A stretch of 62,948 bases of DNA, the filler included, from Chrysochromulina tobinii (taxonomy: Eukaryota): the NCBI GenBank assembly GCA_001275005.1. It is 5 parts of 5 records of this genome, joined end to end, with 100 filler letters (N's around TTAATTAATTAA, not from the genome) between each part and the next. Parts side by side here need not be neighbours in the genome. Positions count along the whole stretch, not along the records: positions 37,908 to 62,948 come from JWZX01000856.1; 4 more parts are not named here. The stretch is one strand, 5' to 3'. Shown here one piece after another: positions 1 through 62,948 of this stretch; positions within the stretch are counted from its first letter, which is position 1; each line of letters starts with the position of its first letter. The notes beneath the pieces were generated by a model. The model saw only the letters and a list, made by a program, of their open reading frames with translations. It searched no databases and had not been told where the DNA came from. Made by a program: the position numbers and the translations under genes.

Positions 1-2
1 GC

Positions 3-2390
3 CTCGGCGGCGCTCTCGCTGCCGACGACTTGATTGGAGGCACTCGCGACAACTACGATGCCGAGCTTGCGCATCGCGTCGATGCGCTCGCACGGCTCGA
101 GGGACAGCGCGTCTTCTATATCTTTGACTCCACCTCTCCCATTCTCGCAGGAGAGCACTTTCGCCGCCTGAGTCTCCCAGCTCGATCGCGCATGCTCTGC
201 GACGATTGGCTCGCCTGGGCCATGTCGTTTGAGCAGCGCCTAGAGACGCTCACCTATTGGTGGTCGCACTCTCACTGCGGCCATTTGCCCGAAGCTGCCG
301 TCGACGCGCTCGCCAAATCGTTTCTCGCAGGCGATCCGATGCCCCTCCCTCGCCCTCTCGAACCCCCTCGCCATCGGTCCATTCGGCACTATGCCAAGGG
401 CTCGGAGCGCGACCTCATGCTGCACGTGTACAACCTACACGTCGTGCGGACGCACTACACCGCGCCCTCTTCGATGTTCGCACGTCCAGGGTGCCTCGAG
501 CTTCTGCGGGTTGCCAAGCTCAACGATCAGCAGCGCTCCACCGTGTTGGCAGTTCGAGATGATCGAGTACGGCTCTTGGGCAGCCGAATCTTTCGGGACA
601 CGGGCCCGCATTCCCTCGGGGCGGTGCTTACTAAGCTGGGCTGCCCGTGCGGCAAGGGGCGACAGACTGTCGAGCATGTTCTCTGGGAGTGCGAGCTGTC
701 CAGCGTCGTCGCGCGGCGCGCGACGCTCCTCACTCCCGCCTGCACCGTCCTTGGTACCGCACTTGATCGCTGCGAACCCATCACACGCGATCACGCTGTC
801 TCCTCGATTGTGCGCCGCGCTCTTGAACGCGGGCAACGCCCGGAGGCGTATCGCACGCTCACGGGTGCTGGGACGCCCCTGAGCATTTCGCGAGACGAGG
901 CTCGGCAGGCTGCTCTCGCGCACGTACTCGGCATCGTTCAAGAGCCTCTGAACTGGTTTCGCCCGACCAGTCAGCTTGCCCGCCCTCTCCTCCATGCCTC
1001 TCTTGCAATGATTGCTGCCGCGATCCAGGCCTCCACGACCACACTCCGGCATGCCATCCTCACCAGCCGGCGCCGAATGACCCTCTCCTGCGCCCTCCAG
1101 CGGCTTCGGTATCAGACTTGGACCCACCCTAAGCCCGCAGGCACGCCGTGCAGGTGTTGTGCAATCCCCGGCTCGCCCGCGCCGGGCGTTCATGTCCTCG
1201 GGTCGCGTCGTCCGATCGATGGTGCTCGCGCTCTTCAAGCTGTTCAACAGCGGGAGGGCGTCCGCGCTCAGGGTCCTCCCCAGCTCTCGAGCATTCGCTC
1301 TCTCGTCACCCGTGCTCGTGAGGAAGCATTTCTCTCGAGCAGCGCTGCTCTCGAGGTCTCTTTTCGACTACAGCAGGATTGCCTCGCACGGGACGACGAC
1401 GCATCCGCCACGTTTGCACGTGTCAATGACGCTCGAGCGCTTGCCGACGACGCTCGGACGCGTGCTGACGACGCTCGGGTGCTTGCTGATGCGCTCGACG
1501 GGATCGACGAACTTTCTTCTACGCAGGCATGTGCAGACGCGGAGCGTGCATGCGCAGACGCGGAGCGTGCAAGTGTAGACGCGGCGCGTGCACTCGCTGC
1601 GCATCGCGCGGCCGTCATCGCAGCCGCCAATGCTGCTCGACTCTCGAACGCGGCGGACGCCCGCTATCGTGACCTCGACTCGCACGCTCATCGGGTCTCG
1701 GACTTTGCGTATTTCGCCGCCCAACATGTCTCTGGTATCATCCTCGACAGCCAACGTGCTGCGGTTCGATCACATCGGGCTCAGAAGGCGGCCGCGGCGG
1801 CGCGGGCGGCGGCGACGCCGCGCCTCACCCCTGCGGAACGCCGGGTGCTCACGGTCCAGCGTAAGCGTCGGCGGCGAGAGGAGCAGGAGGCGGACTCGAC
1901 CGTCCAGTTTCTCCTCGCTAAACGACGCCTCGATGCGTGCCCGGCAGCCGCTGACATGGTCACTCGGGCTCGCGCTGCTGCGCGCAGGTGTCGCGCGAAC
2001 GTCTTGAGTCTCGACGATCGACTGCGGGCGACCCGCCGATCGGCGATTGTGGCCAGCTACTTGGCTTTGCGACGCGAGGTGGTGGGCGCTAATCATGCGG
2101 TTCAGGAGATCGTTCTGCGTATGCGCACGGCTGCGCGCGACATGCGCAGAGGGGTGCTTGCTCGGAGACTACACGGGCCTCCCCCTCGGATAGGGTACGA
2201 GCGGCGAGTGTGGATCCGGCTCGCGGGGCTTACGCCGCCGCGGCGCTCGCGCGTGCGTGCTGCGGCAGCTGTGGCCGCCGCGAACAGCGGTCCTATTGGT
2301 ACCTCTACTATACATTCGGGGGAAGGGGGGCACCGGTCTGGAGCAGATGCTAGTCCGGCGCTCTCCCTTCCCCCACGACTTGCCGATTAA
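3..2390 (+). mobile_element. Non-LTR retrotransposon (LINE) ORF2, 3' part: RNase H + C-terminal CCHC zinc finger + long Ala/Arg-rich extension; runs off the window start
   Basis: Frame open from base 3. RNase H motifs DNYDAEL, YIFDS and WSHSHCGH..AVDALAK, then CPCGKGRQTVEHVLWEC (642-692), typical of LINE ORF2 ends. RT domain is not in the window. Confidence 0.75.
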
Positions 2391-2683
2391 CGGCTTGTGT
2401 TCACACGAGTTCTTTGTGTTGGCACGGGCTGTGTCGGCCACACCTCCGTCCATAGTGATAGTGGCTCTCGTGCTTGGGGGTCCGGAGAGTGTGCGCGTTG
2501 TGTTGAACAGCAGCAGCACCAACTCTAGAGGGGGAGGCTGCGCCTCCCCCCATGCCGCCGATTAACGGCCTGTGTAATAGCAGGTTGTGTCGGCCACACC
2601 TCCGTCCATAGCGATAGAGGCCCTCGTGCTTGGGGGTCCGGAGGTTGTGCGCGTGTGTGTTTCACAGCAGCAGCAGCACCAAC
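2317..2683 (+). repeat. Two diverged tandem copies of a structured LINE 3' terminus ending in (CAG)n-CACCAAC
   Basis: Copies at about 2382-2523 and 2557-2683 share GCCGATTAACGGC, GTGTCGGCCACACCTCCGTCCATAG, CTCGTGCTTGGGGGTCCGGAG and the CAG tail; each is preceded by a G/C hairpin. Confidence 0.8.
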
Positions 2684-2752
2684 ACTTCGCTCGCAGACAC
2701 CGGTTGCTCTTTCTCGACCGCACAGCTCCTGCAGCAAGCCAGAAAGCCCACA

Positions 2753-3738
2753 ATGAATGGGTGGGTACTGGCCGCCCTCTGCGCGTCGGCTGGCCACTTG
2801 CCACCACCAACGCGCCTGCCGCTTCGCCAACCGCCTCCAGTTTTAGTGGATCGGCGTGCTGTAGTACTCGGGGTGTGCGGCTGCATCGCGTGCTCACCAC
2901 AGCCAGCTGAGGCGCTGGCCGCGATCGCAAGGCAGCCGGCCGAATCCACCTTCGACGTAGCACGCGACGCACGTCAGGATCAGGGCTTTGCTAAAGGCAT
3001 GGCAACCGGCATGAAGGCGTATGAGAAAGCCGTTGAGCCGACGAAGTTGAGGCTCTTTGCGTCGCTACTCGCCGGGCTGCCGGCTGCCGATGCCGTCGTC
3101 GTGGAGATGGGCATCGGTACTTTTCCGAATGCAAAGTATTACACGACGGCGTTGCCGAGAGAGACTCGAGGCCCCGCCTCGCTCGACATCATAGGGATCG
3201 ACCCTAACGATGCGATGCCGACGTTCGCTCTCTCAGGACCGGCCGTCGATGCGCTGCGTACGGCGGGCCACTCGCTGCGCTTGATCCACGGGGTTGCGGA
3301 GGCTCTGCCGCTTGCAGACGGATCGGCGGACGCGGTGGTGTGCACATTGACGCTGTGCTCGGTGCCCGAGCCCGCGCGCGCCCTCGCTGAGGCACGTCGC
3401 GTCCTCAAGCCGGGCGGCCGCCTCCTCTTCCTGGAGCATGTGCGCCGCGAGACTGATTGCGACTGATTGCGAGTCCGATGGCCTTGCATGCAGGGATGGC
3501 GATCGATGGCGATTGCATGCAGGTGCGCAGCGAGACCGACCTTGTGCTACAGGCGCAGCAGGACGCTCTCACGCCGTTCCAGGTGAAGGCCGCCGACGGG
3601 TGCCACCTCAATCGGCGTACGCTGGAGACCATCAAGGCGGCAGGGTTCGCTCATCTCGACGCGAGCTACTTTGAGCTCAGCGGCTTCCTGTGGCTCAACC
3701 CGACGGTGGCGGGGATCGCCATCAAGGGTCAGGTCTGA
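2753..3738 (+). CDS. Class I SAM-dependent methyltransferase (Methyltransf_11, METTL7-like) with N-terminal targeting peptide; intron 3440-3522
   Basis: VVEMGIGTFPN, IGIDPN, GVAEALPLADGSADAVVCTLTLCSV, RVLKPGGRLLFLEH|VRSE, DGCHLNR; a GT-AG intron restores the frame. Confidence 0.9.
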
Positions 3739-4094
3739 AACTTTATCAATGTTAGCTAGCTCAGATGAATCTATTTTATGAAATCTCGACTGGCGCGCCG
3801 AATGCTCCGTCCATATTCTACCAGCGCGTCCGCGAAGCCGCCGCGCGCCTGTCCCGCGCGGACGCAATTGCGCGGACGGTCATACTTAGTTTGCGATTGT
3901 GTTTGAAGCCGTCAAAGTCATGTTAAGTCTTTACAAAACAATACGAAAGCCTAGAATGTTACATGTACTTGCGTGATGCCGATTCTTTGGTGCCCATGCC
4001 CTGGAAGCTTTCGACCAAACCCGACGCGCTGAAAGATTCGTCATCCGTGAACGCACGCGCCGCGAGTCCTTCTCGCAGCAGAAGTGCCTCTCGC

Positions 4095-5709
4095 ATGTCG
4101 CTCTCGCCACGCAACGACCCGAACGGCCTGCGCGGCAAGCTGCTCGCCAAGCTCGCCTCTACGCTCGCGCCGGACGACGAAAAGCCACCGGAGGAAGTGG
4201 TGGCCATCGCGGCTACCGTCGAGGAGGCGATCGCTGCCAAGCACGGCATCGGCTCCAAGGACTACACAGCGCGCAGCCGCAGCCTCGTGTTTAACCTGAC
4301 GAAGAATAACGATCTGCGCAAGCGCGTGCTCAGCCGCGCCGTGAGTGCCACGTGGCTCGTAAACGCGTCCGTCACCGATCTCGCGACGGACGCTCTCAAG
4401 ATGCAGCGGAAGGAGTCCCTCGAGCACTACCAAGCGCTCCGCTCGCTCGGTGACTCGGACGAGCTCGCTGTCGGCTGGAACGCCGGCACGACCGGCAAGC
4501 TCGGATGGTCGCACAAGTACGAGAAGGAGACGGTGATCTCTGGCGCAGCAAAAGGCAACTCCGCAGCCGCTGCCGGCGCGGCGGCGAGCGCGTCCACAGA
4601 CCCCGCCGGCGCATCCGCCGGTGCGGACGTGGCAACGGAGGCGGGCGGCGGCGCAGCCGAGGGCGAGGCGGGAGGAGAGGGCGCGGCGGAGGAGGGCGAG
4701 GGCGAGTATCCTTTTGACGAAGCTGACGACAGAGATCGCGAGGGAGATCGCGAGGGAGATCGCGAGGACGTTTATGAGGCTGATGACATTAATGAGGCTG
4801 ATGACATTAATGACATTAATGAGGCTGATGAGGCTGCTGAAGTCGGCGGCAGCAGCGCGAGGCGCAATGGAGGCGGCCGTGGCGCCGGCCGTGGCGGCGG
4901 CGGTCGTTTTTCCGGTACGGCCGTGAACGTTCACACCGGTACGGCCGCCGATGTGGAGCTCGACTCGGACGCGGGGATGGACGACGTCGAGGTGACGAAC
5001 CTGATTGCGTCTCTGATTGCATGCTGAGTGCATGCTGAGTGCATGCTGAGTGCATGCTGATTGCCTTTCTCATCAGGTGGACGACCTGAAGCCCGCCGAG
5101 AGCGCATCGGAGCAGTTCTCCGAGGAGGATGAGGAGGAGTACATACCGGTACCTGTACCGGCGGCTCGGACGGCTGGTGTGAACGTTCACACCGATGTAC
5201 CGACGGCTCGGACGGCTGGTGCTGCCGCCGCAACCGCCGCTGCTACTGCTACCGCGGCTGCTGCCGCGGCTGCGACCGCTGCCGCCGCGGCTGCCACTGC
5301 TGCCGCCGCGCCTGACGGCATGGCGTCACGGTCCCTCAAACGCCCGCATGGGGCGGAGGCTGCGCTCAACACGGCGCGGCCCCTCAAACGTCCGCTCGGG
5401 GGGTCCACCACCGCCGCTGCCGCAGGGTTGCGCGCCGTCTTGAGCGCATCCGGCGCCTCGGGCGGCGCCGCCTCGGGCGGCGGGGGGTCGTCTCCGTACT
5501 CGCCGCGCGCGCCGCCACCGAACTCGGCCGTTGGGCTATCGGCATACACGCACGCTCCGGTGCTATTCACAACGCTCGAGCGCGCCGTCGCGGGCAGTGC
5601 GATCGAGCTGGGCAGTGACGAAGCGGCGATCGAACGACGGGTGGCGCAGGCGATCCACAATGTACGCGCTATTGTCGCGCAGTGCGAGCAGGCCGAGCAA
5701 CAGGCGTGA
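4095..5709 (+). CDS. TFIIS central-domain (TFIIS_M) protein with acidic/Ala-rich tail; intron 4992-5076
   Basis: KDYTARSRSLVFNLTKNNDLRKRVL...LVNASVTDLATDALK matches the TFIIS domain II pattern; phase-0 intron joins ORFs 3963-5027 and 5050-5709. Confidence 0.8.
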
Positions 5710-5946
5710 ATGAGAGACACTCCAGATTACTATCGCCGCGCGTACTGCTGATCTCTACCCGCGCGCGTAGCGCCTGTCATGTCTGAGGTGTACTCGTGGA
5801 GGGGTAAGAGGCCTGTCACGATGTCTTCTCTGACCTTCGGTTGTGGAATTTGCAACGAATGGACAACTTCTGAGATTTGCGCTCGAGGCGTCTGGTGGCG
5901 CGCACTGGAGGGAGGTGGTCACTGGTCATCCGGTCAGTCATCAGGG

Positions 5947-6269
5947 ATGGAAGGGGCTTCCGGGCCATCGCTCGGTCCACGTTTTGCGAGCGTCGAGCGA
6001 CGTGACTCTGTGATGGCGAGCGACGCCACCCTGCGCCGCATGACTTCTAGCGACTCGATCGAGGACCTCCTGCACCGCCACTCGGAGTGTATCGGCTCGA
6101 CGCTTGCGAACATCTCCTCCTTGCACAAGTTCACCGAGATCAAGAGCTCCCCGAGCCGGCTCTTCTCGAGATCTCCGAGCTGGCTTTTGAGGAGGCCAAC
6201 GCGATGAAGCTCACGGCCTCGAGAAGCAAGAGTCTAATCCGCCCGGAGAGAACGTTGCCGACAAGCTAA
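5947..6269 (+). pseudogene. Possible small hypothetical gene with a frameshift near 6150
   Basis: Coding-like frame MEGASG...FTEIKSS continues plausibly in another frame (ALLEISELAFEEANAM...). No family recognised. Confidence 0.25.
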
Positions 6270-6729
6270 CGCGCTCAAGATGTGATCTCAAAGGCTCAAG
6301 ATGTGCTTGAAATTCAGAGCCTGCTGTGCCATGTACACTGATCTGGTCAGCAGTAGCTGTGTGGTAAGCTACATTTAAACGGCCCGGACACAGTACTGAC
6401 AGAATTCCTACTCCCGGATTCTCGTGCGGAGCCCTAATTTTTTGGTTATTTGCAGTTTGCACGCCTTTCGGTGATGCTGCACTTGCACTTGAACCTTTCG
6501 ACACTCGAACACTGATGCACTTTAACCCTCGGAACCGAAGCTCTATGGCAGATCTATGGAGAATCTATGTTGATCTACCGAAAATGTCTATGATCTTTGG
6601 TAGCACGTAGTAGTTCTATGGTAGCACGTGCGATCTAGATCTGAAGCATGATCTGAAGATCTCCTTGTCTGCGCGACCGCGTACTCGTACACGCTGTACT
6701 GGGTCTGAGGTCAAACTGGGTCTCGTCGA

Positions 6730-8132
6730 TTACGTCTCGTCCGCGCCACCGTAGAGCTCGCCGAGCTTGCGCGTGAAGTCCGCACCCGCGACGGCGCGCC
6801 CCGTCTTGCCCGCTCGCCCGACCGCGAGCTTCGATCTCGCGCGATCTGGCGACGCCTCGTCCTCGACCTCAAGGGCGCCGTCGTGGGCGTCGTCCTCGCT
6901 CCACTCGTGTGCCCACAGGGCGCCGCCGTGGGTGCCTCCGTCCGCTGCGTCGGCTTCGGCCGCACCGGCCTCCACGGCCGCCGCTCGTAACCACCGGTGA
7001 CGTAACGTCTGCTCGGCCGTGGGACGCTGTGGGGAACTCGGCGCACGGGAGCCGTTGGACGAGATCGCAATCAGGGGCCATCAGGGGGCCAACGGAGATG
7101 CATCAAGGGGGCCCTCAGGGAGGGCATGGTGCGGGCCATCGTGGGATGATCACCTGTGTGACGTCAGCGCAGAGGAGCCGTTGGACAAAACTTCGGGCGG
7201 CGGGGCTGAGCTCGCGTGCGAGCTCCGCGTGGGAGCTCATCGAGATTCGTAGCTCGACGTCGCCCGCGGAATCGCCGGAGAAGGCGGGCGTGTTCTGAAG
7301 GACCTGCGCTCAGAGAGAGGCCACGAGCGGGCGATGCAATCAGCATGCAATCAGAGAGCTCACCTGATCTCGCAGCGCTCAGAGAGAGGCCACGAGCGGG
7401 CGATGAGAGAGGGCATCAGGAGATGATCAATGTGGTCATCAAGGGCGCCGTTTCGAGCACCTCGAGGGCGACGGCGCCCAATGCCCAAAGAACCCCCCAT
7501 GTAATCAATGTAATCAATGTAATCAATGTGTTCATCTAGGGCGCCGTTTCGAGCACCTCGAGGGCGACGGCGCCCAATGCCCATAGATCCACAGGCGGAC
7601 CGAGATAGCCCGTCTCGGCCAAATTAGGCAACGGTCGGCAAAGTTCAGGCGCCTGGTATCTGATGACCTCGGGCGATTGGTAACGGGCGCCTGGTATCAC
7701 GCGTTCACGTAGCCGCCGGTTGCCGCAGACGACCGCGCAGCCAAAGTCACAGATCTTTATCCTCGTGCGCTGAGCATCGACGAAGAGGAGGTTCGAGGGC
7801 TTCAGATCACGATGGGCAATGGCGAGACGATGCAGATGCGCCAGCCCGCTCGTCACTTGATACAACAGCGCCGCCGCCTCGTCCTCGGGGTAACCGCCAG
7901 CCGAATGCTCAGCACGAGGCTTGTTCCGCAGCCGCGCGAGTGCAAAGTCGAGCGAGCCACCCGCGCAGTATTCAAGGATCAAGTGCGTGGCCGATCCCGT
8001 GCTGATCTCGGCAAGCATGTTGGCGATGTGAGGATGCCCGTCGCCGCCTAATTGCGCATTGCCTAATTGGGCATCGCCTAATTGCGCATTGCCTAATTGG
8101 GCATCGCCTAATTGGTGCTCACGCAACCTCCG
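6730..8132 (-). CDS. Ser/Thr protein kinase (CAMK/AMPK-like), 5'-truncated at contig end; introns about 7304-7556 and 7027-7133
   Basis: HPHIANM, LILEYCAGGSL, AHRDLKPSN, KICDFG, YQAPE, PVDLWALG, then spliced VLQNTPAF and RPTAEQTLRHRWL; stop at 6730. Confidence 0.85.
8047..8115. repeat. 15-bp tandem repeat (CCTAATTG(C/G)GCAT(T/C)G)n
   Basis: About 4.5 copies, reading QLGDA/QLGNA on the minus strand, next to the contig end. Confidence 0.85.
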
Positions 8133-8232
8133 NNNNNNNNNNNNNNNNNNNNNNNNNNNNNNNNNNNNNNNNNNNNTTAATTAATTAANNNNNNNNNNNN
8201 NNNNNNNNNNNNNNNNNNNNNNNNNNNNNNNN
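8133..8232. other. Artificial contig linker
   Basis: 44 N + TTAATTAATTAA (stops in all six frames) + 44 N. Confidence 0.98.
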
Positions 8233-11200
8233 TCACCGCCGCCGCCACCCTCGCCGCCGAGACCCCGGGCGCCTCCCAGCGCACCGTTGGGTGGTCCGCA
8301 GCGCCCGCCGCCGCCGCCCTCGCCGCCGCCTCGGCCTCCGCCTCCAGCCACGCCGCCGCCTCCTCCCTTGCTGCCGCCGCCCCCCTTGCGGCCTCTGATG
8401 GAGGTGCTCGCCTCCCTCACCGTCGGCATTGGCGGCGGCAGCACCGTCAGGACGGCCGTCCAAGTGGCCGGCCGCGCGTCCGACTTCACGCCGACCGCCC
8501 GTGTCGAGCTGCGCAGCAGCCTCGCGACCGCGGCGAGCGTGGACGTGAGCGCCGTCACGCTCAACGTGGGCTCAGGCAGCACAGTCGAGCTGACCTTTAC
8601 GATCGCCATCACGTCGGCCGATCCTCGGCATGCCGCCCAAGTATTAGACGCGCTCAGCCCGCGCCTTGCCAACGCAGCGTTGGCGAGTGCTCTTCTCAAC
8701 ACCAGCTCGTACGCAGCCAACGTGACCGCGATCACCCTCGCGCCAGAAGGGAGCAACGTCTTGCCCCCGGGTGGCGACGATATCAGTGACGAGGCCGCCG
8801 AGGATCTGGCAGCGGCGACGGCGACGGCGGCCACCGAGTTGGGGGCGGTACTTGCGACCATGCAGCAGCTCGACGCCTGGTCCGCGCAGGCCGTCACGAA
8901 CGGCATCTCCTCGCTCTTGGAGTTGATGGCTGCCTCCGACGGCTCCCCCTCTTCTGCAGGCGCCGCCAAGAGCATCGGCACTGCCGTCGATCAACTGGCG
9001 CGCGCCGCCACCGTGGGCGTCCTGGCGGCAGCGCCGTACGATGTCATTTCGAATGGCTCTTATGGCATCGCGGAGCCTCTGGTGCTTTCCTCGCCCAACC
9101 TGAACATGAGCATCAACCTGCGCAACGCCAGCGCCCTCCCCACGATGCCAATCGTATGCGACGCAAGCACGGGCGTCGCTGCCTCTGTCACGATGCCCGC
9201 CGACCTGATCGGCGGCATTCCTGGGATGGATGCATCTCAACCGGTGGTGGCCGTCCTCTACATCTCGCGTGTCAACCTGCACGGCGGGCTGGTCGGACAC
9301 GGTGCCGCTGAACGCCTCCGTCGAAGCCTCCGCCGTCGGCTCACGAGCGAGAGCGTGCCCACAGGGCCTTCGCTCTGCTCGGACACGTGCACCTTCGCAT
9401 CCGACGCCGAGTGCGACGACGGCGGCACCGGCGCCGAGTATTTTCTGGACTGCACCTACGGCACCGACTGCGAGGACTGCGGCCCGCGCGCCGCTAGCGG
9501 TGGTGGCGGCGATCTTGACGGCAATGTGGGCAACGGCATGGCGGCCGGCCCGACCGTCTCCTTCAAGCTCATCCAGCAGGGCATCCAGCTCGTCGTGAAG
9601 GACCTAGCCATGCCGATCAATATCAGTCTGGCGTACCAGTCGCCGACCACGGCCACCGGCCGACCGCCGTGCGTGGGCGCTCCCGACCCGTCGTCGGACG
9701 CGGCGAGGGCGTGCGCCACGACCGTCGAGTGCCGCTTCTGGAATGAGACCAACAGCAGCTGGTCGACCGACGGCTGCACGACGACGATGGGCGCCGACGG
9801 CTCCGTGGGCTGCTCGTGCACCCACCTGACCGACTTCATCGCCTTCGAGTTCCCGACGACGGTCGATCAGCTGCTCGAGACCGTGCTGGGCTCGTTCGCG
9901 TTCATCAGGCTGGACTCGCGCGCCCTCGAGTGCGCGCGGGACCCAGAGAGGTCGTGGCGCACGGTGCGCCCCATCTGGGACTGTTTCATTGGTCTGATGA
10001 CCACGCTCATCGTGGCGCTAGTGTATGCGGTGCGCAACGACCGGCGCGAGGCGCACAGGACGCTCGCCCTCCTCGCGGGTCAGAAGAAGCAGCAGCAGCG
10101 AACCGAGGCCTGGTCCGCTCGATCGCTCTTGTCTCAGATGTGCCGACAGCTCTCGCCTCAAATGAGCGCGCCCAGGGTGATGCCAGCACAGATACATGCC
10201 TTTCGGCCTTCGTCCACAAACGCCTCGCCCCCGCCGTCGCCACCCGCGGACGAGGTGGTCATGCTGACGACGGCCATGTATGCTGAGACGACCCAGACGA
10301 CAACGTTCACGAAGACGCGCAGCGAAGAGGTCAGGGAGGTGCGACGTGCTATGGCGGAGGCCACCTTCATAAACTCGCGTGTCCACCTCCAACCCTTTAC
10401 TCGCTCGCATACTTCAATCCAAGAGCGAGGTCAAACGGAGGGCAGCAGCGGTGGCGGCGGCAGCGGCGGCGGCGGCGGTGACAGCTTGTTGGTGCTTGAG
10501 GACTTAGAAGAGGCGGTCCTCGACGCGACACCGAGCAGCACGGGCGCCAAGAACACGCGCAGCACCATCGAAGAAAGCCATGCCGCCACGGCCATTCAGC
10601 AGCGTTGGAAGCGAGCCCAGGCCAAGCAGCACGCTCATCTGCAGGTCGAGGTGATCACGAAGCGCTGGCACCAGGACGTCAACGCGATGTGGAAGCGTGT
10701 ATGCATCGCATGCACGGCCAACCATTCGCTGTGCGCTGGCTTTCTCACGCGGGGCGTAGCAGGCTTCACACGCGCCCAGACGATGATGATGCTGTTCAAC
10801 GGCTTCGCCTTCGAGCTCGTCATGCTAAGCCTCGTTTACGAGTCGCCTCCGACGCCCGCCGTGGACAACATCACCGGGCTCCCGATAGAGGAGGCGGGAC
10901 CTGCCGTCGTGATCAACCCGGTGGCCATCGTCACCGGGGCCACTGTGGCGGCCATCATCTGCATTCCGATGGGCCTCATCTTCGGATGGGTCTTTGACCC
11001 AATCATCCTAGTGAACGTGGGCAAGAATCTGCTGTGGCTGATCTTGTGCTGGCCGTATTGGCTCATCTGGAAGCGCTTCTTGAAGCACCTCTGCGATCGC
11101 CCAAGTGTCGCTTTCGATACATACATCATTGTCAAGGAGGGCAACGGGCCCATCGGGCTCGACCTGCAACAATCCAGAGGACACCGTATCAGCGTCGTCC

Positions 11201-12396
11201 GCGTCCGGCCCGACACGCCGGCCGCACGCAGTGTGCCGCCGCTAGTCGCCGGAATGCGCATCGTCGGTGTCGACGGGGTCCCTGTGCAGGATGCGAAGCT
11301 GGCAGCCGAGTGCATCGCAAAGGCTGGCCACGGGCCGATGAAGCTCGAGGTGTACGCGACGCGAAGCTGGCTCCCACGCCGCCAACGCGCCGGCGCTCGT
11401 CAAGAGAGCGTCAAGGGCGCCACCGTCGAGGTTGCTGACGACATTCGAGGAGCTGCTACTCGCGAGCTCGCGAAGACCATGCGCGCCGATGAGGAGCAGC
11501 AGGGCAGCAGTACCATAGTCGAGGCCATCGTGCCCAAGGCCATCGTGCCCGAGGCCAACACGTCCGATTCTATGCTCGTTTTCGACTACGACACTGCCAC
11601 TACCTCCGAGCGGGTGATCAAGGTCGAGGACGGCGCTCTCGCCTCCCCACCTCCGCCAGCGATGAGCGTCATCTCATTCACCCTCAAATGTGCCGGCGAC
11701 ATCTCCACGTTCGCCTCGAGCGTGCAAACCGAGACAGCTTATGCAATCGCCGCCCAGGCGGGCGTCCAGCCATCAGCGGTGCAGGTGACCGTCACGTCAG
11801 GCATTGTCATCGTCGTCGACGCCAAGATCCGTACGCACACGGCAACCGCGACCTCAGTGCTGTCGAAGATGGCCGACGGGACGAGCAGCGCGAGCAGCGC
11901 GACCGAAATGCTCATGAAGGTCACTGGTATCGAGATCGCCGTGTTGGCGATCGTTCACCCAGCCACCCTCACCACCGAGCAAATGAGGATGGGGTCATCT
12001 ACGGTCTCGCCACCGCCCTCGCCTCCGGTTCTCCCCGAGCCCTTCTCGTCTCCGTCGCCAACGGGCATGCCACAAGGTGACGTACCCCCGTCGCCGCCCC
12101 CTTCGCCAGGGGGAACCGTCTCCATGCACAAGCGTCGTTCGTTTTCTTCATCCGCTCCCAGCCAGACTCGCCTGGCCACGGAGCCGAGGACGTTCTCTTA
12201 TGCGAGCCTCAACGAGGGGCTGCTCAAGGCGTCGCTGACGTACAACTGGAAGGAGAAGAACTGGGCCATCGTGAGGAAAATCCTCCTCGGCTGGACCCTG
12301 TCGTTCATGCTGTTCGGGGCCATGTGCTTCACCATCTTCTTGTACGGCTGTCAGCTCTTCGAGCCATATATATATGAGGGCGAGGGAGGCGGCGAG
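8233..12396 (+). CDS. GAIN/GPS-domain multi-pass membrane protein (polycystin/PKD1-REJ-like) with Cys-rich repeat, IQ-like motif and PDZ domain; truncated at both ends
   Basis: GPS motif CRFWNETNSSWSTDGC...CSCTHLTDF (about 9730-9837); several hydrophobic helices; AATAIQQRWKR; PDZ-like GPIGLDL...VVRVRPDTPAA...GMRIVGVDGVPV (about 11120-11360); Pro-rich linkers. Confidence 0.8.
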
Positions 12397-12496
12397 NNNN
12401 NNNNNNNNNNNNNNNNNNNNNNNNNNNNNNNNNNNNNNNNTTAATTAATTAANNNNNNNNNNNNNNNNNNNNNNNNNNNNNNNNNNNNNNNNNNNN
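12397..12496. other. Artificial contig linker
   Basis: N44-TTAATTAATTAA-N44. Confidence 0.98.
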
Positions 12497-12550
12497 CTTC
12501 TTGGCAGACCTGGGACTCGCTACCCCAGTTGCCTGAGGTCGGCGGAGCTC

Positions 12551-15500
12551 ATGGATACCTATCGGGCTAATACGCCAGATCCCATGGTAGCGGTTCGAAC
12601 GTCAGAGACCCTGAACTCGCGAAACGCGGACGACGCCAGCTCAAACACGAGCGGCAAGGCAAGAACTACCACTGCGCAACACCAACCACTCGCGGATGCA
12701 GAGCCACCCGGGGTGCAAGCAACAACACCGGGCGACCAAGAAGGACGCCCTTCGGATCTGCGGGCTCGGGCAAACGAACTCACGGAGAATGACGAGGACC
12801 CCTCCATGCAGAAAGGGCCGAAAAGAACCGAATTTCATTCCGTCGAGCTCGACGCAAGCACGGTCGTGCAGAACAGAGCGCCGATGCGGACGATCGGAGA
12901 CGCGGCCCAGACGATGGTCCAGTCAATCGCTTCGGCCACCAAGATGGCCAAGCAATCCCTCTGGGGACCGCCACCACTCCTCTGGCAAGCTGAGGAAGCG
13001 GCAGAAGGCGATGAAATGCTCGTACGCAAGCTCGAAGAGCAGCTGAATGCGGTTAAGCAGCGACTGTCACTTGCAGGCTCGACGACGAGCGGCGGAAGTG
13101 CGGAAGGTCGCATCCCGAGCACGCAGAGACGTGCCTCGATCGGTGCATCGGAAGACGAGCACGCCGGCGCGGAACAAGCGATCCAGGCACAAGAGATCTC
13201 GACGATGGGACGTACGAGCTCAATGAATTCACCGCCACCGCCGCCAGACGACGACGAAGCGGAGTGGCTGCGCGAAAAGACGCAGCGCGACATCCAACGC
13301 GAACTTCACCGTGTCCAACGGGAACGTGATGAGCAAGCAGCGCACATCACGCGGATGGAACACGAACATCGGATGCAAATGGAGCTCGCACTACAACAAG
13401 CATCGGCGCAGATGCGCGAGCACATACTCGAGCAAAAGATGCTCGCCATGCAGGCCGAGCTGCGCTTCATGCAGGAGCGCAATGTCGATGCCCACGCCGC
13501 GCGCGCAAGCGCTGAACGCGACGAGGTGAGACGACGCGAAGAAGCGGAAATGCGGCGGCTGGAACGAGCTGATGAGTGGAAAGTCAAGGAACTCTACTCA
13601 GAACAGCTCACGCGCTGCCCGATTGACAAGGCGGCGTCATTCCTGGAGACATGGATGATCGGGCTGGCGGCAGCATCGACGGGCGTCTGCCCAGAAGCAG
13701 CCGAGCTCATCAACCATGTTATCTCATCCGACGGAACGATGTTCGCAAGAATGAGCGATCCCAAGTACGCCAAGGCAGATATGTGGCTAGCGCGTCAGAT
13801 CATCGGCTGCGTCAAGACGGACAGCGACTCGGCGAAAGTGTTCCACCTCGAGACGAGCGCAAACCTCTCACTGCGATCATCCGGGATTCGACTACTCCAA
13901 GATCTACGTGTGCGCACCAGAGCGTCGAGCACGTTAAGCGAGCATGCGGCGGAGATGCGCTTCAAGAGCACGATATACTTCAAGGGTGCGATGACCCTCG
14001 ACCAAGTCAAGCTGGGAGCCGCAACCTTCAAGGCCGACTTTGAGGCGCGATCCGAGCAGTACGCTAAGTCGCACTATCTACTGATGCAAGCGCTCCTTGA
14101 CGAGCTGCCGCCAGCACTGCAGCCAGGACAGTCCAACGTCGTGAAGGAGGAGAAGATAAAACTCGAGCGCACCCACGAGAAGCAAAAAGTGGGCAAAGCC
14201 GAGCTGCCGACGTGGGACGAGTTCCTCATCGACATCGCGATCATGCTGAAGGAAGTGACGGGCCAGAAGACGAAGACGGCGGCGTCAAAGGAGATCAACA
14301 ATGCCGAGAAGAACAAGGGCTCGTACAAGGGAGCGCTCACCGGAAAAGGCAAAGGTGGACGCACCAATACGACCCCGGGAAATACCGGAAAAGGCAAGGG
14401 CAAAGGGGCCGGAAAAGGGACCGACAAAACGCTCAAGTGCAACGTGTGCAATAAGACGGATGTCACGACCAAGGCGTGCGGCTGCGCGCCGTGCAACAAG
14501 TGCCAACTCCGCTACTGCACCGGAGCACCGGGCGCCACGAAGGTGACAGGCCTCGGATGCGCCCAGGAGATGACTGTATTCCCGGCATACAACGACTACG
14601 TGCAAGCAGGCGGCAAGCTTCCGGGCTTCCTGTATGAAAAGGCACGCAAAAAGTGGCACAAGAAATGGAACATTCCGTACGAGGCGAGCGCCGCCGAGCA
14701 GGACACGGAGGCAAGCTCCGAGTGCGATGGCGGCTGGACATGCGAAGAGATTGATGCCTCAGTCTGCGAGCTCGAGCACGAATACGGCTCCGACGAGTAC
14801 GAGATGAGCGACGAGGACGACGGGGCAGAAGATCTCGAGGCGAGCATGATCGAGGATCTAGAAACGTCGACGGTGACACACGACATCTATGCTGCGGTGA
14901 CTAAGGGGCACCCAGAACTACTCGCCCTCCGGGAGCAGATGACGATCGATGAGACGAATACGCCGCGACTCAACGGCTACGTCACGTTCTTGATCGACGG
15001 GGGCGCAAACACGCCCATCTTCCAAGCGCCGGCGATCTTAGCGACAGCCAAAATGACGGGCTCGAAGCACAAGTCGATCAGCACGGCCAAGGGCGGCGAC
15101 TCGCTTCGACTCGAAGGTGAAGCGACTGTGACGCTGTACGTCAAGGGCTCCAAAGGCCAACACGAAAAGATCGAGGTCAAGGGACACTGCGCATCAAAGG
15201 CGCGTCGCAACATCATCTTCGAGGAGCTCTTTGAAAAGATGGGAGCAGCGAACGGCCTCCGGCGGAACGCATGCGGCGAACGCACGTGGGACATCACGTT
15301 CGAGAGCGGCGCGAAATGGCTTGTACTCATGTGCAACGACCTGCTCTTCGGCTTCGCCAGCCTCACAGAGCCGCTAGTAGACGACGAGGTCAACGAGCTC
15401 GAAGAGACTGAGATCAACGAGGCCGAGGTACCGGCAATCGTCTGGGCGGCGCGTCTCGCAACGGGCGCGGATGGCATCGAAGCGACGCAACTTGCGGTAC

Positions 15501-18500
15501 GCAACATGAAGATGCCCAAGCTCACGAAAATCAACAAGCACGTCATCGATCACGACCAACATCGGCAAGAGCAGATAGCTAAGCGCAAGCCCATGAATGC
15601 AGTACGCGACCCAGTTGACAGAAGCTACGAGCAAGGGTCGGTCTTTATCGTGGACACGTTCACTTTCCCGGGCCGCGACCAAGTTAAGCAGATCGCGGGG
15701 CGCACAGGTGCACAGCCACCGACGGCGATGTTCCACGCGTGGGACGACGCAGGCTCAGATTTTGGCTATGCTAGGGCAGTGGCTACCCATACCATCGACG
15801 ACACGATCGAATTCTTATCGCACGTCAAGGTCTCGGAAACCAATCTGGGCCACACAATCAAGAAGATCAAGATGGACCGAGCACCAGAAGTGGACAACGA
15901 GGAACTCAAGCGACGCGTCGAGACGGAACTCGGCATAAAACTGTTCATCGCACCTTCGGGCGAACATGCTGGAATTCATCGTGCAGAGGCGCATATGGAT
16001 CCACTGTCCCGGGCAACAGAGGCGATGCTGCAGCGTGCAAAGGGCAATCTCCCAGGCGACCTGCGGCAATATGCAGCGCTGGCGCGCAAATACGCCGTAT
16101 GGATCAGCGACCGCCGCCCGCCGAAGAAAGGGGCACCGTCGAGACTGCAGAAACACTGCGGCAGGATCCCAGATTTCGGCGATAAAAATGGCATGACGCC
16201 GCTGGTATTCGGCTGCAAAGTAGTTCGGCTCAAGGACGAGAACGAACGGATCGGCTGGAAGGGCGTCGGCAATCGTGCGATCACAGGATACTTCGTTGGT
16301 ATCGAGCATACATCCTATCTGGTCTACAACGCAGTCACTCGCAAGGTCACAAAGGAACCCTTCGTGTGGGCCATCGACGAGCTCGAGCTCGCGCGCGGAG
16401 GTCTCGCGGCGGGGGCACTGCTACACGATTCCGAAGTACAGTGCGAGATCATCACGGGCACGCCGCTTACACTGATGCCGTCGCTCGCACCGGTGAAGAC
16501 CACGCCTAAGCCGCTGCCAAAGCAAGCAGACCTGCCCGTCGGCGCCCTGGTCGAGGTCTACTGGAAAGGCGACAAGGACAGCAAGGAACTCGATGGCTGG
16601 TACAAGGGAAAAGTGACCTCGATCCAGACGTTAGGTGACGGCCAACTGCGCCACACGATCACGTACGAGGGCTGGTCGGGCGAGTACCCAGGGCATGACC
16701 TCGTCAATGGAAAAGACTGGCATCGGCTCGATATTGCTACGAACGCTGTACCTTCAACGAGTGCAGTAAAGAAAACGGCCCTTGGCGATGTGACGAACAA
16801 GGACGCACAGACCAAGGAACAGCCAAAGGCCCCGCCGGTCACGGACAAGGATGGTTGGACGGAGGTGCCGAAACGCAAGAGCGCCCTGAAGGCAGAGGCG
16901 CCACCCACTCGGACGACGCGTCATTCCAAGCTGACGACGGTCGCCGAAGTGGCGCTAGCAGCACTTGAGTTCGTCACAGTCGACTCGGAGATGACCCAGT
17001 CGATCATCGAGGTGCTCATGGGCGACTACGCACCGCCGATGCAGACGGGCGACGCGCCCGAGACGATCCTAGCGCGCGTCGCCGACGTACCGTTCACGGG
17101 ATGGAATAAAAGTATTGAAAGGCCGAAGGCGGAAGCGTCTATGCTCGAATACAACACAGAGGAGGGCAACCGCGTACAGATGTACGAAATCATGTCCACT
17201 GCCATCGAGTACACGACGGACGCTGGCGAAAAGGCCACCATCGACCAACCTAAGGGGTACAGACAAGTGATGAAATCGGTGGACCGCGACAAATGGATCG
17301 AGGCACACCGCAAGGCATTCGAGGCACTCAAGGCGGTGCGGGGCAACCAAATGATACGCCGAGATGAAGCCGAAGAAGCAGGACCAGTCTTCGAGTGTGT
17401 GACGACCAACGTGGTTAAGACGGACCCCGGCACTAACAAGCTCATCAAGCTTTCGGCACGCCACAGCCTCGACGGAGGGCCAAGAGGCAAGGAAGTACTT
17501 CGCAAGAAAGGCATCGTAAGCACGACGCCCACATCATCGACCACGATGGACGAAGTCGTCATGAAGATGCTCCTTAGCCATGCGGCGGCAAACAAGCGTT
17601 TCTTGACTAAGGCGGATGTGACCCAAGCGTACACGAACGCAACTACATCGCGTGGTCGTCGATTCCTACGCTGCCCTGCTACGTGCCAAGAGTATGACGA
17701 GGATGGCACGGAGCTCGTCCTAGAACTCGGGCCACCACTCTTCGGAGAGCCGGAAGCCGGCTACGAATGGCAAATGACCCTTGATAAGGACCTGCGCACT
17801 TTCGGCTGGAAGCAGTGCGAAAACGTCGGGTGCCTATGGCGTTTCCAAACGGCAGACGACGACGCCCTTATGGGTACGATCGTCGACGACCTGTTGATCA
17901 GCTGCGGGAAGAGCTATGGCATCGCAAACAGGATCATTCAATACCTGAAAGGGAAGTACATCGGCGTCTCATTCGAACACGAGCCCAAGTCCTTCGCGGG
18001 GTACAAGATTACACGCTCGGTTGACGGCACGGTCATCAACATTTCGATGCCGGAACTGATTGAGGCCAAGATGAAGGAACTTTGCCCGGAGCTCATGAGC
18101 GCCAAAGCGCGTAAGGAATTCAAGGCGCTCCACGCGGGAGGCGACAAGCTCCAAAAGCTCGCCGATGGCATGGTCATGGAGGCACCACGGGCCGACGGCA
18201 AACGCACAAAGCATTGCATGCTAGTGATGGTCCTGACGGGCTGCATTCGCTACTTCTTGCGCGCGTCAGCAGGTGAGCTGAATGTCATCGCGCACCGGCT
18301 ATCGAGCATCATGGCGCGAGCACCACCCGAGGCAGTCACGGTCGCCCAAGCGGCGATGATCATGGCATACGAGCAACGCGAACGCGGCATTACTTACTCG
18401 GCGCACGACCATCACCCCAAGATCGAGGAGTCGAAGACGAACTGCCTCGAGGTGAGCTTCGCTACGGGTGTGCCACGCGAGCCGGGCATCCACGCTGTCG

Positions 18501-19987
18501 CTGATTGCTCGTGGGGCGACCGAAACTTGTACGGATGCATCATCATGATGAACTACGGGGCCATCGTGTGCGAGACCAAAAAGATGGGACCCGTCAACTC
18601 ATCGACCGAAGGTGAGGGAATCACGACCTCCAAGTGCGCTGAGCTGGTCATCCCGGTCCAGGAGGCTGCAAGGGCCATGGGCGTGGTACTCGAAGGACCG
18701 ACAATCATCCGATCAGACAATGCCGCGAATGTGCGAGTGGCGAATGATCCCAACGCAGCGATTCGCCTCAAGCACGCACTCCGGCGCTATGCGACGCTCC
18801 AGGGGCATGTGGCAGCAGGCGAGGTCAAGATCGTGCACGTCTCCGACAAGTTTAACGCGGCCGACTTTCTCACCAAGTGGGTCTCGGCGAAGAAGCTAAA
18901 AGAGTCAGTGGCATACACGTCAAACGAAGTGGCCAAGCCAAAGGGGCCCATCACCACGGAGATGAATGCCTTCGAACTCGAAACCACCGCCGTGACGAAC
19001 CTGTTCGGACTTGAGGTTTCGGCGCTTGAACTCACCGAACCCCAAACGATGCATGCGGACCCGAAGTATTTTGCCCATCGACTGTTCGTTGACCGCAACG
19101 AGATGTATGCGGACCTGGAGCACTTTGGAACGCGAATGTATGCTGCCGTTGCAGATGGCGAAGGCGACACCGAGTCGATTGCACCCTACAAGGGCGGACT
19201 CTTCAAGGGTGATTCACCGCCGAGCATTCATATGGATGATGATGATCGCACATTCAACGCAGGTCGGGCATTCCGCCTCAACTACCTGTTCGATGAATAC
19301 TCCAAACCATTCAACGACGCAACCCCGTTCGACTTCGAGGAGTTTGTCCAAGAGTCGCAGGAGCTCGCACAGGTCATATGCGACAACGAACAGACTGGAG
19401 TTTTCACCTGGTGTGCCGATGGATATGTTCGCATCTACCTAGGCAACGAGCTCAACATGGACACTGACGACATGTGTGCGCACGAGCTCGAGCGAGCACA
19501 CGTTCTCCAAGACATGACAGTCGGCCGAGACGATCTGACCCTCCTCGAGATCATGGACGCGAACATCAAGGACGCGATCGTCGCAATTGAGATCAAAGAG
19601 GCACGACGCACGGCTGGCCTTGTCACCGAGTATACGACGACAAAGTACCGCAAGGTCAAGATCTTGAAGCTCAAGCATGTCAATCTGAATGTGAATCGCC
19701 CCTTCACGAGCGACGAGAAGAAGGCTATCATCGCGGGCCTCGACCCGAAGAACGACCCGTACGACGATCTGAGGTACGAGGCCAAGGAGTACGAAAACGC
19801 GCGTTCCCACTTGGCGCAAATGGCTGCCGACGATTCATACGATGACGACGATGACGACGACCAATACTCGGAGTACGACGAGAGACGGAACCCAGATGAA
19901 TGCGAGGACGACCCGCGGCAAATGCCGGAGTACCCTGGATGGCCGTGCATGCATAGCTCATACTACAAGAGAATGCGCGACGGTTGA
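12551..19987 (+). CDS. Copia Gag-Pol polyprotein (2478 aa): gag, Cys-rich knuckle, protease, integrase, Tudor-like domain, RT, RNase H, acidic C-terminal extension
   Basis: Protease FLIDGGANT; integrase IVDTF...KIKMDRAPE...HRAEAHM; RT ADVTQAY, LFGEPEAGYEW, TIVDDLLI; RNase H ADCSWG, SSTEGE, SDNAA, NAADFLTK. Confidence 0.93.
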   Translation: MDTYRANTPDPMVAVRTSETLNSRNADDASSNTSGKARTTTAQHQPLADAEPPGVQATTPGDQEGRPSDLRARANELTENDEDPSMQKGPKRTEFHSVELDASTVVQNRAPMRTIGDAAQTMVQSIASATKMAKQSLWGPPPLLWQAEEAAEGDEMLVRKLEEQLNAVKQRLSLAGSTTSGGSAEGRIPSTQRRASIGASEDEHAGAEQAIQAQEISTMGRTSSMNSPPPPPDDDEAEWLREKTQRDIQRELHRVQRERDEQAAHITRMEHEHRMQMELALQQASAQMREHILEQKMLAMQAELRFMQERNVDAHAARASAERDEVRRREEAEMRRLERADEWKVKELYSEQLTRCPIDKAASFLETWMIGLAAASTGVCPEAAELINHVISSDGTMFARMSDPKYAKADMWLARQIIGCVKTDSDSAKVFHLETSANLSLRSSGIRLLQDLRVRTRASSTLSEHAAEMRFKSTIYFKGAMTLDQVKLGAATFKADFEARSEQYAKSHYLLMQALLDELPPALQPGQSNVVKEEKIKLERTHEKQKVGKAELPTWDEFLIDIAIMLKEVTGQKTKTAASKEINNAEKNKGSYKGALTGKGKGGRTNTTPGNTGKGKGKGAGKGTDKTLKCNVCNKTDVTTKACGCAPCNKCQLRYCTGAPGATKVTGLGCAQEMTVFPAYNDYVQAGGKLPGFLYEKARKKWHKKWNIPYEASAAEQDTEASSECDGGWTCEEIDASVCELEHEYGSDEYEMSDEDDGAEDLEASMIEDLETSTVTHDIYAAVTKGHPELLALREQMTIDETNTPRLNGYVTFLIDGGANTPIFQAPAILATAKMTGSKHKSISTAKGGDSLRLEGEATVTLYVKGSKGQHEKIEVKGHCASKARRNIIFEELFEKMGAANGLRRNACGERTWDITFESGAKWLVLMCNDLLFGFASLTEPLVDDEVNELEETEINEAEVPAIVWAARLATGADGIEATQLAVRNMKMPKLTKINKHVIDHDQHRQEQIAKRKPMNAVRDPVDRSYEQGSVFIVDTFTFPGRDQVKQIAGRTGAQPPTAMFHAWDDAGSDFGYARAVATHTIDDTIEFLSHVKVSETNLGHTIKKIKMDRAPEVDNEELKRRVETELGIKLFIAPSGEHAGIHRAEAHMDPLSRATEAMLQRAKGNLPGDLRQYAALARKYAVWISDRRPPKKGAPSRLQKHCGRIPDFGDKNGMTPLVFGCKVVRLKDENERIGWKGVGNRAITGYFVGIEHTSYLVYNAVTRKVTKEPFVWAIDELELARGGLAAGALLHDSEVQCEIITGTPLTLMPSLAPVKTTPKPLPKQADLPVGALVEVYWKGDKDSKELDGWYKGKVTSIQTLGDGQLRHTITYEGWSGEYPGHDLVNGKDWHRLDIATNAVPSTSAVKKTALGDVTNKDAQTKEQPKAPPVTDKDGWTEVPKRKSALKAEAPPTRTTRHSKLTTVAEVALAALEFVTVDSEMTQSIIEVLMGDYAPPMQTGDAPETILARVADVPFTGWNKSIERPKAEASMLEYNTEEGNRVQMYEIMSTAIEYTTDAGEKATIDQPKGYRQVMKSVDRDKWIEAHRKAFEALKAVRGNQMIRRDEAEEAGPVFECVTTNVVKTDPGTNKLIKLSARHSLDGGPRGKEVLRKKGIVSTTPTSSTTMDEVVMKMLLSHAAANKRFLTKADVTQAYTNATTSRGRRFLRCPATCQEYDEDGTELVLELGPPLFGEPEAGYEWQMTLDKDLRTFGWKQCENVGCLWRFQTADDDALMGTIVDDLLISCGKSYGIANRIIQYLKGKYIGVSFEHEPKSFAGYKITRSVDGTVINISMPELIEAKMKELCPELMSAKARKEFKALHAGGDKLQKLADGMVMEAPRADGKRTKHCMLVMVLTGCIRYFLRASAGELNVIAHRLSSIMARAPPEAVTVAQAAMIMAYEQRERGITYSAHDHHPKIEESKTNCLEVSFATGVPREPGIHAVADCSWGDRNLYGCIIMMNYGAIVCETKKMGPVNSSTEGEGITTSKCAELVIPVQEAARAMGVVLEGPTIIRSDNAANVRVANDPNAAIRLKHALRRYATLQGHVAAGEVKIVHVSDKFNAADFLTKWVSAKKLKESVAYTSNEVAKPKGPITTEMNAFELETTAVTNLFGLEVSALELTEPQTMHADPKYFAHRLFVDRNEMYADLEHFGTRMYAAVADGEGDTESIAPYKGGLFKGDSPPSIHMDDDDRTFNAGRAFRLNYLFDEYSKPFNDATPFDFEEFVQESQELAQVICDNEQTGVFTWCADGYVRIYLGNELNMDTDDMCAHELERAHVLQDMTVGRDDLTLLEIMDANIKDAIVAIEIKEARRTAGLVTEYTTTKYRKVKILKLKHVNLNVNRPFTSDEKKAIIAGLDPKNDPYDDLRYEAKEYENARSHLAQMAADDSYDDDDDDDQYSEYDERRNPDECEDDPRQMPEYPGWPCMHSSYYKRMRDG

Positions 19988-20156
19988 GTGCGACACACAG
20001 TGGAGCTACACAGGCATCATACGAGATTCAGTCTCTACCCTGGCAATCCAGCCCCCGTTTGGGCGCTTGATTAGGGGGGGTGATACACGAGCATCATAGG
20101 AGACCTAGTCTCTACCCTGGCAATCAACACCTGATTAGGCGTTTGATTGGGGGGGG

Positions 20157-20361
20157 TGCGAGTAGAGACATTGTGTTTTGGGACCGGTGACGGTGTCCCG
20201 GCCGCATGCGCGCGAAAATGGGCTTTCCTCCCTGTGGGGAAAGCCCGATGTCTGGAGGCGCGCGTGAGTCGAGAGTAAAAGCTTTGCTTCTTGGCCACAA
20301 GTGCACGCCTTCTTGGCAGACCTGGGACCAGAAACCCCAGTTGCCTGAGGTCGGCGTAACA
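20157..20361 (+). repeat. Putative LTR shared by two tandem copia copies (alternative start 20081)
   Basis: Begins TG directly after a G-run PPT and ends ...GGCGTAACA; its 3' part matches 12497-12550. Boundaries are uncertain. Confidence 0.55.
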
Positions 20362-20362
20362 C

Positions 20363-20757
20363 ATGGATACTGATCAGGCTAATACGCCAGATCCCATGGT
20401 AGCGGTTCGAACGTCAGAGACCCAGAACTCGCGAAACGCGGACGACGCCAGCTCAAACACGAGCGGCAAGGCAAGAACTACCACTGCGCAACACCAACCA
20501 CTCGCGGATGCAAAGCCACCCGGGGTGCAAGCAACAACACCGGGCGACCAAGAAGGACGCCCTTCGGATCTGCGGGCTCGGGCACACGAACTCACGGAGA
20601 ATGACGAGGACCCCTCCATGCAGAAAGGGCCGAAAAGAACCGAATTTCATTCCGTCGAGCTCGACGCAGGCACGGTCGTGCAGAACAGAGCGCCGATGCG
20701 GACGATCGGAGACGCGGCCCAGACGATGGTCCAGTCAATCGCTTCGGCCACCAAGAT
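20363..20757 (+). mobile_element. 5' part of a second head-to-tail copia copy, cut by the linker
   Basis: Nearly identical to 12551-12945 (MDT..ANTPDPMVAVRTSET...). Confidence 0.9.
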
Positions 20758-20857
20758 NNNNNNNNNNNNNNNNNNNNNNNNNNNNNNNNNNNNNNNNNNN
20801 NTTAATTAATTAANNNNNNNNNNNNNNNNNNNNNNNNNNNNNNNNNNNNNNNNNNNN
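20758..20857. other. Artificial contig linker
   Basis: N44-TTAATTAATTAA-N44. Confidence 0.98.
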
Positions 20858-20984
20858 TGTCTCGTTTGGGGTCATGTAAGGTGTGTGTATTCTGAGCGGG
20901 CAGTAACAGTGCCGTAGCACCGGCTGTCGCGTCTGTCGTGTTAACACGTGAGGCGTGACCCGAAATAGTACGACGCGCCACGCG

Positions 20985-23382
20985 ATGCCCGCTCACGCCT
21001 CTCCGCCTCGTCTTAGTGCCCGAAGCGCGCTGCCGCTGCACACGAGAGTGTCGGTCGAGTACGCAGGGCCTTATGCTGGTAGGCACGCAGGCACCGTGGT
21101 GGGACATCGCACCTCCCTGGGCGAGCACTCGACGTCACTCAGGAAGTGCTCGCAAGTCACCGAGATTCAGGTCTCCTTCGATGACGGCGAAACGTCGTGG
21201 TTCGCGAGCACCGACCCGGCTCTGCGAATTATGAAGCAGAAGCCCGTGGGCGGCGCGCGCCGCGTCTCACTACGATGCGCACTGTCTTTGCAGCCCCTCG
21301 TCGACCCAGCCCGCGGAGAGGCGTGCACGCACGATGCCAACTGCAACTACAATGAGCTCCGGGCCTATGTGGCTCGCAAGCGCCAGTGCCCCGTGGCGGG
21401 CTGCGATTCGGCGATCCCACGCTCAAGAGACATAGTGCGCGACTTGCAGTTTCGAGACTCGTTGCTCACGGCTGTGGGCGCGGGAGACGGCGGCGCCACG
21501 TTTGGGTACTGGGATCCGATCTCGGGCAATTTCGAGCTCGATGGCGAGATGCATGCGAGGGCAAGCATGCCGAAACAGCCTCGGCTGGCCGGACGGTGCG
21601 ACGAGCTGTCGAGGAATCCACGAGATCAACGAGCGCATCACGAATGGGGTCGTCATCAAGAAGATTGGGGTCGTCATCAACGGGGTTGGGATCGTCATCA
21701 ATGGGATTGGGTTCGTCATCAGGTTCATTATCGCGAGCCGCTGGTCAGGCGTGCAGCACGGCCGTCATCGAGCTTGACATGAGCGACGAGGACGTCGGTG
21801 AGGAGTCTGACGAGGACGCTGACGGAAACTGCGACCACGTCGAGGAAGGCGATGAGGACGGCGTCGAGGATGGCGATGAGGAAGGCGATGAGGAGGGCGT
21901 CGAGGATGGCGATGAGGACGGCGATGAGGAGGACGTCGGTGAGGAAGGCGCTGACGGGCGCGTGGGGAGTGCTCTCGGCACCCACCTTTGTGGCAAGGAC
22001 GGCTGCTCGAAGCCGGTGTGGCACTCTGGCATATGCACGTCAGTGCTCGGCTACCGCCGCGATCAGAAGCCGGTGCAGATGTATACGGCCGAGCCCGCGC
22101 CGAGCCCACGCGAGCTCATGAGACAGGCACGCAACGAGGGCAGGCTGCCGCCCTCCAAGAAGCCCATGCTGGGCGATCGCGTCCGAGGCAAGTACCAGGG
22201 GCAGATAGGCGGCCGCAACTGGTTCGATGGCGTGGTGACGGCGGTGCACGAGGATGGCTCGTGCGATCTGCACTACGACGATGGCGACTGCGAGGAGCGC
22301 GTGGCGCCGCGGTTCATCAAGGCGATTGCCGAGGACGAGACTTTGGATCGGGAGGAGCCAGAGGAGGCGGCGGAGCCCGAGGAGCAGGAGGAGGTGGAGG
22401 TGGTGGAGTTGGAGGACAACGTACCGGTAGAGGAGGGCGACGAGGTGGAGGACGGCGACGCGCGGGAGAGCTTGATAGAAGACCAGGGCCGTGAGGACGG
22501 CCGCACGACTCCCAATGAGAATCTCGAGACGACGTTTTGGGTGCAGTGCGATCGGTGCTGCAAGTGGCGTCGCTTGCTCAACGGCAGCAGCAGCCTTCAC
22601 AGCAGCCTTCACAGCAGCAGCCTCGACGGCGAGTGGACGTGCGCGAACAGCGTTCTGCGGGCCTATTCGTGCGAGGACGACGAGAGTGAGTACTACTGAT
22701 GACCACTGATGACACCTGATGACACCTGATGACACCTGATGACACCTGATGACAACCGGATGGCCCGCAATGACCCACAATGAACCACAATGACCCATGA
22801 TGACCCATGATGACCCATGATGACCATTGATGACCACTGATGACCCCTGATGACCCCTGATGACCACTGGTGAACCCTGATGAACTCTGATAACCATTGA
22901 TGACCCACTAATGACCCCTGATGACAGGTGAGTTCGACGAGGACGAGGAGGAAGTGCTGGCCATGAGCGCGCCCGGCACGGCGCCCGAAGCCTCTCGAGG
23001 CATACCCTCTCACAAGACCGAGCGCCATGCCGAGCGCATCGTGCGCGCCTGCCTCTCGCGCCTTGTGTCGCAAGTGACCAGCATGGCGAGGGCCGAGGCG
23101 CGCCAGGCCGCAGCGGCCAAGAGGCAAGCTATCGAGGCGCGGCGGAAGGCACAGGAGGCGAGAAGGCAGGCCGAGGAGGCCAGGCGCCATCACGCGGAAG
23201 TCGGGGCGGTGCTCGAGAGGACGCTCCAACGCGTCGAGCGCCATGTCGAGCGCGAGGAGCGCGAGGCCGCCAGAGAGGCGCGCCGAAGGCTGAAGCGCTT
23301 GCGAGCTCGCGTGCTGCCGTACTTCCCTTGCGAGCTCTATGGCTCCTCTCCCATCCTCGCAGTTTTGGCCGACGGATTTTAG
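20985..23382 (+). CDS. Chromatin protein: Tudor-like + SP-RING (zf-MIZ) + acidic tract + Tudor + zf-CW + coiled coil; frameshift near 21560-21620; intron 22686-22927
   Basis: VSLRCALSLQPLVDPARGEACTHDANC...CPVAGC (SP-RING); GDRVRGKY...WFDGVVTAVHEDGSCDLHYDDGDCEERV (Tudor); WVQCDRCCKWRRL...WTC...C (CW). SP-RING and Tudor/CW lie in different frames. Confidence 0.7.
22697..22925. repeat. Intronic ~10-bp minisatellite (TGATGACCCC/TGATGACACC-like)
   Basis: More than 20 degenerate copies fill intron 22686-22927. Confidence 0.9.
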
Positions 23383-23525
23383 CCGACGGCGACCTTCCAA
23401 GCAAGCAAGCTAATTAGTCGAAACACACAAGTACCTTCCAAAGTGGTTAAGTTTCGGGTACTGGTAGGATTCCTACAAAGACCGCACCTACGAGGAGCGA
23501 ACCCCACGCGGCGATACATACAGCG

Positions 23526-24560
23526 ATGTCCTCGCCCCCGCGCTCGCCCCCGCCGCCTTCGCCCCCGTCCTCGCCACCTTCGCCCTCGCCGCCGCCACCT
23601 TCCCCCTCGCCGCCGCCGCCCTCGCCCTCGCCCCCGCCGCCCCGAGAACTGCCCGAGCTCCCGAATCAATATGAGACGACTGTGACGGCCAATATCGTGA
23701 ACAAAAACTACACGGTCGTCGTGCACGAGATTTACGACGAGCCCAACAACCGGGCGCTCTTCCGCCAGTTCCATGCCGAACAGGGGGACACGACGTCCCT
23801 GTACCTCTACGATCTTGGGGAGTACTACATTGTCAACGCGTCGGGCTGCTTTGGTGGGAGGATCAGCGAGCTCACGAGCGGTCAAATGCGCGCGACGAGC
23901 AACGGGCGCATCATGGGCACGCATGAGATGTTCCGCTTCGCCAGCGCCAATCAAACAGAGATCTACATGGGCGTGGAGAACGTGGCAGGTGTGCCGTGCG
24001 ACAAGTGGCGCAGCGTGCAGGACGACGGCCCTACGGGCGTACAGCAGACGATTGACTACTACTTCTCGACCGCAAACAGTGGCTGGCGTTGGCCGTCGGC
24101 GCACGCGTCGCAGGTGCCCGTGATGCTCAGCCTGACTGGCTCGCGCCCGAACGGAAGAAATTCAACGGCGCGGCACCAGTACATGCACGTGTACGAGTTC
24201 GGACACTTCACCGTCGGGCTCGAGCAGTACCGCCACGGCTGGAATGTGAATCACACCTTCACCATCCCGCGCGAGGCAGGCGTGTGCGTGGGCAACATCA
24301 ACCCCGCCACGGTGCCCTACGCACCCGTATCGTCCCGCTCTCCGCCTGTCTCGTGTGCTGCGAGCGCCGCCCCGATGGGCATGAGCGCGCCCGCCGCCGC
24401 AGTGCCCGCAGGCGCGGCGTTCGTGTTTTGCCTACTCTTTCTCGTCATCGGCCTGGCCATGCCCCTCGCACCCCTTTGGCTTCGAAAGATCCGATCCATT
24501 TGCACGCCAGCTGCCCCCCCGAGGGAGGTGGTTAACGAGACGGGGGTCGATTTGAAGTGA
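23526..24560 (+). CDS. Pro-rich, ependymin-related/LolA-fold-like domain protein with C-terminal TM helix
   Basis: LPELPNQYETTV...EIYDEPNNR...YMGVENVAGVPCDKW pattern; TM AAFVFCLLFLVIGLAMPLA; no signal peptide seen, so the start may be incomplete. Confidence 0.55.
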   Translation: MSSPPRSPPPPSPPSSPPSPSPPPPSPSPPPPSPSPPPPRELPELPNQYETTVTANIVNKNYTVVVHEIYDEPNNRALFRQFHAEQGDTTSLYLYDLGEYYIVNASGCFGGRISELTSGQMRATSNGRIMGTHEMFRFASANQTEIYMGVENVAGVPCDKWRSVQDDGPTGVQQTIDYYFSTANSGWRWPSAHASQVPVMLSLTGSRPNGRNSTARHQYMHVYEFGHFTVGLEQYRHGWNVNHTFTIPREAGVCVGNINPATVPYAPVSSRSPPVSCAASAAPMGMSAPAAAVPAGAAFVFCLLFLVIGLAMPLAPLWLRKIRSICTPAAPPREVVNETGVDLK

Positions 24561-24561
24561 A

Positions 24562-24644
24562 GGGACCACGTTCAAGATGACGGGTCCACGTTCAAGATGA
24601 CGGGTCCACGTTCAAGGTGACGGGTCCACGTTCAAGATGACGGG
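24562..24644. repeat. 20-bp tandem repeat GGGTCCACGTTCAAGATGAC x4
   Basis: Directly visible just after the stop of 23526-24560. Confidence 0.92.
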
Positions 24645-25270
24645 GTTCGAGGCTGTGAGCGTCGCCGATCAGCCTCCGGGGCGATCGAAGCGAGAGCGAT
24701 GACTGTGGCATGAGTGGGTTTGAGCGCGGGAGCCCTTCACCATGGTTGAGAGCAATCACACCAATCTGGTGACAAGGCACATCGCGGGGAAAGGGGAAAT
24801 GGGCTCCACTGACACTCTCAGTGTACACAATTGTACTCACACAGGCCTGATTGAACGCCGTGAGACGGGGTATAGAGGACCGGCCAAACCCGGCGCGGCG
24901 GGCGTTGCGGTTGCGGTTTCCCCCATGGCGCAGCGTGGATGCGCGGTGATGGTGATGTTGCGTCGTCGAGATGACAGATGATGATTCAAATGTGTCCGAC
25001 TGAGGTCCGTGTGTGCACACGGGTGATCCCGTGATGCCTTGCGTTTGGGCAATCTACATCCGGTCTATGGGTTTGGGTTTCTCACAGTCACATTCACCTT
25101 TGTAGGCAGTCCATCATGTGATGGCGCCCTTCTCATTCAGGTTTTGGTCCAGTCAACGTCAACGGCATCACGATTGATGTTCTTCTTTGAACAAGTTTGA
25201 GATCTCGGAAAGCTTGATTGGGATCTCTTGGCAAGGCGCTTTGATTTGACGCGCCGCATTTGAGGTTGAC

Positions 25271-26101
25271 ATGAAGTGGCGGCGTCCACATTGGGGCGCA
25301 AAGCCATGGAGACACGACCGACATTCTGACGAGCTAGATAGCTTCGCGCCATCTCTCGCGCGTGCGCACACGGCGGTGCAATTGCTTGAGCAGTGGTCGG
25401 GCGGCGACGCAGCCGAACTGCGGGAGGACCTTCTCATCGCACAGATGGCTGAGGCTACCCTCGACGAGCCCACGCGGCCGCGTGCGCCGCTGGTCGCAGA
25501 CTGCGTGCCAGGGTTTACGAGTACTAGCGATATGGCTCTGGTGTGCGCCAAGCCGAGCTTGACCTTGTCTGTGCCCAGTACGCATTGGCACTGGCCCGCA
25601 CTTGTGGAACCAGAGGGCGGCCGCTCGCCCACGCTACGGAGCGCGTGGTGCGGCCGAGCTAGCACGATGGAAGCGGTCATGAGCGGCGGCGGCATCACCT
25701 TCTGCCCGCCGGCGCTCCACTCGCCGAGCATCGCCATCGAGGCACTCGACCTTGCCAGCGGGCCCAACCGCCGAGCACGCCTCCGTCGCTCGGTTTCGCT
25801 AGGCGTGGGCTGGAGCCGCGGCAGTTACGATGCCGAGAGCAACCACGCTGGCAGCGGGCTTGCGGGCATCAGCAAGGCCAAGCGGGCTGCGCGCCGCGTC
25901 GCCAAGGCGACGCATGCCGCCTCGAGTGCGCGAGCGCGCCGAGGGCTGCCGCTCTGGCTGTGGGACGCCGAGGTAAGGGGTCTCTCTCACAATCCATTAG
26001 CTGAGGCTGCCGCCCGCCGTGGGCGGCAAGCCCTCTGGGACACTGCACTCGCCTCGCGCTTCGGTGACGGCCTCTCGCTCCAGCCCGTGCCGGAGGAGTG
26101 A
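25271..26101 (+). CDS. Hypothetical protein
   Basis: 276-aa ATG-initiated ORF with coding-like composition; no motif recognised. Confidence 0.45.
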   Translation: MKWRRPHWGAKPWRHDRHSDELDSFAPSLARAHTAVQLLEQWSGGDAAELREDLLIAQMAEATLDEPTRPRAPLVADCVPGFTSTSDMALVCAKPSLTLSVPSTHWHWPALVEPEGGRSPTLRSAWCGRASTMEAVMSGGGITFCPPALHSPSIAIEALDLASGPNRRARLRRSVSLGVGWSRGSYDAESNHAGSGLAGISKAKRAARRVAKATHAASSARARRGLPLWLWDAEVRGLSHNPLAEAAARRGRQALWDTALASRFGDGLSLQPVPEE

Positions 26102-26502
26102 GAGGCGAGCGCTGCAGGCGCAAAAGTGCTTCCGCTCATCAGAGAGCTGGCATCAGAGAGCCTCCAGTGGCAGTGGTGGCATCGGCAGGACCGGGGCTCC
26201 CGGGCACGCGGCAGCCGAGCTCAGAGCAGCCCAGCAACCAGCGGGTTGCCATCTTCTTGAAGATGTCAGTACACAGTACCGTATTGGGGAGGATCGCTAT
26301 GCATGAAGGTCACAACGTGGGACCCGGTAGCAGCCCTGCAGAGCAGGTCCACTGGGGCGCGTCCGTTGTTTGACAATGGATAGTCGACGACACTGCAGTC
26401 ACTGCCTTCACATGAGCTGTGCAGTTTCACAACTGTTTCACATGCATGATTGCATCGACGCTTCGCAAAGGTCGTTTCGTTCGTGTCCAGTTTGCGACGA
26501 TC

Positions 26503-28275
26503 ATGCCTCAGCCTCTACAGAACCCCGCGGCTCCGGCGGCGCTGCTGGTGCCTCCTCGGTCTCCGCAGAAGCCCATGAGTCCGCTGATGCGTGCAGAACT
26601 GGACAGCCTCCAGTTCAGACCAAAGCGCAGCAGCGCCTACGGCGGCCCTCCTACGCCTCCTCCACGCTCGCCCGGCATGCGGGCGCCTGCAGCCGCATCG
26701 CCCAAGGCAAACTTGCTGCAGCCCTTGCACAAAGGAGGCGGCGGCACGAGCCTGCTCACCTCTGAGATGATGAACGACAAGGCAGTCTCCTTCGACAGCG
26801 TCTACGACTCGCGCTTCGACGGCAAGGACACGGAAGACCACTTTGGCATGGGCATGAACCTGCGCAATGACGCCGATCTGACGACGCGGATCGGCAAGAC
26901 CAAGCAAATTGGCAGCTCTGAGTTTATCAACGATCGCAGGGCCACCTTTGACATCGTCTACAGCTCGGCGCACGACGGGATGGACACAGCGGACCACTTC
27001 AGTGTGGGGATGCAGATGGGCGCGGACGAGTACGATCTGCAGATGGAGGAGCGCGCCCGCGAGCGGATGGCCGCGTACGCGGTCGCGAAGGAGAACCTGA
27101 AGAAGAACAAGTTGCACGAGCACGCCCATATGGGGCATGAGCAAGCCGAGGGCAAAGGAGACACATTTGACCACTTCGCGGGTGGGAGCATGAACATCGC
27201 GGCCGACGACACGAACATGGCGTTCGATAAGATCTACAGCGAGGTCTTCACGGGCAAGGACACGGCCGATCATTTTGCGCCGGGGATGGGCATGAGCCTC
27301 GCCGCGGACGCTGAGCTCACGACGCGCATCGGGATGTCAAAGAAGCTCGGGAGCTCGGAGAGCATCAATGACCGTCGTGGCACCTTTGACATCGTGTACA
27401 GCTCCGCACACGATGGGATGGACACGGAATCTAGCCTGGTCGGTATGGCCGTGACGCCCACTCACGATGTGGATATCGTCAGGCGCCGCCAGAAGCGCTA
27501 CCCCAACCTGACGAAAGCCGAGCGCGTCCCACCGCCGCGACCAAAGTTCCTCCAAGGCTCCGTCGCGCACTGGGGCCCTTCGGGCGCGCCCAACGGCAAG
27601 GACGAGCCCGAGGTGCCGCCCACTCGGAAAGTGCTGAGTGCGGAGATGCAGCGGCACGTGGATGGGCTCGTCGTCAAGGGGAGTGGCTTGGGGGGCAAGG
27701 CCGAGCCCATGAGCACCGCGTCCGTCTTCCTGGAAGCGCCATCCGCCGAAGAGCTGGTCCACAAGTATGACAAATTCAGCTGGGATTCGGAGCGGATCGC
27801 CTTCGAACTGATCAACAAATTCGACATGTTCACGCGTCGGCGCGAAGACCACCTTCGAAAGATTCTCGTTTCGATTGGCAACGACCCCGCCTTCGAGTCC
27901 ACCAACAAGAACGCGATCTCGATCACGCCCAAGAACTTCAATCGTGTGTGTGACCGATTTGGGATCGTGTGCAACGAGCGGCAGGCGCGCGAGATCTTCC
28001 AGAAGCACAACATGCCCATGCAGGGGTGCAACTTGTACACGGTCGGCAGAGCCTTCATCGAGGGCAATGCCGGCGGCCTCGAGGGCGGACCGGCCAAGAA
28101 GCAAGTGCGGCTCCAGCCAGAGGTGAAGGCCGCCCGCATGGAGCACACCATGCAACAAGCGTCCCGGCGTGGCGACCCGTTTGCGACTGCTCGGCTGATG
28201 GAGAGCGCGTGGAAGGTGCATCACTCCGCGCGCGCGCAGACGGCGCCGGCGGCGACGCTGCCGCCAATCGGATGA
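26503..28275 (+). CDS. Hypothetical protein with internal FDxVYxSxxDGxDTxDHF repeats and a possible degenerate EF-hand-like C-terminal region
   Basis: Long ORF with strong GC3 bias; 4 full copies plus 1 partial copy of the repeat at about 26785-27435. Confidence 0.75.
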   Translation: MPQPLQNPAAPAALLVPPRSPQKPMSPLMRAELDSLQFRPKRSSAYGGPPTPPPRSPGMRAPAAASPKANLLQPLHKGGGGTSLLTSEMMNDKAVSFDSVYDSRFDGKDTEDHFGMGMNLRNDADLTTRIGKTKQIGSSEFINDRRATFDIVYSSAHDGMDTADHFSVGMQMGADEYDLQMEERARERMAAYAVAKENLKKNKLHEHAHMGHEQAEGKGDTFDHFAGGSMNIAADDTNMAFDKIYSEVFTGKDTADHFAPGMGMSLAADAELTTRIGMSKKLGSSESINDRRGTFDIVYSSAHDGMDTESSLVGMAVTPTHDVDIVRRRQKRYPNLTKAERVPPPRPKFLQGSVAHWGPSGAPNGKDEPEVPPTRKVLSAEMQRHVDGLVVKGSGLGGKAEPMSTASVFLEAPSAEELVHKYDKFSWDSERIAFELINKFDMFTRRREDHLRKILVSIGNDPAFESTNKNAISITPKNFNRVCDRFGIVCNERQAREIFQKHNMPMQGCNLYTVGRAFIEGNAGGLEGGPAKKQVRLQPEVKAARMEHTMQQASRRGDPFATARLMESAWKVHHSARAQTAPAATLPPIG

Positions 28276-29266
28276 TGAGTCGTGTGCCTCATGTATGCCC
28301 TGGCGACGGTGGAAGCCTCGACAGAGACACGGTTTGGCTCTGTTCGATACAGTACAGGCCACCTCGCTGTGCAGCCTTCAGTATCCGAGGCCGCTTCGTG
28401 GTCAAAGAATGTAGCCATCATGTTAATCAGTCAGTTATCTCGGTCCGAGTTCTCATCAGAGATCACGCGCTTTATGAATTAAATACCCGCGCGCACGGCA
28501 GAGGGCAGTTGAGCGTTTAAGAGTTATACATATCAAGTCGCGAACGACAAACGAGCCAGTCTCGAGTCTCGATTCCCGTACGTCGGCCCGGTCCGAGCAT
28601 TCCATGTGTGGTTTTACGTTTGAATCCTGGGACTTCTCTGAAAATAAGGATAAAAAAAGAAGATTCCGGAGGACCGCGTACTCTGACAGTCCGCCGGTCG
28701 AGATCGACCGGGCGCACGGCGGTCACGGCCGGGAACGCGAATCGCGATCGCGGATTCGGGATTGGGCCGCGGGCCGCGGTTACTTTGAACTTTCCTGGCG
28801 CTCAGCTCGCCAACGAGTCAGTGTCCGGTGCGTATGTCTACAGTACCCCGGGGCCCGATGGACTGCGTCTTTTTGACGCCAGCATACGCGACGTGGGTGT
28901 TCGCTGTTATGTTCGCTGAGGATAGGAATAATGCCGGTACAATGTATTCGTGTATGCCGCGTTTGCATGCAAGTTACGGAAAACGCGCTTTCCCTCAAAA
29001 GCCCGTTCGGGTCGTGCCTGGCACTCAGTCTCAGAAAGCGTGCGTCTTGCTCAACAGCAAATCAAATGGGGGACGCGGCGAATGCGCACCAGCGGAACAT
29101 CTACAATAAAAAGATCCCTACGCTCGAATATGTCGACGGCCAGGTGAGGTAGCTCGTGCTGTGCTAGCTCTATGCTAGCTCCTAGCTGGCGCGCGTACAT
29201 GTAGCACGTGCCACGTCCGTGGGTCGTGGCGCACATGCAAAATGCATAACGTCCCTATGCTCACTT

Positions 29267-29992
29267 ATGCCTCGCGCGCAGGGCAAGACTTACGACAGGC
29301 AGCTCAAAAATCTGTCTTGGCCAGTCGCCACCGATTTGCCCGCGCATGCGCAGCATTCGGCGAGGAAGCTGATGCCGCAGGCCTACAACGCGCTGCACCC
29401 GATGGACTTTTCGATGGCGCGTGAGACGTACGAGACGTCCTTCGCCAACCAGTACGGCTCGTTCGGCATGCACGTGGAGCCTTCCCCGCGCAAGCAGAGT
29501 GTGCACGAGCGTCTCTTCACCCCGACACGCAACCTAACGCACCCGGGCCTCAAAGCCCAGCTGACGTCCGCGGAGGTGCAAGCAGATGACGCGTTTGCGG
29601 CGGGGCTGTACGGCCCGGCTATCCAGGGCTACACCCTTGCCATCCAGCACAAGGCCTCGCTCTTCTGCTACGAGAAGCGCTGCGCCGCTCTCGCGCACGT
29701 CGGCCGGTACCGCGAGGCGCTGAGCGACGCCAAGTACATTCTGAGCAACGGGCCGCAGGCGGAGGGTGAGAGCGGCCCGAACAAGCAGCGTGTCAAGGCC
29801 ATTGAGACTTTCCTGGCCAACAAGGAGGTGGGCGCGAAAGGCTTCCAGGAGGCACCCGCCACTCTCATGTGCCTGCTCACGCCCAAGGGCCTTCGCCAGT
29901 GGCGCACTTTTACGCCGAGCACGTACACGCGCCCTTACCCCTTCGGTGCCAGCGTCGTGAGCTCGCCCCGCAATCTTCCTGCGCAGTACTGA
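29267..29992 (+). CDS. TPR-repeat protein
   Basis: ADDAFAAGLYGPAIQGYTLAI...YEKRCAALAHVGRYREALSDA fits two TPR units. Confidence 0.75.
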   Translation: MPRAQGKTYDRQLKNLSWPVATDLPAHAQHSARKLMPQAYNALHPMDFSMARETYETSFANQYGSFGMHVEPSPRKQSVHERLFTPTRNLTHPGLKAQLTSAEVQADDAFAAGLYGPAIQGYTLAIQHKASLFCYEKRCAALAHVGRYREALSDAKYILSNGPQAEGESGPNKQRVKAIETFLANKEVGAKGFQEAPATLMCLLTPKGLRQWRTFTPSTYTRPYPFGASVVSSPRNLPAQY

Positions 29993-30581
29993 GGTCTGTC
30001 AGCATGGCTCTTGCCATGGCGTTGAGGGCGTGCGCACCTCTCGCCGACTTGGGATTGGGCGGCGCTCGAGGCGAAGGCGGCGCGGAGACGTGGAGTCAAT
30101 CTCCTTCGTCCTTGCAATCTCCATGTGTCGAGGCGTGGCTAAAAGCTGAGAGGGAGATAGTGGGGAAGGGAGTGGGCGCGGGCTGCATACGAGGACGGCG
30201 CAGCTGCGCACAGTAACACAGTCACACAGAGCCGCGCTTTCATGGCATCTTTGTACGTGACAGCGTGACGTGAATGGTTGCGCGCGTGCATATTTGGTGG
30301 GCAATTATGCGCTGGTCCAGAGTACACCAGACCTCTAGCGGTTCTATCTCCATCCGAGAGTGCGTCCGGGTTTTCCGACGTTCGCCGTTTCCGGTCCGAT
30401 GTCGGTCGGTCGCCCGGCGGCGGGGTCGAGTAAGCACTCGAGACGAGGCCTCAAAAGTCAAATGCCGACTCGGCGTGAGAGCGTCGTGACTCTGGAGGTC
30501 GCGCGTCGCGTAACGCTAACGCCACGCCCCACGCGAATAAATACACACCACCGAGCACGCGCGCGCCTGTTACTTTTTGGC

Positions 30582-31460
30582 TCAGATTCTGAAGATGAGC
30601 ACGCGCGTCGCTAAGGAAAAGGAGAGGATCGTCAGGCCTATGCTCGCGTTCCGGATTGCCTGTGCTCTCTCGCCTCTCCAATCTTCGTCCTTGTCGCCCT
30701 CGGCCAACGGGGTAATCAACTCCAGGTAGAGCGCGCGCAACGTGTCTTCACGTGCATTCGCACGGGCCGCGGCGGGCTGCGAAGGGACACTGCTGTCGGA
30801 GATTGCATCTCCACCGTTGGGTTGCACCTCGTCTCGTCGAGATGGAGATGCGATCTCACCCGTGGTAACTGCCTTCTGGGAGGCGGGGGGCGCTTCCTCT
30901 GCCCCACCGACCGGCAACGTGATGAACGAGAGAAACACCTGCCACAAAAACTGGTTGAACGCCATATACGCCGGTAAGAACTTTGTTGGTACGACTGCAA
31001 AGCCAAGAAAGTTGGTTAGAGGCCACACGGCGCAGTCGTTGATCCAGGTGGTGAGGAAGCCCCGTTTCGTCTCATGGAGCGCGCTGGGTAAGTCCGGCTT
31101 CTCCAGGATCCCGCACACCGCCAGGAACATCCCGTCGTTCTGCGATGACCACAACACCTGATCAAAACAAATCTTATGTAGAACGGTCCGTGTCGACGAG
31201 CTCGTGCCGCACATCCGTTCGAGTGTATTGTACCAAATCGTCATCAATGCACCGACCTGGACAACGCCTAGCATCGTGATCGCAGGGAGGCGTTCAGTGG
31301 TTCGCTCGTCCTTCGGGGCGCTCAGCTGCGCCATGCCCTCTCCAGCACCATACACGATTGCGCCAATAACAGAATTCATCTTGAAGGGATGTAGCTCAAT
31401 AGCGTCACCGACAGATCTAGCAGCCCGGCGGAGAAACATGGTTGCGCGCAGGAGGACCAT
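30582..31460 (-). CDS. Mpv17/PMP22 family membrane protein
   Basis: HPFKMNSVIGAIVYGAGEGMAQ, WYNTLER, KICFDQVLWS, VWPLTNFLGFAVVP, FNQFLWQVFLS. Confidence 0.88.
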   Translation of the reverse strand: MVLLRATMFLRRAARSVGDAIELHPFKMNSVIGAIVYGAGEGMAQLSAPKDERTTERLPAITMLGVVQVGALMTIWYNTLERMCGTSSSTRTVLHKICFDQVLWSSQNDGMFLAVCGILEKPDLPSALHETKRGFLTTWINDCAVWPLTNFLGFAVVPTKFLPAYMAFNQFLWQVFLSFITLPVGGAEEAPPASQKAVTTGEIASPSRRDEVQPNGGDAISDSSVPSQPAAARANAREDTLRALYLELITPLAEGDKDEDWRGERAQAIRNASIGLTILSFSLATRVLIFRI

Positions 31461-31681
31461 TGCTTGCCTCCCGCCGCCGACCCGCCGTCGACGGCGCCGA
31501 GGGCCTTCTTGCCTTGCCTCCCTGGTCGCGAAGGGTCCCGCGAGGACGATTCCATAGGGATCACAAAAAGTGCTCGCGCCGACGCGATCTCTCAAGTTTC
31601 TCTGGCGAGAGGCCGATGAGAGATCGATAGCTCTGTTCTCTCGTCTAGATTGCGACGCAACTTGCCATCGAAGAATCTTGC

Positions 31682-31689
31682 CTCTTTCT

Positions 31690-31720
<31 letters not shown>

Positions 31721-31734
31721 GCTCTCTCTCTCTC
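31682..31734. repeat. (CT)n microsatellite
   Basis: Visible imperfect CT run upstream of the Mpv17 gene. Confidence 0.9.
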
Positions 31735-31900
31735 AATCACTCACACTCTCTCGGTCAGGCCTCGCAAAGACCACCATGCGCGAGGCCTCTGGAGCTGCGC
31801 GAGGCCTCTGGAGCATGTAAGCTGCTCATGGCTCTCTGGCCGCCGTCGGCTATCAGTGGCGGCCTCCACATCCACCCATCTCGTGCGCGTGAGCCAAGGC

Positions 31901-32708
31901 TCACGGACGATTCTCCTTGACTACGCCCTTGAACGATTCCTGGAAGTGGGCGCCCATCTGCTGCGAGGGTCGTCGCACCAGCTCAACGTTCGACTTGACC
32001 ACGGTCTCCGCATTTTCACTAAACGTGCGAACTAGGGTCGCAGAGGTCGAGCGCTCGAGCATCTCCTTTCGCTTCGCGCCACGCTCGCGCAGACGGTCGC
32101 CGAGCTCCTTGGCCGAGCCCACCTGCCACTGGGTCTTGATGTACACGACCCCTCCGATTGCGCCGAGTAACACTACGAGTCCTGCGATAAGGAAGGAGCC
32201 CTGCCCTATCGCCGCCGGAGCGACCGCGCCATGTTTGCCCATAACGACGTACTGCGCGTCCGGGTTGAGATTCTTGGACACGTAGTTGAAGCGATCCTTG
32301 AGCATGTCGTCGCGCGCGGCCACCGCCTCCTGGATCGCTGGCTTGAGCGAGCGCGTGACCGAAGTAGCGTCGAGGTAGGCTTCCTGCGCTTCCTGCTTGG
32401 TGACCACCGGCAGCTCAAGGGTCGTGCCCCAGTGCTTGATGATCTGCATGGCATCCGTGCGAATGGTTTTGAGCTTCTCGCCAGGGATGAGGCGAGGAGA
32501 AGGCGGATCAAGTGGGCTGCGAGTGCGGGTGGTGCGTTTCTCTCACCTCTCCGCGCTCATTCTTGAGTGGCTCAACAGTCACGTCTCCTCCGCTTGCACT
32601 GGCTTTTTTGGTCACCTCGCCACTCAGACGGCGGCAATGTACCGCCACCGGGAGCTGCGGACGCAGCACTGCGGGGCGAAGGCATCGGACCAAAGCAGTC
32701 GACCTCAT
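31901..32708 (-). CDS. Hypothetical single-TM protein with mitochondrial-type presequence; one intron (donor 32546)
   Basis: Arg-rich presequence MRSTALVRCLRPAVLRPQ...RRLS; GTGAGA donor; second exon has TM FLIAGLVVLLGAIGGVVYI. Confidence 0.6.
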
Positions 32709-33201
32709 TACGTTGGCCGAGACCGAGTATGGAAGGATGAGACGCAAATTGACGAAGCTGGTCTGTGTTCGAAATAAGTTTTCCGCAGGGCGGAAGTCGC
32801 GATGGAAGGCATACATTGTAGCTTGCTTACCTCCTCCTCCGCCGCCGCTAAGCGCGTTCGCCGCTCGCTGCGTTGCTGCCGCTGCACGGCCGCGGGACGG
32901 TCGTGTAAGGTGTATGACCGCGGTAAAAGAGGCTTGTTGGAACCGCGGTACTCGGTACGATGAACGATGGCAAATCTCGCGTAGTCCGAAGACCGGCGTA
33001 CTCGCGTATGGAGTTAAGCGCGTAAAGAGAGACCTATACAATGTATTGAGATACGAAGCTCTCATTTTGGGTCTTCTATGTTGCATTCTAGGTGATGCAT
33101 TTGAGAGCGGCGATGCCGATGGTGCGATTGGCAGCTACGACCTACGAGTCCAGAACAGGAGAACTCAAGCCACGCAAGAAGGCCTAATAAAAGCTGCGCT
33201 G

Positions 33202-33660
33202 CTAGCTGCCGTTGGGGTATACTATGGCAGCACTGTAGTACTGTCCCGATTCGTACACGCCTTCCACAAAGCGCCTCCGGAGATTCGCCGGACAATGGTA
33301 AGTACCCTTCATGATGCGCGGCCGCCTGCGTCGCCAGCGCTGCTGCACGAGCGTTGCGGCTGCCTGCTCGGCCGCGGTCGGCGCCTTGACGAGCACCGCT
33401 TTCGGCGGCTGCTGCAGCTGCTGGCGCGCATTGAGGCCGATGCGATCGAGCTGTGGTCCCACATCAGCATCCAACCGACTAAGCGCCCTCTGCAGCGTCG
33501 CCACGTCCTCCTTCAGAGCCTCAACAACCTTCGCGTCGCGTGCAAGCTGCTGTTTGTACATATCTGAGAGCGCGTTCTTGGAGAAATCGACGCTGCCCTG
33601 CAGTCGCTCGCATTTGCTGGCAAAGCGCTTTGCCAGCGAGTCCGAGTGCGAAGCGGCCAT
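33202..33660 (-). CDS. Small coiled-coil protein with IQ-like motif
   Basis: Heptad-like VEALKEDVATLQRALSRLD; AATLVQQRWRRRR. 3' end uncertain. Confidence 0.5.
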   Translation of the reverse strand: MAASHSDSLAKRFASKCERLQGSVDFSKNALSDMYKQQLARDAKVVEALKEDVATLQRALSRLDADVGPQLDRIGLNARQQLQQPPKAVLVKAPTAAEQAAATLVQQRWRRRRPRIMKGTYHCPANLRRRFVEGVYESGQYYSAAIVYPNGS

Positions 33661-34034
33661 CGTGGAAGTTGCCGCGGCACCTGGGTTGACGTCCACGATC
33701 AAGTGTCCTTTTTTCGAGGCGCCGTGAAGTTCACTTCACGAGACATGACATCTTTGAGTTTCTGGAGATTGCAGTGTGCTCGTGTCCCGGTCCCGGCTCC
33801 CCCGGCTTTTTACCGGTTCCCCCGGTGTGTCAATAACTCACCATTGATGGACCACAGGACCGTCGGCCCAGAAGAGGCCGTCTCAGAAAAATGCGGTGAG
33901 TGGGCAATTGACAAGAAGGTTAAGTCAAGAGTCGCTCTAACTCTCCTACCCAATCCTGCAGTTAGCCACCGATCTCGTGTTGAATCTCCCCGAGTGTTTC
34001 GTCGCACCAAACGCCACCATCAGATTCCGCAATC

Positions 34035-34565
34035 ATGCGGCACCCTGCCACTGTGCTCACGATCCTCGTGGCCGGCATGCCTGTTTCAAGCGGCTTAGTG
34101 CACCGAATGCGCATCATGCACGCTCCTCAACGGACGCTGGCGGCGGATCCAAAAATGCTGTTGCCGCTGCGCCCGCGTACCGCACTCGCGCTGGCTGCAG
34201 TCGGTGCAGTTGGAGGCATCGTGCGCTATGCAGTCGCAACTCGCAACTCGCAAGTTCAGGGGCCAACTACTTCTGGTGCTGACAACGTTTCAGAGTTCCG
34301 AGCCATGCCCGTTGCTGCTACCAATAGCCTGCAGTCGCAATATCGTGCAAGTGCCGTGAAGATTGTGCCTTGGGAGGCCGCCGATATTACTGTGGGCACC
34401 GAGCAAGAGCCAGAGCCAATAGCAGTCGCGACCGGCAGCGCAGAGGTCAAGGATACGCAGATCGCGGAGGGGCTGATCATCACGGGCACCATCCTCGCGC
34501 TTCCGCTGCTGATCAAGGCTTTTTTCGTCAATAAGCTTGGTGCTGCATTACTTTTAGGCGCTTAA
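34035..34565 (+). CDS. Hypothetical signal-peptide/membrane protein
   Basis: Hydrophobic N-terminus plus two further hydrophobic segments. Confidence 0.5.
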   Translation: MRHPATVLTILVAGMPVSSGLVHRMRIMHAPQRTLAADPKMLLPLRPRTALALAAVGAVGGIVRYAVATRNSQVQGPTTSGADNVSEFRAMPVAATNSLQSQYRASAVKIVPWEAADITVGTEQEPEPIAVATGSAEVKDTQIAEGLIITGTILALPLLIKAFFVNKLGAALLLGA

Positions 34566-35069
34566 TTTACGAATCCGGTAGGAGCATCGTAAACGGGGTT
34601 GCCCGACTCGGACTTCTTAAGCCCGGGTCAAGGGCAAGTGCGCGCCGGGGCCATGTGCACACGACAGCCCGGAAGTGCGCTTGCCTGCGTAAGCGGGAGC
34701 CGGGAGCTCTCCCGCGACCCGTCGCTGGCATAACTGTTTAACTACTGGCCCACGGTGGACCGGAGCACCGGACGGACACGGAGTCGGCCAGTCACGCTCT
34801 CATGCAGTGGAATAACAGTGGAATGGCGCCCCCTCGTTCGGGGACGGGGTTCGGCCGTATGCGGGGGTTGCGGGCGTGTGGTTCGTGCACCGTGTGACAG
34901 CCACGCACATATTAGTTATAACGGCTTCTTGAACGGCTTTTCATTTTGTCGTAATAGCCTGACGTTGCCTGTGAGAGCATGTTGTACTTTTAACGTGAAA
35001 CGTCTTTCTGGACTTGATGAGTTAATCTTTTGAAACGATTCGAAAATCCCCTCCGCCGTCGCTCGCAAC

Positions 35070-37390
35070 ATGGCCGTTGGCATGAAGTTCAGTACTCTCA
35101 GGCTCGCATTCACACATGAAGGCCGTCGGCAATCCCGACGGCCAAAAAAAGGTCATTTATGCGACGCAAGGGTACATGCACTCTTGCTGCAGCTCGCCGC
35201 GGCGGCGCACGCGAAGCTTGTGGCACGCGCGTTCAACGTGTCCTCGTCGCTGGTGTGTGCGGCCGCCACCGACGTGTGCGGCTGCCAGGAGCTTTCACCG
35301 GGCTGTGGCTGGTGCTCGTCCACCGAGACGTGCGAGCCCGCAGACAAGTGCACGACGACGTGCCGCGAGTGCCCGTCGTCGAACAAGACGTGCCGCGCAT
35401 CTTGCCGGCGTCACTGCATAGACACATGCTCGATGGCAACCACCACTTGCGCCTGCTCTGAGCTCGAAGGCTGCGGCTGGTGCTCGCACACCAAGTCGTG
35501 CGCACCGTACCCGGAGTGCTCAACGACGTGCGAGGAGTGCGACCCGACGTGCAACAACCACCAGCACTGCCTGGACAAGTGCTACCGGCGCTTCCATGCG
35601 CCGCGCGAGTCGCCCAACTCCGATGCGGACGACGGCTTCACCTTCCCGCCCTCGCCTCAGGACATCAACTGCGCGATCGGCATCTTCTGCGCGACCGTGC
35701 TCGCGTCTGCGGCGGGCATCGGCGGCGGCGCGGTGCTCGTGCCGCTCTTCACGATGATCAGTGAGTTCACGGAGCATGAGGCCATCCCGCTCTCCATTGC
35801 CACCGTCTTCGGCGCCTCCGCCTTTTCGACGTTGGGCAACTTTGTGTGGGAGAAGCACCCAGCAGCGCCGCACCGCCCCATGATTGCTTACGACGCGGCC
35901 CTCGTGCTCCTGCCGATGACGCTGCTCGGCTCGACGGGCGGCGTGTTCCTGAACAAGGTGTGCCCCAACTGGATGATCGTCGGGCTGCTCGTCGCTCTCT
36001 GTGCCTACTCGGGCCGGCGCACTGTCACTCAGGCATACAAGCGTCGGGAGAAGGAGGATGGCGAGCGCAGCAGCGTGTATAAGCCTCTGATGCAGGTGAC
36101 TCGTCGCCGTGGATGGTGACTGAGGACCGCTGAGTGCGAGGGACGACTAACTGATGGTGACTGATCGCCACTGAGCGCGCGCAGGTAGAGCATACTTTCG
36201 GCGAGGAGCTTGATGATGGAGCGGCTCCGGAGGGCCATGAGCGCGAGATGTACGAGGGTGCGACGACGACGAAGAGCAGCTCGAAGGCCATCGGGGGGGG
36301 TGTCATGTCGGACGCCCTGCTTCGCGCGAAGCAGCTCGAGCTCCTCACTCACGAGGAGAGCGGATGCGCGTGGGCTTCGTTAATGAACCTGTGCGGCACG
36401 TGGGTACTCGTGATGGGCCTGTCCATGCTCAAGGGGGGCCATGGAGCGCCTTCCCTGCTTGGAGTGTCCTGCGGCACGCCGGGCTATTGGGCCGTCGTGC
36501 TGCTCAACGTGCCCGTGCTGCTCTGCCTCACGTCGCGCTCGGGCACCCAGCTGGTCGCGTTGGCCGCGCGGAAGGCCAAGTGTGGCTACCAGTACGCTTC
36601 ATCGGACCGAGATCGAACTGAGATCGAACGGGCGGCTGGACGGCACGGGATGCACGTGCTCACTCCAGCGCCCCTTCCACGTGCACGCTCTTTCACCCAC
36701 AGGTACGCGGAGGGCGACGTGGAGTGGACCACCGAGAAGGTGTGGCAGTATGCGCGCTTCGTCGGCTTCGGAGCCATCGCCGCCGGCATGCTCGGTGTGG
36801 GCGGCGGCATGATCCTCGGGCCGATCTTCAACGAGCTCAACTTCCATCCACAGGTGAGATGGTGCCGTTTGACTGTGATGGACGGCCTCTGGTTGCGAGT
36901 GATTGCCGATGAATGAGCTCCACCTCCACCTCATCGCTCCACCTCCACCACATCGCTCCACCTCCACCTCATTCACACCTCATCGCTTCACGGCTCAATC
37001 GACCCCGTGCCTCCTCCTCCTCACTGCTCGGCCCACTCGGCCCACGGCTCGGCGCAGGTCTCGTCGGCCACCTCGACGATCATGGTCTTCTTCATGTCCA
37101 GTGCCAACGTCGGCCAATTTGTCGTCTTTGGCATGCTCGATTTGGAATACGCGCTCTTCTATGGCACGGTGGGCGTGGTGGGCGCCATCGTGGGCACCAA
37201 GGGCGCCAAGTCGCTCATCGAGCGCACGGGGCGCGCCTCGTTCCTCATCTTCTTCCTTGCGGCCATCCTCTTCGGGTCAGGCCTGCTGATGGCGTACGTC
37301 GGCATCCCACAAGTACTCAAGAGCGGCCTGACTGGCTTCCGACCGATCTGTGGCCGAGCAGGTGCCGCCGCGCGTGAGGGAGACCGCTGA
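35070..37390 (+). CDS. TauE/SafE (sulfite exporter) family membrane protein with N-terminal Cys-rich PSI-like repeats; introns 36096-36184, 36592-36702, 36854-37057
   Basis: ASAAGIGGGAVLVP, AIPLS, RPMIAYDAALVLLP, AGMLGVGGGMILGP, PQVSSATS; two CGWC...C repeats upstream. Exact start unclear. Confidence 0.9.
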
Positions 37391-37734
37391 GCGAATGACG
37401 TAGCCAATCCCAGAGCCGATCTCGGTCAGATATCGGAGCCAACGGCGATGCAGCGCGGCTGCTGCACAGGGGATGAGGACAGTGACAGCCCTCACGCGCT
37501 CTGCTGCGGTGCGACCCGAAGTTGGGATTGAGGACCGTTCCGAGCACGCGGTGGACGTATGCCACGTCACCAGCGCGGCCAACAGTCTCCGTGGTCGAGC
37601 GCCGGTGTGGGCGGGTGGCATCATGGGACGTCTGGCATGGTACAGAATGTAGTCTGGTGCGCGTGAAAAGTACACTTTGTGCATGGTGCATGCGGAAGAG
37701 CGGAACGTACGTCCGTCGAGTCGAGTAGCTAGTG

Positions 37735-37807
37735 GCGGGCGAGGCGGCCCGGGGCGGGCGAGGCGGCCCGGGGCGGGCGAGGCGGCCCGGGGCGGGCGAG
37801 GCGGCCC
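37735..37807. repeat. GC-rich ~19-20-bp tandem repeat (GGCGGGCGAGGCGGCCCGG) at contig end
   Basis: About 4 copies running into the linker. Confidence 0.9.
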
Positions 37808-37907
37808 NNNNNNNNNNNNNNNNNNNNNNNNNNNNNNNNNNNNNNNNNNNNTTAATTAATTAANNNNNNNNNNNNNNNNNNNNNNNNNNNNNNNNNNNNN
37901 NNNNNNN
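37808..37907. other. Artificial contig linker
   Basis: N44-TTAATTAATTAA-N44. Confidence 0.98.
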
Positions 37908-38986
37908 CTGCGGACCAGGGCTATGCTCCGGCGCAGTGCTCACTTGGAGACATGCACCGTGAGGGACGCGGTGTGGCCCAAGATGATAAGCGGGCGGCAG
38001 AGCTGTTCAAGCTCGCTGCGGACCAGGGCGATGCCTGGGCGCTCTGCCAACTTGGATTCATAGCTGCGACTCAGCACATCGCCTCATCATGCGCGGCAGC
38101 AGCGTCCAGTGCAGGTGTCACGTCCGTCGTGGCTGGCGGCGCTCGAGGCAGCCTCTCACGCGAGGACGAACAGGCCCGCGCTGACGCGATGATGGCACGC
38201 CTGATCGCTGAAGAGGAAGCGAGAGCCAAAGCGGAGGCCGCGAAGGCGTCCAAGAAGGCGAAGAAGAAGGCGAAAAAGGGTAGAGCGGCGACCACAGCCG
38301 CAGGCGAGGCGGGCATCGGCTTGTCGGCGTCGCAGTCAGAGCCGACGGAAGCGGAGTTGGTGGCAGAAGAGAAGATCGAGGAGCCTGCGGCAGAGGAATT
38401 GGCGATGGCGGCACCAGCACCAGCATCGGAGGCCGTTGAGGCTGAGGAGGACGTGGAGGCGACCGCAGCAGCAGTGGCAGCCGCAGCGGAGGCGGCCGCG
38501 GCTACAGCGGCTGAGGCGGCTGCGGCGACGGAGGCGGAGAGGGAGGAGGCGGAGAGGGAGGAGGCGGAGAGGGCTGAGGTGGAGCGCGCGACGGCTCTGG
38601 CCGTGGCAGAGAACGCTGGCCGCGGCGGGCGAGGGGGGCGAGGGGGGCGTGGAGGGCGCGGTGGGCGCGGCCCGACTACCGTGCATCCGCCGCCTCCTGC
38701 CCCTGCGCCACCAACAGCCCCAGCACTGGCTGCAGGTTTGATGCCAGCGGAGAGGCATCTGACGCTCGCCGACGTGGGCAACATCACCGGCCGTGTGCAC
38801 GACGAGGCGCCCGAATCGACCATCGGTGGCCAGACCACATGCATCGTGTGCATGGTGGGGCCCAAGTCGCACCTTGCGGTGCCGTGTGGCCATCAGCTCG
38901 CGTGCGAGCGCTGCGCGGCCAGCATGAAGAGTTGCCCTTACTGCCGCACGCCCGTCCAGTTTTGGCTGATGGCACGGCTAGTGTGA
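37908..38986 (+). CDS. Sel1-like repeat protein with C-terminal C3HC4 RING finger, 5'-truncated
   Basis: AQCSLGDMHREGRGVAQDDKRAAELFKLAADQG (Sel1); CIVC...VPCGHQLACERCA...CPYCR (RING). Confidence 0.88.
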
Positions 38987-39784
38987 TACAGAGAGGCGAC
39001 CCGACCGACCGCGACAATTTAGCGACAATTGGATGATGATTGCAGATTGGGCGAGTGGGGCGAAGGACATGGATGGAAGAGGGCAGCATTTTGTCGCGTG
39101 TGCAGTGACGAGACAGCGATCGAGGCGCTCGAGCGTGGCCGCGCCTTGCCTCTAACCCTCATCACGTAAAGTAAAAGAAGGTTGGTTTCACAATAAATTT
39201 CGGCTCCGGCGCGCACTCACGACTCACACGTATTCCCAGGCTCCGCTACAACCCCGCTCTGGCCCTGGTCAAGATGCCCGGGGTGGGATGGTCACCGTTT
39301 GGTCACCGCTCACCCGACCGGGGGCGGCTCACCGCACGATCACGGCAGAGTTATAATAACTAGGGATACCCCTACTAACATGCACATTACTAGAAATATC
39401 ATTAACTCGCACCACTGGGAGTCACACATCAGTCATCACGTCGGACTTCGGACACATGTGACACATCCCTTCGCCTTCCGTTCTGTTCCGTTCGGTTCTG
39501 CGTCGGGACATTTCAAGTCGCTCATTTTGTATCACTCCTCGTCATACGTCAACCCCGAATTATGCGCGTCCCTGACGTCGGTGTACGCACGCCTGCTCGT
39601 GCTTTGGTCGCCTTTGGGGGTGACTGTCTTTAACTGTCTTGGGTGCATAGACCATTTTTGGTGCGCATGCCACTTGCAATGCATGCCAAAAAACCTCTTG
39701 CTATTTTGTGTGACAAAAAGTGATGCTTCTCGTCTTCGTCCTTGGCTCGCGCAGAGCTGACGCCATCATCATCGGAGCCGCTTT

Positions 39785-41893
39785 GTGTTCCGCTCTTATC
39801 GGCATTGTTCTCACGTTTCGCCTTGGAGCACTCGCGTTCGCTCAATAGCACCGGCATCAGCCATGCAAGCGCTAAAAGCTCTGGCATGGCCGAGCATGGG
39901 CGCCTCGCCGCGCCGTTTACAGAACACCTGTCTCGAGCCGAGCGACGCATCGCACGTGTACACCTCGGCCCGCGACCACAGCTTCGCGTTCCAATTCCGG
40001 TACACACTGGGACTCGACACGATTGCGGGTGCGAACGTGGTGACGTTCAACGCGCCGGCGGGCGTCGACGTCCACCTTGAGCGTGTCCTAGGCGGCTTTG
40101 GTGCCACGATCGACAAGGAGGCCTTCGACGGCGTGCCAGCCGTGCAGAAGCGCGGCAAGGTCGTCGTCCGCCTGGGCCACGCTCCGCCCTCTCCGCCCTC
40201 TCCGACAGCAGAGTGGCTCCCAAGCCACATCGGTGGTTACATCGGTGGAGAGGGCGCACCTGTCGCTAGCGCCGCCTCGGCTGCAGAGTGGCTGCGCACA
40301 CACGGCTCGCACCGCGTGCCGGTGCTGCCCGCCATTTCGGCGGACGAGTACGCGCGCACCCACTTTGCGCCACTCGACGGTGCCGCAGGCGCACCCGTGG
40401 CGGCAGCGGCGCAGGCAGCGGCGCAAGCAGCAGCCCTCTCGGTGACCGCAGCTGACGAGCACGCCCGCACGCTCCCAAGGTCTGGGACAGCCACCGTTAC
40501 AGACGTAGACGTGCCAGCGTCACACGGGCGGAACGCACGTCGGGAAGGGGAGTCAGAGACGAGTCCTCAGTCAATCCCTCAGGGCAGTGAGAGGGGTGCT
40601 AAGCTGGCACTGGCGCTGGCAAGGTCCAGTCCGCCGCTTGTTACAGGCGTCTCAACTGAGTTGCATGCAAGTGCTCACCACAGCGTCTCGCCCGAGTGGC
40701 GGGCGGTCCCGCCGTCGCGGGCCTTGCGGGAAGGCGTCGCAGGCGTCACACTCGAGGTGCAGGGCACGCTGAGTGGTGAAGGACTCGAGCTCGCGCTACG
40801 CACGCAAGTGGGCGCACAGCTGGCGCTGCTGCTGCTCCCACAGTGCGAGAGGCCCGAAGCGCATGCAATCTACATGGCAAGTCTACGGCATGCCAATGAA
40901 CATGTTGCGCCGCCACCGGTGCGCCCGATGCAGCGCCCGACGCCCACCGGCGCCGCGCCCTTGCCCCCGCCGCCAGGAAGCTACTCGTACGACCCAGCCA
41001 GCGACGAGGGCACCAACTCGTACGACCAAACATCTAGCGACGATGGAACCCGGGGCGAGCTGCCGAGCCGGTCGTCGCCGGCGCTTGTAACGGCGCTTGG
41101 GCTCGGTGCAGCTGACGGTTCAGTGCAACTGCCTAATTTGGATGACTCGCTGAGCGCCCTGCTTGCCAAAGAGGAGGCGGCGGCGTTGGCGGCGGCACGT
41201 CTTGGAAAGCTGCGTGTGCCGCCGCCGCCTCCTCCTCCTCCTCCGCCGCCGTTTCATTCGCTTCACCTCTCCCTCTCGTCTGTGCACGAGGCGGACGTTG
41301 AAGACGATTCACAGATGGGCATGAGGCTGTTCACAGACGTTGAAGACGAGTCATTGGCGGCAAAGCTCGCGCAGCTTGCACCAAGGCTGCGCTCGCCGAC
41401 GGACGGCGACAGCGCCGTCTCGGCAGACGGGTCTGCCGTACGGAAGTGGTTACGGGCGTGGCTGGCCGACGTGCTCACCACACGCATTGTACTCGTCTTC
41501 ATGGCGCTCCAGCTTGCTGCGGGGGTCATCGTGTGGTCGAGACGGCGGAGATGCGGCCGCAGCAGCAGTGCGCGCGAGCCGCCGCTACCGCTCTCACAAG
41601 CTTGCGATCCGGGTGGGAGTGGCGACGACAGTGAGGTTGACGAAACCTTTGACGAGACCGAGGACGTTGCCGCGAGAGAGTCTCGTCAAAGCACGGAGAG
41701 CGGCTTCATTGGGCAACGCTGCAGCCTACACTGCAGCTCCCGCGACAGCGACGGCATGCGCCACGCGCTCATCCTCCACGGGCACGCGCGCGCTGGTGCC
41801 GATTCGGAATGGGACGATGGACACGAGGAAACTGGGGTCCTGTCTGCATGTGGCGCGCCGCAACGAAATGCGAGGTCGCAGGACATGGACTGA
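39785..41893 (+). CDS. Hypothetical Pro-rich single-pass membrane protein
   Basis: 702-aa ORF; TM IVLVFMALQLAAGVIVW followed by SRRRR; start uncertain. Confidence 0.55.
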   Translation: MFRSYRHCSHVSPWSTRVRSIAPASAMQALKALAWPSMGASPRRLQNTCLEPSDASHVYTSARDHSFAFQFRYTLGLDTIAGANVVTFNAPAGVDVHLERVLGGFGATIDKEAFDGVPAVQKRGKVVVRLGHAPPSPPSPTAEWLPSHIGGYIGGEGAPVASAASAAEWLRTHGSHRVPVLPAISADEYARTHFAPLDGAAGAPVAAAAQAAAQAAALSVTAADEHARTLPRSGTATVTDVDVPASHGRNARREGESETSPQSIPQGSERGAKLALALARSSPPLVTGVSTELHASAHHSVSPEWRAVPPSRALREGVAGVTLEVQGTLSGEGLELALRTQVGAQLALLLLPQCERPEAHAIYMASLRHANEHVAPPPVRPMQRPTPTGAAPLPPPPGSYSYDPASDEGTNSYDQTSSDDGTRGELPSRSSPALVTALGLGAADGSVQLPNLDDSLSALLAKEEAAALAAARLGKLRVPPPPPPPPPPPFHSLHLSLSSVHEADVEDDSQMGMRLFTDVEDESLAAKLAQLAPRLRSPTDGDSAVSADGSAVRKWLRAWLADVLTTRIVLVFMALQLAAGVIVWSRRRRCGRSSSAREPPLPLSQACDPGGSGDDSEVDETFDETEDVAARESRQSTESGFIGQRCSLHCSSRDSDGMRHALILHGHARAGADSEWDDGHEETGVLSACGAPQRNARSQDMD

Positions 41894-42046
41894 TACATGT
41901 AGAACCACGACGAAGAAGCATGCGAGCGATTGAGCTGACCTGTCTGCTTGACGTGTGAGAAAAACATCATGCGAGTTTTCTATTAGGATTCCTAACCGCC
42001 GAAGCATGCGAAACAAGAAACAAACCACCTCCAAAAAATTATCGTA

Positions 42047-42988
42047 ATGCCGTCCGAAAGCAGCCCCGGCTCCGCCACGCGCGCCTGGGCCTCTCGGCCG
42101 AAGCCCGAGTGGCGCTCCAGCAGCGTGCGCTCGTCACGCTGGGCGGACAGCGTGCTGCCACCGTCGCCTCGCACGGCCTTGGCTACAGCCGGTTACGGGC
42201 ACGTCGAGACGTCGATGTTGCGGCCCGTGATCAATCCGAAGAATGTGCCAAATCCTCCACCAAGTGACGTGCAGCCATCGGACAAGCAGTTGTCACCTCG
42301 CGGGTGGTTCTTCGAGCGGCCGGGTGCATCGAGCGGCTCGTCTGACAAGCGGACCAGGACGCCCGGCGTGAGCGCGAGCATGTCCTCTGGGGACTTTGAC
42401 GCTGCGCGCGAGTACCGAAGGCGTGCACGTGCGCAGCTCGCAGCACGGAATGCGCGGCGCGAGATGGACTGGAACCGCACGCCGCACCGCACGTGCCCCG
42501 CCATGCTGGTGGGCATCAAGCCCATGACCGAAGAGCCCTGGTCGCGCGACGCCAAGGTGTACGCGCACAAGTTTGGGCGTTCATTCGAATGGGCTCCCAA
42601 CCAGCAAATGGACGGCGGCGCTCTCGATGCATACAACGACGAGTCAGTGCTGGACGGCAACAACGGGTACGAGATCAAGGTGACGGCCACCGGCCTCTCG
42701 AGGGCCAACGCGGGCGCAGCTCAGCCGGCATGGGACTCTTCGACTTTCCGATCGTGTCCCTTCGTACTGCGCGGCATCAAGCCTGTGACGAGGGAGCCTT
42801 GGGTGTTCGACGAGCGCATCTACAATCGGGACACGACGCGCGACACGACAGACGATGAGCGGGCGGGCGGCGGCGCCCTTGACCTCGGCTCCTCATCGCA
42901 TGCCACGCGCGCGCGCAACGGTCAGGTTGATCGTCCGAGCTTCTACTCGCCCAATTGGGAAAAGTGGGCCGCGTCCCTCTCGGCGTGA
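42047..42988 (+). CDS. Hypothetical protein with a duplicated CPxxLxGIKPxTxEPWxxD motif
   Basis: TCPAMLVGIKPMTEEPWSRD and SCPFVLRGIKPVTREPWVFD, each followed by GGALD. Confidence 0.7.
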   Translation: MPSESSPGSATRAWASRPKPEWRSSSVRSSRWADSVLPPSPRTALATAGYGHVETSMLRPVINPKNVPNPPPSDVQPSDKQLSPRGWFFERPGASSGSSDKRTRTPGVSASMSSGDFDAAREYRRRARAQLAARNARREMDWNRTPHRTCPAMLVGIKPMTEEPWSRDAKVYAHKFGRSFEWAPNQQMDGGALDAYNDESVLDGNNGYEIKVTATGLSRANAGAAQPAWDSSTFRSCPFVLRGIKPVTREPWVFDERIYNRDTTRDTTDDERAGGGALDLGSSSHATRARNGQVDRPSFYSPNWEKWAASLSA

Positions 42989-43937
42989 CGACAAAAGGGG
43001 AGAGAGGGAGTGAGGGGGCGAGGGGGCGAGAGAGAGGACATAGCATGTCATGCAGGTTGTGATGAGGCTTGTGAGCCTCGCCCAGCAGGGCCGTGTGTGA
43101 ACGTGTGGGGGGCGTGCGCGCGTGCGCCCGCCCATGGGCGCATGGCCCCCGCCGGATGAGCATTTGTCTGAGCGCTATGAGTGCGGGCGAGCGAGTGAGT
43201 GAGTGTGACGTTACGCCAGGGTACGTTGCTGAGTGTGCGCCCGCAGGTAGCCCGCAGGCCATCTGTGGCGGTGTGGCCGTGTGGCGCATAGTGGCGCACA
43301 CGTTGGCACGATCTGGCATGATGCATGATCACATGTTCCGTTCCATATTTGCGCATTGTGTGTGCGCGCGACCGTCCTCGGCATGACGCTTTCGCTGCGA
43401 CCATGCACACACCTCGACGTTCTGCCCATGAATGTGCGTTTCGCCAAGTCCCAAACGCTAGCGAACGGATAAGCGATAATAACGGTTTATTTACCTTGGC
43501 AATTTTTTAAGAAGAACGAACCGAACCGTCGCCGCCCGCGCTTCCGCTACCTTGGGCTTCAGCGGACCTCGCACCTCGACTACGGACCCCGCCCGGGTGC
43601 ACGGCACCTTCTAGAACTAGATCGGATACATCGATGTGAGATGACACGTCGCGTGCGCGATGAGTTGAGTGACGTCTGTTCGGGGGACGGGGAGGCTCTA
43701 GCGTCTAGGATACCGGATACACGATATCAAATAAAGGCGAGGGGAGATTCGTGCATGCAAATACAGGGTACCAATTGTGACAGCTAAACACGAGCTTCGC
43801 GTCGGGATCTGAACCGAACAGCAGAGAGTCGGGGCTACTACGGGGCTGTCTCTGTCTCGTCTCGTCAGGCGCTTGCGGCCGACGCGTTCCAAAGAAGGCA
43901 CCACTGTGAGCCCAGAGCTCACGAGCCTGTGCCTCGC

Positions 43938-46900
43938 TCACTTGCCGCCTCGTTCGATGTGGAGCTTCCATGCAGCCATGAAGCCGGGCGCGCGAGGCTG
44001 AGGCTCCTTCATCGACTTGTCGCAGAAGATCTCGCGGCAGAGGAAGCCGACGCTGCACGAGGCTATTGAGTTGTACTTCCACCCTATCGTCTCGCGAACG
44101 CACAGTACCAACTCGCCCTTGCGGTTCGAGCCCTCCCCCAACGGCAGCCAGCGCCCGCCATAGTGGACCGTCGAGAGCCTCGGGGCGCCCTCGGGTGCGG
44201 CACCCCCCTCTGGCCCGTTGCCGAAGCTCAGGCACAGCTCATGCGCCTCGCGCGCGAGGTCGATCTGCTCACCAGGCACGCCCTTCTCGCCATTGAGCAG
44301 CAGCTGCGGCAGCTCAGCGTCCCCGACGCTCGGGTCGCTCATGCGCCTCTTGCGCGCGCGTAGGTCGCTCAGAGCCTCGCCAGCTAGCGGCGCGGACACG
44401 GTCGAGATGTTGCCGCTCTGCCGCCCCATCTCGGCCTCGAGCCGTCCAAAGACTGCCGCCGAGCCCACGTACTTGCGCGCAACGAAGCGCTTCGACTGCT
44501 TCCCTTCGGGCGCGGACTGGTTGAACAGCTCGTAGTAGACAACAGTTGAGGCAAGCATCTTCTTGACCGCGGCGTAGTTGTTCACGTTGAAGAAGGCGAG
44601 GAACTCGAAGTGCGTGTCCAGCGGCTTCTCGACGCGCAAGATGGAGAGGATCGTGCCCCAGGGTGACCATGTAATCTGCTCGCCCATCCGAAAGTGCTCG
44701 GAGAGCGAGCCGCACGTCTCGCGCGTGCCCGCGCCGAAGACGACCCGCGTCTGGCCGTCGTCTGTGAGCATCGCCGGCTGCACGTACTGCAGGCCCTCGA
44801 TGGCCTTGGTGCCGTTGGGTCCCCTCGCCTTGAGCTCCCCGAAGCCCTTGACGCCGATGAGCTGTTGGAAGACTTCGCTCCGCCCCTTGAGTTCAAACTG
44901 GTCGACGATCCCCGCCACCGTCTCGAAGAAGGCGGAGCGCACGGTGAGGGTGACGAACTCGTCCAGCATGCGTTCCATCGTGAGGAGTGACGCCTTGTCC
45001 GCCGCGCTGTTCTGCATCGTCCAGATGCGGTGCAGCCGGAGCACGTTCATCTGGGAGCCATCTGGACGGAGCCGCTGGCCGGCATCGAGTAGCCCAAGAC
45101 CCGCCGCTGCGACGGCAGGCATGCCCGACTGCGTGCGCAACATCGTGGTGTAGTCCCAGCTTCGGAAGACTGTCCAGCGCGGCACACTCTCCGAATCGTC
45201 CCACGCGCGGGCGCTCATCATCACGATCTTCTGCAGCGCGTTGGGATCTTTGGTCTTCTTGTCCTCCTCGCCCTCTGCGTACCGGAGGGGAAGCCCGTAC
45301 GCCGCCTCCGAGGCACCCCCCTGCGCCTCGCGCCCCGCCAGCAGCCGGTACGTCTTGGGCAACCGCATCGGCTCATCCATATCGGGCACGAGCGCTGTGT
45401 CGAGCTTCTGCTGCAGCGAATTCTTCGCGACGCCGCCGATGCCCGAGGTGACCATGTCGTTGAGCAGGATGGCGGAGCCGCCCGGTGGCGGATTCGAGAG
45501 CTCGCCTTGGATGGCTTGCAAATCCTCAACCGTGAGGTACGTGATCCAGTGCAGGAGCGACGCCTGCGCCGCGTTGGACGCATCGATGGCCTTTTGGACT
45601 GCCTTCGCCCACGCCTTGGCAGCCGCCGCCTCTCCCTCGCCGTCGAGGTCGCCACACCAGGCCCGTGCCTCGTCGGCGCTCACCTTGATGCACGGCTTGC
45701 GCTTCACAAGCTTCGACAGGAAGCGGCGCGGCGCCGCGTTGGGCACCTTTTGCTGCAAAAGCACCATGTCAAAGGTGCAGCCGCACTCATTCGATTTGTA
45801 CATGACCTTGTATATGGAGCGGATCAAATCGGCCTGCTCGACGCTCACGTCGCCCACCGCCTCGGCCGCCACGCTCAAAATCGAGGCTGCGTCGAGCTTG
45901 CTCGCCGTGAACATGTCGAACGCCTGCAAGAGCGCCTCGGAGATATAATCTCGCAGCTTCTTGACGGAGCGCGAGTTGCGCGACTTGACCATCTTCTCCT
46001 CGGCGAGCTGCTCCGCCGTCATCCCCGCCATTCGCGGGCTGAACAACGGGTCCGCCGCGGCCGCATCGATCGCGGGCACGAGCGCCGCCACGTCCTCCGC
46101 TGGAGCGTCTGGCGGGGGCTCCGGAAGGGCGCCCACGACGTCGGAGGTTGACGAAACCGGCGGGTCGGCCCACACGCCCACCTTTTTGGTGCGCATCTCG
46201 TACGTGGCGGCGCCGACGAGGTCGAGCAGTGCGTTCAAGCAGTCGCGGATCTGGTCGATGTCGATGTCGTTCGGGTTCTTGAGCACCGTCGCATCCACCT
46301 CAAGAGCGGCGATCTCCTCCTTGACCGCAGCGAGCCCCTCGAGTGGGGACGCTCCCTTGGGAATCGCGCCGCGCACACGCCCGTCGATGGGCCCAAGGAG
46401 CTTGGCGAGCTCGCACAGCTTGTCGAAGCTGAGCTGCGGCGGCTTGGGCTTGGGCGTGTTGCTCGGCGGGGGTGAGACACCGAGGACGGGCTCCTTGCCC
46501 TTGGGTCCGCTGGGGCTACCGGCCTTGCGCCAGGCTGCCCACGCGTACCGCGCGGCCGAACCGATGGTGAGCATCTGGAGGGTGGTCGGGTCCTCCATGA
46601 GGCGCTTGAGCTTCTCTGAGAGGAAGAGGTCATACGCGGCATGGTCGCCCACGACGGCGCCGCTGCTCACGCCCGTCGCGTTGCGCACCATCGCGGGCAA
46701 GCAGCCGATGAAGCTGGCCAGCTCGACGTTGTCGACGGCGAGCTCATCCGACGCATCCGACGCAGGGATCAGGTACTCCTCCGGCGCCGCCTCCTCGACT
46801 GCGGCGTCGCCGGCGTCGCCGCAGGGATAGGCGAGCCACTGCTTGTACTGTGCCTCGGCCGCCGCCAACGCCTCGGCGCCCTCGGTAAAGATGTGTCCAG

Positions 46901-48446
46901 CGCCCAAATATTTGGGTTCGAGCTCCTTCGCCTCGAGCTGCTCGAAGCGCTGGTTGAGCTGCTCACCCAAAGGGGTGCCCGCCAGTCGGATCGCCAGCTG
47001 CGTCGAGAGTGGAATCTCCGCCTCCCGGTTGAAGCAATGCATGCGCAACGCGCCGCGCGCGTCGGCGTACTCGGCGAGCCCCTCGATCAGGAGCTTCTCG
47101 AGAGCCTCGAGCTTCGCCTGGGCGCCGCGCAGCTCGCTCGCGATGGCGGGGAACTGGTCTTGTATGGCCTCCGCTTCAGCGGGCTCCGGCTCGGCAGCGA
47201 GCTGCCAGTGCAGCAGCTGCACCCATCGAACCTTGGCACGCTCCTCGTACCGGAGCGCATTGAGCACGTGTTTTGCATGCTGCTGCAGCAGCGAGGGATC
47301 GGTGCTGCCGGTCACGTGCTGGTAGCCAGAGAGGAGTTCGCCCATCAGGGTGCGCTTCGTCTCGCAGAGGAGCCCGAGAAAGTCGCGCATCTTCATCCGC
47401 GTCGGCGAACGGCAAGGCGCACGCGGCCGGTGCGGGCACCAGGAGCCGGGTAGTCCGGGCACGCCCTGGCGCGCGCGCGCCTCCGGCGACGGGTAGGACT
47501 TGACGGTGCCGTCCTCGGCGAGCCCGATGCTCTTCCAAAGAGAGAAGAGGCGCTCGGCGATGGCCAGCCCCCACGCCTGCTGCAGCGGCGCGCCCACCTC
47601 CGCACACTTGCTCCAGCGAACTCCCTCCCATACGTCGCACGCGCCGATCGGCTTCTCGACGATCGCGCCGCCGCCGGCGGCGCCCAGCTCGAGCACGACC
47701 GATCGAAACTGATCGCGCATGTTGCTCGCGAACTCGAGCGAGCGCACGCCGAAGTCGCGCGCATGCACGCCCGTGCACCCCTCTGAAGAGTTGCGTGTGC
47801 CGCCGCGGAGCGCCTTGAGCATCGGCGGCGCGGGCGGCAGCGCGATCGGCACCGCGTCCGGGCTACCGGGCGGATTGCGCTTCCTTCGCGCCTTGAGGAT
47901 GTCGGCGACGAGCGAGCCGATCTCGGGCCTCGGCCCGTCCGGTAGAGCCTGCATCAGCTGGTTGCGGAACGCCTTGTCGAACAGCCGCTCCTCGAGCGGA
48001 CCGTCGGCCCAGACGATCCCGCGCAGTCGGAAGTAGAGCCGCGTCGACACCCGTCCATCATCATAGCGGTAGAGGACCATCGCCGGAGGCGCTGTGGAAT
48101 TCCACGCCATCGGCTTCGCCGTGGCCAACGTCTGCTTCAGCTTGCGCGCCACGGCGCCAACCGCCATCGCCCTCTCCGACAGCTGCTTTCGCGTCTGCTG
48201 GCGACAGAGCTGCAGGCGTGCCCAGAGCAGTAGCGCGGACGCAAGCTCGGCGGGACTCATGATATCGTCGTCGTCCTCCAGGATCTGCTCCGCACCCGCG
48301 CCAAGCAGCTCGGCCAGCGACTTTCCGGTGTGCTTGATGCCCTCGCACATCTGGACGAGGTCCTCAGAGCAGGTGGGTAGCACTGCGTCGAGCGCGGCCC
48401 GGATAGCTTCGTTGCGCGCAATCTGCTCAGGAGTGCGCTCCGCCAT
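43938..48446 (-). CDS. Large intronless hypothetical protein (1502 aa)
   Basis: 4.5-kb ATG-initiated uninterrupted ORF with protein-like composition; no family recognised. Confidence 0.8.
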   Translation of the reverse strand: MAERTPEQIARNEAIRAALDAVLPTCSEDLVQMCEGIKHTGKSLAELLGAGAEQILEDDDDIMSPAELASALLLWARLQLCRQQTRKQLSERAMAVGAVARKLKQTLATAKPMAWNSTAPPAMVLYRYDDGRVSTRLYFRLRGIVWADGPLEERLFDKAFRNQLMQALPDGPRPEIGSLVADILKARRKRNPPGSPDAVPIALPPAPPMLKALRGGTRNSSEGCTGVHARDFGVRSLEFASNMRDQFRSVVLELGAAGGGAIVEKPIGACDVWEGVRWSKCAEVGAPLQQAWGLAIAERLFSLWKSIGLAEDGTVKSYPSPEARARQGVPGLPGSWCPHRPRAPCRSPTRMKMRDFLGLLCETKRTLMGELLSGYQHVTGSTDPSLLQQHAKHVLNALRYEERAKVRWVQLLHWQLAAEPEPAEAEAIQDQFPAIASELRGAQAKLEALEKLLIEGLAEYADARGALRMHCFNREAEIPLSTQLAIRLAGTPLGEQLNQRFEQLEAKELEPKYLGAGHIFTEGAEALAAAEAQYKQWLAYPCGDAGDAAVEEAAPEEYLIPASDASDELAVDNVELASFIGCLPAMVRNATGVSSGAVVGDHAAYDLFLSEKLKRLMEDPTTLQMLTIGSAARYAWAAWRKAGSPSGPKGKEPVLGVSPPPSNTPKPKPPQLSFDKLCELAKLLGPIDGRVRGAIPKGASPLEGLAAVKEEIAALEVDATVLKNPNDIDIDQIRDCLNALLDLVGAATYEMRTKKVGVWADPPVSSTSDVVGALPEPPPDAPAEDVAALVPAIDAAAADPLFSPRMAGMTAEQLAEEKMVKSRNSRSVKKLRDYISEALLQAFDMFTASKLDAASILSVAAEAVGDVSVEQADLIRSIYKVMYKSNECGCTFDMVLLQQKVPNAAPRRFLSKLVKRKPCIKVSADEARAWCGDLDGEGEAAAAKAWAKAVQKAIDASNAAQASLLHWITYLTVEDLQAIQGELSNPPPGGSAILLNDMVTSGIGGVAKNSLQQKLDTALVPDMDEPMRLPKTYRLLAGREAQGGASEAAYGLPLRYAEGEEDKKTKDPNALQKIVMMSARAWDDSESVPRWTVFRSWDYTTMLRTQSGMPAVAAAGLGLLDAGQRLRPDGSQMNVLRLHRIWTMQNSAADKASLLTMERMLDEFVTLTVRSAFFETVAGIVDQFELKGRSEVFQQLIGVKGFGELKARGPNGTKAIEGLQYVQPAMLTDDGQTRVVFGAGTRETCGSLSEHFRMGEQITWSPWGTILSILRVEKPLDTHFEFLAFFNVNNYAAVKKMLASTVVYYELFNQSAPEGKQSKRFVARKYVGSAAVFGRLEAEMGRQSGNISTVSAPLAGEALSDLRARKRRMSDPSVGDAELPQLLLNGEKGVPGEQIDLAREAHELCLSFGNGPEGGAAPEGAPRLSTVHYGGRWLPLGEGSNRKGELVLCVRETIGWKYNSIASCSVGFLCREIFCDKSMKEPQPRAPGFMAAWKLHIERGGK

Positions 48447-48693
48447 TTGAGCGTGCTGGGCGCGTCAGGTTCGCGCGGACGGTTCGCATCAATGTGCCAC
48501 CATCTGTTCGAAGCGCCGTTTAAAGCGCTTCGTTTGGACGAATCGTCAATGCGATCAAGCGATGCGTGCGCTCCGAAAAGGGGGAACACTCAAAGTGATA
48601 TTCACAGTGTTCGTGCGAAATTCACAGCGAAAACGCTGACGTCGCGCAGGAGACGTGACTGCCCAGAGCCCTGGACAGCCGCCACACGGAGCC

Positions 48694-49442
48694 ATGTCCC
48701 TCGTCATGAACGAGTCGAATTTCCAGCACATTCTTCGTGTGCTCAACACCAACCTTGACGGCAGGGTGAAGGTGATGTTCGCGCTCACCTCCATCAAGGG
48801 TGTCGGCCGCCGCTTTTCCAACATTGCGTGCAAGAAGGCTGAGGTCGACCTCAACAAGCGGTGCGCAGACAGACCCCTGCGCCTGGCCGGGCGGCGCGAG
48901 TCGCGCCGGGATCGGGACGCCTGCCTGAGCCGTCTGAAGAGCCCAGACGGCTGCCGCACGCCCCCGCGGCGCGCTCGAGGGTTGCAGGCGGCCGCGCCGC
49001 AGACGGTCACATCTTGCTGAAAATGTGTTGCCCGTGCCCGTGCGTGGTCTGGTTTGCGCAGGGCGGGCGAGCTGACGGCTGAGGAGGTGGAGCGGCTGGT
49101 GACCATTGTGCAGAACCCGCGGCAGTTCAAGGTGCCCGACTGGATGCTCAACCGCAAGAAGGACAACAAGGACGGCAAGTACTCGCAGGCGGTGTCCAAC
49201 ATCCTCGACATGAAGTACCGTGAGGACCTCGAGCGGATGAAGAAGATCCGCGCGCACCGAGGCCTGCGGCACTACTGTGCGTGCCACGCCCGCCCACCCC
49301 TGCTGCTGCCGCGCCGCATGCCCGCTGCTGACCGGAGGCGCCGCGTTCGTCGATCGCAGGGGGTCTGCGCGTGCGTGGCCAGCGCACAAAGACCACGGGC
49401 CGCAAGGGCCGCACCGTCGGTGTCGCCAAGAAAAAGGGCTAG
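48694..49442 (+). CDS. RPS18: 40S ribosomal protein S18 (uS13); introns 48861-49061 and 49277-49359
   Basis: [74 protein letters not shown]. Confidence 0.97.
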
Positions 49443-49674
49443 ACGAGCGCCACCACTACTTACGACGAGGGCGCGGCGAGGGCGTGTCGCGCCGCGCGGG
49501 AGAGCGTTGTCGAGTTCACACACACGCTTCTACTGCTATGCGCTCCTTTCAGCCCAGCGCCATCTCGCATGCTGCGTGTTATGCCTCTGAGCGAGGCATT
49601 CCTAGTCTTGTCGTGTGTGACCTCGTTGGGTTTGCATTATCCTATTCCGAATCACGATTTTCACGTGTTTCCCC

Positions 49675-49831
49675 TTGACCCAAGGGGGAGTGGTCTACTA
49701 AAAATTTTCATGTTTATAAGGCCCCACCCCTACCGCCTGTCTGGGAATTGAATGGTTGACCCAAGGGGGAGTGGTCTACTATTTTTCATGTTTATAAGGC
49801 CCCACCCCTACACCTGTTTGGGAATTGAATG
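49675..49831. repeat. Two ~78-bp direct repeats between convergent genes
   Basis: TTGACCCAAGGGGGAGTGGTCTACTA...TTATAAGGCCCCACCCCTAC...GGGAATTGAATG at 49675-49754 and 49756-49831. Confidence 0.92.
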
Positions 49832-49929
49832 CCCGGCCTATTTTCCGGGGTGTTTCAGGGAACTGATCCGGAGTTGTTTCGAAGACGGTGGAAAGACGCG
49901 TAACCGGGCGGGGCACCGGCGCACCACGT

Positions 49930-50721
49930 TCACGACCTGCCTGTCGTCTTCAGCTCGCGTAGATGGTCTCGCACGTCGAGCGCGCGCACGATGCAGCTTC
50001 CATCGAGGCCGAGGTCGAGCACGTTGATACACGTATTCCCTTGCTTCAAATCGGAGGCGGTCGTGATGTCGCCCTGCAGCGCGGCGATCAAGATCTTGTT
50101 GAAGCGACCGTGAGCGACCACGCACACGTGGCGCTCGCCTCCCGATGGGCCTTCTCCGAGAAGGCCCAGTGCTCGGAGCCCGGCGAGGCCGCGCCGTGCG
50201 ACAGCATTCGGGCTTTCGCCACGCTCACCCGGGAAGGCTTTGTCAGTGCCGCCGCGCCACGCGCGCAAGTACTGCTTGTAGTCATCGTCAAACTCGCTGA
50301 GCAGCATGCCCTCGTAGTCGCCAAAGCACATCTCAACGAACGCCTTCTCCTTGGAACGTTTCGCGCTCGGGTGGTGTCGTGCCACGACATCAGCGGTCGT
50401 GGAGGCTCTCGTGAGGCTCGACGAGGCAATGTGCTCCAAGGGAACGTCTGCGAGGGCGTCTGACAGCGCTACCGCCTGCTTGAGCCCAGCCTCATTCAAG
50501 GCTTTGTCTGTGAGGCCCTGGATGCGCCCTTCGAGGTTCCAGTCCGTCTCACCGTGCCTGATCAGGTAGAGCCTCTTGAAGTCCGGCTCCAGTGGTGGCA
50601 GCGACAACCGAAACTTGGCGGAGCTATCGGCGCTCGAATCCGCGGCGCGCGATAAGGCCGTCGTGACTAAGCATCCGAGCAGGCCGCGGCGTGTGGGCTT
50701 CAAGGGTCTCGCCAACGCCAT
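49930..50721 (-). CDS. Histidine phosphatase / phosphoglycerate mutase family protein
   Basis: LIRHGETDWN, SSSLTRA, EMCFGDYEG, GES, VVAHG. Confidence 0.93.
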   Translation of the reverse strand: MALARPLKPTRRGLLGCLVTTALSRAADSSADSSAKFRLSLPPLEPDFKRLYLIRHGETDWNLEGRIQGLTDKALNEAGLKQAVALSDALADVPLEHIASSSLTRASTTADVVARHHPSAKRSKEKAFVEMCFGDYEGMLLSEFDDDYKQYLRAWRGGTDKAFPGERGESPNAVARRGLAGLRALGLLGEGPSGGERHVCVVAHGRFNKILIAALQGDITTASDLKQGNTCINVLDLGLDGSCIVRALDVRDHLRELKTTGRS

Positions 50722-50903
50722 TTCGGGATTTCGGCAAAGTAGCGCTGCCGTGGGCGTTTATTCTTAAAGGAGTTAGTCGGTGCGTGCCGTCTATAGCGCA
50801 CGTGCGAGACGGCAGATTCGCGTTTGCATTGCGCGGCTAAAGCCGGTCGCGGACGCCTCTGGCTCTTCTATAGGCCGCAGCTCCTCAAGTGCTCAACGGC
50901 GCC

Positions 50904-51939
50904 TCACTCGGCCATCGGTTGCGTGAATTGCGGTGGAGTCCACGGCCGGCGCGGTCTCCAGTGCTCGTCAAGGCGCTCGCGCGTGGCGCTCACTTCCCTA
51001 GGCTGCAAGCGCGCACAGCGCTCGAAGAGCACGTATAGAGAGCCGGTGGCGAGCTCGGCGTGGCGCTGCAGCTCGTCCGAGGGCGTCGGCAACAGACCTT
51101 GCAGCGGCATCTTGAGCAGCTCCGCAGCCTGAGCACACGGCGAGGCGCATTCACAGTACATTCACAGGTGAGTGCATGGCCGCAGGCTGCGAGGGCGCGC
51201 GAACGGCTCTACAACAATGGCGGCGGTGGGTGCTCACCGTCTGGAGGCACGCGAGAGCGAGGGCGAGCGGAGGGCACCAGAGCACGACGTCTGTCTTGTA
51301 ACAGTCGGTGAGCAGCGCGTGTGCCGCGTGCACGAGGCTTTCGCGCTCGTCGGCGCTCATTGGCTCGTTGGCCGCACCCTCGGCGGCCGCCGTGATGGCG
51401 TGCTTGCACAGGCGAGCGAGGGGCACGTGCGGATGCGGCACGAGCAATGCGAAGCCCAGAGCTTCGAGCAGCATCGGCTCGGCGGCGATGAGCTGTGCGG
51501 TCTCATAAGGTTGCTGCTGCTCAAGCTCTGAAAGCTCCCGAAGGATCGTCTTCGCTGCAACGGGGCACTCCTCGACCTTGCTGGCGGCCCACAGCGCCGT
51601 GGGTGCGATCAGAAGCGGGTCAGCATCAAGCAGCGAACGCTCCGAGTAGAACCGGCGGAAGAAGACGATGGCCGTGGCGACTGCCGGCTGCCTGAGTTTC
51701 ACTCTTCTGCCGAGCGCCTCTGTGAGCTGTGAATAATAGAGCTTGGCCAGCTCGTTGTCACCCGAGCTCCATCCGGCACTGGCGTCACGTGCAATTATCT
51801 CATCTAGCACCGAGCGCTCGAGCTGCCGAGCACCGAGCTGCCGCTCCGCGACGATCGCACGTAGCGGGACGGCCATTTCCGCGCGAACGCTTTCAAGGCC
51901 GCAAGGAATGATCAACGTTGTTGACGAACCTATCGGCAT
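50904..51939 (-). CDS. Cyclin C-like protein; intron 51129-51237
   Basis: LGRRVKLRQPAVATAIVFFRRFY...DPLLIAPTALWAASKVEECP, LLVPHPH, DCYKTDVVL; start uncertain. Confidence 0.85.
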
Positions 51940-52033
51940 TTATTCCCGCATGATCGAGGCATCCAGACGAAATTTCACACTATGGTTGTCGCTTCTGACG
52001 TGTTAACACAGGTTAACGTTCACAAACGGTCGG

Positions 52034-52855
52034 ATGCCGCCTTACTCGGGCTTCAAGCCGCTGGTGGGCGGCGGCGCGCAGCACACGGCGCCGCCGGCGC
52101 GTGCGACGGCGTCCACTCGCTCGGGACTGAGCGCCACGGCGACCGTGGCTGACCAACTGCCGGAGAAGAGCAACACGCCAGCGCTGCGGAGCACTTTTGT
52201 GGACAAGGAGGAAGCTGCGATGCTGCGCGCGATGGCGCGGCTCAATGGCGAAGACCCCGGCAAGAGCGTTGGCAACAAGTACTCGAAAACGAATCAGGTC
52301 AAGCTCAAGGCGCGCGCCGAAGAGGCCGCAGCGATGGGCCTTGTGCCGCTCGACCCGCTGGAGCAGCACGAGCTCGCCAAGAAAACGGCGGCCGGCTACA
52401 CGACGATTTCGGAGCGCGCCGTGCGCGTGCCCAAGGTGGGTCAGCGCGTGTACGGCGAGCGGCCAGCCCCTGTCGAGTGCCTGCCGCACCGGCGCTCCGA
52501 GGAGGAGATACGGTACGCGCACAACAACTTCGAGCGGCCGATGGCGCCACCAGGCCGGCCGACACAGTCCTCCGATGCGCGCAAGGATGAGCTCGCGCTC
52601 CGCAACCAGTTCAACGGCAAGACGCCCCAGGAGATCCTTGCCGAGAAGCGCAGCAGTCAGCCGCCACCCGAGGCGCCGCCGCCGCCCAGGTCGCTCAAGC
52701 AGCAGATCGAGGACGAGATCGCCGAGCGGCACGAATTCTTGGACCGGATGCGGGGCCTCGGGCGCGCCCACGAGCACGAGGCCAGGATCACCGGCGAGAT
52801 CGCGGAGCGCATGCAGGACCTTAGGGCGCTGGCACGGATAGCCGATGCGGAATGA
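52034..52855 (+). CDS. UPF0193 (EVG1/C22orf23-like) protein
   Basis: RRSEEEI...FERP and C-terminal IEDEIAERHEFLDRMRGLG...ITGEIAERMQDL match the family pattern as I recall it. Confidence 0.7.
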   Translation: MPPYSGFKPLVGGGAQHTAPPARATASTRSGLSATATVADQLPEKSNTPALRSTFVDKEEAAMLRAMARLNGEDPGKSVGNKYSKTNQVKLKARAEEAAAMGLVPLDPLEQHELAKKTAAGYTTISERAVRVPKVGQRVYGERPAPVECLPHRRSEEEIRYAHNNFERPMAPPGRPTQSSDARKDELALRNQFNGKTPQEILAEKRSSQPPPEAPPPPRSLKQQIEDEIAERHEFLDRMRGLGRAHEHEARITGEIAERMQDLRALARIADAE

Positions 52856-53003
52856 ACAGTGTTGAGTGTAGACTTGACTAGACTTGACTTGATGCCAAAG
52901 GAAGAAACCGCTCGGTACAGCGCGGCGAGCAGTTCGCAAGTAAAAGCGCAAACGCCCTGTTGGCTTTGCCGTCAAGGCCCTGTGGCTGCGCGCGCATTGA
53001 CCG

Positions 53004-53607
53004 ATGGCAGCGCACGCATTGACCGATGGCCTCGATCCAGTGGTTGCGCGCAAGCGCGAGATCTTCAGGTCCATCAAGGAGGGTTTTGCGCTCTTCGATC
53101 CCGAAAAGAAGGGCATGTGCGACGTCCGAGAGATCGGTACGATCGTGCGGCACCTGGGCATCAACCCGACGGAGATCGAGCTGCGTGACATGATCACGGA
53201 AATTGAGGAGGAGGAGCCCACCGGTTTCATTGCCTTTGAGCGCTTCGAGCGCATGATGCAGAGGATCATGCTTGAAAATCAGTACCCACGGGACTCGGAG
53301 GAGAAGCTGCTGCGCGCTTTCCGGACTCTCGACCCCGAGAACAAAGGGTACGTCGAGGCGGACAAGATCCGTACGCTGCTGACGACCCACGGCGAGCGCT
53401 TCTCGCAGGAGGAGATTGAAGACTTCTTGCACTTTGCTGTCGACGCTGAGTCTGGCGTGCTCCACTATGAGGGTACGCGCATGGCCACAACGAGCATGCC
53501 GCGGCGCCACATGCGCATTGCGGCGCCACCACACGGGGTGCTCTTCTCACCATGTCTGCTGCTCGCTGCCCATGCCCGCAGATTACGTGGTGCAGGTCGC
53601 GCCGTGA
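53004..53607 (+). CDS. DRC8: EF-hand protein, dynein regulatory complex subunit 8 / EFCAB2-like; intron 53473-53581
   Basis: FDPEKKGMCDVREIGTIVRHLGINPTE...EEEEPTGFIAFERF...LLRAFRTLD...GERFSQEEIE...VLHYE|DY. Confidence 0.82.
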
Positions 53608-53936
53608 GAAGGAGGGCTCGGCGGCCGTTTCGGAACATGCGCTCCTGAACGCATACTAGCGCCGCCACGACCCCGAGAATTGCTAACCGGCCGCGCATAC
53701 ACGCTCATAGAACAACTCTCAGTATAGATCAATATCACTGCGAAACAAAAATTTCGTATGTTGAATCTGAATCGGTAATACGCGTCAAACGATCGAGCGC
53801 GACCGGTGTGCGGTCGTAGCTCGTACCGAACTCGAGGCGGGTAGGCTAGGCCCATGCGCCCATGGTACTAAGGCCGTAAGGAATTTATTTGCATACCGCA
53901 CATTTTGGGAGCGCCACCCGTCACTCCGTCGTTCAC

Positions 53937-55451
53937 TCACACTGGAGTCCGAGGCGGATGCGACGGCACCACCGAGTGCACGATGACGTTACGACCTTCG
54001 AAGGCGAGGCTGCTGATCGCTGATCGCTGCACGCCGCTCGCGCCGCCGCCCTCAACGGCGCCGAGGCTCTCTAGGTACTCACAAAAGTGCCCATGGCTCT
54101 CGACAGCCTTGCCTCGCAGCCGCCGGTGCGGGTTACTTTTGGGGAAGACGCAACAGGGGACGACGGCGAAGCGTTTACCCTCGCGCAAGGCGGCGCGCAC
54201 GATGGGCTCCGTGGCCTGGTCGGGATGCATTCCAACGACGATGGAGACGTCGCGCCACAGCTGTGCGTGTGCACCAGTGGGGAACCTCACGTCGTCGAAC
54301 CAGCCACACACCTGGCGGGGCAGGCATGCGTCACTCACCCCCTCCTCCGCATACGCGCTTGCCCATGAGGGGGGGATGGCGACCTCATCCGCGCTGGGTA
54401 CGTCGCACCCCTCGCACGGGCCACATCCGAATGAGGCCTCGGCCGCACCCTCAGCCGCACCGTCGGCAGGGGGCTCGCCAGCGGGATCGCCCGCTATGGC
54501 GCCCGCACCCTCGCCCTCTCCTTCGGTGACCTGTGGGGAACCCGAACAGCCATTGGCCGCAGCCGCCATCACCGGCGCCGTAGCGGGCGCCGGCGCTTCT
54601 GGCAGCGTCGATGGCGGAGGCTGCGGCGACGACGGCCCCGGCGCGCCGGTGCTGCGCGTGCCGTTCGCCCCGGCGACCCACCATGATGCAGCGGGCGGCG
54701 GCGCTGCGCCGAGCACTTCCTGGGCTTTCACGCGACTGCGAAGGGCGCGCCGCTGCTTCGCATTGAGCTTCATCGGGCGCGGGTCGACGACGGTACACGG
54801 CACGCCGCGGCGGAAGGCGAGCTCGAAGGCAACGCCGCCCGCGCCGCCCGCCACGTCCAGCACACCCGCGCCCGAACGCAACGTCTCAAGCCCGAAAGAC
54901 TCCACGAGCCACGCGACAAACTGCTGGTGGCGCGACTCCGTGTTCGGCCGCGTGTGGCTGCCGCTGTGCTTGAAGCGGACGCGTTCCGTGGCCGCCGAAG
55001 CATTGCTGGCCGCCGGCTCGCGCGGGGTTTCCGGAATCGTCACCACGCCCGCGTCGCCCTCGGCCGACGATACGAGCACCTGCACGACATGCAACGATCG
55101 CTCTCCGTCCTCGGCCACCTCCGGAAAGCCGACCAGCTCGACGTGAGCTGAACCCACGCCGGCGCCATCGCTCGATGCGGAGGCGCACGCATGCAGCGTC
55201 GACACTAACAGCGCAATCTCTGGCTCGTCCAGGCAGCCCTCGCGAAACTTGGCGATGCACTCCCAGCTGGCGATGATGCTGGGGCCACGGTGCGCAGGCA
55301 CGTCCAGCTTGAAGAAGACGAGGCGCTTGGACACGGCGCGGACGGACTGAGGGCGCACGGTTCCGCAGAGCGCGTAGCGGAGGTTTGGGTGCTTCCCTGG
55401 GCTCAGCGTGTGGGTCGCGGGCGGAGCGGACAAAGTCACCTCGTCCTGCAT
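53937..55451 (-). CDS. Uncharacterised SAM-dependent methyltransferase-fold protein
   Basis: VLDVAGGAGGVAFEL, TVVDPR, VGMHPDQATEPIV, FAVVPCCVFP. Confidence 0.8.
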   Translation of the reverse strand: MQDEVTLSAPPATHTLSPGKHPNLRYALCGTVRPQSVRAVSKRLVFFKLDVPAHRGPSIIASWECIAKFREGCLDEPEIALLVSTLHACASASSDGAGVGSAHVELVGFPEVAEDGERSLHVVQVLVSSAEGDAGVVTIPETPREPAASNASAATERVRFKHSGSHTRPNTESRHQQFVAWLVESFGLETLRSGAGVLDVAGGAGGVAFELAFRRGVPCTVVDPRPMKLNAKQRRALRSRVKAQEVLGAAPPPAASWWVAGANGTRSTGAPGPSSPQPPPSTLPEAPAPATAPVMAAAANGCSGSPQVTEGEGEGAGAIAGDPAGEPPADGAAEGAAEASFGCGPCEGCDVPSADEVAIPPSWASAYAEEGVSDACLPRQVCGWFDDVRFPTGAHAQLWRDVSIVVGMHPDQATEPIVRAALREGKRFAVVPCCVFPKSNPHRRLRGKAVESHGHFCEYLESLGAVEGGGASGVQRSAISSLAFEGRNVIVHSVVPSHPPRTPV

Positions 55452-55670
55452 TCCGCAAAACAAAATACCGTACTGAGATGAAAAAGGGAAAAGTACAACA
55501 AATAATGCGTGCAGAAGCTCCACAGCGAGACGTGTGATCTCGTGCGGGGAAAAGTTGTTTTCGAAAGTTGAGCGCCGCCAAACACTTGCTGTCGAATGGC
55601 GAAGCTCAGCCTGCAGGCCCACTATTCCAGCGTCGTCCACCAGCATCACAGTCTTCGCACAGTCCACCAA

Positions 55671-58600
55671 ATGAGAGGGTTGAATGGTGGAGTCTTACTC
55701 GTCGCCGCCGCTTTGGGCGCGCGCGCCGAGAGCGCAACCTCCGCCCCCTTTGACGAGGCGCCTTGGGCGAGCCGTCAGCTTCTTCTCGGCGCCACTTCTC
55801 CTTCCCCGCCGTCGCAGCCGACCCCCTCTGTTACTGGCGCCGAGCACCCTTGTAACAGATATGGCACCGACTGCGCCGACTGCGGACCAGGCCAGCCGCT
55901 GCCACCACCGGCGGTCAGCCCATCCCCCTTGCGTGCTGGCACTGGCATCTGGACGACGGCGTGCTTCTTTGCATCAGCCGAGTGTTTGGACGGCGGCCCC
56001 GGCTCCGAGCTCCTGATGTGCGCGTACGGCACCGACTGCGTCGACTGCGGCGCGCGCAACGTGTCGCCGCCCCCGCCGCCACATTCCTCTGGCGTGGTGT
56101 ACACGAACGACTGCCTCAACGCCGGCGACAGCGGCGGCCCTGGCTCCAAGTTCGCGACGTGCGCCTTCGGCACCGACTGCGTCGACTGTGGCCCGCGCGT
56201 CTCCATGCCATTGCCGCCTCCACGGCCACCAGCAGCGCATCCGGCACCCAACCCACCGCCGAGTAGCATCTGCTCGACCCCGTGCTTCTACACCTCCAAC
56301 GCTGATTGCGATGATGGCGGCTTCGGCTGCCTGATCTGCGCCTACGGCACCGACTTGACAAGCTGTCGCGAGCACCCTCCGCGCCGTCACAAGCATAGAT
56401 CGCGCGGTCACGAGCGCGCCCCCGGTCGCGCTGTCGCGAGCACCACCTGCGCCGTCGCGAGCACCTTCTGCGCCGTCACCTCCCGCGCCGTTGCATGCAC
56501 CATCCGGGCCGTCGCAAGCCCCACCCGGGCCGTCGCGAGCACCAACCGGGCCGCCGCGATCACCACCAGCGCTGCTGTGAGCACCATCTGCGCCGGCATG
56601 GGCACCTTACGCGCCATCGCGAGCACTGCACGCGCCGGCATGGGCACCATACGTGCCTTCAAGGGCAGCTTCGTCATCATGGGTAACATACGTGCCGTCG
56701 TGAGCCTTCCGCGCGCCGTCGTGAGCCTCACACGCGCCGTCGTGAGCATACTTTGCGCCATAATGGGCACTCGTCGCCCTGTCGCGAGCACCTCCCACGC
56801 CGAAGGGAGCACCAACCGCGCCGTAATGACCACCAACCGCGCCGAGCACTTCCCGCGCTGCCACGAGCGCACGCGCCGTCGTGGGCACTTAACGTCACCG
56901 CCCCCGCCGATGCCCCCACCCAAGACGCCACCGTGCCGTTCGGACTCTGGCCTGACGCCACCGCCTGCGACCTCGCCGACACATCCGACCTCGGCAACAC
57001 ATCCGACCTCGCCAACACATCCGATCACACGCTCACATACCCAAAGGCCCGATGGACACGGTGAGATCTGGTTGGAGACGCGGCTGGAGGCGGCTTCCAA
57101 TTGGTGGCCAGTCACCAGGCAGCTACCCCTGCCTCTCGCTCTGCATGGCCAGTATCCGTCTGGCGACACTTTGTTGGATGCATCCGACTGCCTGAGGAAC
57201 CAAGTGATCCCCGTGCTGGCCGGTCGCGCCCACACTGTGTCCTCGTCCAGCAGCTCACTCGGTGATTGGCCAACGGATGTCCTTCACACGCAGTGTGCAT
57301 TCATAGTGTGCGCAGGCAATGTCGTGGCAGAAGTCGTCGGCTCGCTGCCCTTCCACGCTGCGCTTATCCCCGCATCGTGGGACCACCTGCTTGCGCCAGA
57401 TGGGGCGGTCGCTGCACTGGGCGATCACGTGATCCTCGACGCCAAAGAGCAGGTGCGCGACCAGCGGCCCACAGACGCCATCGTCCCAGGATTGTGGATG
57501 CTCGGGCAGCGCCTGGCTCCAGATCTTCGTAGCACGGTTTCGGCAAAGAGCCTTTATCTCCTTGGGTGCACGGCAAAGAGCGATGCTCTTCTTGCGTTGG
57601 AAGCCGAGCAACAGCAAGTCCTCCTGGCGCTCCATCGAGGTGCGATCACGTCCTCTTTGAAAGGCTCTGCTAGCCATTTGGTGGCGCGTGCTTGCAATCT
57701 GGTGGCGCCTGCTGACAGGTTGGTGGTGGTGCTAGCTCGCCTTTTGGCGACGTCTGCGTTCCTTCGGCTGGCGTCTGCTCGCTTTTCGGTGGCGTCTGCT
57801 CGCTTTTCCGTTGCGCCTGCTCATGATTTGGACGGCGGCAGCATACTCAATCCACGACAGTTGGTGCTGTGGGGGTGCATGCTGATGGGATCGCTCATGG
57901 CATGGCATCATCGTTTTGCGAAGCCTCCTTGCACTCGGCCTCGGCCTCGAGAGGAACATAAGCTGCAGGTTACCCTCACTCTCCTTGCATTGTACAGCAT
58001 GCTCCCCTGCACCAAGGCCAGCGACGCTCCCGGGCTGTACGAGCATCCTGTGCCCAGCCACCGCCGTGAGCTGCAGACGGCAGTGAGAAGCAGCGCCGGC
58101 CTGACCAGTGCACTCGCCAGCCCAACCGTCGGCCACATTGTCCTTGCCTCCGGCACCTACTACCTCAGCGCCGAGCTCAGAATCACCAGGAGCGTGATCA
58201 TCGAGGCGGCCGTGGCAGGCTCGGTCGTGCTGCACGCGCAGGCGAGCTCCTCGAGTCCGCGTCGTGTGCTGTACATCAGCCCGGGGTCGAGGGGCGTCGT
58301 GCAACTGTTCGGGCTCAAACTCACGGGAGGCCTCACCATCTATGTGCGTGCTCATATGTTCAAATGTTCCCATCGCCCCCATGGGAAGATTGCTGACGCG
58401 CTTGCCTCGACTCTCGCTTGTGCAACTGCGAACGCATCGGTGAACTATACAAAGGGGGTGCGTGCCACAGAGACCTTGAAAACTTCCCATCGCCCTGATG
58501 GGAAAATTTTTGTGCTGACCCGCTTACCTCGACTCTCACTCACACAACTGCGGCCGACGCTCCGGTCAACAACAGCAAGTACGTGCCGCAGAGACCTTCA

Positions 58601-60950
58601 ACTATCCCATCGCCCCGCTGGGAAAAATGCTGACGTGCTTGCCTCGACTCACGCTTGCACAACTGCGGCCAACGCTCTGATCAACTCCAGGGGGTGCGTG
58701 ACGCAGAGACCTTCAAAAGTTCCCATCACCCCAATGGGAAAATTGCTAACGTGCTTGCCTTGACTCTTGCTTGCACAACTACGAACGCTTCGGTCAACTA
58801 CAGAATGTACGTGCCGCATAGACCTACAACTATCCCACATCGCCCCGATGGGAGAATTGCTGACGCGCTTGCCTCGACTCACTCTTGCACAACTGCGAAC
58901 CCTTCGGTCAACTACAGTATGTACGTGCCAACTGTAGACCTTGAAAAGTTAAGTTCCGATCGCGCCAATGGAAAAATTGCTGACGAGTTTGCCTCGACTC
59001 TTGCATGCACTACTGTGGCTGACGCTTTGGTCAACTACAGGAAGTATGTTCTGCAGAGGACCTCTAACTTTCCCATTGCCCCGATGGGAAAATTGCTGAC
59101 GTGCTTGCCCCCGACTCACGCTTTGCACAACTGCGAATGCTTCGGTCAACTATACAGGGGGTGCGTGCTGCAAAGACCTTGAAAACTTCCCATCGCCCCG
59201 ATGGGAAAGTTATTGCTGACGTGCTTGCCCTGACTCACGCTTGCACAACTGCGGCCCACGCTCTGGTCAACTGCAGTGGGTATGTGCCGCACAGAGACCT
59301 GAAATTTCATCACCACCGCCCTGATGGGAAAATGCTGATGTGCTTGCCCCGACTCTCGCTTGCACAACTACGAACGCTTCGGTCAACTACGAACAGCGGG
59401 TACGTGCCGCAGAGAACTTGAAAAGTTCCCAACGCCCCCATGGGAAACTCACGTTTTGCTCTTTGTTTGTGTAGGGCGGCGGTGTCTACGTCTCTTCTGG
59501 CACGGTCTCGATAACGTCTTCCTCGATCACCGGCAACACAGCTTCTGGAATTGTGCGTGCTTATGTGCAAAACTTCCCATCGCCCCGATGGGATGCCTTG
59601 CTGACACATGCCCAAAACGACTCTCATCTTTTATGATGGGTGCTGCCTCGATCTACCAGTATGGGGTACGTGCCATCTGGGCCTGAAACTTCAAAAGTTC
59701 GCATCGCCCCGATGGGAAAGTTGCTGATGAGCTTGCCACGACTCACGCTTGCACAACTGCGGCCGAAACTCCGGTCAACTACAGACTGTACGTGCCGCAG
59801 AGGACCTCTAATTTTCCCATGGCCTCCATGGGAAACTCACGTTTTGCTCGTTGTTTGTAGGGCGGCGGTGTCTACGTCTCTTCTGGAACGGTCTCGATAA
59901 CGTCTTCCTCGATCACCGGCAACACAGCTTCTTATGTGCGTGCTCACACTCCAAATCTCCCATCGCCCCGATGGGAAAGTTGCTGACGTGCTTGCCTCCG
60001 ACTCACGCTTTGCACAACTGCGAATGCATCGGTCAACTACAGTGGGTGCGTGCCACAGAAACCTTGAAAGTTCCCATTGCCCCCATGGGAGACTCACGTT
60101 TTGCTCGTTGTTTGCAGGGCGGAGGTGTCGCCGTCTCGTCTGGCTCAGTGACCATTGATTCGTGCACCATCACTGGCAACACAGCTCTCTATGTGCGCGC
60201 TCATCCTCAAAAGTTCCCAATGCCCCAATGGGAAATCTGCGCCCCGATGGGAGACTCACGATTTGCTCGTTGTTTGCAGGGCGGCGGTGTCTATGACTCG
60301 TCGATGTCTGGCACAGTGGCCATCTCATCGTCCACCATAAGTGGGAACTCTGCTAGCTCTGTGCGCGCTCACGCTCTCAAAAGTTCCCATTGCCCCGATG
60401 GGAAAAATTCTGACGTGTGCTTGCCTCGACTCTCGCTTGCACAACTGCGAACGCTTCGGTCAACTCCAGTTAGTACGTGCCACAGAGACCTTGAAAACTT
60501 CCCATCGCCCGCATGGGAGACTCACCTTTTGCTCGTTGTTTGTAGGGCGGCGGTGTCTACGTCTCTTCTGGCACGGTCTCGATAACGTCTTCCTCGATCA
60601 CCGGCAACACAGCTTCTTATGTGCGTGCTCACACTCTAAATCTCCCGTAGTGACCACTGTGTGCCCGTAGTGACCACTGTGTCGTCGCGTTCCCTAATAC
60701 TCCCCCTGCCCAGGGGCCCAATGTCTATGTCAGCAGTGGAGGCACAGCAGTCTCCAGGGCAACAAACCTCACCGGCGTCTCTGGCACAGTCTGGAATTTA
60801 ACTCTGGGTAGTTATATACTGATCGGACTGCTAGCGTTGGCTTTCGTCTGGCAGTCGTTGCGTGCTGTCGTTGCTTGCTGTCGTCGAGAGCAAGATTCCT
60901 GGCAAGTCATTATTGACGACGACGCGCCGAACGATCCTCAGTGCGCATGA
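55671..60950 (+). CDS. Surface protein: signal peptide, YGTDCxDCG repeats, Pro-rich linker, RRELQ motif, parallel beta-helix (GGGVYV...GNTA) repeats, TM helix. Constant exons: to 58343, 59475-59552, 59861-59935, 60118-60192, 60280-60360, 60546-60620, 60714-60950. Alternative start 57879/57897
   Basis: Beta-helix cap HIVLASGTY; each repeat exon is bounded by YAG and GTGCG, all phase 0; last exon reads GPNVYVSSGG...GSYILIGLLALAFVWQSLRAVVACCRR... Confidence 0.75.
58344..60545 (+). repeat. Homologous ~115-bp intron units enclosing 3-nt (one 6-nt) candidate micro-exons
   Basis: Unit = GTRCGTGCC...TTCCCATCGCCCCGATGGGAA...GCTGAC...GGTCAACTACAG + NNN; 13 units carry AG-N3/N6-GT. Confidence 0.9.
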
Positions 60951-61360
60951 TGAAGACGAACCACCCACTGATTGCGATTGGGCGCCTCGCTCCCTCTCTG
61001 AGTGCCATCGCGCAGAGAATCGACAGGCAGGGCGCTCTGCCTGCCAGTGACTGCCTTTTGCCATCTTGACGTCCATTCAGCAGCATAAACGCGCCAAACG
61101 TTGCGGACGGACACCTGCTCCCTTCTTCGCCTGATTGATTGCCCCGAGGGGTGATTGGCGACGACGCGGGGTGTCGTGCACATTCTTCCGCACGTGAGTT
61201 GCACCGATTGCCTTCCCTATGCCTTCCCATGGCGAACGAATGGCGGCGGGTTGCGATTGGTTGCGGCCGACTGGTCGCAATGGACGACCTCTGTGGCAAC
61301 CGAGTGCCTTGGCATTGCACAGCGCCAAAACAGCGTGCGTTCGCCCTCGTGCTTCCACAG

Positions 61361-62447
61361 GCGGGACAAGGCGGCGGCCGACAAGGCGGCGGCCGACAAG
61401 GCGGCGGCCGAGAGGGCGGCGGCCGACAAGGCCGCGGCAGAGAAGGCGGCGGCCGAGAAGGTGGCGGCCGAGAGGGCGGCGGCCGAGAAGGTGGCGGCGG
61501 CGGAGAGGGCGAAGAAAGCTGAAGAGAAGGCGAAGAAAGCTGAAGAGAAAGACGGCTTCGCCCTCCGGCCTCTTCTGCCGGGGACCGACTTGCTGCAATC
61601 GCTCGAGGCGCTGCTCCAGACAGATGGCTCGGAGCTTGGCAAGGGCTCGGACGTGAAGAAAAAGTACGGCGAGTACGACTCGCTCAAGCTCGCGTGTGCG
61701 TGGAAGGTCGACCATCAACGCAACCTGGACAAGTACACGACCGGCGTGAAGCGCGTGCAGAAGGAGCTCGAGATGCTTGAGAAGAAAGGCAAGGATGTCT
61801 CCAATGTTCCCGGCCTGCCCGTGAAGACGGATTGCGTGGGCGGCTTCACCCTCTCGCAGGCTTGCAATGAGGTCATCCTCTTGCATGGTGTCAACCCAGA
61901 TCGGCTGCTAGACCTGCTGTCCACGGGCCTGAACGAGCACTTCGCAGGCATCAACACGGGCACCGCCTTTGGCGACGGCGTCTACCTCGCGGAGGACGCT
62001 GGCAAGACGGATCAGTACGTAGGCCCCGACAGCGCGTACGACCCAAGCAGTGAGCTGCACAAGCGGCTGTATGACGAAACCATGCCCCACCCGGAAGACG
62101 TCCTCTACGTTCTCGTGGTGCGCGCGGCCCTCGGCTTCCCCATGCGCACGCAGCGTACGCTGGTCAAAAAGGCAAAGACACATGACCTTCGAGCCGCACG
62201 GGTCACCTCGATGGACAATGGCGCGCCTATCTTTCCAGTCAGCTGCCGTGAGCTCTCGGCAGTGCCGGGTGTCATGCCAAAAATCTTTCACCATTCGCTG
62301 ATTGCCGAGCTGGGCAAGGATATCGTGCGCTACCGCGAGTTTGTTCTCTTCAACAGCAACTACGTGCACATCGACTACGTCATCGCCTACCACCGCTACA
62401 ATAAAGGCCAGAAGCTGCGCATGACCGACAGTCCCTATCAGGCATGA
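61361..62447 (+). CDS. PARP-like ADP-ribosyltransferase catalytic domain preceded by (AAAEK/DK)n helical repeats; terminal exon, no ATG upstream of the domain
   Basis: [44 protein letters not shown]...YVIAY (H-Y-E triad); acceptor TTCCACAG ends at 61360. Confidence 0.88.
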
Positions 62448-62948
62448 GGCTGCGTATGACCGACAGTCCCAATCAGGCACAGCAAGTTCTGGGCGCCGCA
62501 GATTGCGACACGATTCGCGTTGAAGTCTTCTCAAACCCGTGAGTCTTCTCAAACCGACCCTTCCTAGCACGGCAGAGCCGGGATAGAGCCGGGAGCGAGC
62601 CGGGACCGACAGTCCCTGAGACCCACAGTTCTGAAGGGATCCCCTGGTGTGCGGTGGGGGACCCGGGAATTTGAAGGTGGTGCCGTCCTGAGGTTGTTGA
62701 TGCATATGCAGGTGGGTGTTTGCTGTTCGTTTTCCTGGGTTCCGTTGTTATGTTTCCTGGGTTATCCCGTTATGTCTGTCATATGGTCAGATATGCTGTG
62801 GCCTGTGCAAGGTGTCCTTATCGCGCAAGGGATTGACGTGACATATGAATAGAACAATGAACGTCTTCTCTGTGCATCACACTCAAAGGGATGGTTATTA
62901 ATAAGCAGCCCCCCACAGAGACGGCCAGGGGCCGGCTCTGAGTCCCCT

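What the first reader, a model, noticed from the sequence alone, without database searches (positions are those of the whole stretch)
58344..59474. Tandem array of nine single-codon micro-exons at a variable loop of a beta-helix surface protein
Seen: between exon ...LTIY (ends 58343) and exon GGGVYV... (starts 59475) are ten homologous intron-like units. Each internal junction reads AG-NNN-GT(A/G)(C/T)GT with exactly 3 nt between acceptor and donor: GGG 58455, CAA 58576, GGG 58691, AAT 58804, TAT 58918, GAA 59041, GGG 59158, TGG 59277, CGG 59397 (G,Q,G,N,Y,E,G,W,R). All are phase 0 and none is a stop. The triplet varies while the splice signals, branch-like CTGAC and hairpin are conserved. Inference: alternative splicing picks one or a subset of single amino acids for this loop (up to 2^9 in-frame subsets). 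That would be a codon-level diversification system, analogous to Dscam exon arrays and Schistosoma micro-exon genes but at one-residue resolution. I know of no description of this, but cannot search.
Basis: partly seen in the sequence, partly recalled or inferred. Interest (0 to 1): 0.95.

Follow-up and report, generated by a model that had tools for sequence, protein, structure and literature searches.

The report
Surface loop spelled codon by codon
A gene of a freshwater alga, likely a Chrysochromulina, has nine three-base exons in a row; RNA shows five of them joined to their neighbours, so all nine likely add one amino acid each to a variable loop of a predicted surface protein, a rare layout reported before in truffle genes.

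Summary
In detail: nine AG-NNN-GT slots lie at the stated places, and four more micro-exons (3, 3, 3 and 6 nt) lie downstream in the same gene. They are real exons. RNA contigs identical to this gene show micro-exons 1-2-3-4 joined (GGG-CAA-GGG-AAT), 4-5 joined, and all four downstream ones included. No listed joint skips a micro-exon. A Dscam-like pick-one switch is contradicted. The likely main product carries all nine codons (loop GQGNYEGWR). Micro-exons 6-9 and the full insert were not seen spliced, and depth was 2-6, so minority skipping is not excluded. The gene belongs to a large beta-helix family with named members in Chrysochromulina. Of 63 distinct slots, 60 parse as multiples of three, none encodes a stop, and the triplet is the least conserved part of the unit. 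Many family copies lack introns, and their long loops carry the micro-exons' codon signature. Variation is seen between genes in DNA; variation by splicing was not seen. Arrays of codon-sized exons are in print for truffle nank genes, so this is a new variant of a known kind, not a new category.

The parts
55596..58343 (+). Long first exon as an open frame of 916 codons: Cys-rich repeats, 21-nt repeats, then the cap and first strand of the beta-helix module, ending ...GLKLTGGLTIY. The true start is uncertain: ATG at 55596 or 55671, or a later signal-peptide-like stretch just before the module (judged by eye).
   Evidence: RNA contigs identical to parts of it
58344..58454 (+). Intron 1: main-exon-type donor GTGCGTGCTC, stem, long micro-exon-type 3' half
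   Evidence: seen only unspliced in RNA (X3, X5)
58455..58457 (+). Micro-exon 1, GGG (Gly)
   Evidence: joined to micro-exon 2 in X5
58576..58578 (+). Micro-exon 2, CAA (Gln)
   Evidence: both flanking introns removed in X5
58691..58693 (+). Micro-exon 3, GGG (Gly)
   Evidence: both flanking introns removed in X5
58804..58806 (+). Micro-exon 4, AAT (Asn)
   Evidence: joined to 3 in X5 and to 5 in X6
58918..58920 (+). Micro-exon 5, TAT (Tyr)
   Evidence: joined to 4 in X6
59041..59043 (+). Micro-exon 6, GAA (Glu)
   Evidence: sequence only; unspliced in the X6 contig
59158..59160 (+). Micro-exon 7, GGG (Gly)
   Evidence: sequence only
59277..59279 (+). Micro-exon 8, TGG (Trp)
   Evidence: sequence only
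59397..59399 (+). Micro-exon 9, CGG (Arg)
   Evidence: sequence only
58458..59396 (+). Introns 2-9: interchangeable 110-120 nt units with a micro-exon-type donor (GTRYGTGCC..AGAGACC), stem, TGCTGAC and a micro-exon-type acceptor (GGTCAACTACAG)
   Evidence: introns 2, 3, 4 and 5 seen precisely removed
59400..59474 (+). Intron 10: micro-exon-type donor, stem, short main-exon-type 3' half (CTCACGTTTTGCT..TAG)
59475..59552 (+). Coil exon GGGVYVSS...GNTASGI
59660..59665 (+). 6-nt micro-exon TATGGG (Tyr-Gly)
   Evidence: included in X4 and X6
59785..59787 (+). Micro-exon ACT (Thr)
   Evidence: included in X4 and X6
59861..59935 (+). Coil exon
60043..60045 (+). Micro-exon TGG (Trp)
   Evidence: included in an X5 contig that collapses two coil exons differing at 1 base
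60118..60192 (+). Coil exon, followed by an 87-nt intron with no micro-exon
   Evidence: joint 60192-60280 in X5
60280..60360 (+). Coil exon
60470..60472 (+). Micro-exon TTA (Leu)
   Evidence: included in X5; unspliced in X1
60546..60620 (+). Coil exon
60714..60950 (+). Last exon GPNVYV..., a hydrophobic stretch at about 60816 (likely membrane anchor), short tail and stop
   Evidence: joint 60620-60714 in X3; hydropathy 2.04

Best explanation
The nine triplets are likely all true exons (five are seen joined in RNA) that are spliced to their neighbours one intron at a time, so the main mRNA likely carries all nine codons and encodes one nine-residue insert (GQGNYEGWR) in a loop of a predicted surface beta-helix protein. 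Shown: introns 2-5 are removed precisely and in no fixed order while neighbouring introns are still present, and all four downstream micro-exons are included. Inferred: each intron is recognised on its own (intron definition), so a 3-nt exon needs no recognition. Inferred: one intron plus one codon is an interchangeable cassette; unequal recombination between the roughly 84% identical units adds, removes or swaps single residues without breaking the frame, so loops diversify mainly in DNA, between genes and alleles. Inferred: the intron-less family copies arose from spliced RNA and record earlier strings of micro-exons. The likely role is a variable recognition or adhesion surface; no ligand is known.
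For: Own gene, RNA contigs laid at 96% or more (letters checked against the model). X5 joins 58457 to 58803 through CAAGG, which reads GGG-CAA-GGG-AAT with introns 1 and 5 still in. X6 joins 58806 to 58918 (GT..AG) with introns 4 and 6 still in. X4 and X6 each join 59552 to 59861 through TATGGGACT. X5 includes TTA and TGG. That is 14 splice joins that touch a micro-exon, in 5 contigs, all to the nearest neighbour. Relatives: L221 is 100% identical to L218 apart from three precisely missing introns, two of them beside 3-nt exons. L206 matches L205 at 98.7% over 1349 nt and then has TTGGAC in place of two introns. Family: 60 of 63 distinct slots parse as 3, 6 or 9 nt, with 0 stops in 72 codons; the majority base is 39/39/59% in the triplet against 82-90% in the nine bases before the AG. 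Codons ending in AG, which would make a rival acceptor, are depleted (1 seen, 8.3 expected). Intron-less copies: 66 of 156 loops are longer than the 4-5 codons a main exon supplies, up to 21. Their extra codons end in C in 10% of cases, like micro-exons (8%) and unlike coil bodies (49%); the control position inside the main exon has 35%. DNA-level change: L205 and L186 share 98% upstream sequence but have four slots against one in the same loop. Units of the window's gene are no closer to each other (84.5%) than to units of other genes (84.3%).
Against: The full 27-nt insert was never seen, nor any spliced joint at micro-exons 6-9 or at either end of the array. Most RNA pieces over the array are unspliced or partly spliced, so finished mRNA may be rare. 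Depth is 2-6, contigs keep majority forms, and the four runs may be one campaign. In one search only 15 of 98 joints were shown. Two of the 9 joints do not fit the model (58318-60309 with ends AC..TC and a 21-nt side; 60186-60570 with 33 foreign letters); I read them as paralogs. Whether L221 and L206 are RNA or DNA is not established, and L206 diverges from L205 inside the next exon. Stop avoidance is significant only through TAG (P about 0.009 for all stops, 0.27 for TAA and TGA alone), and slots are related by descent. The loop codon bias could partly reflect fast evolution of loops. No structure model was obtained.
Confidence: 0.68

Rival explanations
1. Combinatorial skipping, as reported for Tuber nank genes: all nine is one isoform among many, and a sizeable share of transcripts drops one or more codons to give a mixed loop repertoire from one gene.
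For: Every slot is in frame, so skipping costs nothing. The precedent is cited in three papers. Intron-less paralogs have loops that differ by whole codons, such as QCAPRSEYSLCF and QCAPREYSNCY. Splicing order in the array is not fixed.
Against: 0 of 14 joins that touch a micro-exon skip one, and two runs give the same TATGGGACT insert. Whole-codon differences between paralogs are equally explained by DNA-level gain and loss of units, which is seen directly.
Confidence: 0.24
2. The array is an overgrown repeat that is spliced only slowly or partly, so this gene makes little finished mRNA and the working copies are the intron-less ones.
For: No contig crosses the array fully spliced; unspliced pieces are as deep as exon pieces. 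33 of 43 readable sequence clusters lack the first intron (my count).
Against: All 13 slots keep frame despite insertions next to the acceptor. The reading frame is open to the last exon, and the downstream part is fully spliced in RNA. Long loops with the micro-exon codon signature exist in intron-less copies.
Confidence: 0.07
3. Mutually exclusive choice of one codon out of nine, as in Dscam exon arrays.
For: Only the look of a tandem array of alternatives.
Against: Four consecutive micro-exons are joined in one contig and two in another. Consecutive downstream micro-exons are co-included in two runs.
Confidence: 0.01

Closest known systems
Codon-sized micro-exon arrays of Tuber melanosporum nank (NACHT-ankyrin) genes (Iotti et al. 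2012, Fungal Biol 116:261; paper not held, known here only from passages in PMC4986451, PMC3689799 and PMC13449251)
   Same: Many codon-sized exons in an expanded, variable gene family linked to recognition.
   Different: Here the host is a haptophyte alga and the protein an extracellular beta-helix, not a fungal NLR. The RNA seen shows serial inclusion, not the alternative splicing cited for Tuber. Arrays sit at the loop of many coils, and intron-less copies coexist.
Schistosoma micro-exon genes (MEGs) (passages of review PMC4015677)
   Same: Symmetric in-frame micro-exons in secreted or membrane proteins, thought to vary an exposed surface.
   Different: In MEGs micro-exons make up to 75% of the coding sequence and skipping is documented. 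Here 13 micro-exons supply 14 of about 1136 codons, the introns are homologous repeats, and skipping was not seen.
Dscam mutually exclusive exon arrays (recalled)
   Same: Tandem array of homologous units at a variable position of a surface protein.
   Different: Dscam picks one exon per array; here neighbours are joined.
Introner elements (passages of 10.1101/2022.06.06.494994, which lists Introners in a Chrysochromulina genome)
   Same: Many homologous short introns in one genome group.
   Different: These introns were found only at the loop position of one gene family, in tandem, with mixed 5' and 3' halves. That fits recombination between units better than transposition. Other genes were not surveyed beyond this window.
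Right-handed beta-helix (PF13229) and Chlamydia PMP-type GGA(I/L/V) repeats (PF02415)
   Same: Intron-less or spliced homologs hit PF13229 above cut-off in 6 of 12 tested and PF02415 above cut-off in 2.
   Different: Eukaryotic modular proteins with proline-rich linkers; loops are encoded by micro-exons.

Membership tests
Tuber nank-type codon-sized exon array | Runs of consecutive codon-sized, in-frame exons | tested here: met
   9 consecutive 3-nt exons; 5 joined in RNA
Tuber nank-type codon-sized exon array | Alternative splicing of those exons | tested here: inconclusive
   0 skips in 14 joins, shallow contigs only
Tuber nank-type codon-sized exon array | NACHT-ankyrin protein | tested here: not met
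   No Pfam hit for the first exon; homologs are beta-helix proteins. It works like the array but is not a nank gene.
Schistosoma MEG | Symmetric micro-exons | tested here: met
   All 13 slots phase 0 and multiples of 3
Schistosoma MEG | Micro-exons form most of the coding sequence | tested here: not met
   14 of about 1136 codons (exon model)
Schistosoma MEG | Isoforms by exon skipping | tested here: inconclusive
   None seen
Dscam-type array | Mutually exclusive inclusion | tested here: not met
   Micro-exons 1-4 co-included; 4-5 co-included
Introner elements | Homologous introns dispersed at unrelated sites | tested here: inconclusive
   One weak acceptor-like match and one stem outside this gene in 63 kb; no genome held
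Introner elements | Target-site duplications or terminal inverted repeats | not tested
   Not examined
Right-handed beta-helix proteins | Profile match of the coil repeats | tested here: met
   PF13229 in 6 of 12 homologs; the window's own coils were not scanned as one joined protein
Right-handed beta-helix proteins | Fold, and surface exposure of the loop | not tested
   No model obtained; only two weak matches to solved structures at E 1e-4

The most novel reading that the evidence does not exclude
A two-step loop generator. Intron-rich modules serve as templates in which one-codon cassettes are shuffled in DNA and sometimes skipped in splicing. Spliced products are then written back as intron-less modules, which fixes new loop sequences in a large family of surface proteins. 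This would be a splice-then-reverse-transcribe route to protein diversity at single-residue resolution.
Probability: 0.3. Interest if true: 0.9.

Novelty: new variant of a known kind. Interest (0 to 1): 0.72.

Why it matters
It gives RNA evidence that a spliceosome can cut out an intron lying between two 3-nt exons while both neighbouring introns are still in place, and can chain at least four single codons. That makes the question of how the smallest exons are recognised testable in a culturable alga by simple RT-PCR. It also shows a way to evolve protein loops one residue at a time by gaining or losing an intron-plus-codon unit. Such layouts in a fungus and in a haptophyte point to convergence. 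Automatic annotation misses them: a named Chrysochromulina protein model of a relative (P0022) runs from the first exon straight into a later coil with no micro-exon residues.

Tried and rejected
No genome was held, so a genome-wide count was not possible. Three viral-contig scans: the nine loci were chance matches with no family stem; those were not examined. Covariation in the hairpin found no support (the loop parse is ambiguous), so my idea that the stem ties each donor to its own branch point is untested. Matching expressed paralogs in X1 and X2 to fetched loci by mismatch counts was ambiguous. The intron count (21 of 55) used too loose a pattern and is discarded; I use the reading. The slot list contains false calls at main-exon ends and is used only for comparing loci. 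Seven loops longer than 21 codons were dropped from the 163 because they span two coils. Absence of RNA cover over 59216-59416 is not counted as evidence. A simple recent tandem amplification of one unit was rejected because units within the gene are no closer to each other than to units of other genes. An assembly artefact was rejected. No fold or atlas result was obtained. Literature searches that found no description in haptophytes; most subscription journals are not covered and no supplements were read.
Full report
Observation. Nine AG-NNN-GT(A/G)(C/T)G sites lie at 58455, 58576, 58691, 58804, 58918, 59041, 59158, 59277 and 59397. For each, the only AG within 30 nt upstream of the donor is 3 nt away. 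Four further slots lie downstream in the same gene: TATGGG at 59660, ACT at 59785, TGG at 60043 and TTA at 60470. With all 13 included the frame stays open from the long first exon through five coil exons to a last exon with a hydrophobic stretch and a stop at 60950. Two independent records are identical to the window here (L194, 9656 nt; L245, 625 nt).

Anatomy. The 18 intron segments aligned are built from two kinds of 5' half (after a main exon, or after a micro-exon) and two kinds of 3' half (before a micro-exon, or before a main exon), meeting at a conserved TTCCCA..TGGGA stem. A loop with no micro-exon has one intron. A loop with n micro-exons has n+1 introns, and the inner ones combine the micro-exon donor half with the micro-exon acceptor half. 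Crossing over between misaligned units at the shared middle would add or remove one intron plus one exon in frame (inference). The stem is conserved in sequence, but covariation gave no support.

The family. The last 92 residues of the first exon have 311 relatives at E 0.001 or better among cluster representatives. Of 10 looked up, two carry names from Chrysochromulina parva and C. tobinii, so the host is likely a Chrysochromulina. Six of 12 homologs tested match the right-handed beta-helix family PF13229 above cut-off. One metagenome scan with a 25-letter motif at the end of the first exon gave 99 loci. These fall into 44 sequence clusters, 43 readable; by my count 10 have an intron at this position and 33 do not, many of the latter in DNA contigs of tens of kilobases.

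Slots across the family. An automatic parse found 63 distinct slots, 12 from this gene: 49 of 3 nt, 10 of 6 nt, 1 of 9 nt, and three of 2, 8 and 10 nt. Of those three, one is unrelated sequence and two have an in-frame 3-nt alternative. None of 72 codons is a stop. The triplet is the most variable part of the unit: majority base 39, 39 and 59%, against 82-90% in the nine bases before the AG. Codons ending in AG are depleted (1 seen, 8.3 expected), which accounts for most of the stop avoidance; TAA and TGA alone are not significantly depleted. Slots share ancestry, so these are not independent trials.

RNA from this gene. Twenty runs were listed and eight were laid; all are assembled contigs. 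At 85% likeness paralogs crowded the tables and only 15 of 98 joints were shown; exact pieces of this gene there were exon or unspliced. At 96% on four other runs, all 9 joints were listed. X5 joins 58457 to 58803 through CAAGG, which equals micro-exons 2, 3 and 4 following micro-exon 1, with introns 1 and 5 still present. X6 joins 58806 to 58918 with introns 4 and 6 still present. X4 and X6 each join 59552 to 59861 through TATGGGACT. One X5 contig includes TTA and TGG and the plain intron 60193-60279. X3 shows the last intron removed. Two joints do not fit and look like paralogs. In all, 14 joins touch a micro-exon and all go to the nearest neighbour. The X5 and X6 contigs differ in which introns are gone, so order is not fixed. 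Not seen: any spliced joint at micro-exons 6-9, at either end of the array, or the whole insert. Depth is 2-6 and contigs hide rare forms.

Relatives. L221 is identical to L218 except for three precisely missing introns. One leaves TGG joined to the next main exon and one leaves GCG joined to the previous one, while inner introns remain. L206 follows L205 for 1349 nt at 98.7% and then has TTGGAC in place of two introns, though it diverges inside the next exon. Whether these two records are RNA is not established; either way the introns were removed at the predicted sites.

Intron-less copies as a record. In intron-bearing coils the main exon supplies 4-5 codons after the conserved Asn in 43 of 46 parsed cases (rough parse). 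In intron-less coils 85 of 156 loops have 4-5 codons and 66 have 6-21 (163 found, 7 mis-parsed ones dropped). The extra codons resemble micro-exon codons: C-ending 43 of 420, against 6 of 74 in micro-exons and 2545 of 5153 in coil bodies; codon frequencies correlate at 0.75 with micro-exons, while micro-exons and bodies correlate at 0.03. A variable position inside the main exon has 53 of 151 C-ending, against 27 of 240 for inner loop codons. I infer that intron-less modules descend from spliced RNA that had kept long strings of micro-exons. Fast loop evolution could add to the bias.

Where the variation arises. L205 and L186 are 98% identical upstream but have four slots against one in the same loop. 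Units of this gene are as close to units of other genes as to each other (84.3% over 161 pairs, 84.5% over 21), which fits a shared pool of exchangeable units. Diversity in DNA is thus observed; diversity by splicing is not.

Mechanism. Shown: the splice sites are used, neighbours are joined, and order is free. Inferred: intron definition, all-nine inclusion as the main product (0.68), cassette gain and loss by recombination, write-back of spliced RNA, and a role in surface recognition. Substantial combinatorial skipping stays open (0.24). Pick-one is contradicted for micro-exons 1-5.

What is known. Three papers state that Tuber melanosporum nank genes diversify by alternative splicing of multiple or tens of codon-sized exons, citing Iotti et al. 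2012 (passages seen; the paper itself was not held). Schistosoma MEGs were read in passages of one review and Introners in passages of one preprint. Dscam is recalled. RPS24's three consecutive micro-exons were seen only in a search listing. Searches found no report in haptophytes or in beta-helix proteins. Earlier notes of this scan list similar arrays in other genomes; they are unchecked and are not counted as support.

Verdict. A real and expressed array of single-codon exons, a new variant of a rare known kind, with RNA evidence for serial joining. Interest 0.72.

Noticed in passing
L184, L179, L197, L176, L228: Intron-bearing and intron-less coils or modules occur within one gene: L184 has its first coils without introns and later ones with arrays; L197, L176 and L228 keep only the last intron. 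This suggests patchy intron loss through spliced RNA.
   Followed up: partly
L205:3475-3490, L157:190-205, L174:5040-5055, L241 (match-strand coordinates): Some first exons end directly in a micro-exon-type donor, as if an upstream intron was lost and its micro-exon fused to the main exon.
   Followed up: no
L174:5133-5147 and 6787-6801 (match-strand coordinates): A slot that reads either as a 1-nt exon or, using an upstream AG, as a 15-nt exon encoding CSDCS; Cys-rich loops such as CSSDC occur in intron-less copies.
   Followed up: no
L169, L193, L231: A 63-codon first loop holds a whole Cys-rich CDDGGPG..C..DC.DCG motif, like the repeats in the window's first exon at about 55840-56350; loops can take up larger cassettes.
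   Followed up: no
window 56427-56845 and 57668-57822: 21-nt coding repeats inside the long first exon; RNA contigs of X4 and X6 show rearranged or paralogous forms of the first set.
   Followed up: no
window 61155-62447 (+): Gene with a PARP catalytic domain (PF00644, E 5e-9) after an Ala-Lys-Glu repeat.
   Followed up: no
window 53937-55694 (-): Open frame with a weak methyltransferase match (PF13679, below cut-off), head to head with the beta-helix gene.
   Followed up: no
window 8133-8232, 12397-12496, 20758-20857, 37808-37907: Four pairs of 44-N runs, each pair separated by 12 bases; none lies near the finding.
   Followed up: no
RNA runs X1 and X2, laid on window 58838-60549: A deeper paralog contig (depth 8.5 and 27.8) has a variant donor and keeps some introns while another junction is spliced.
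   Followed up: no
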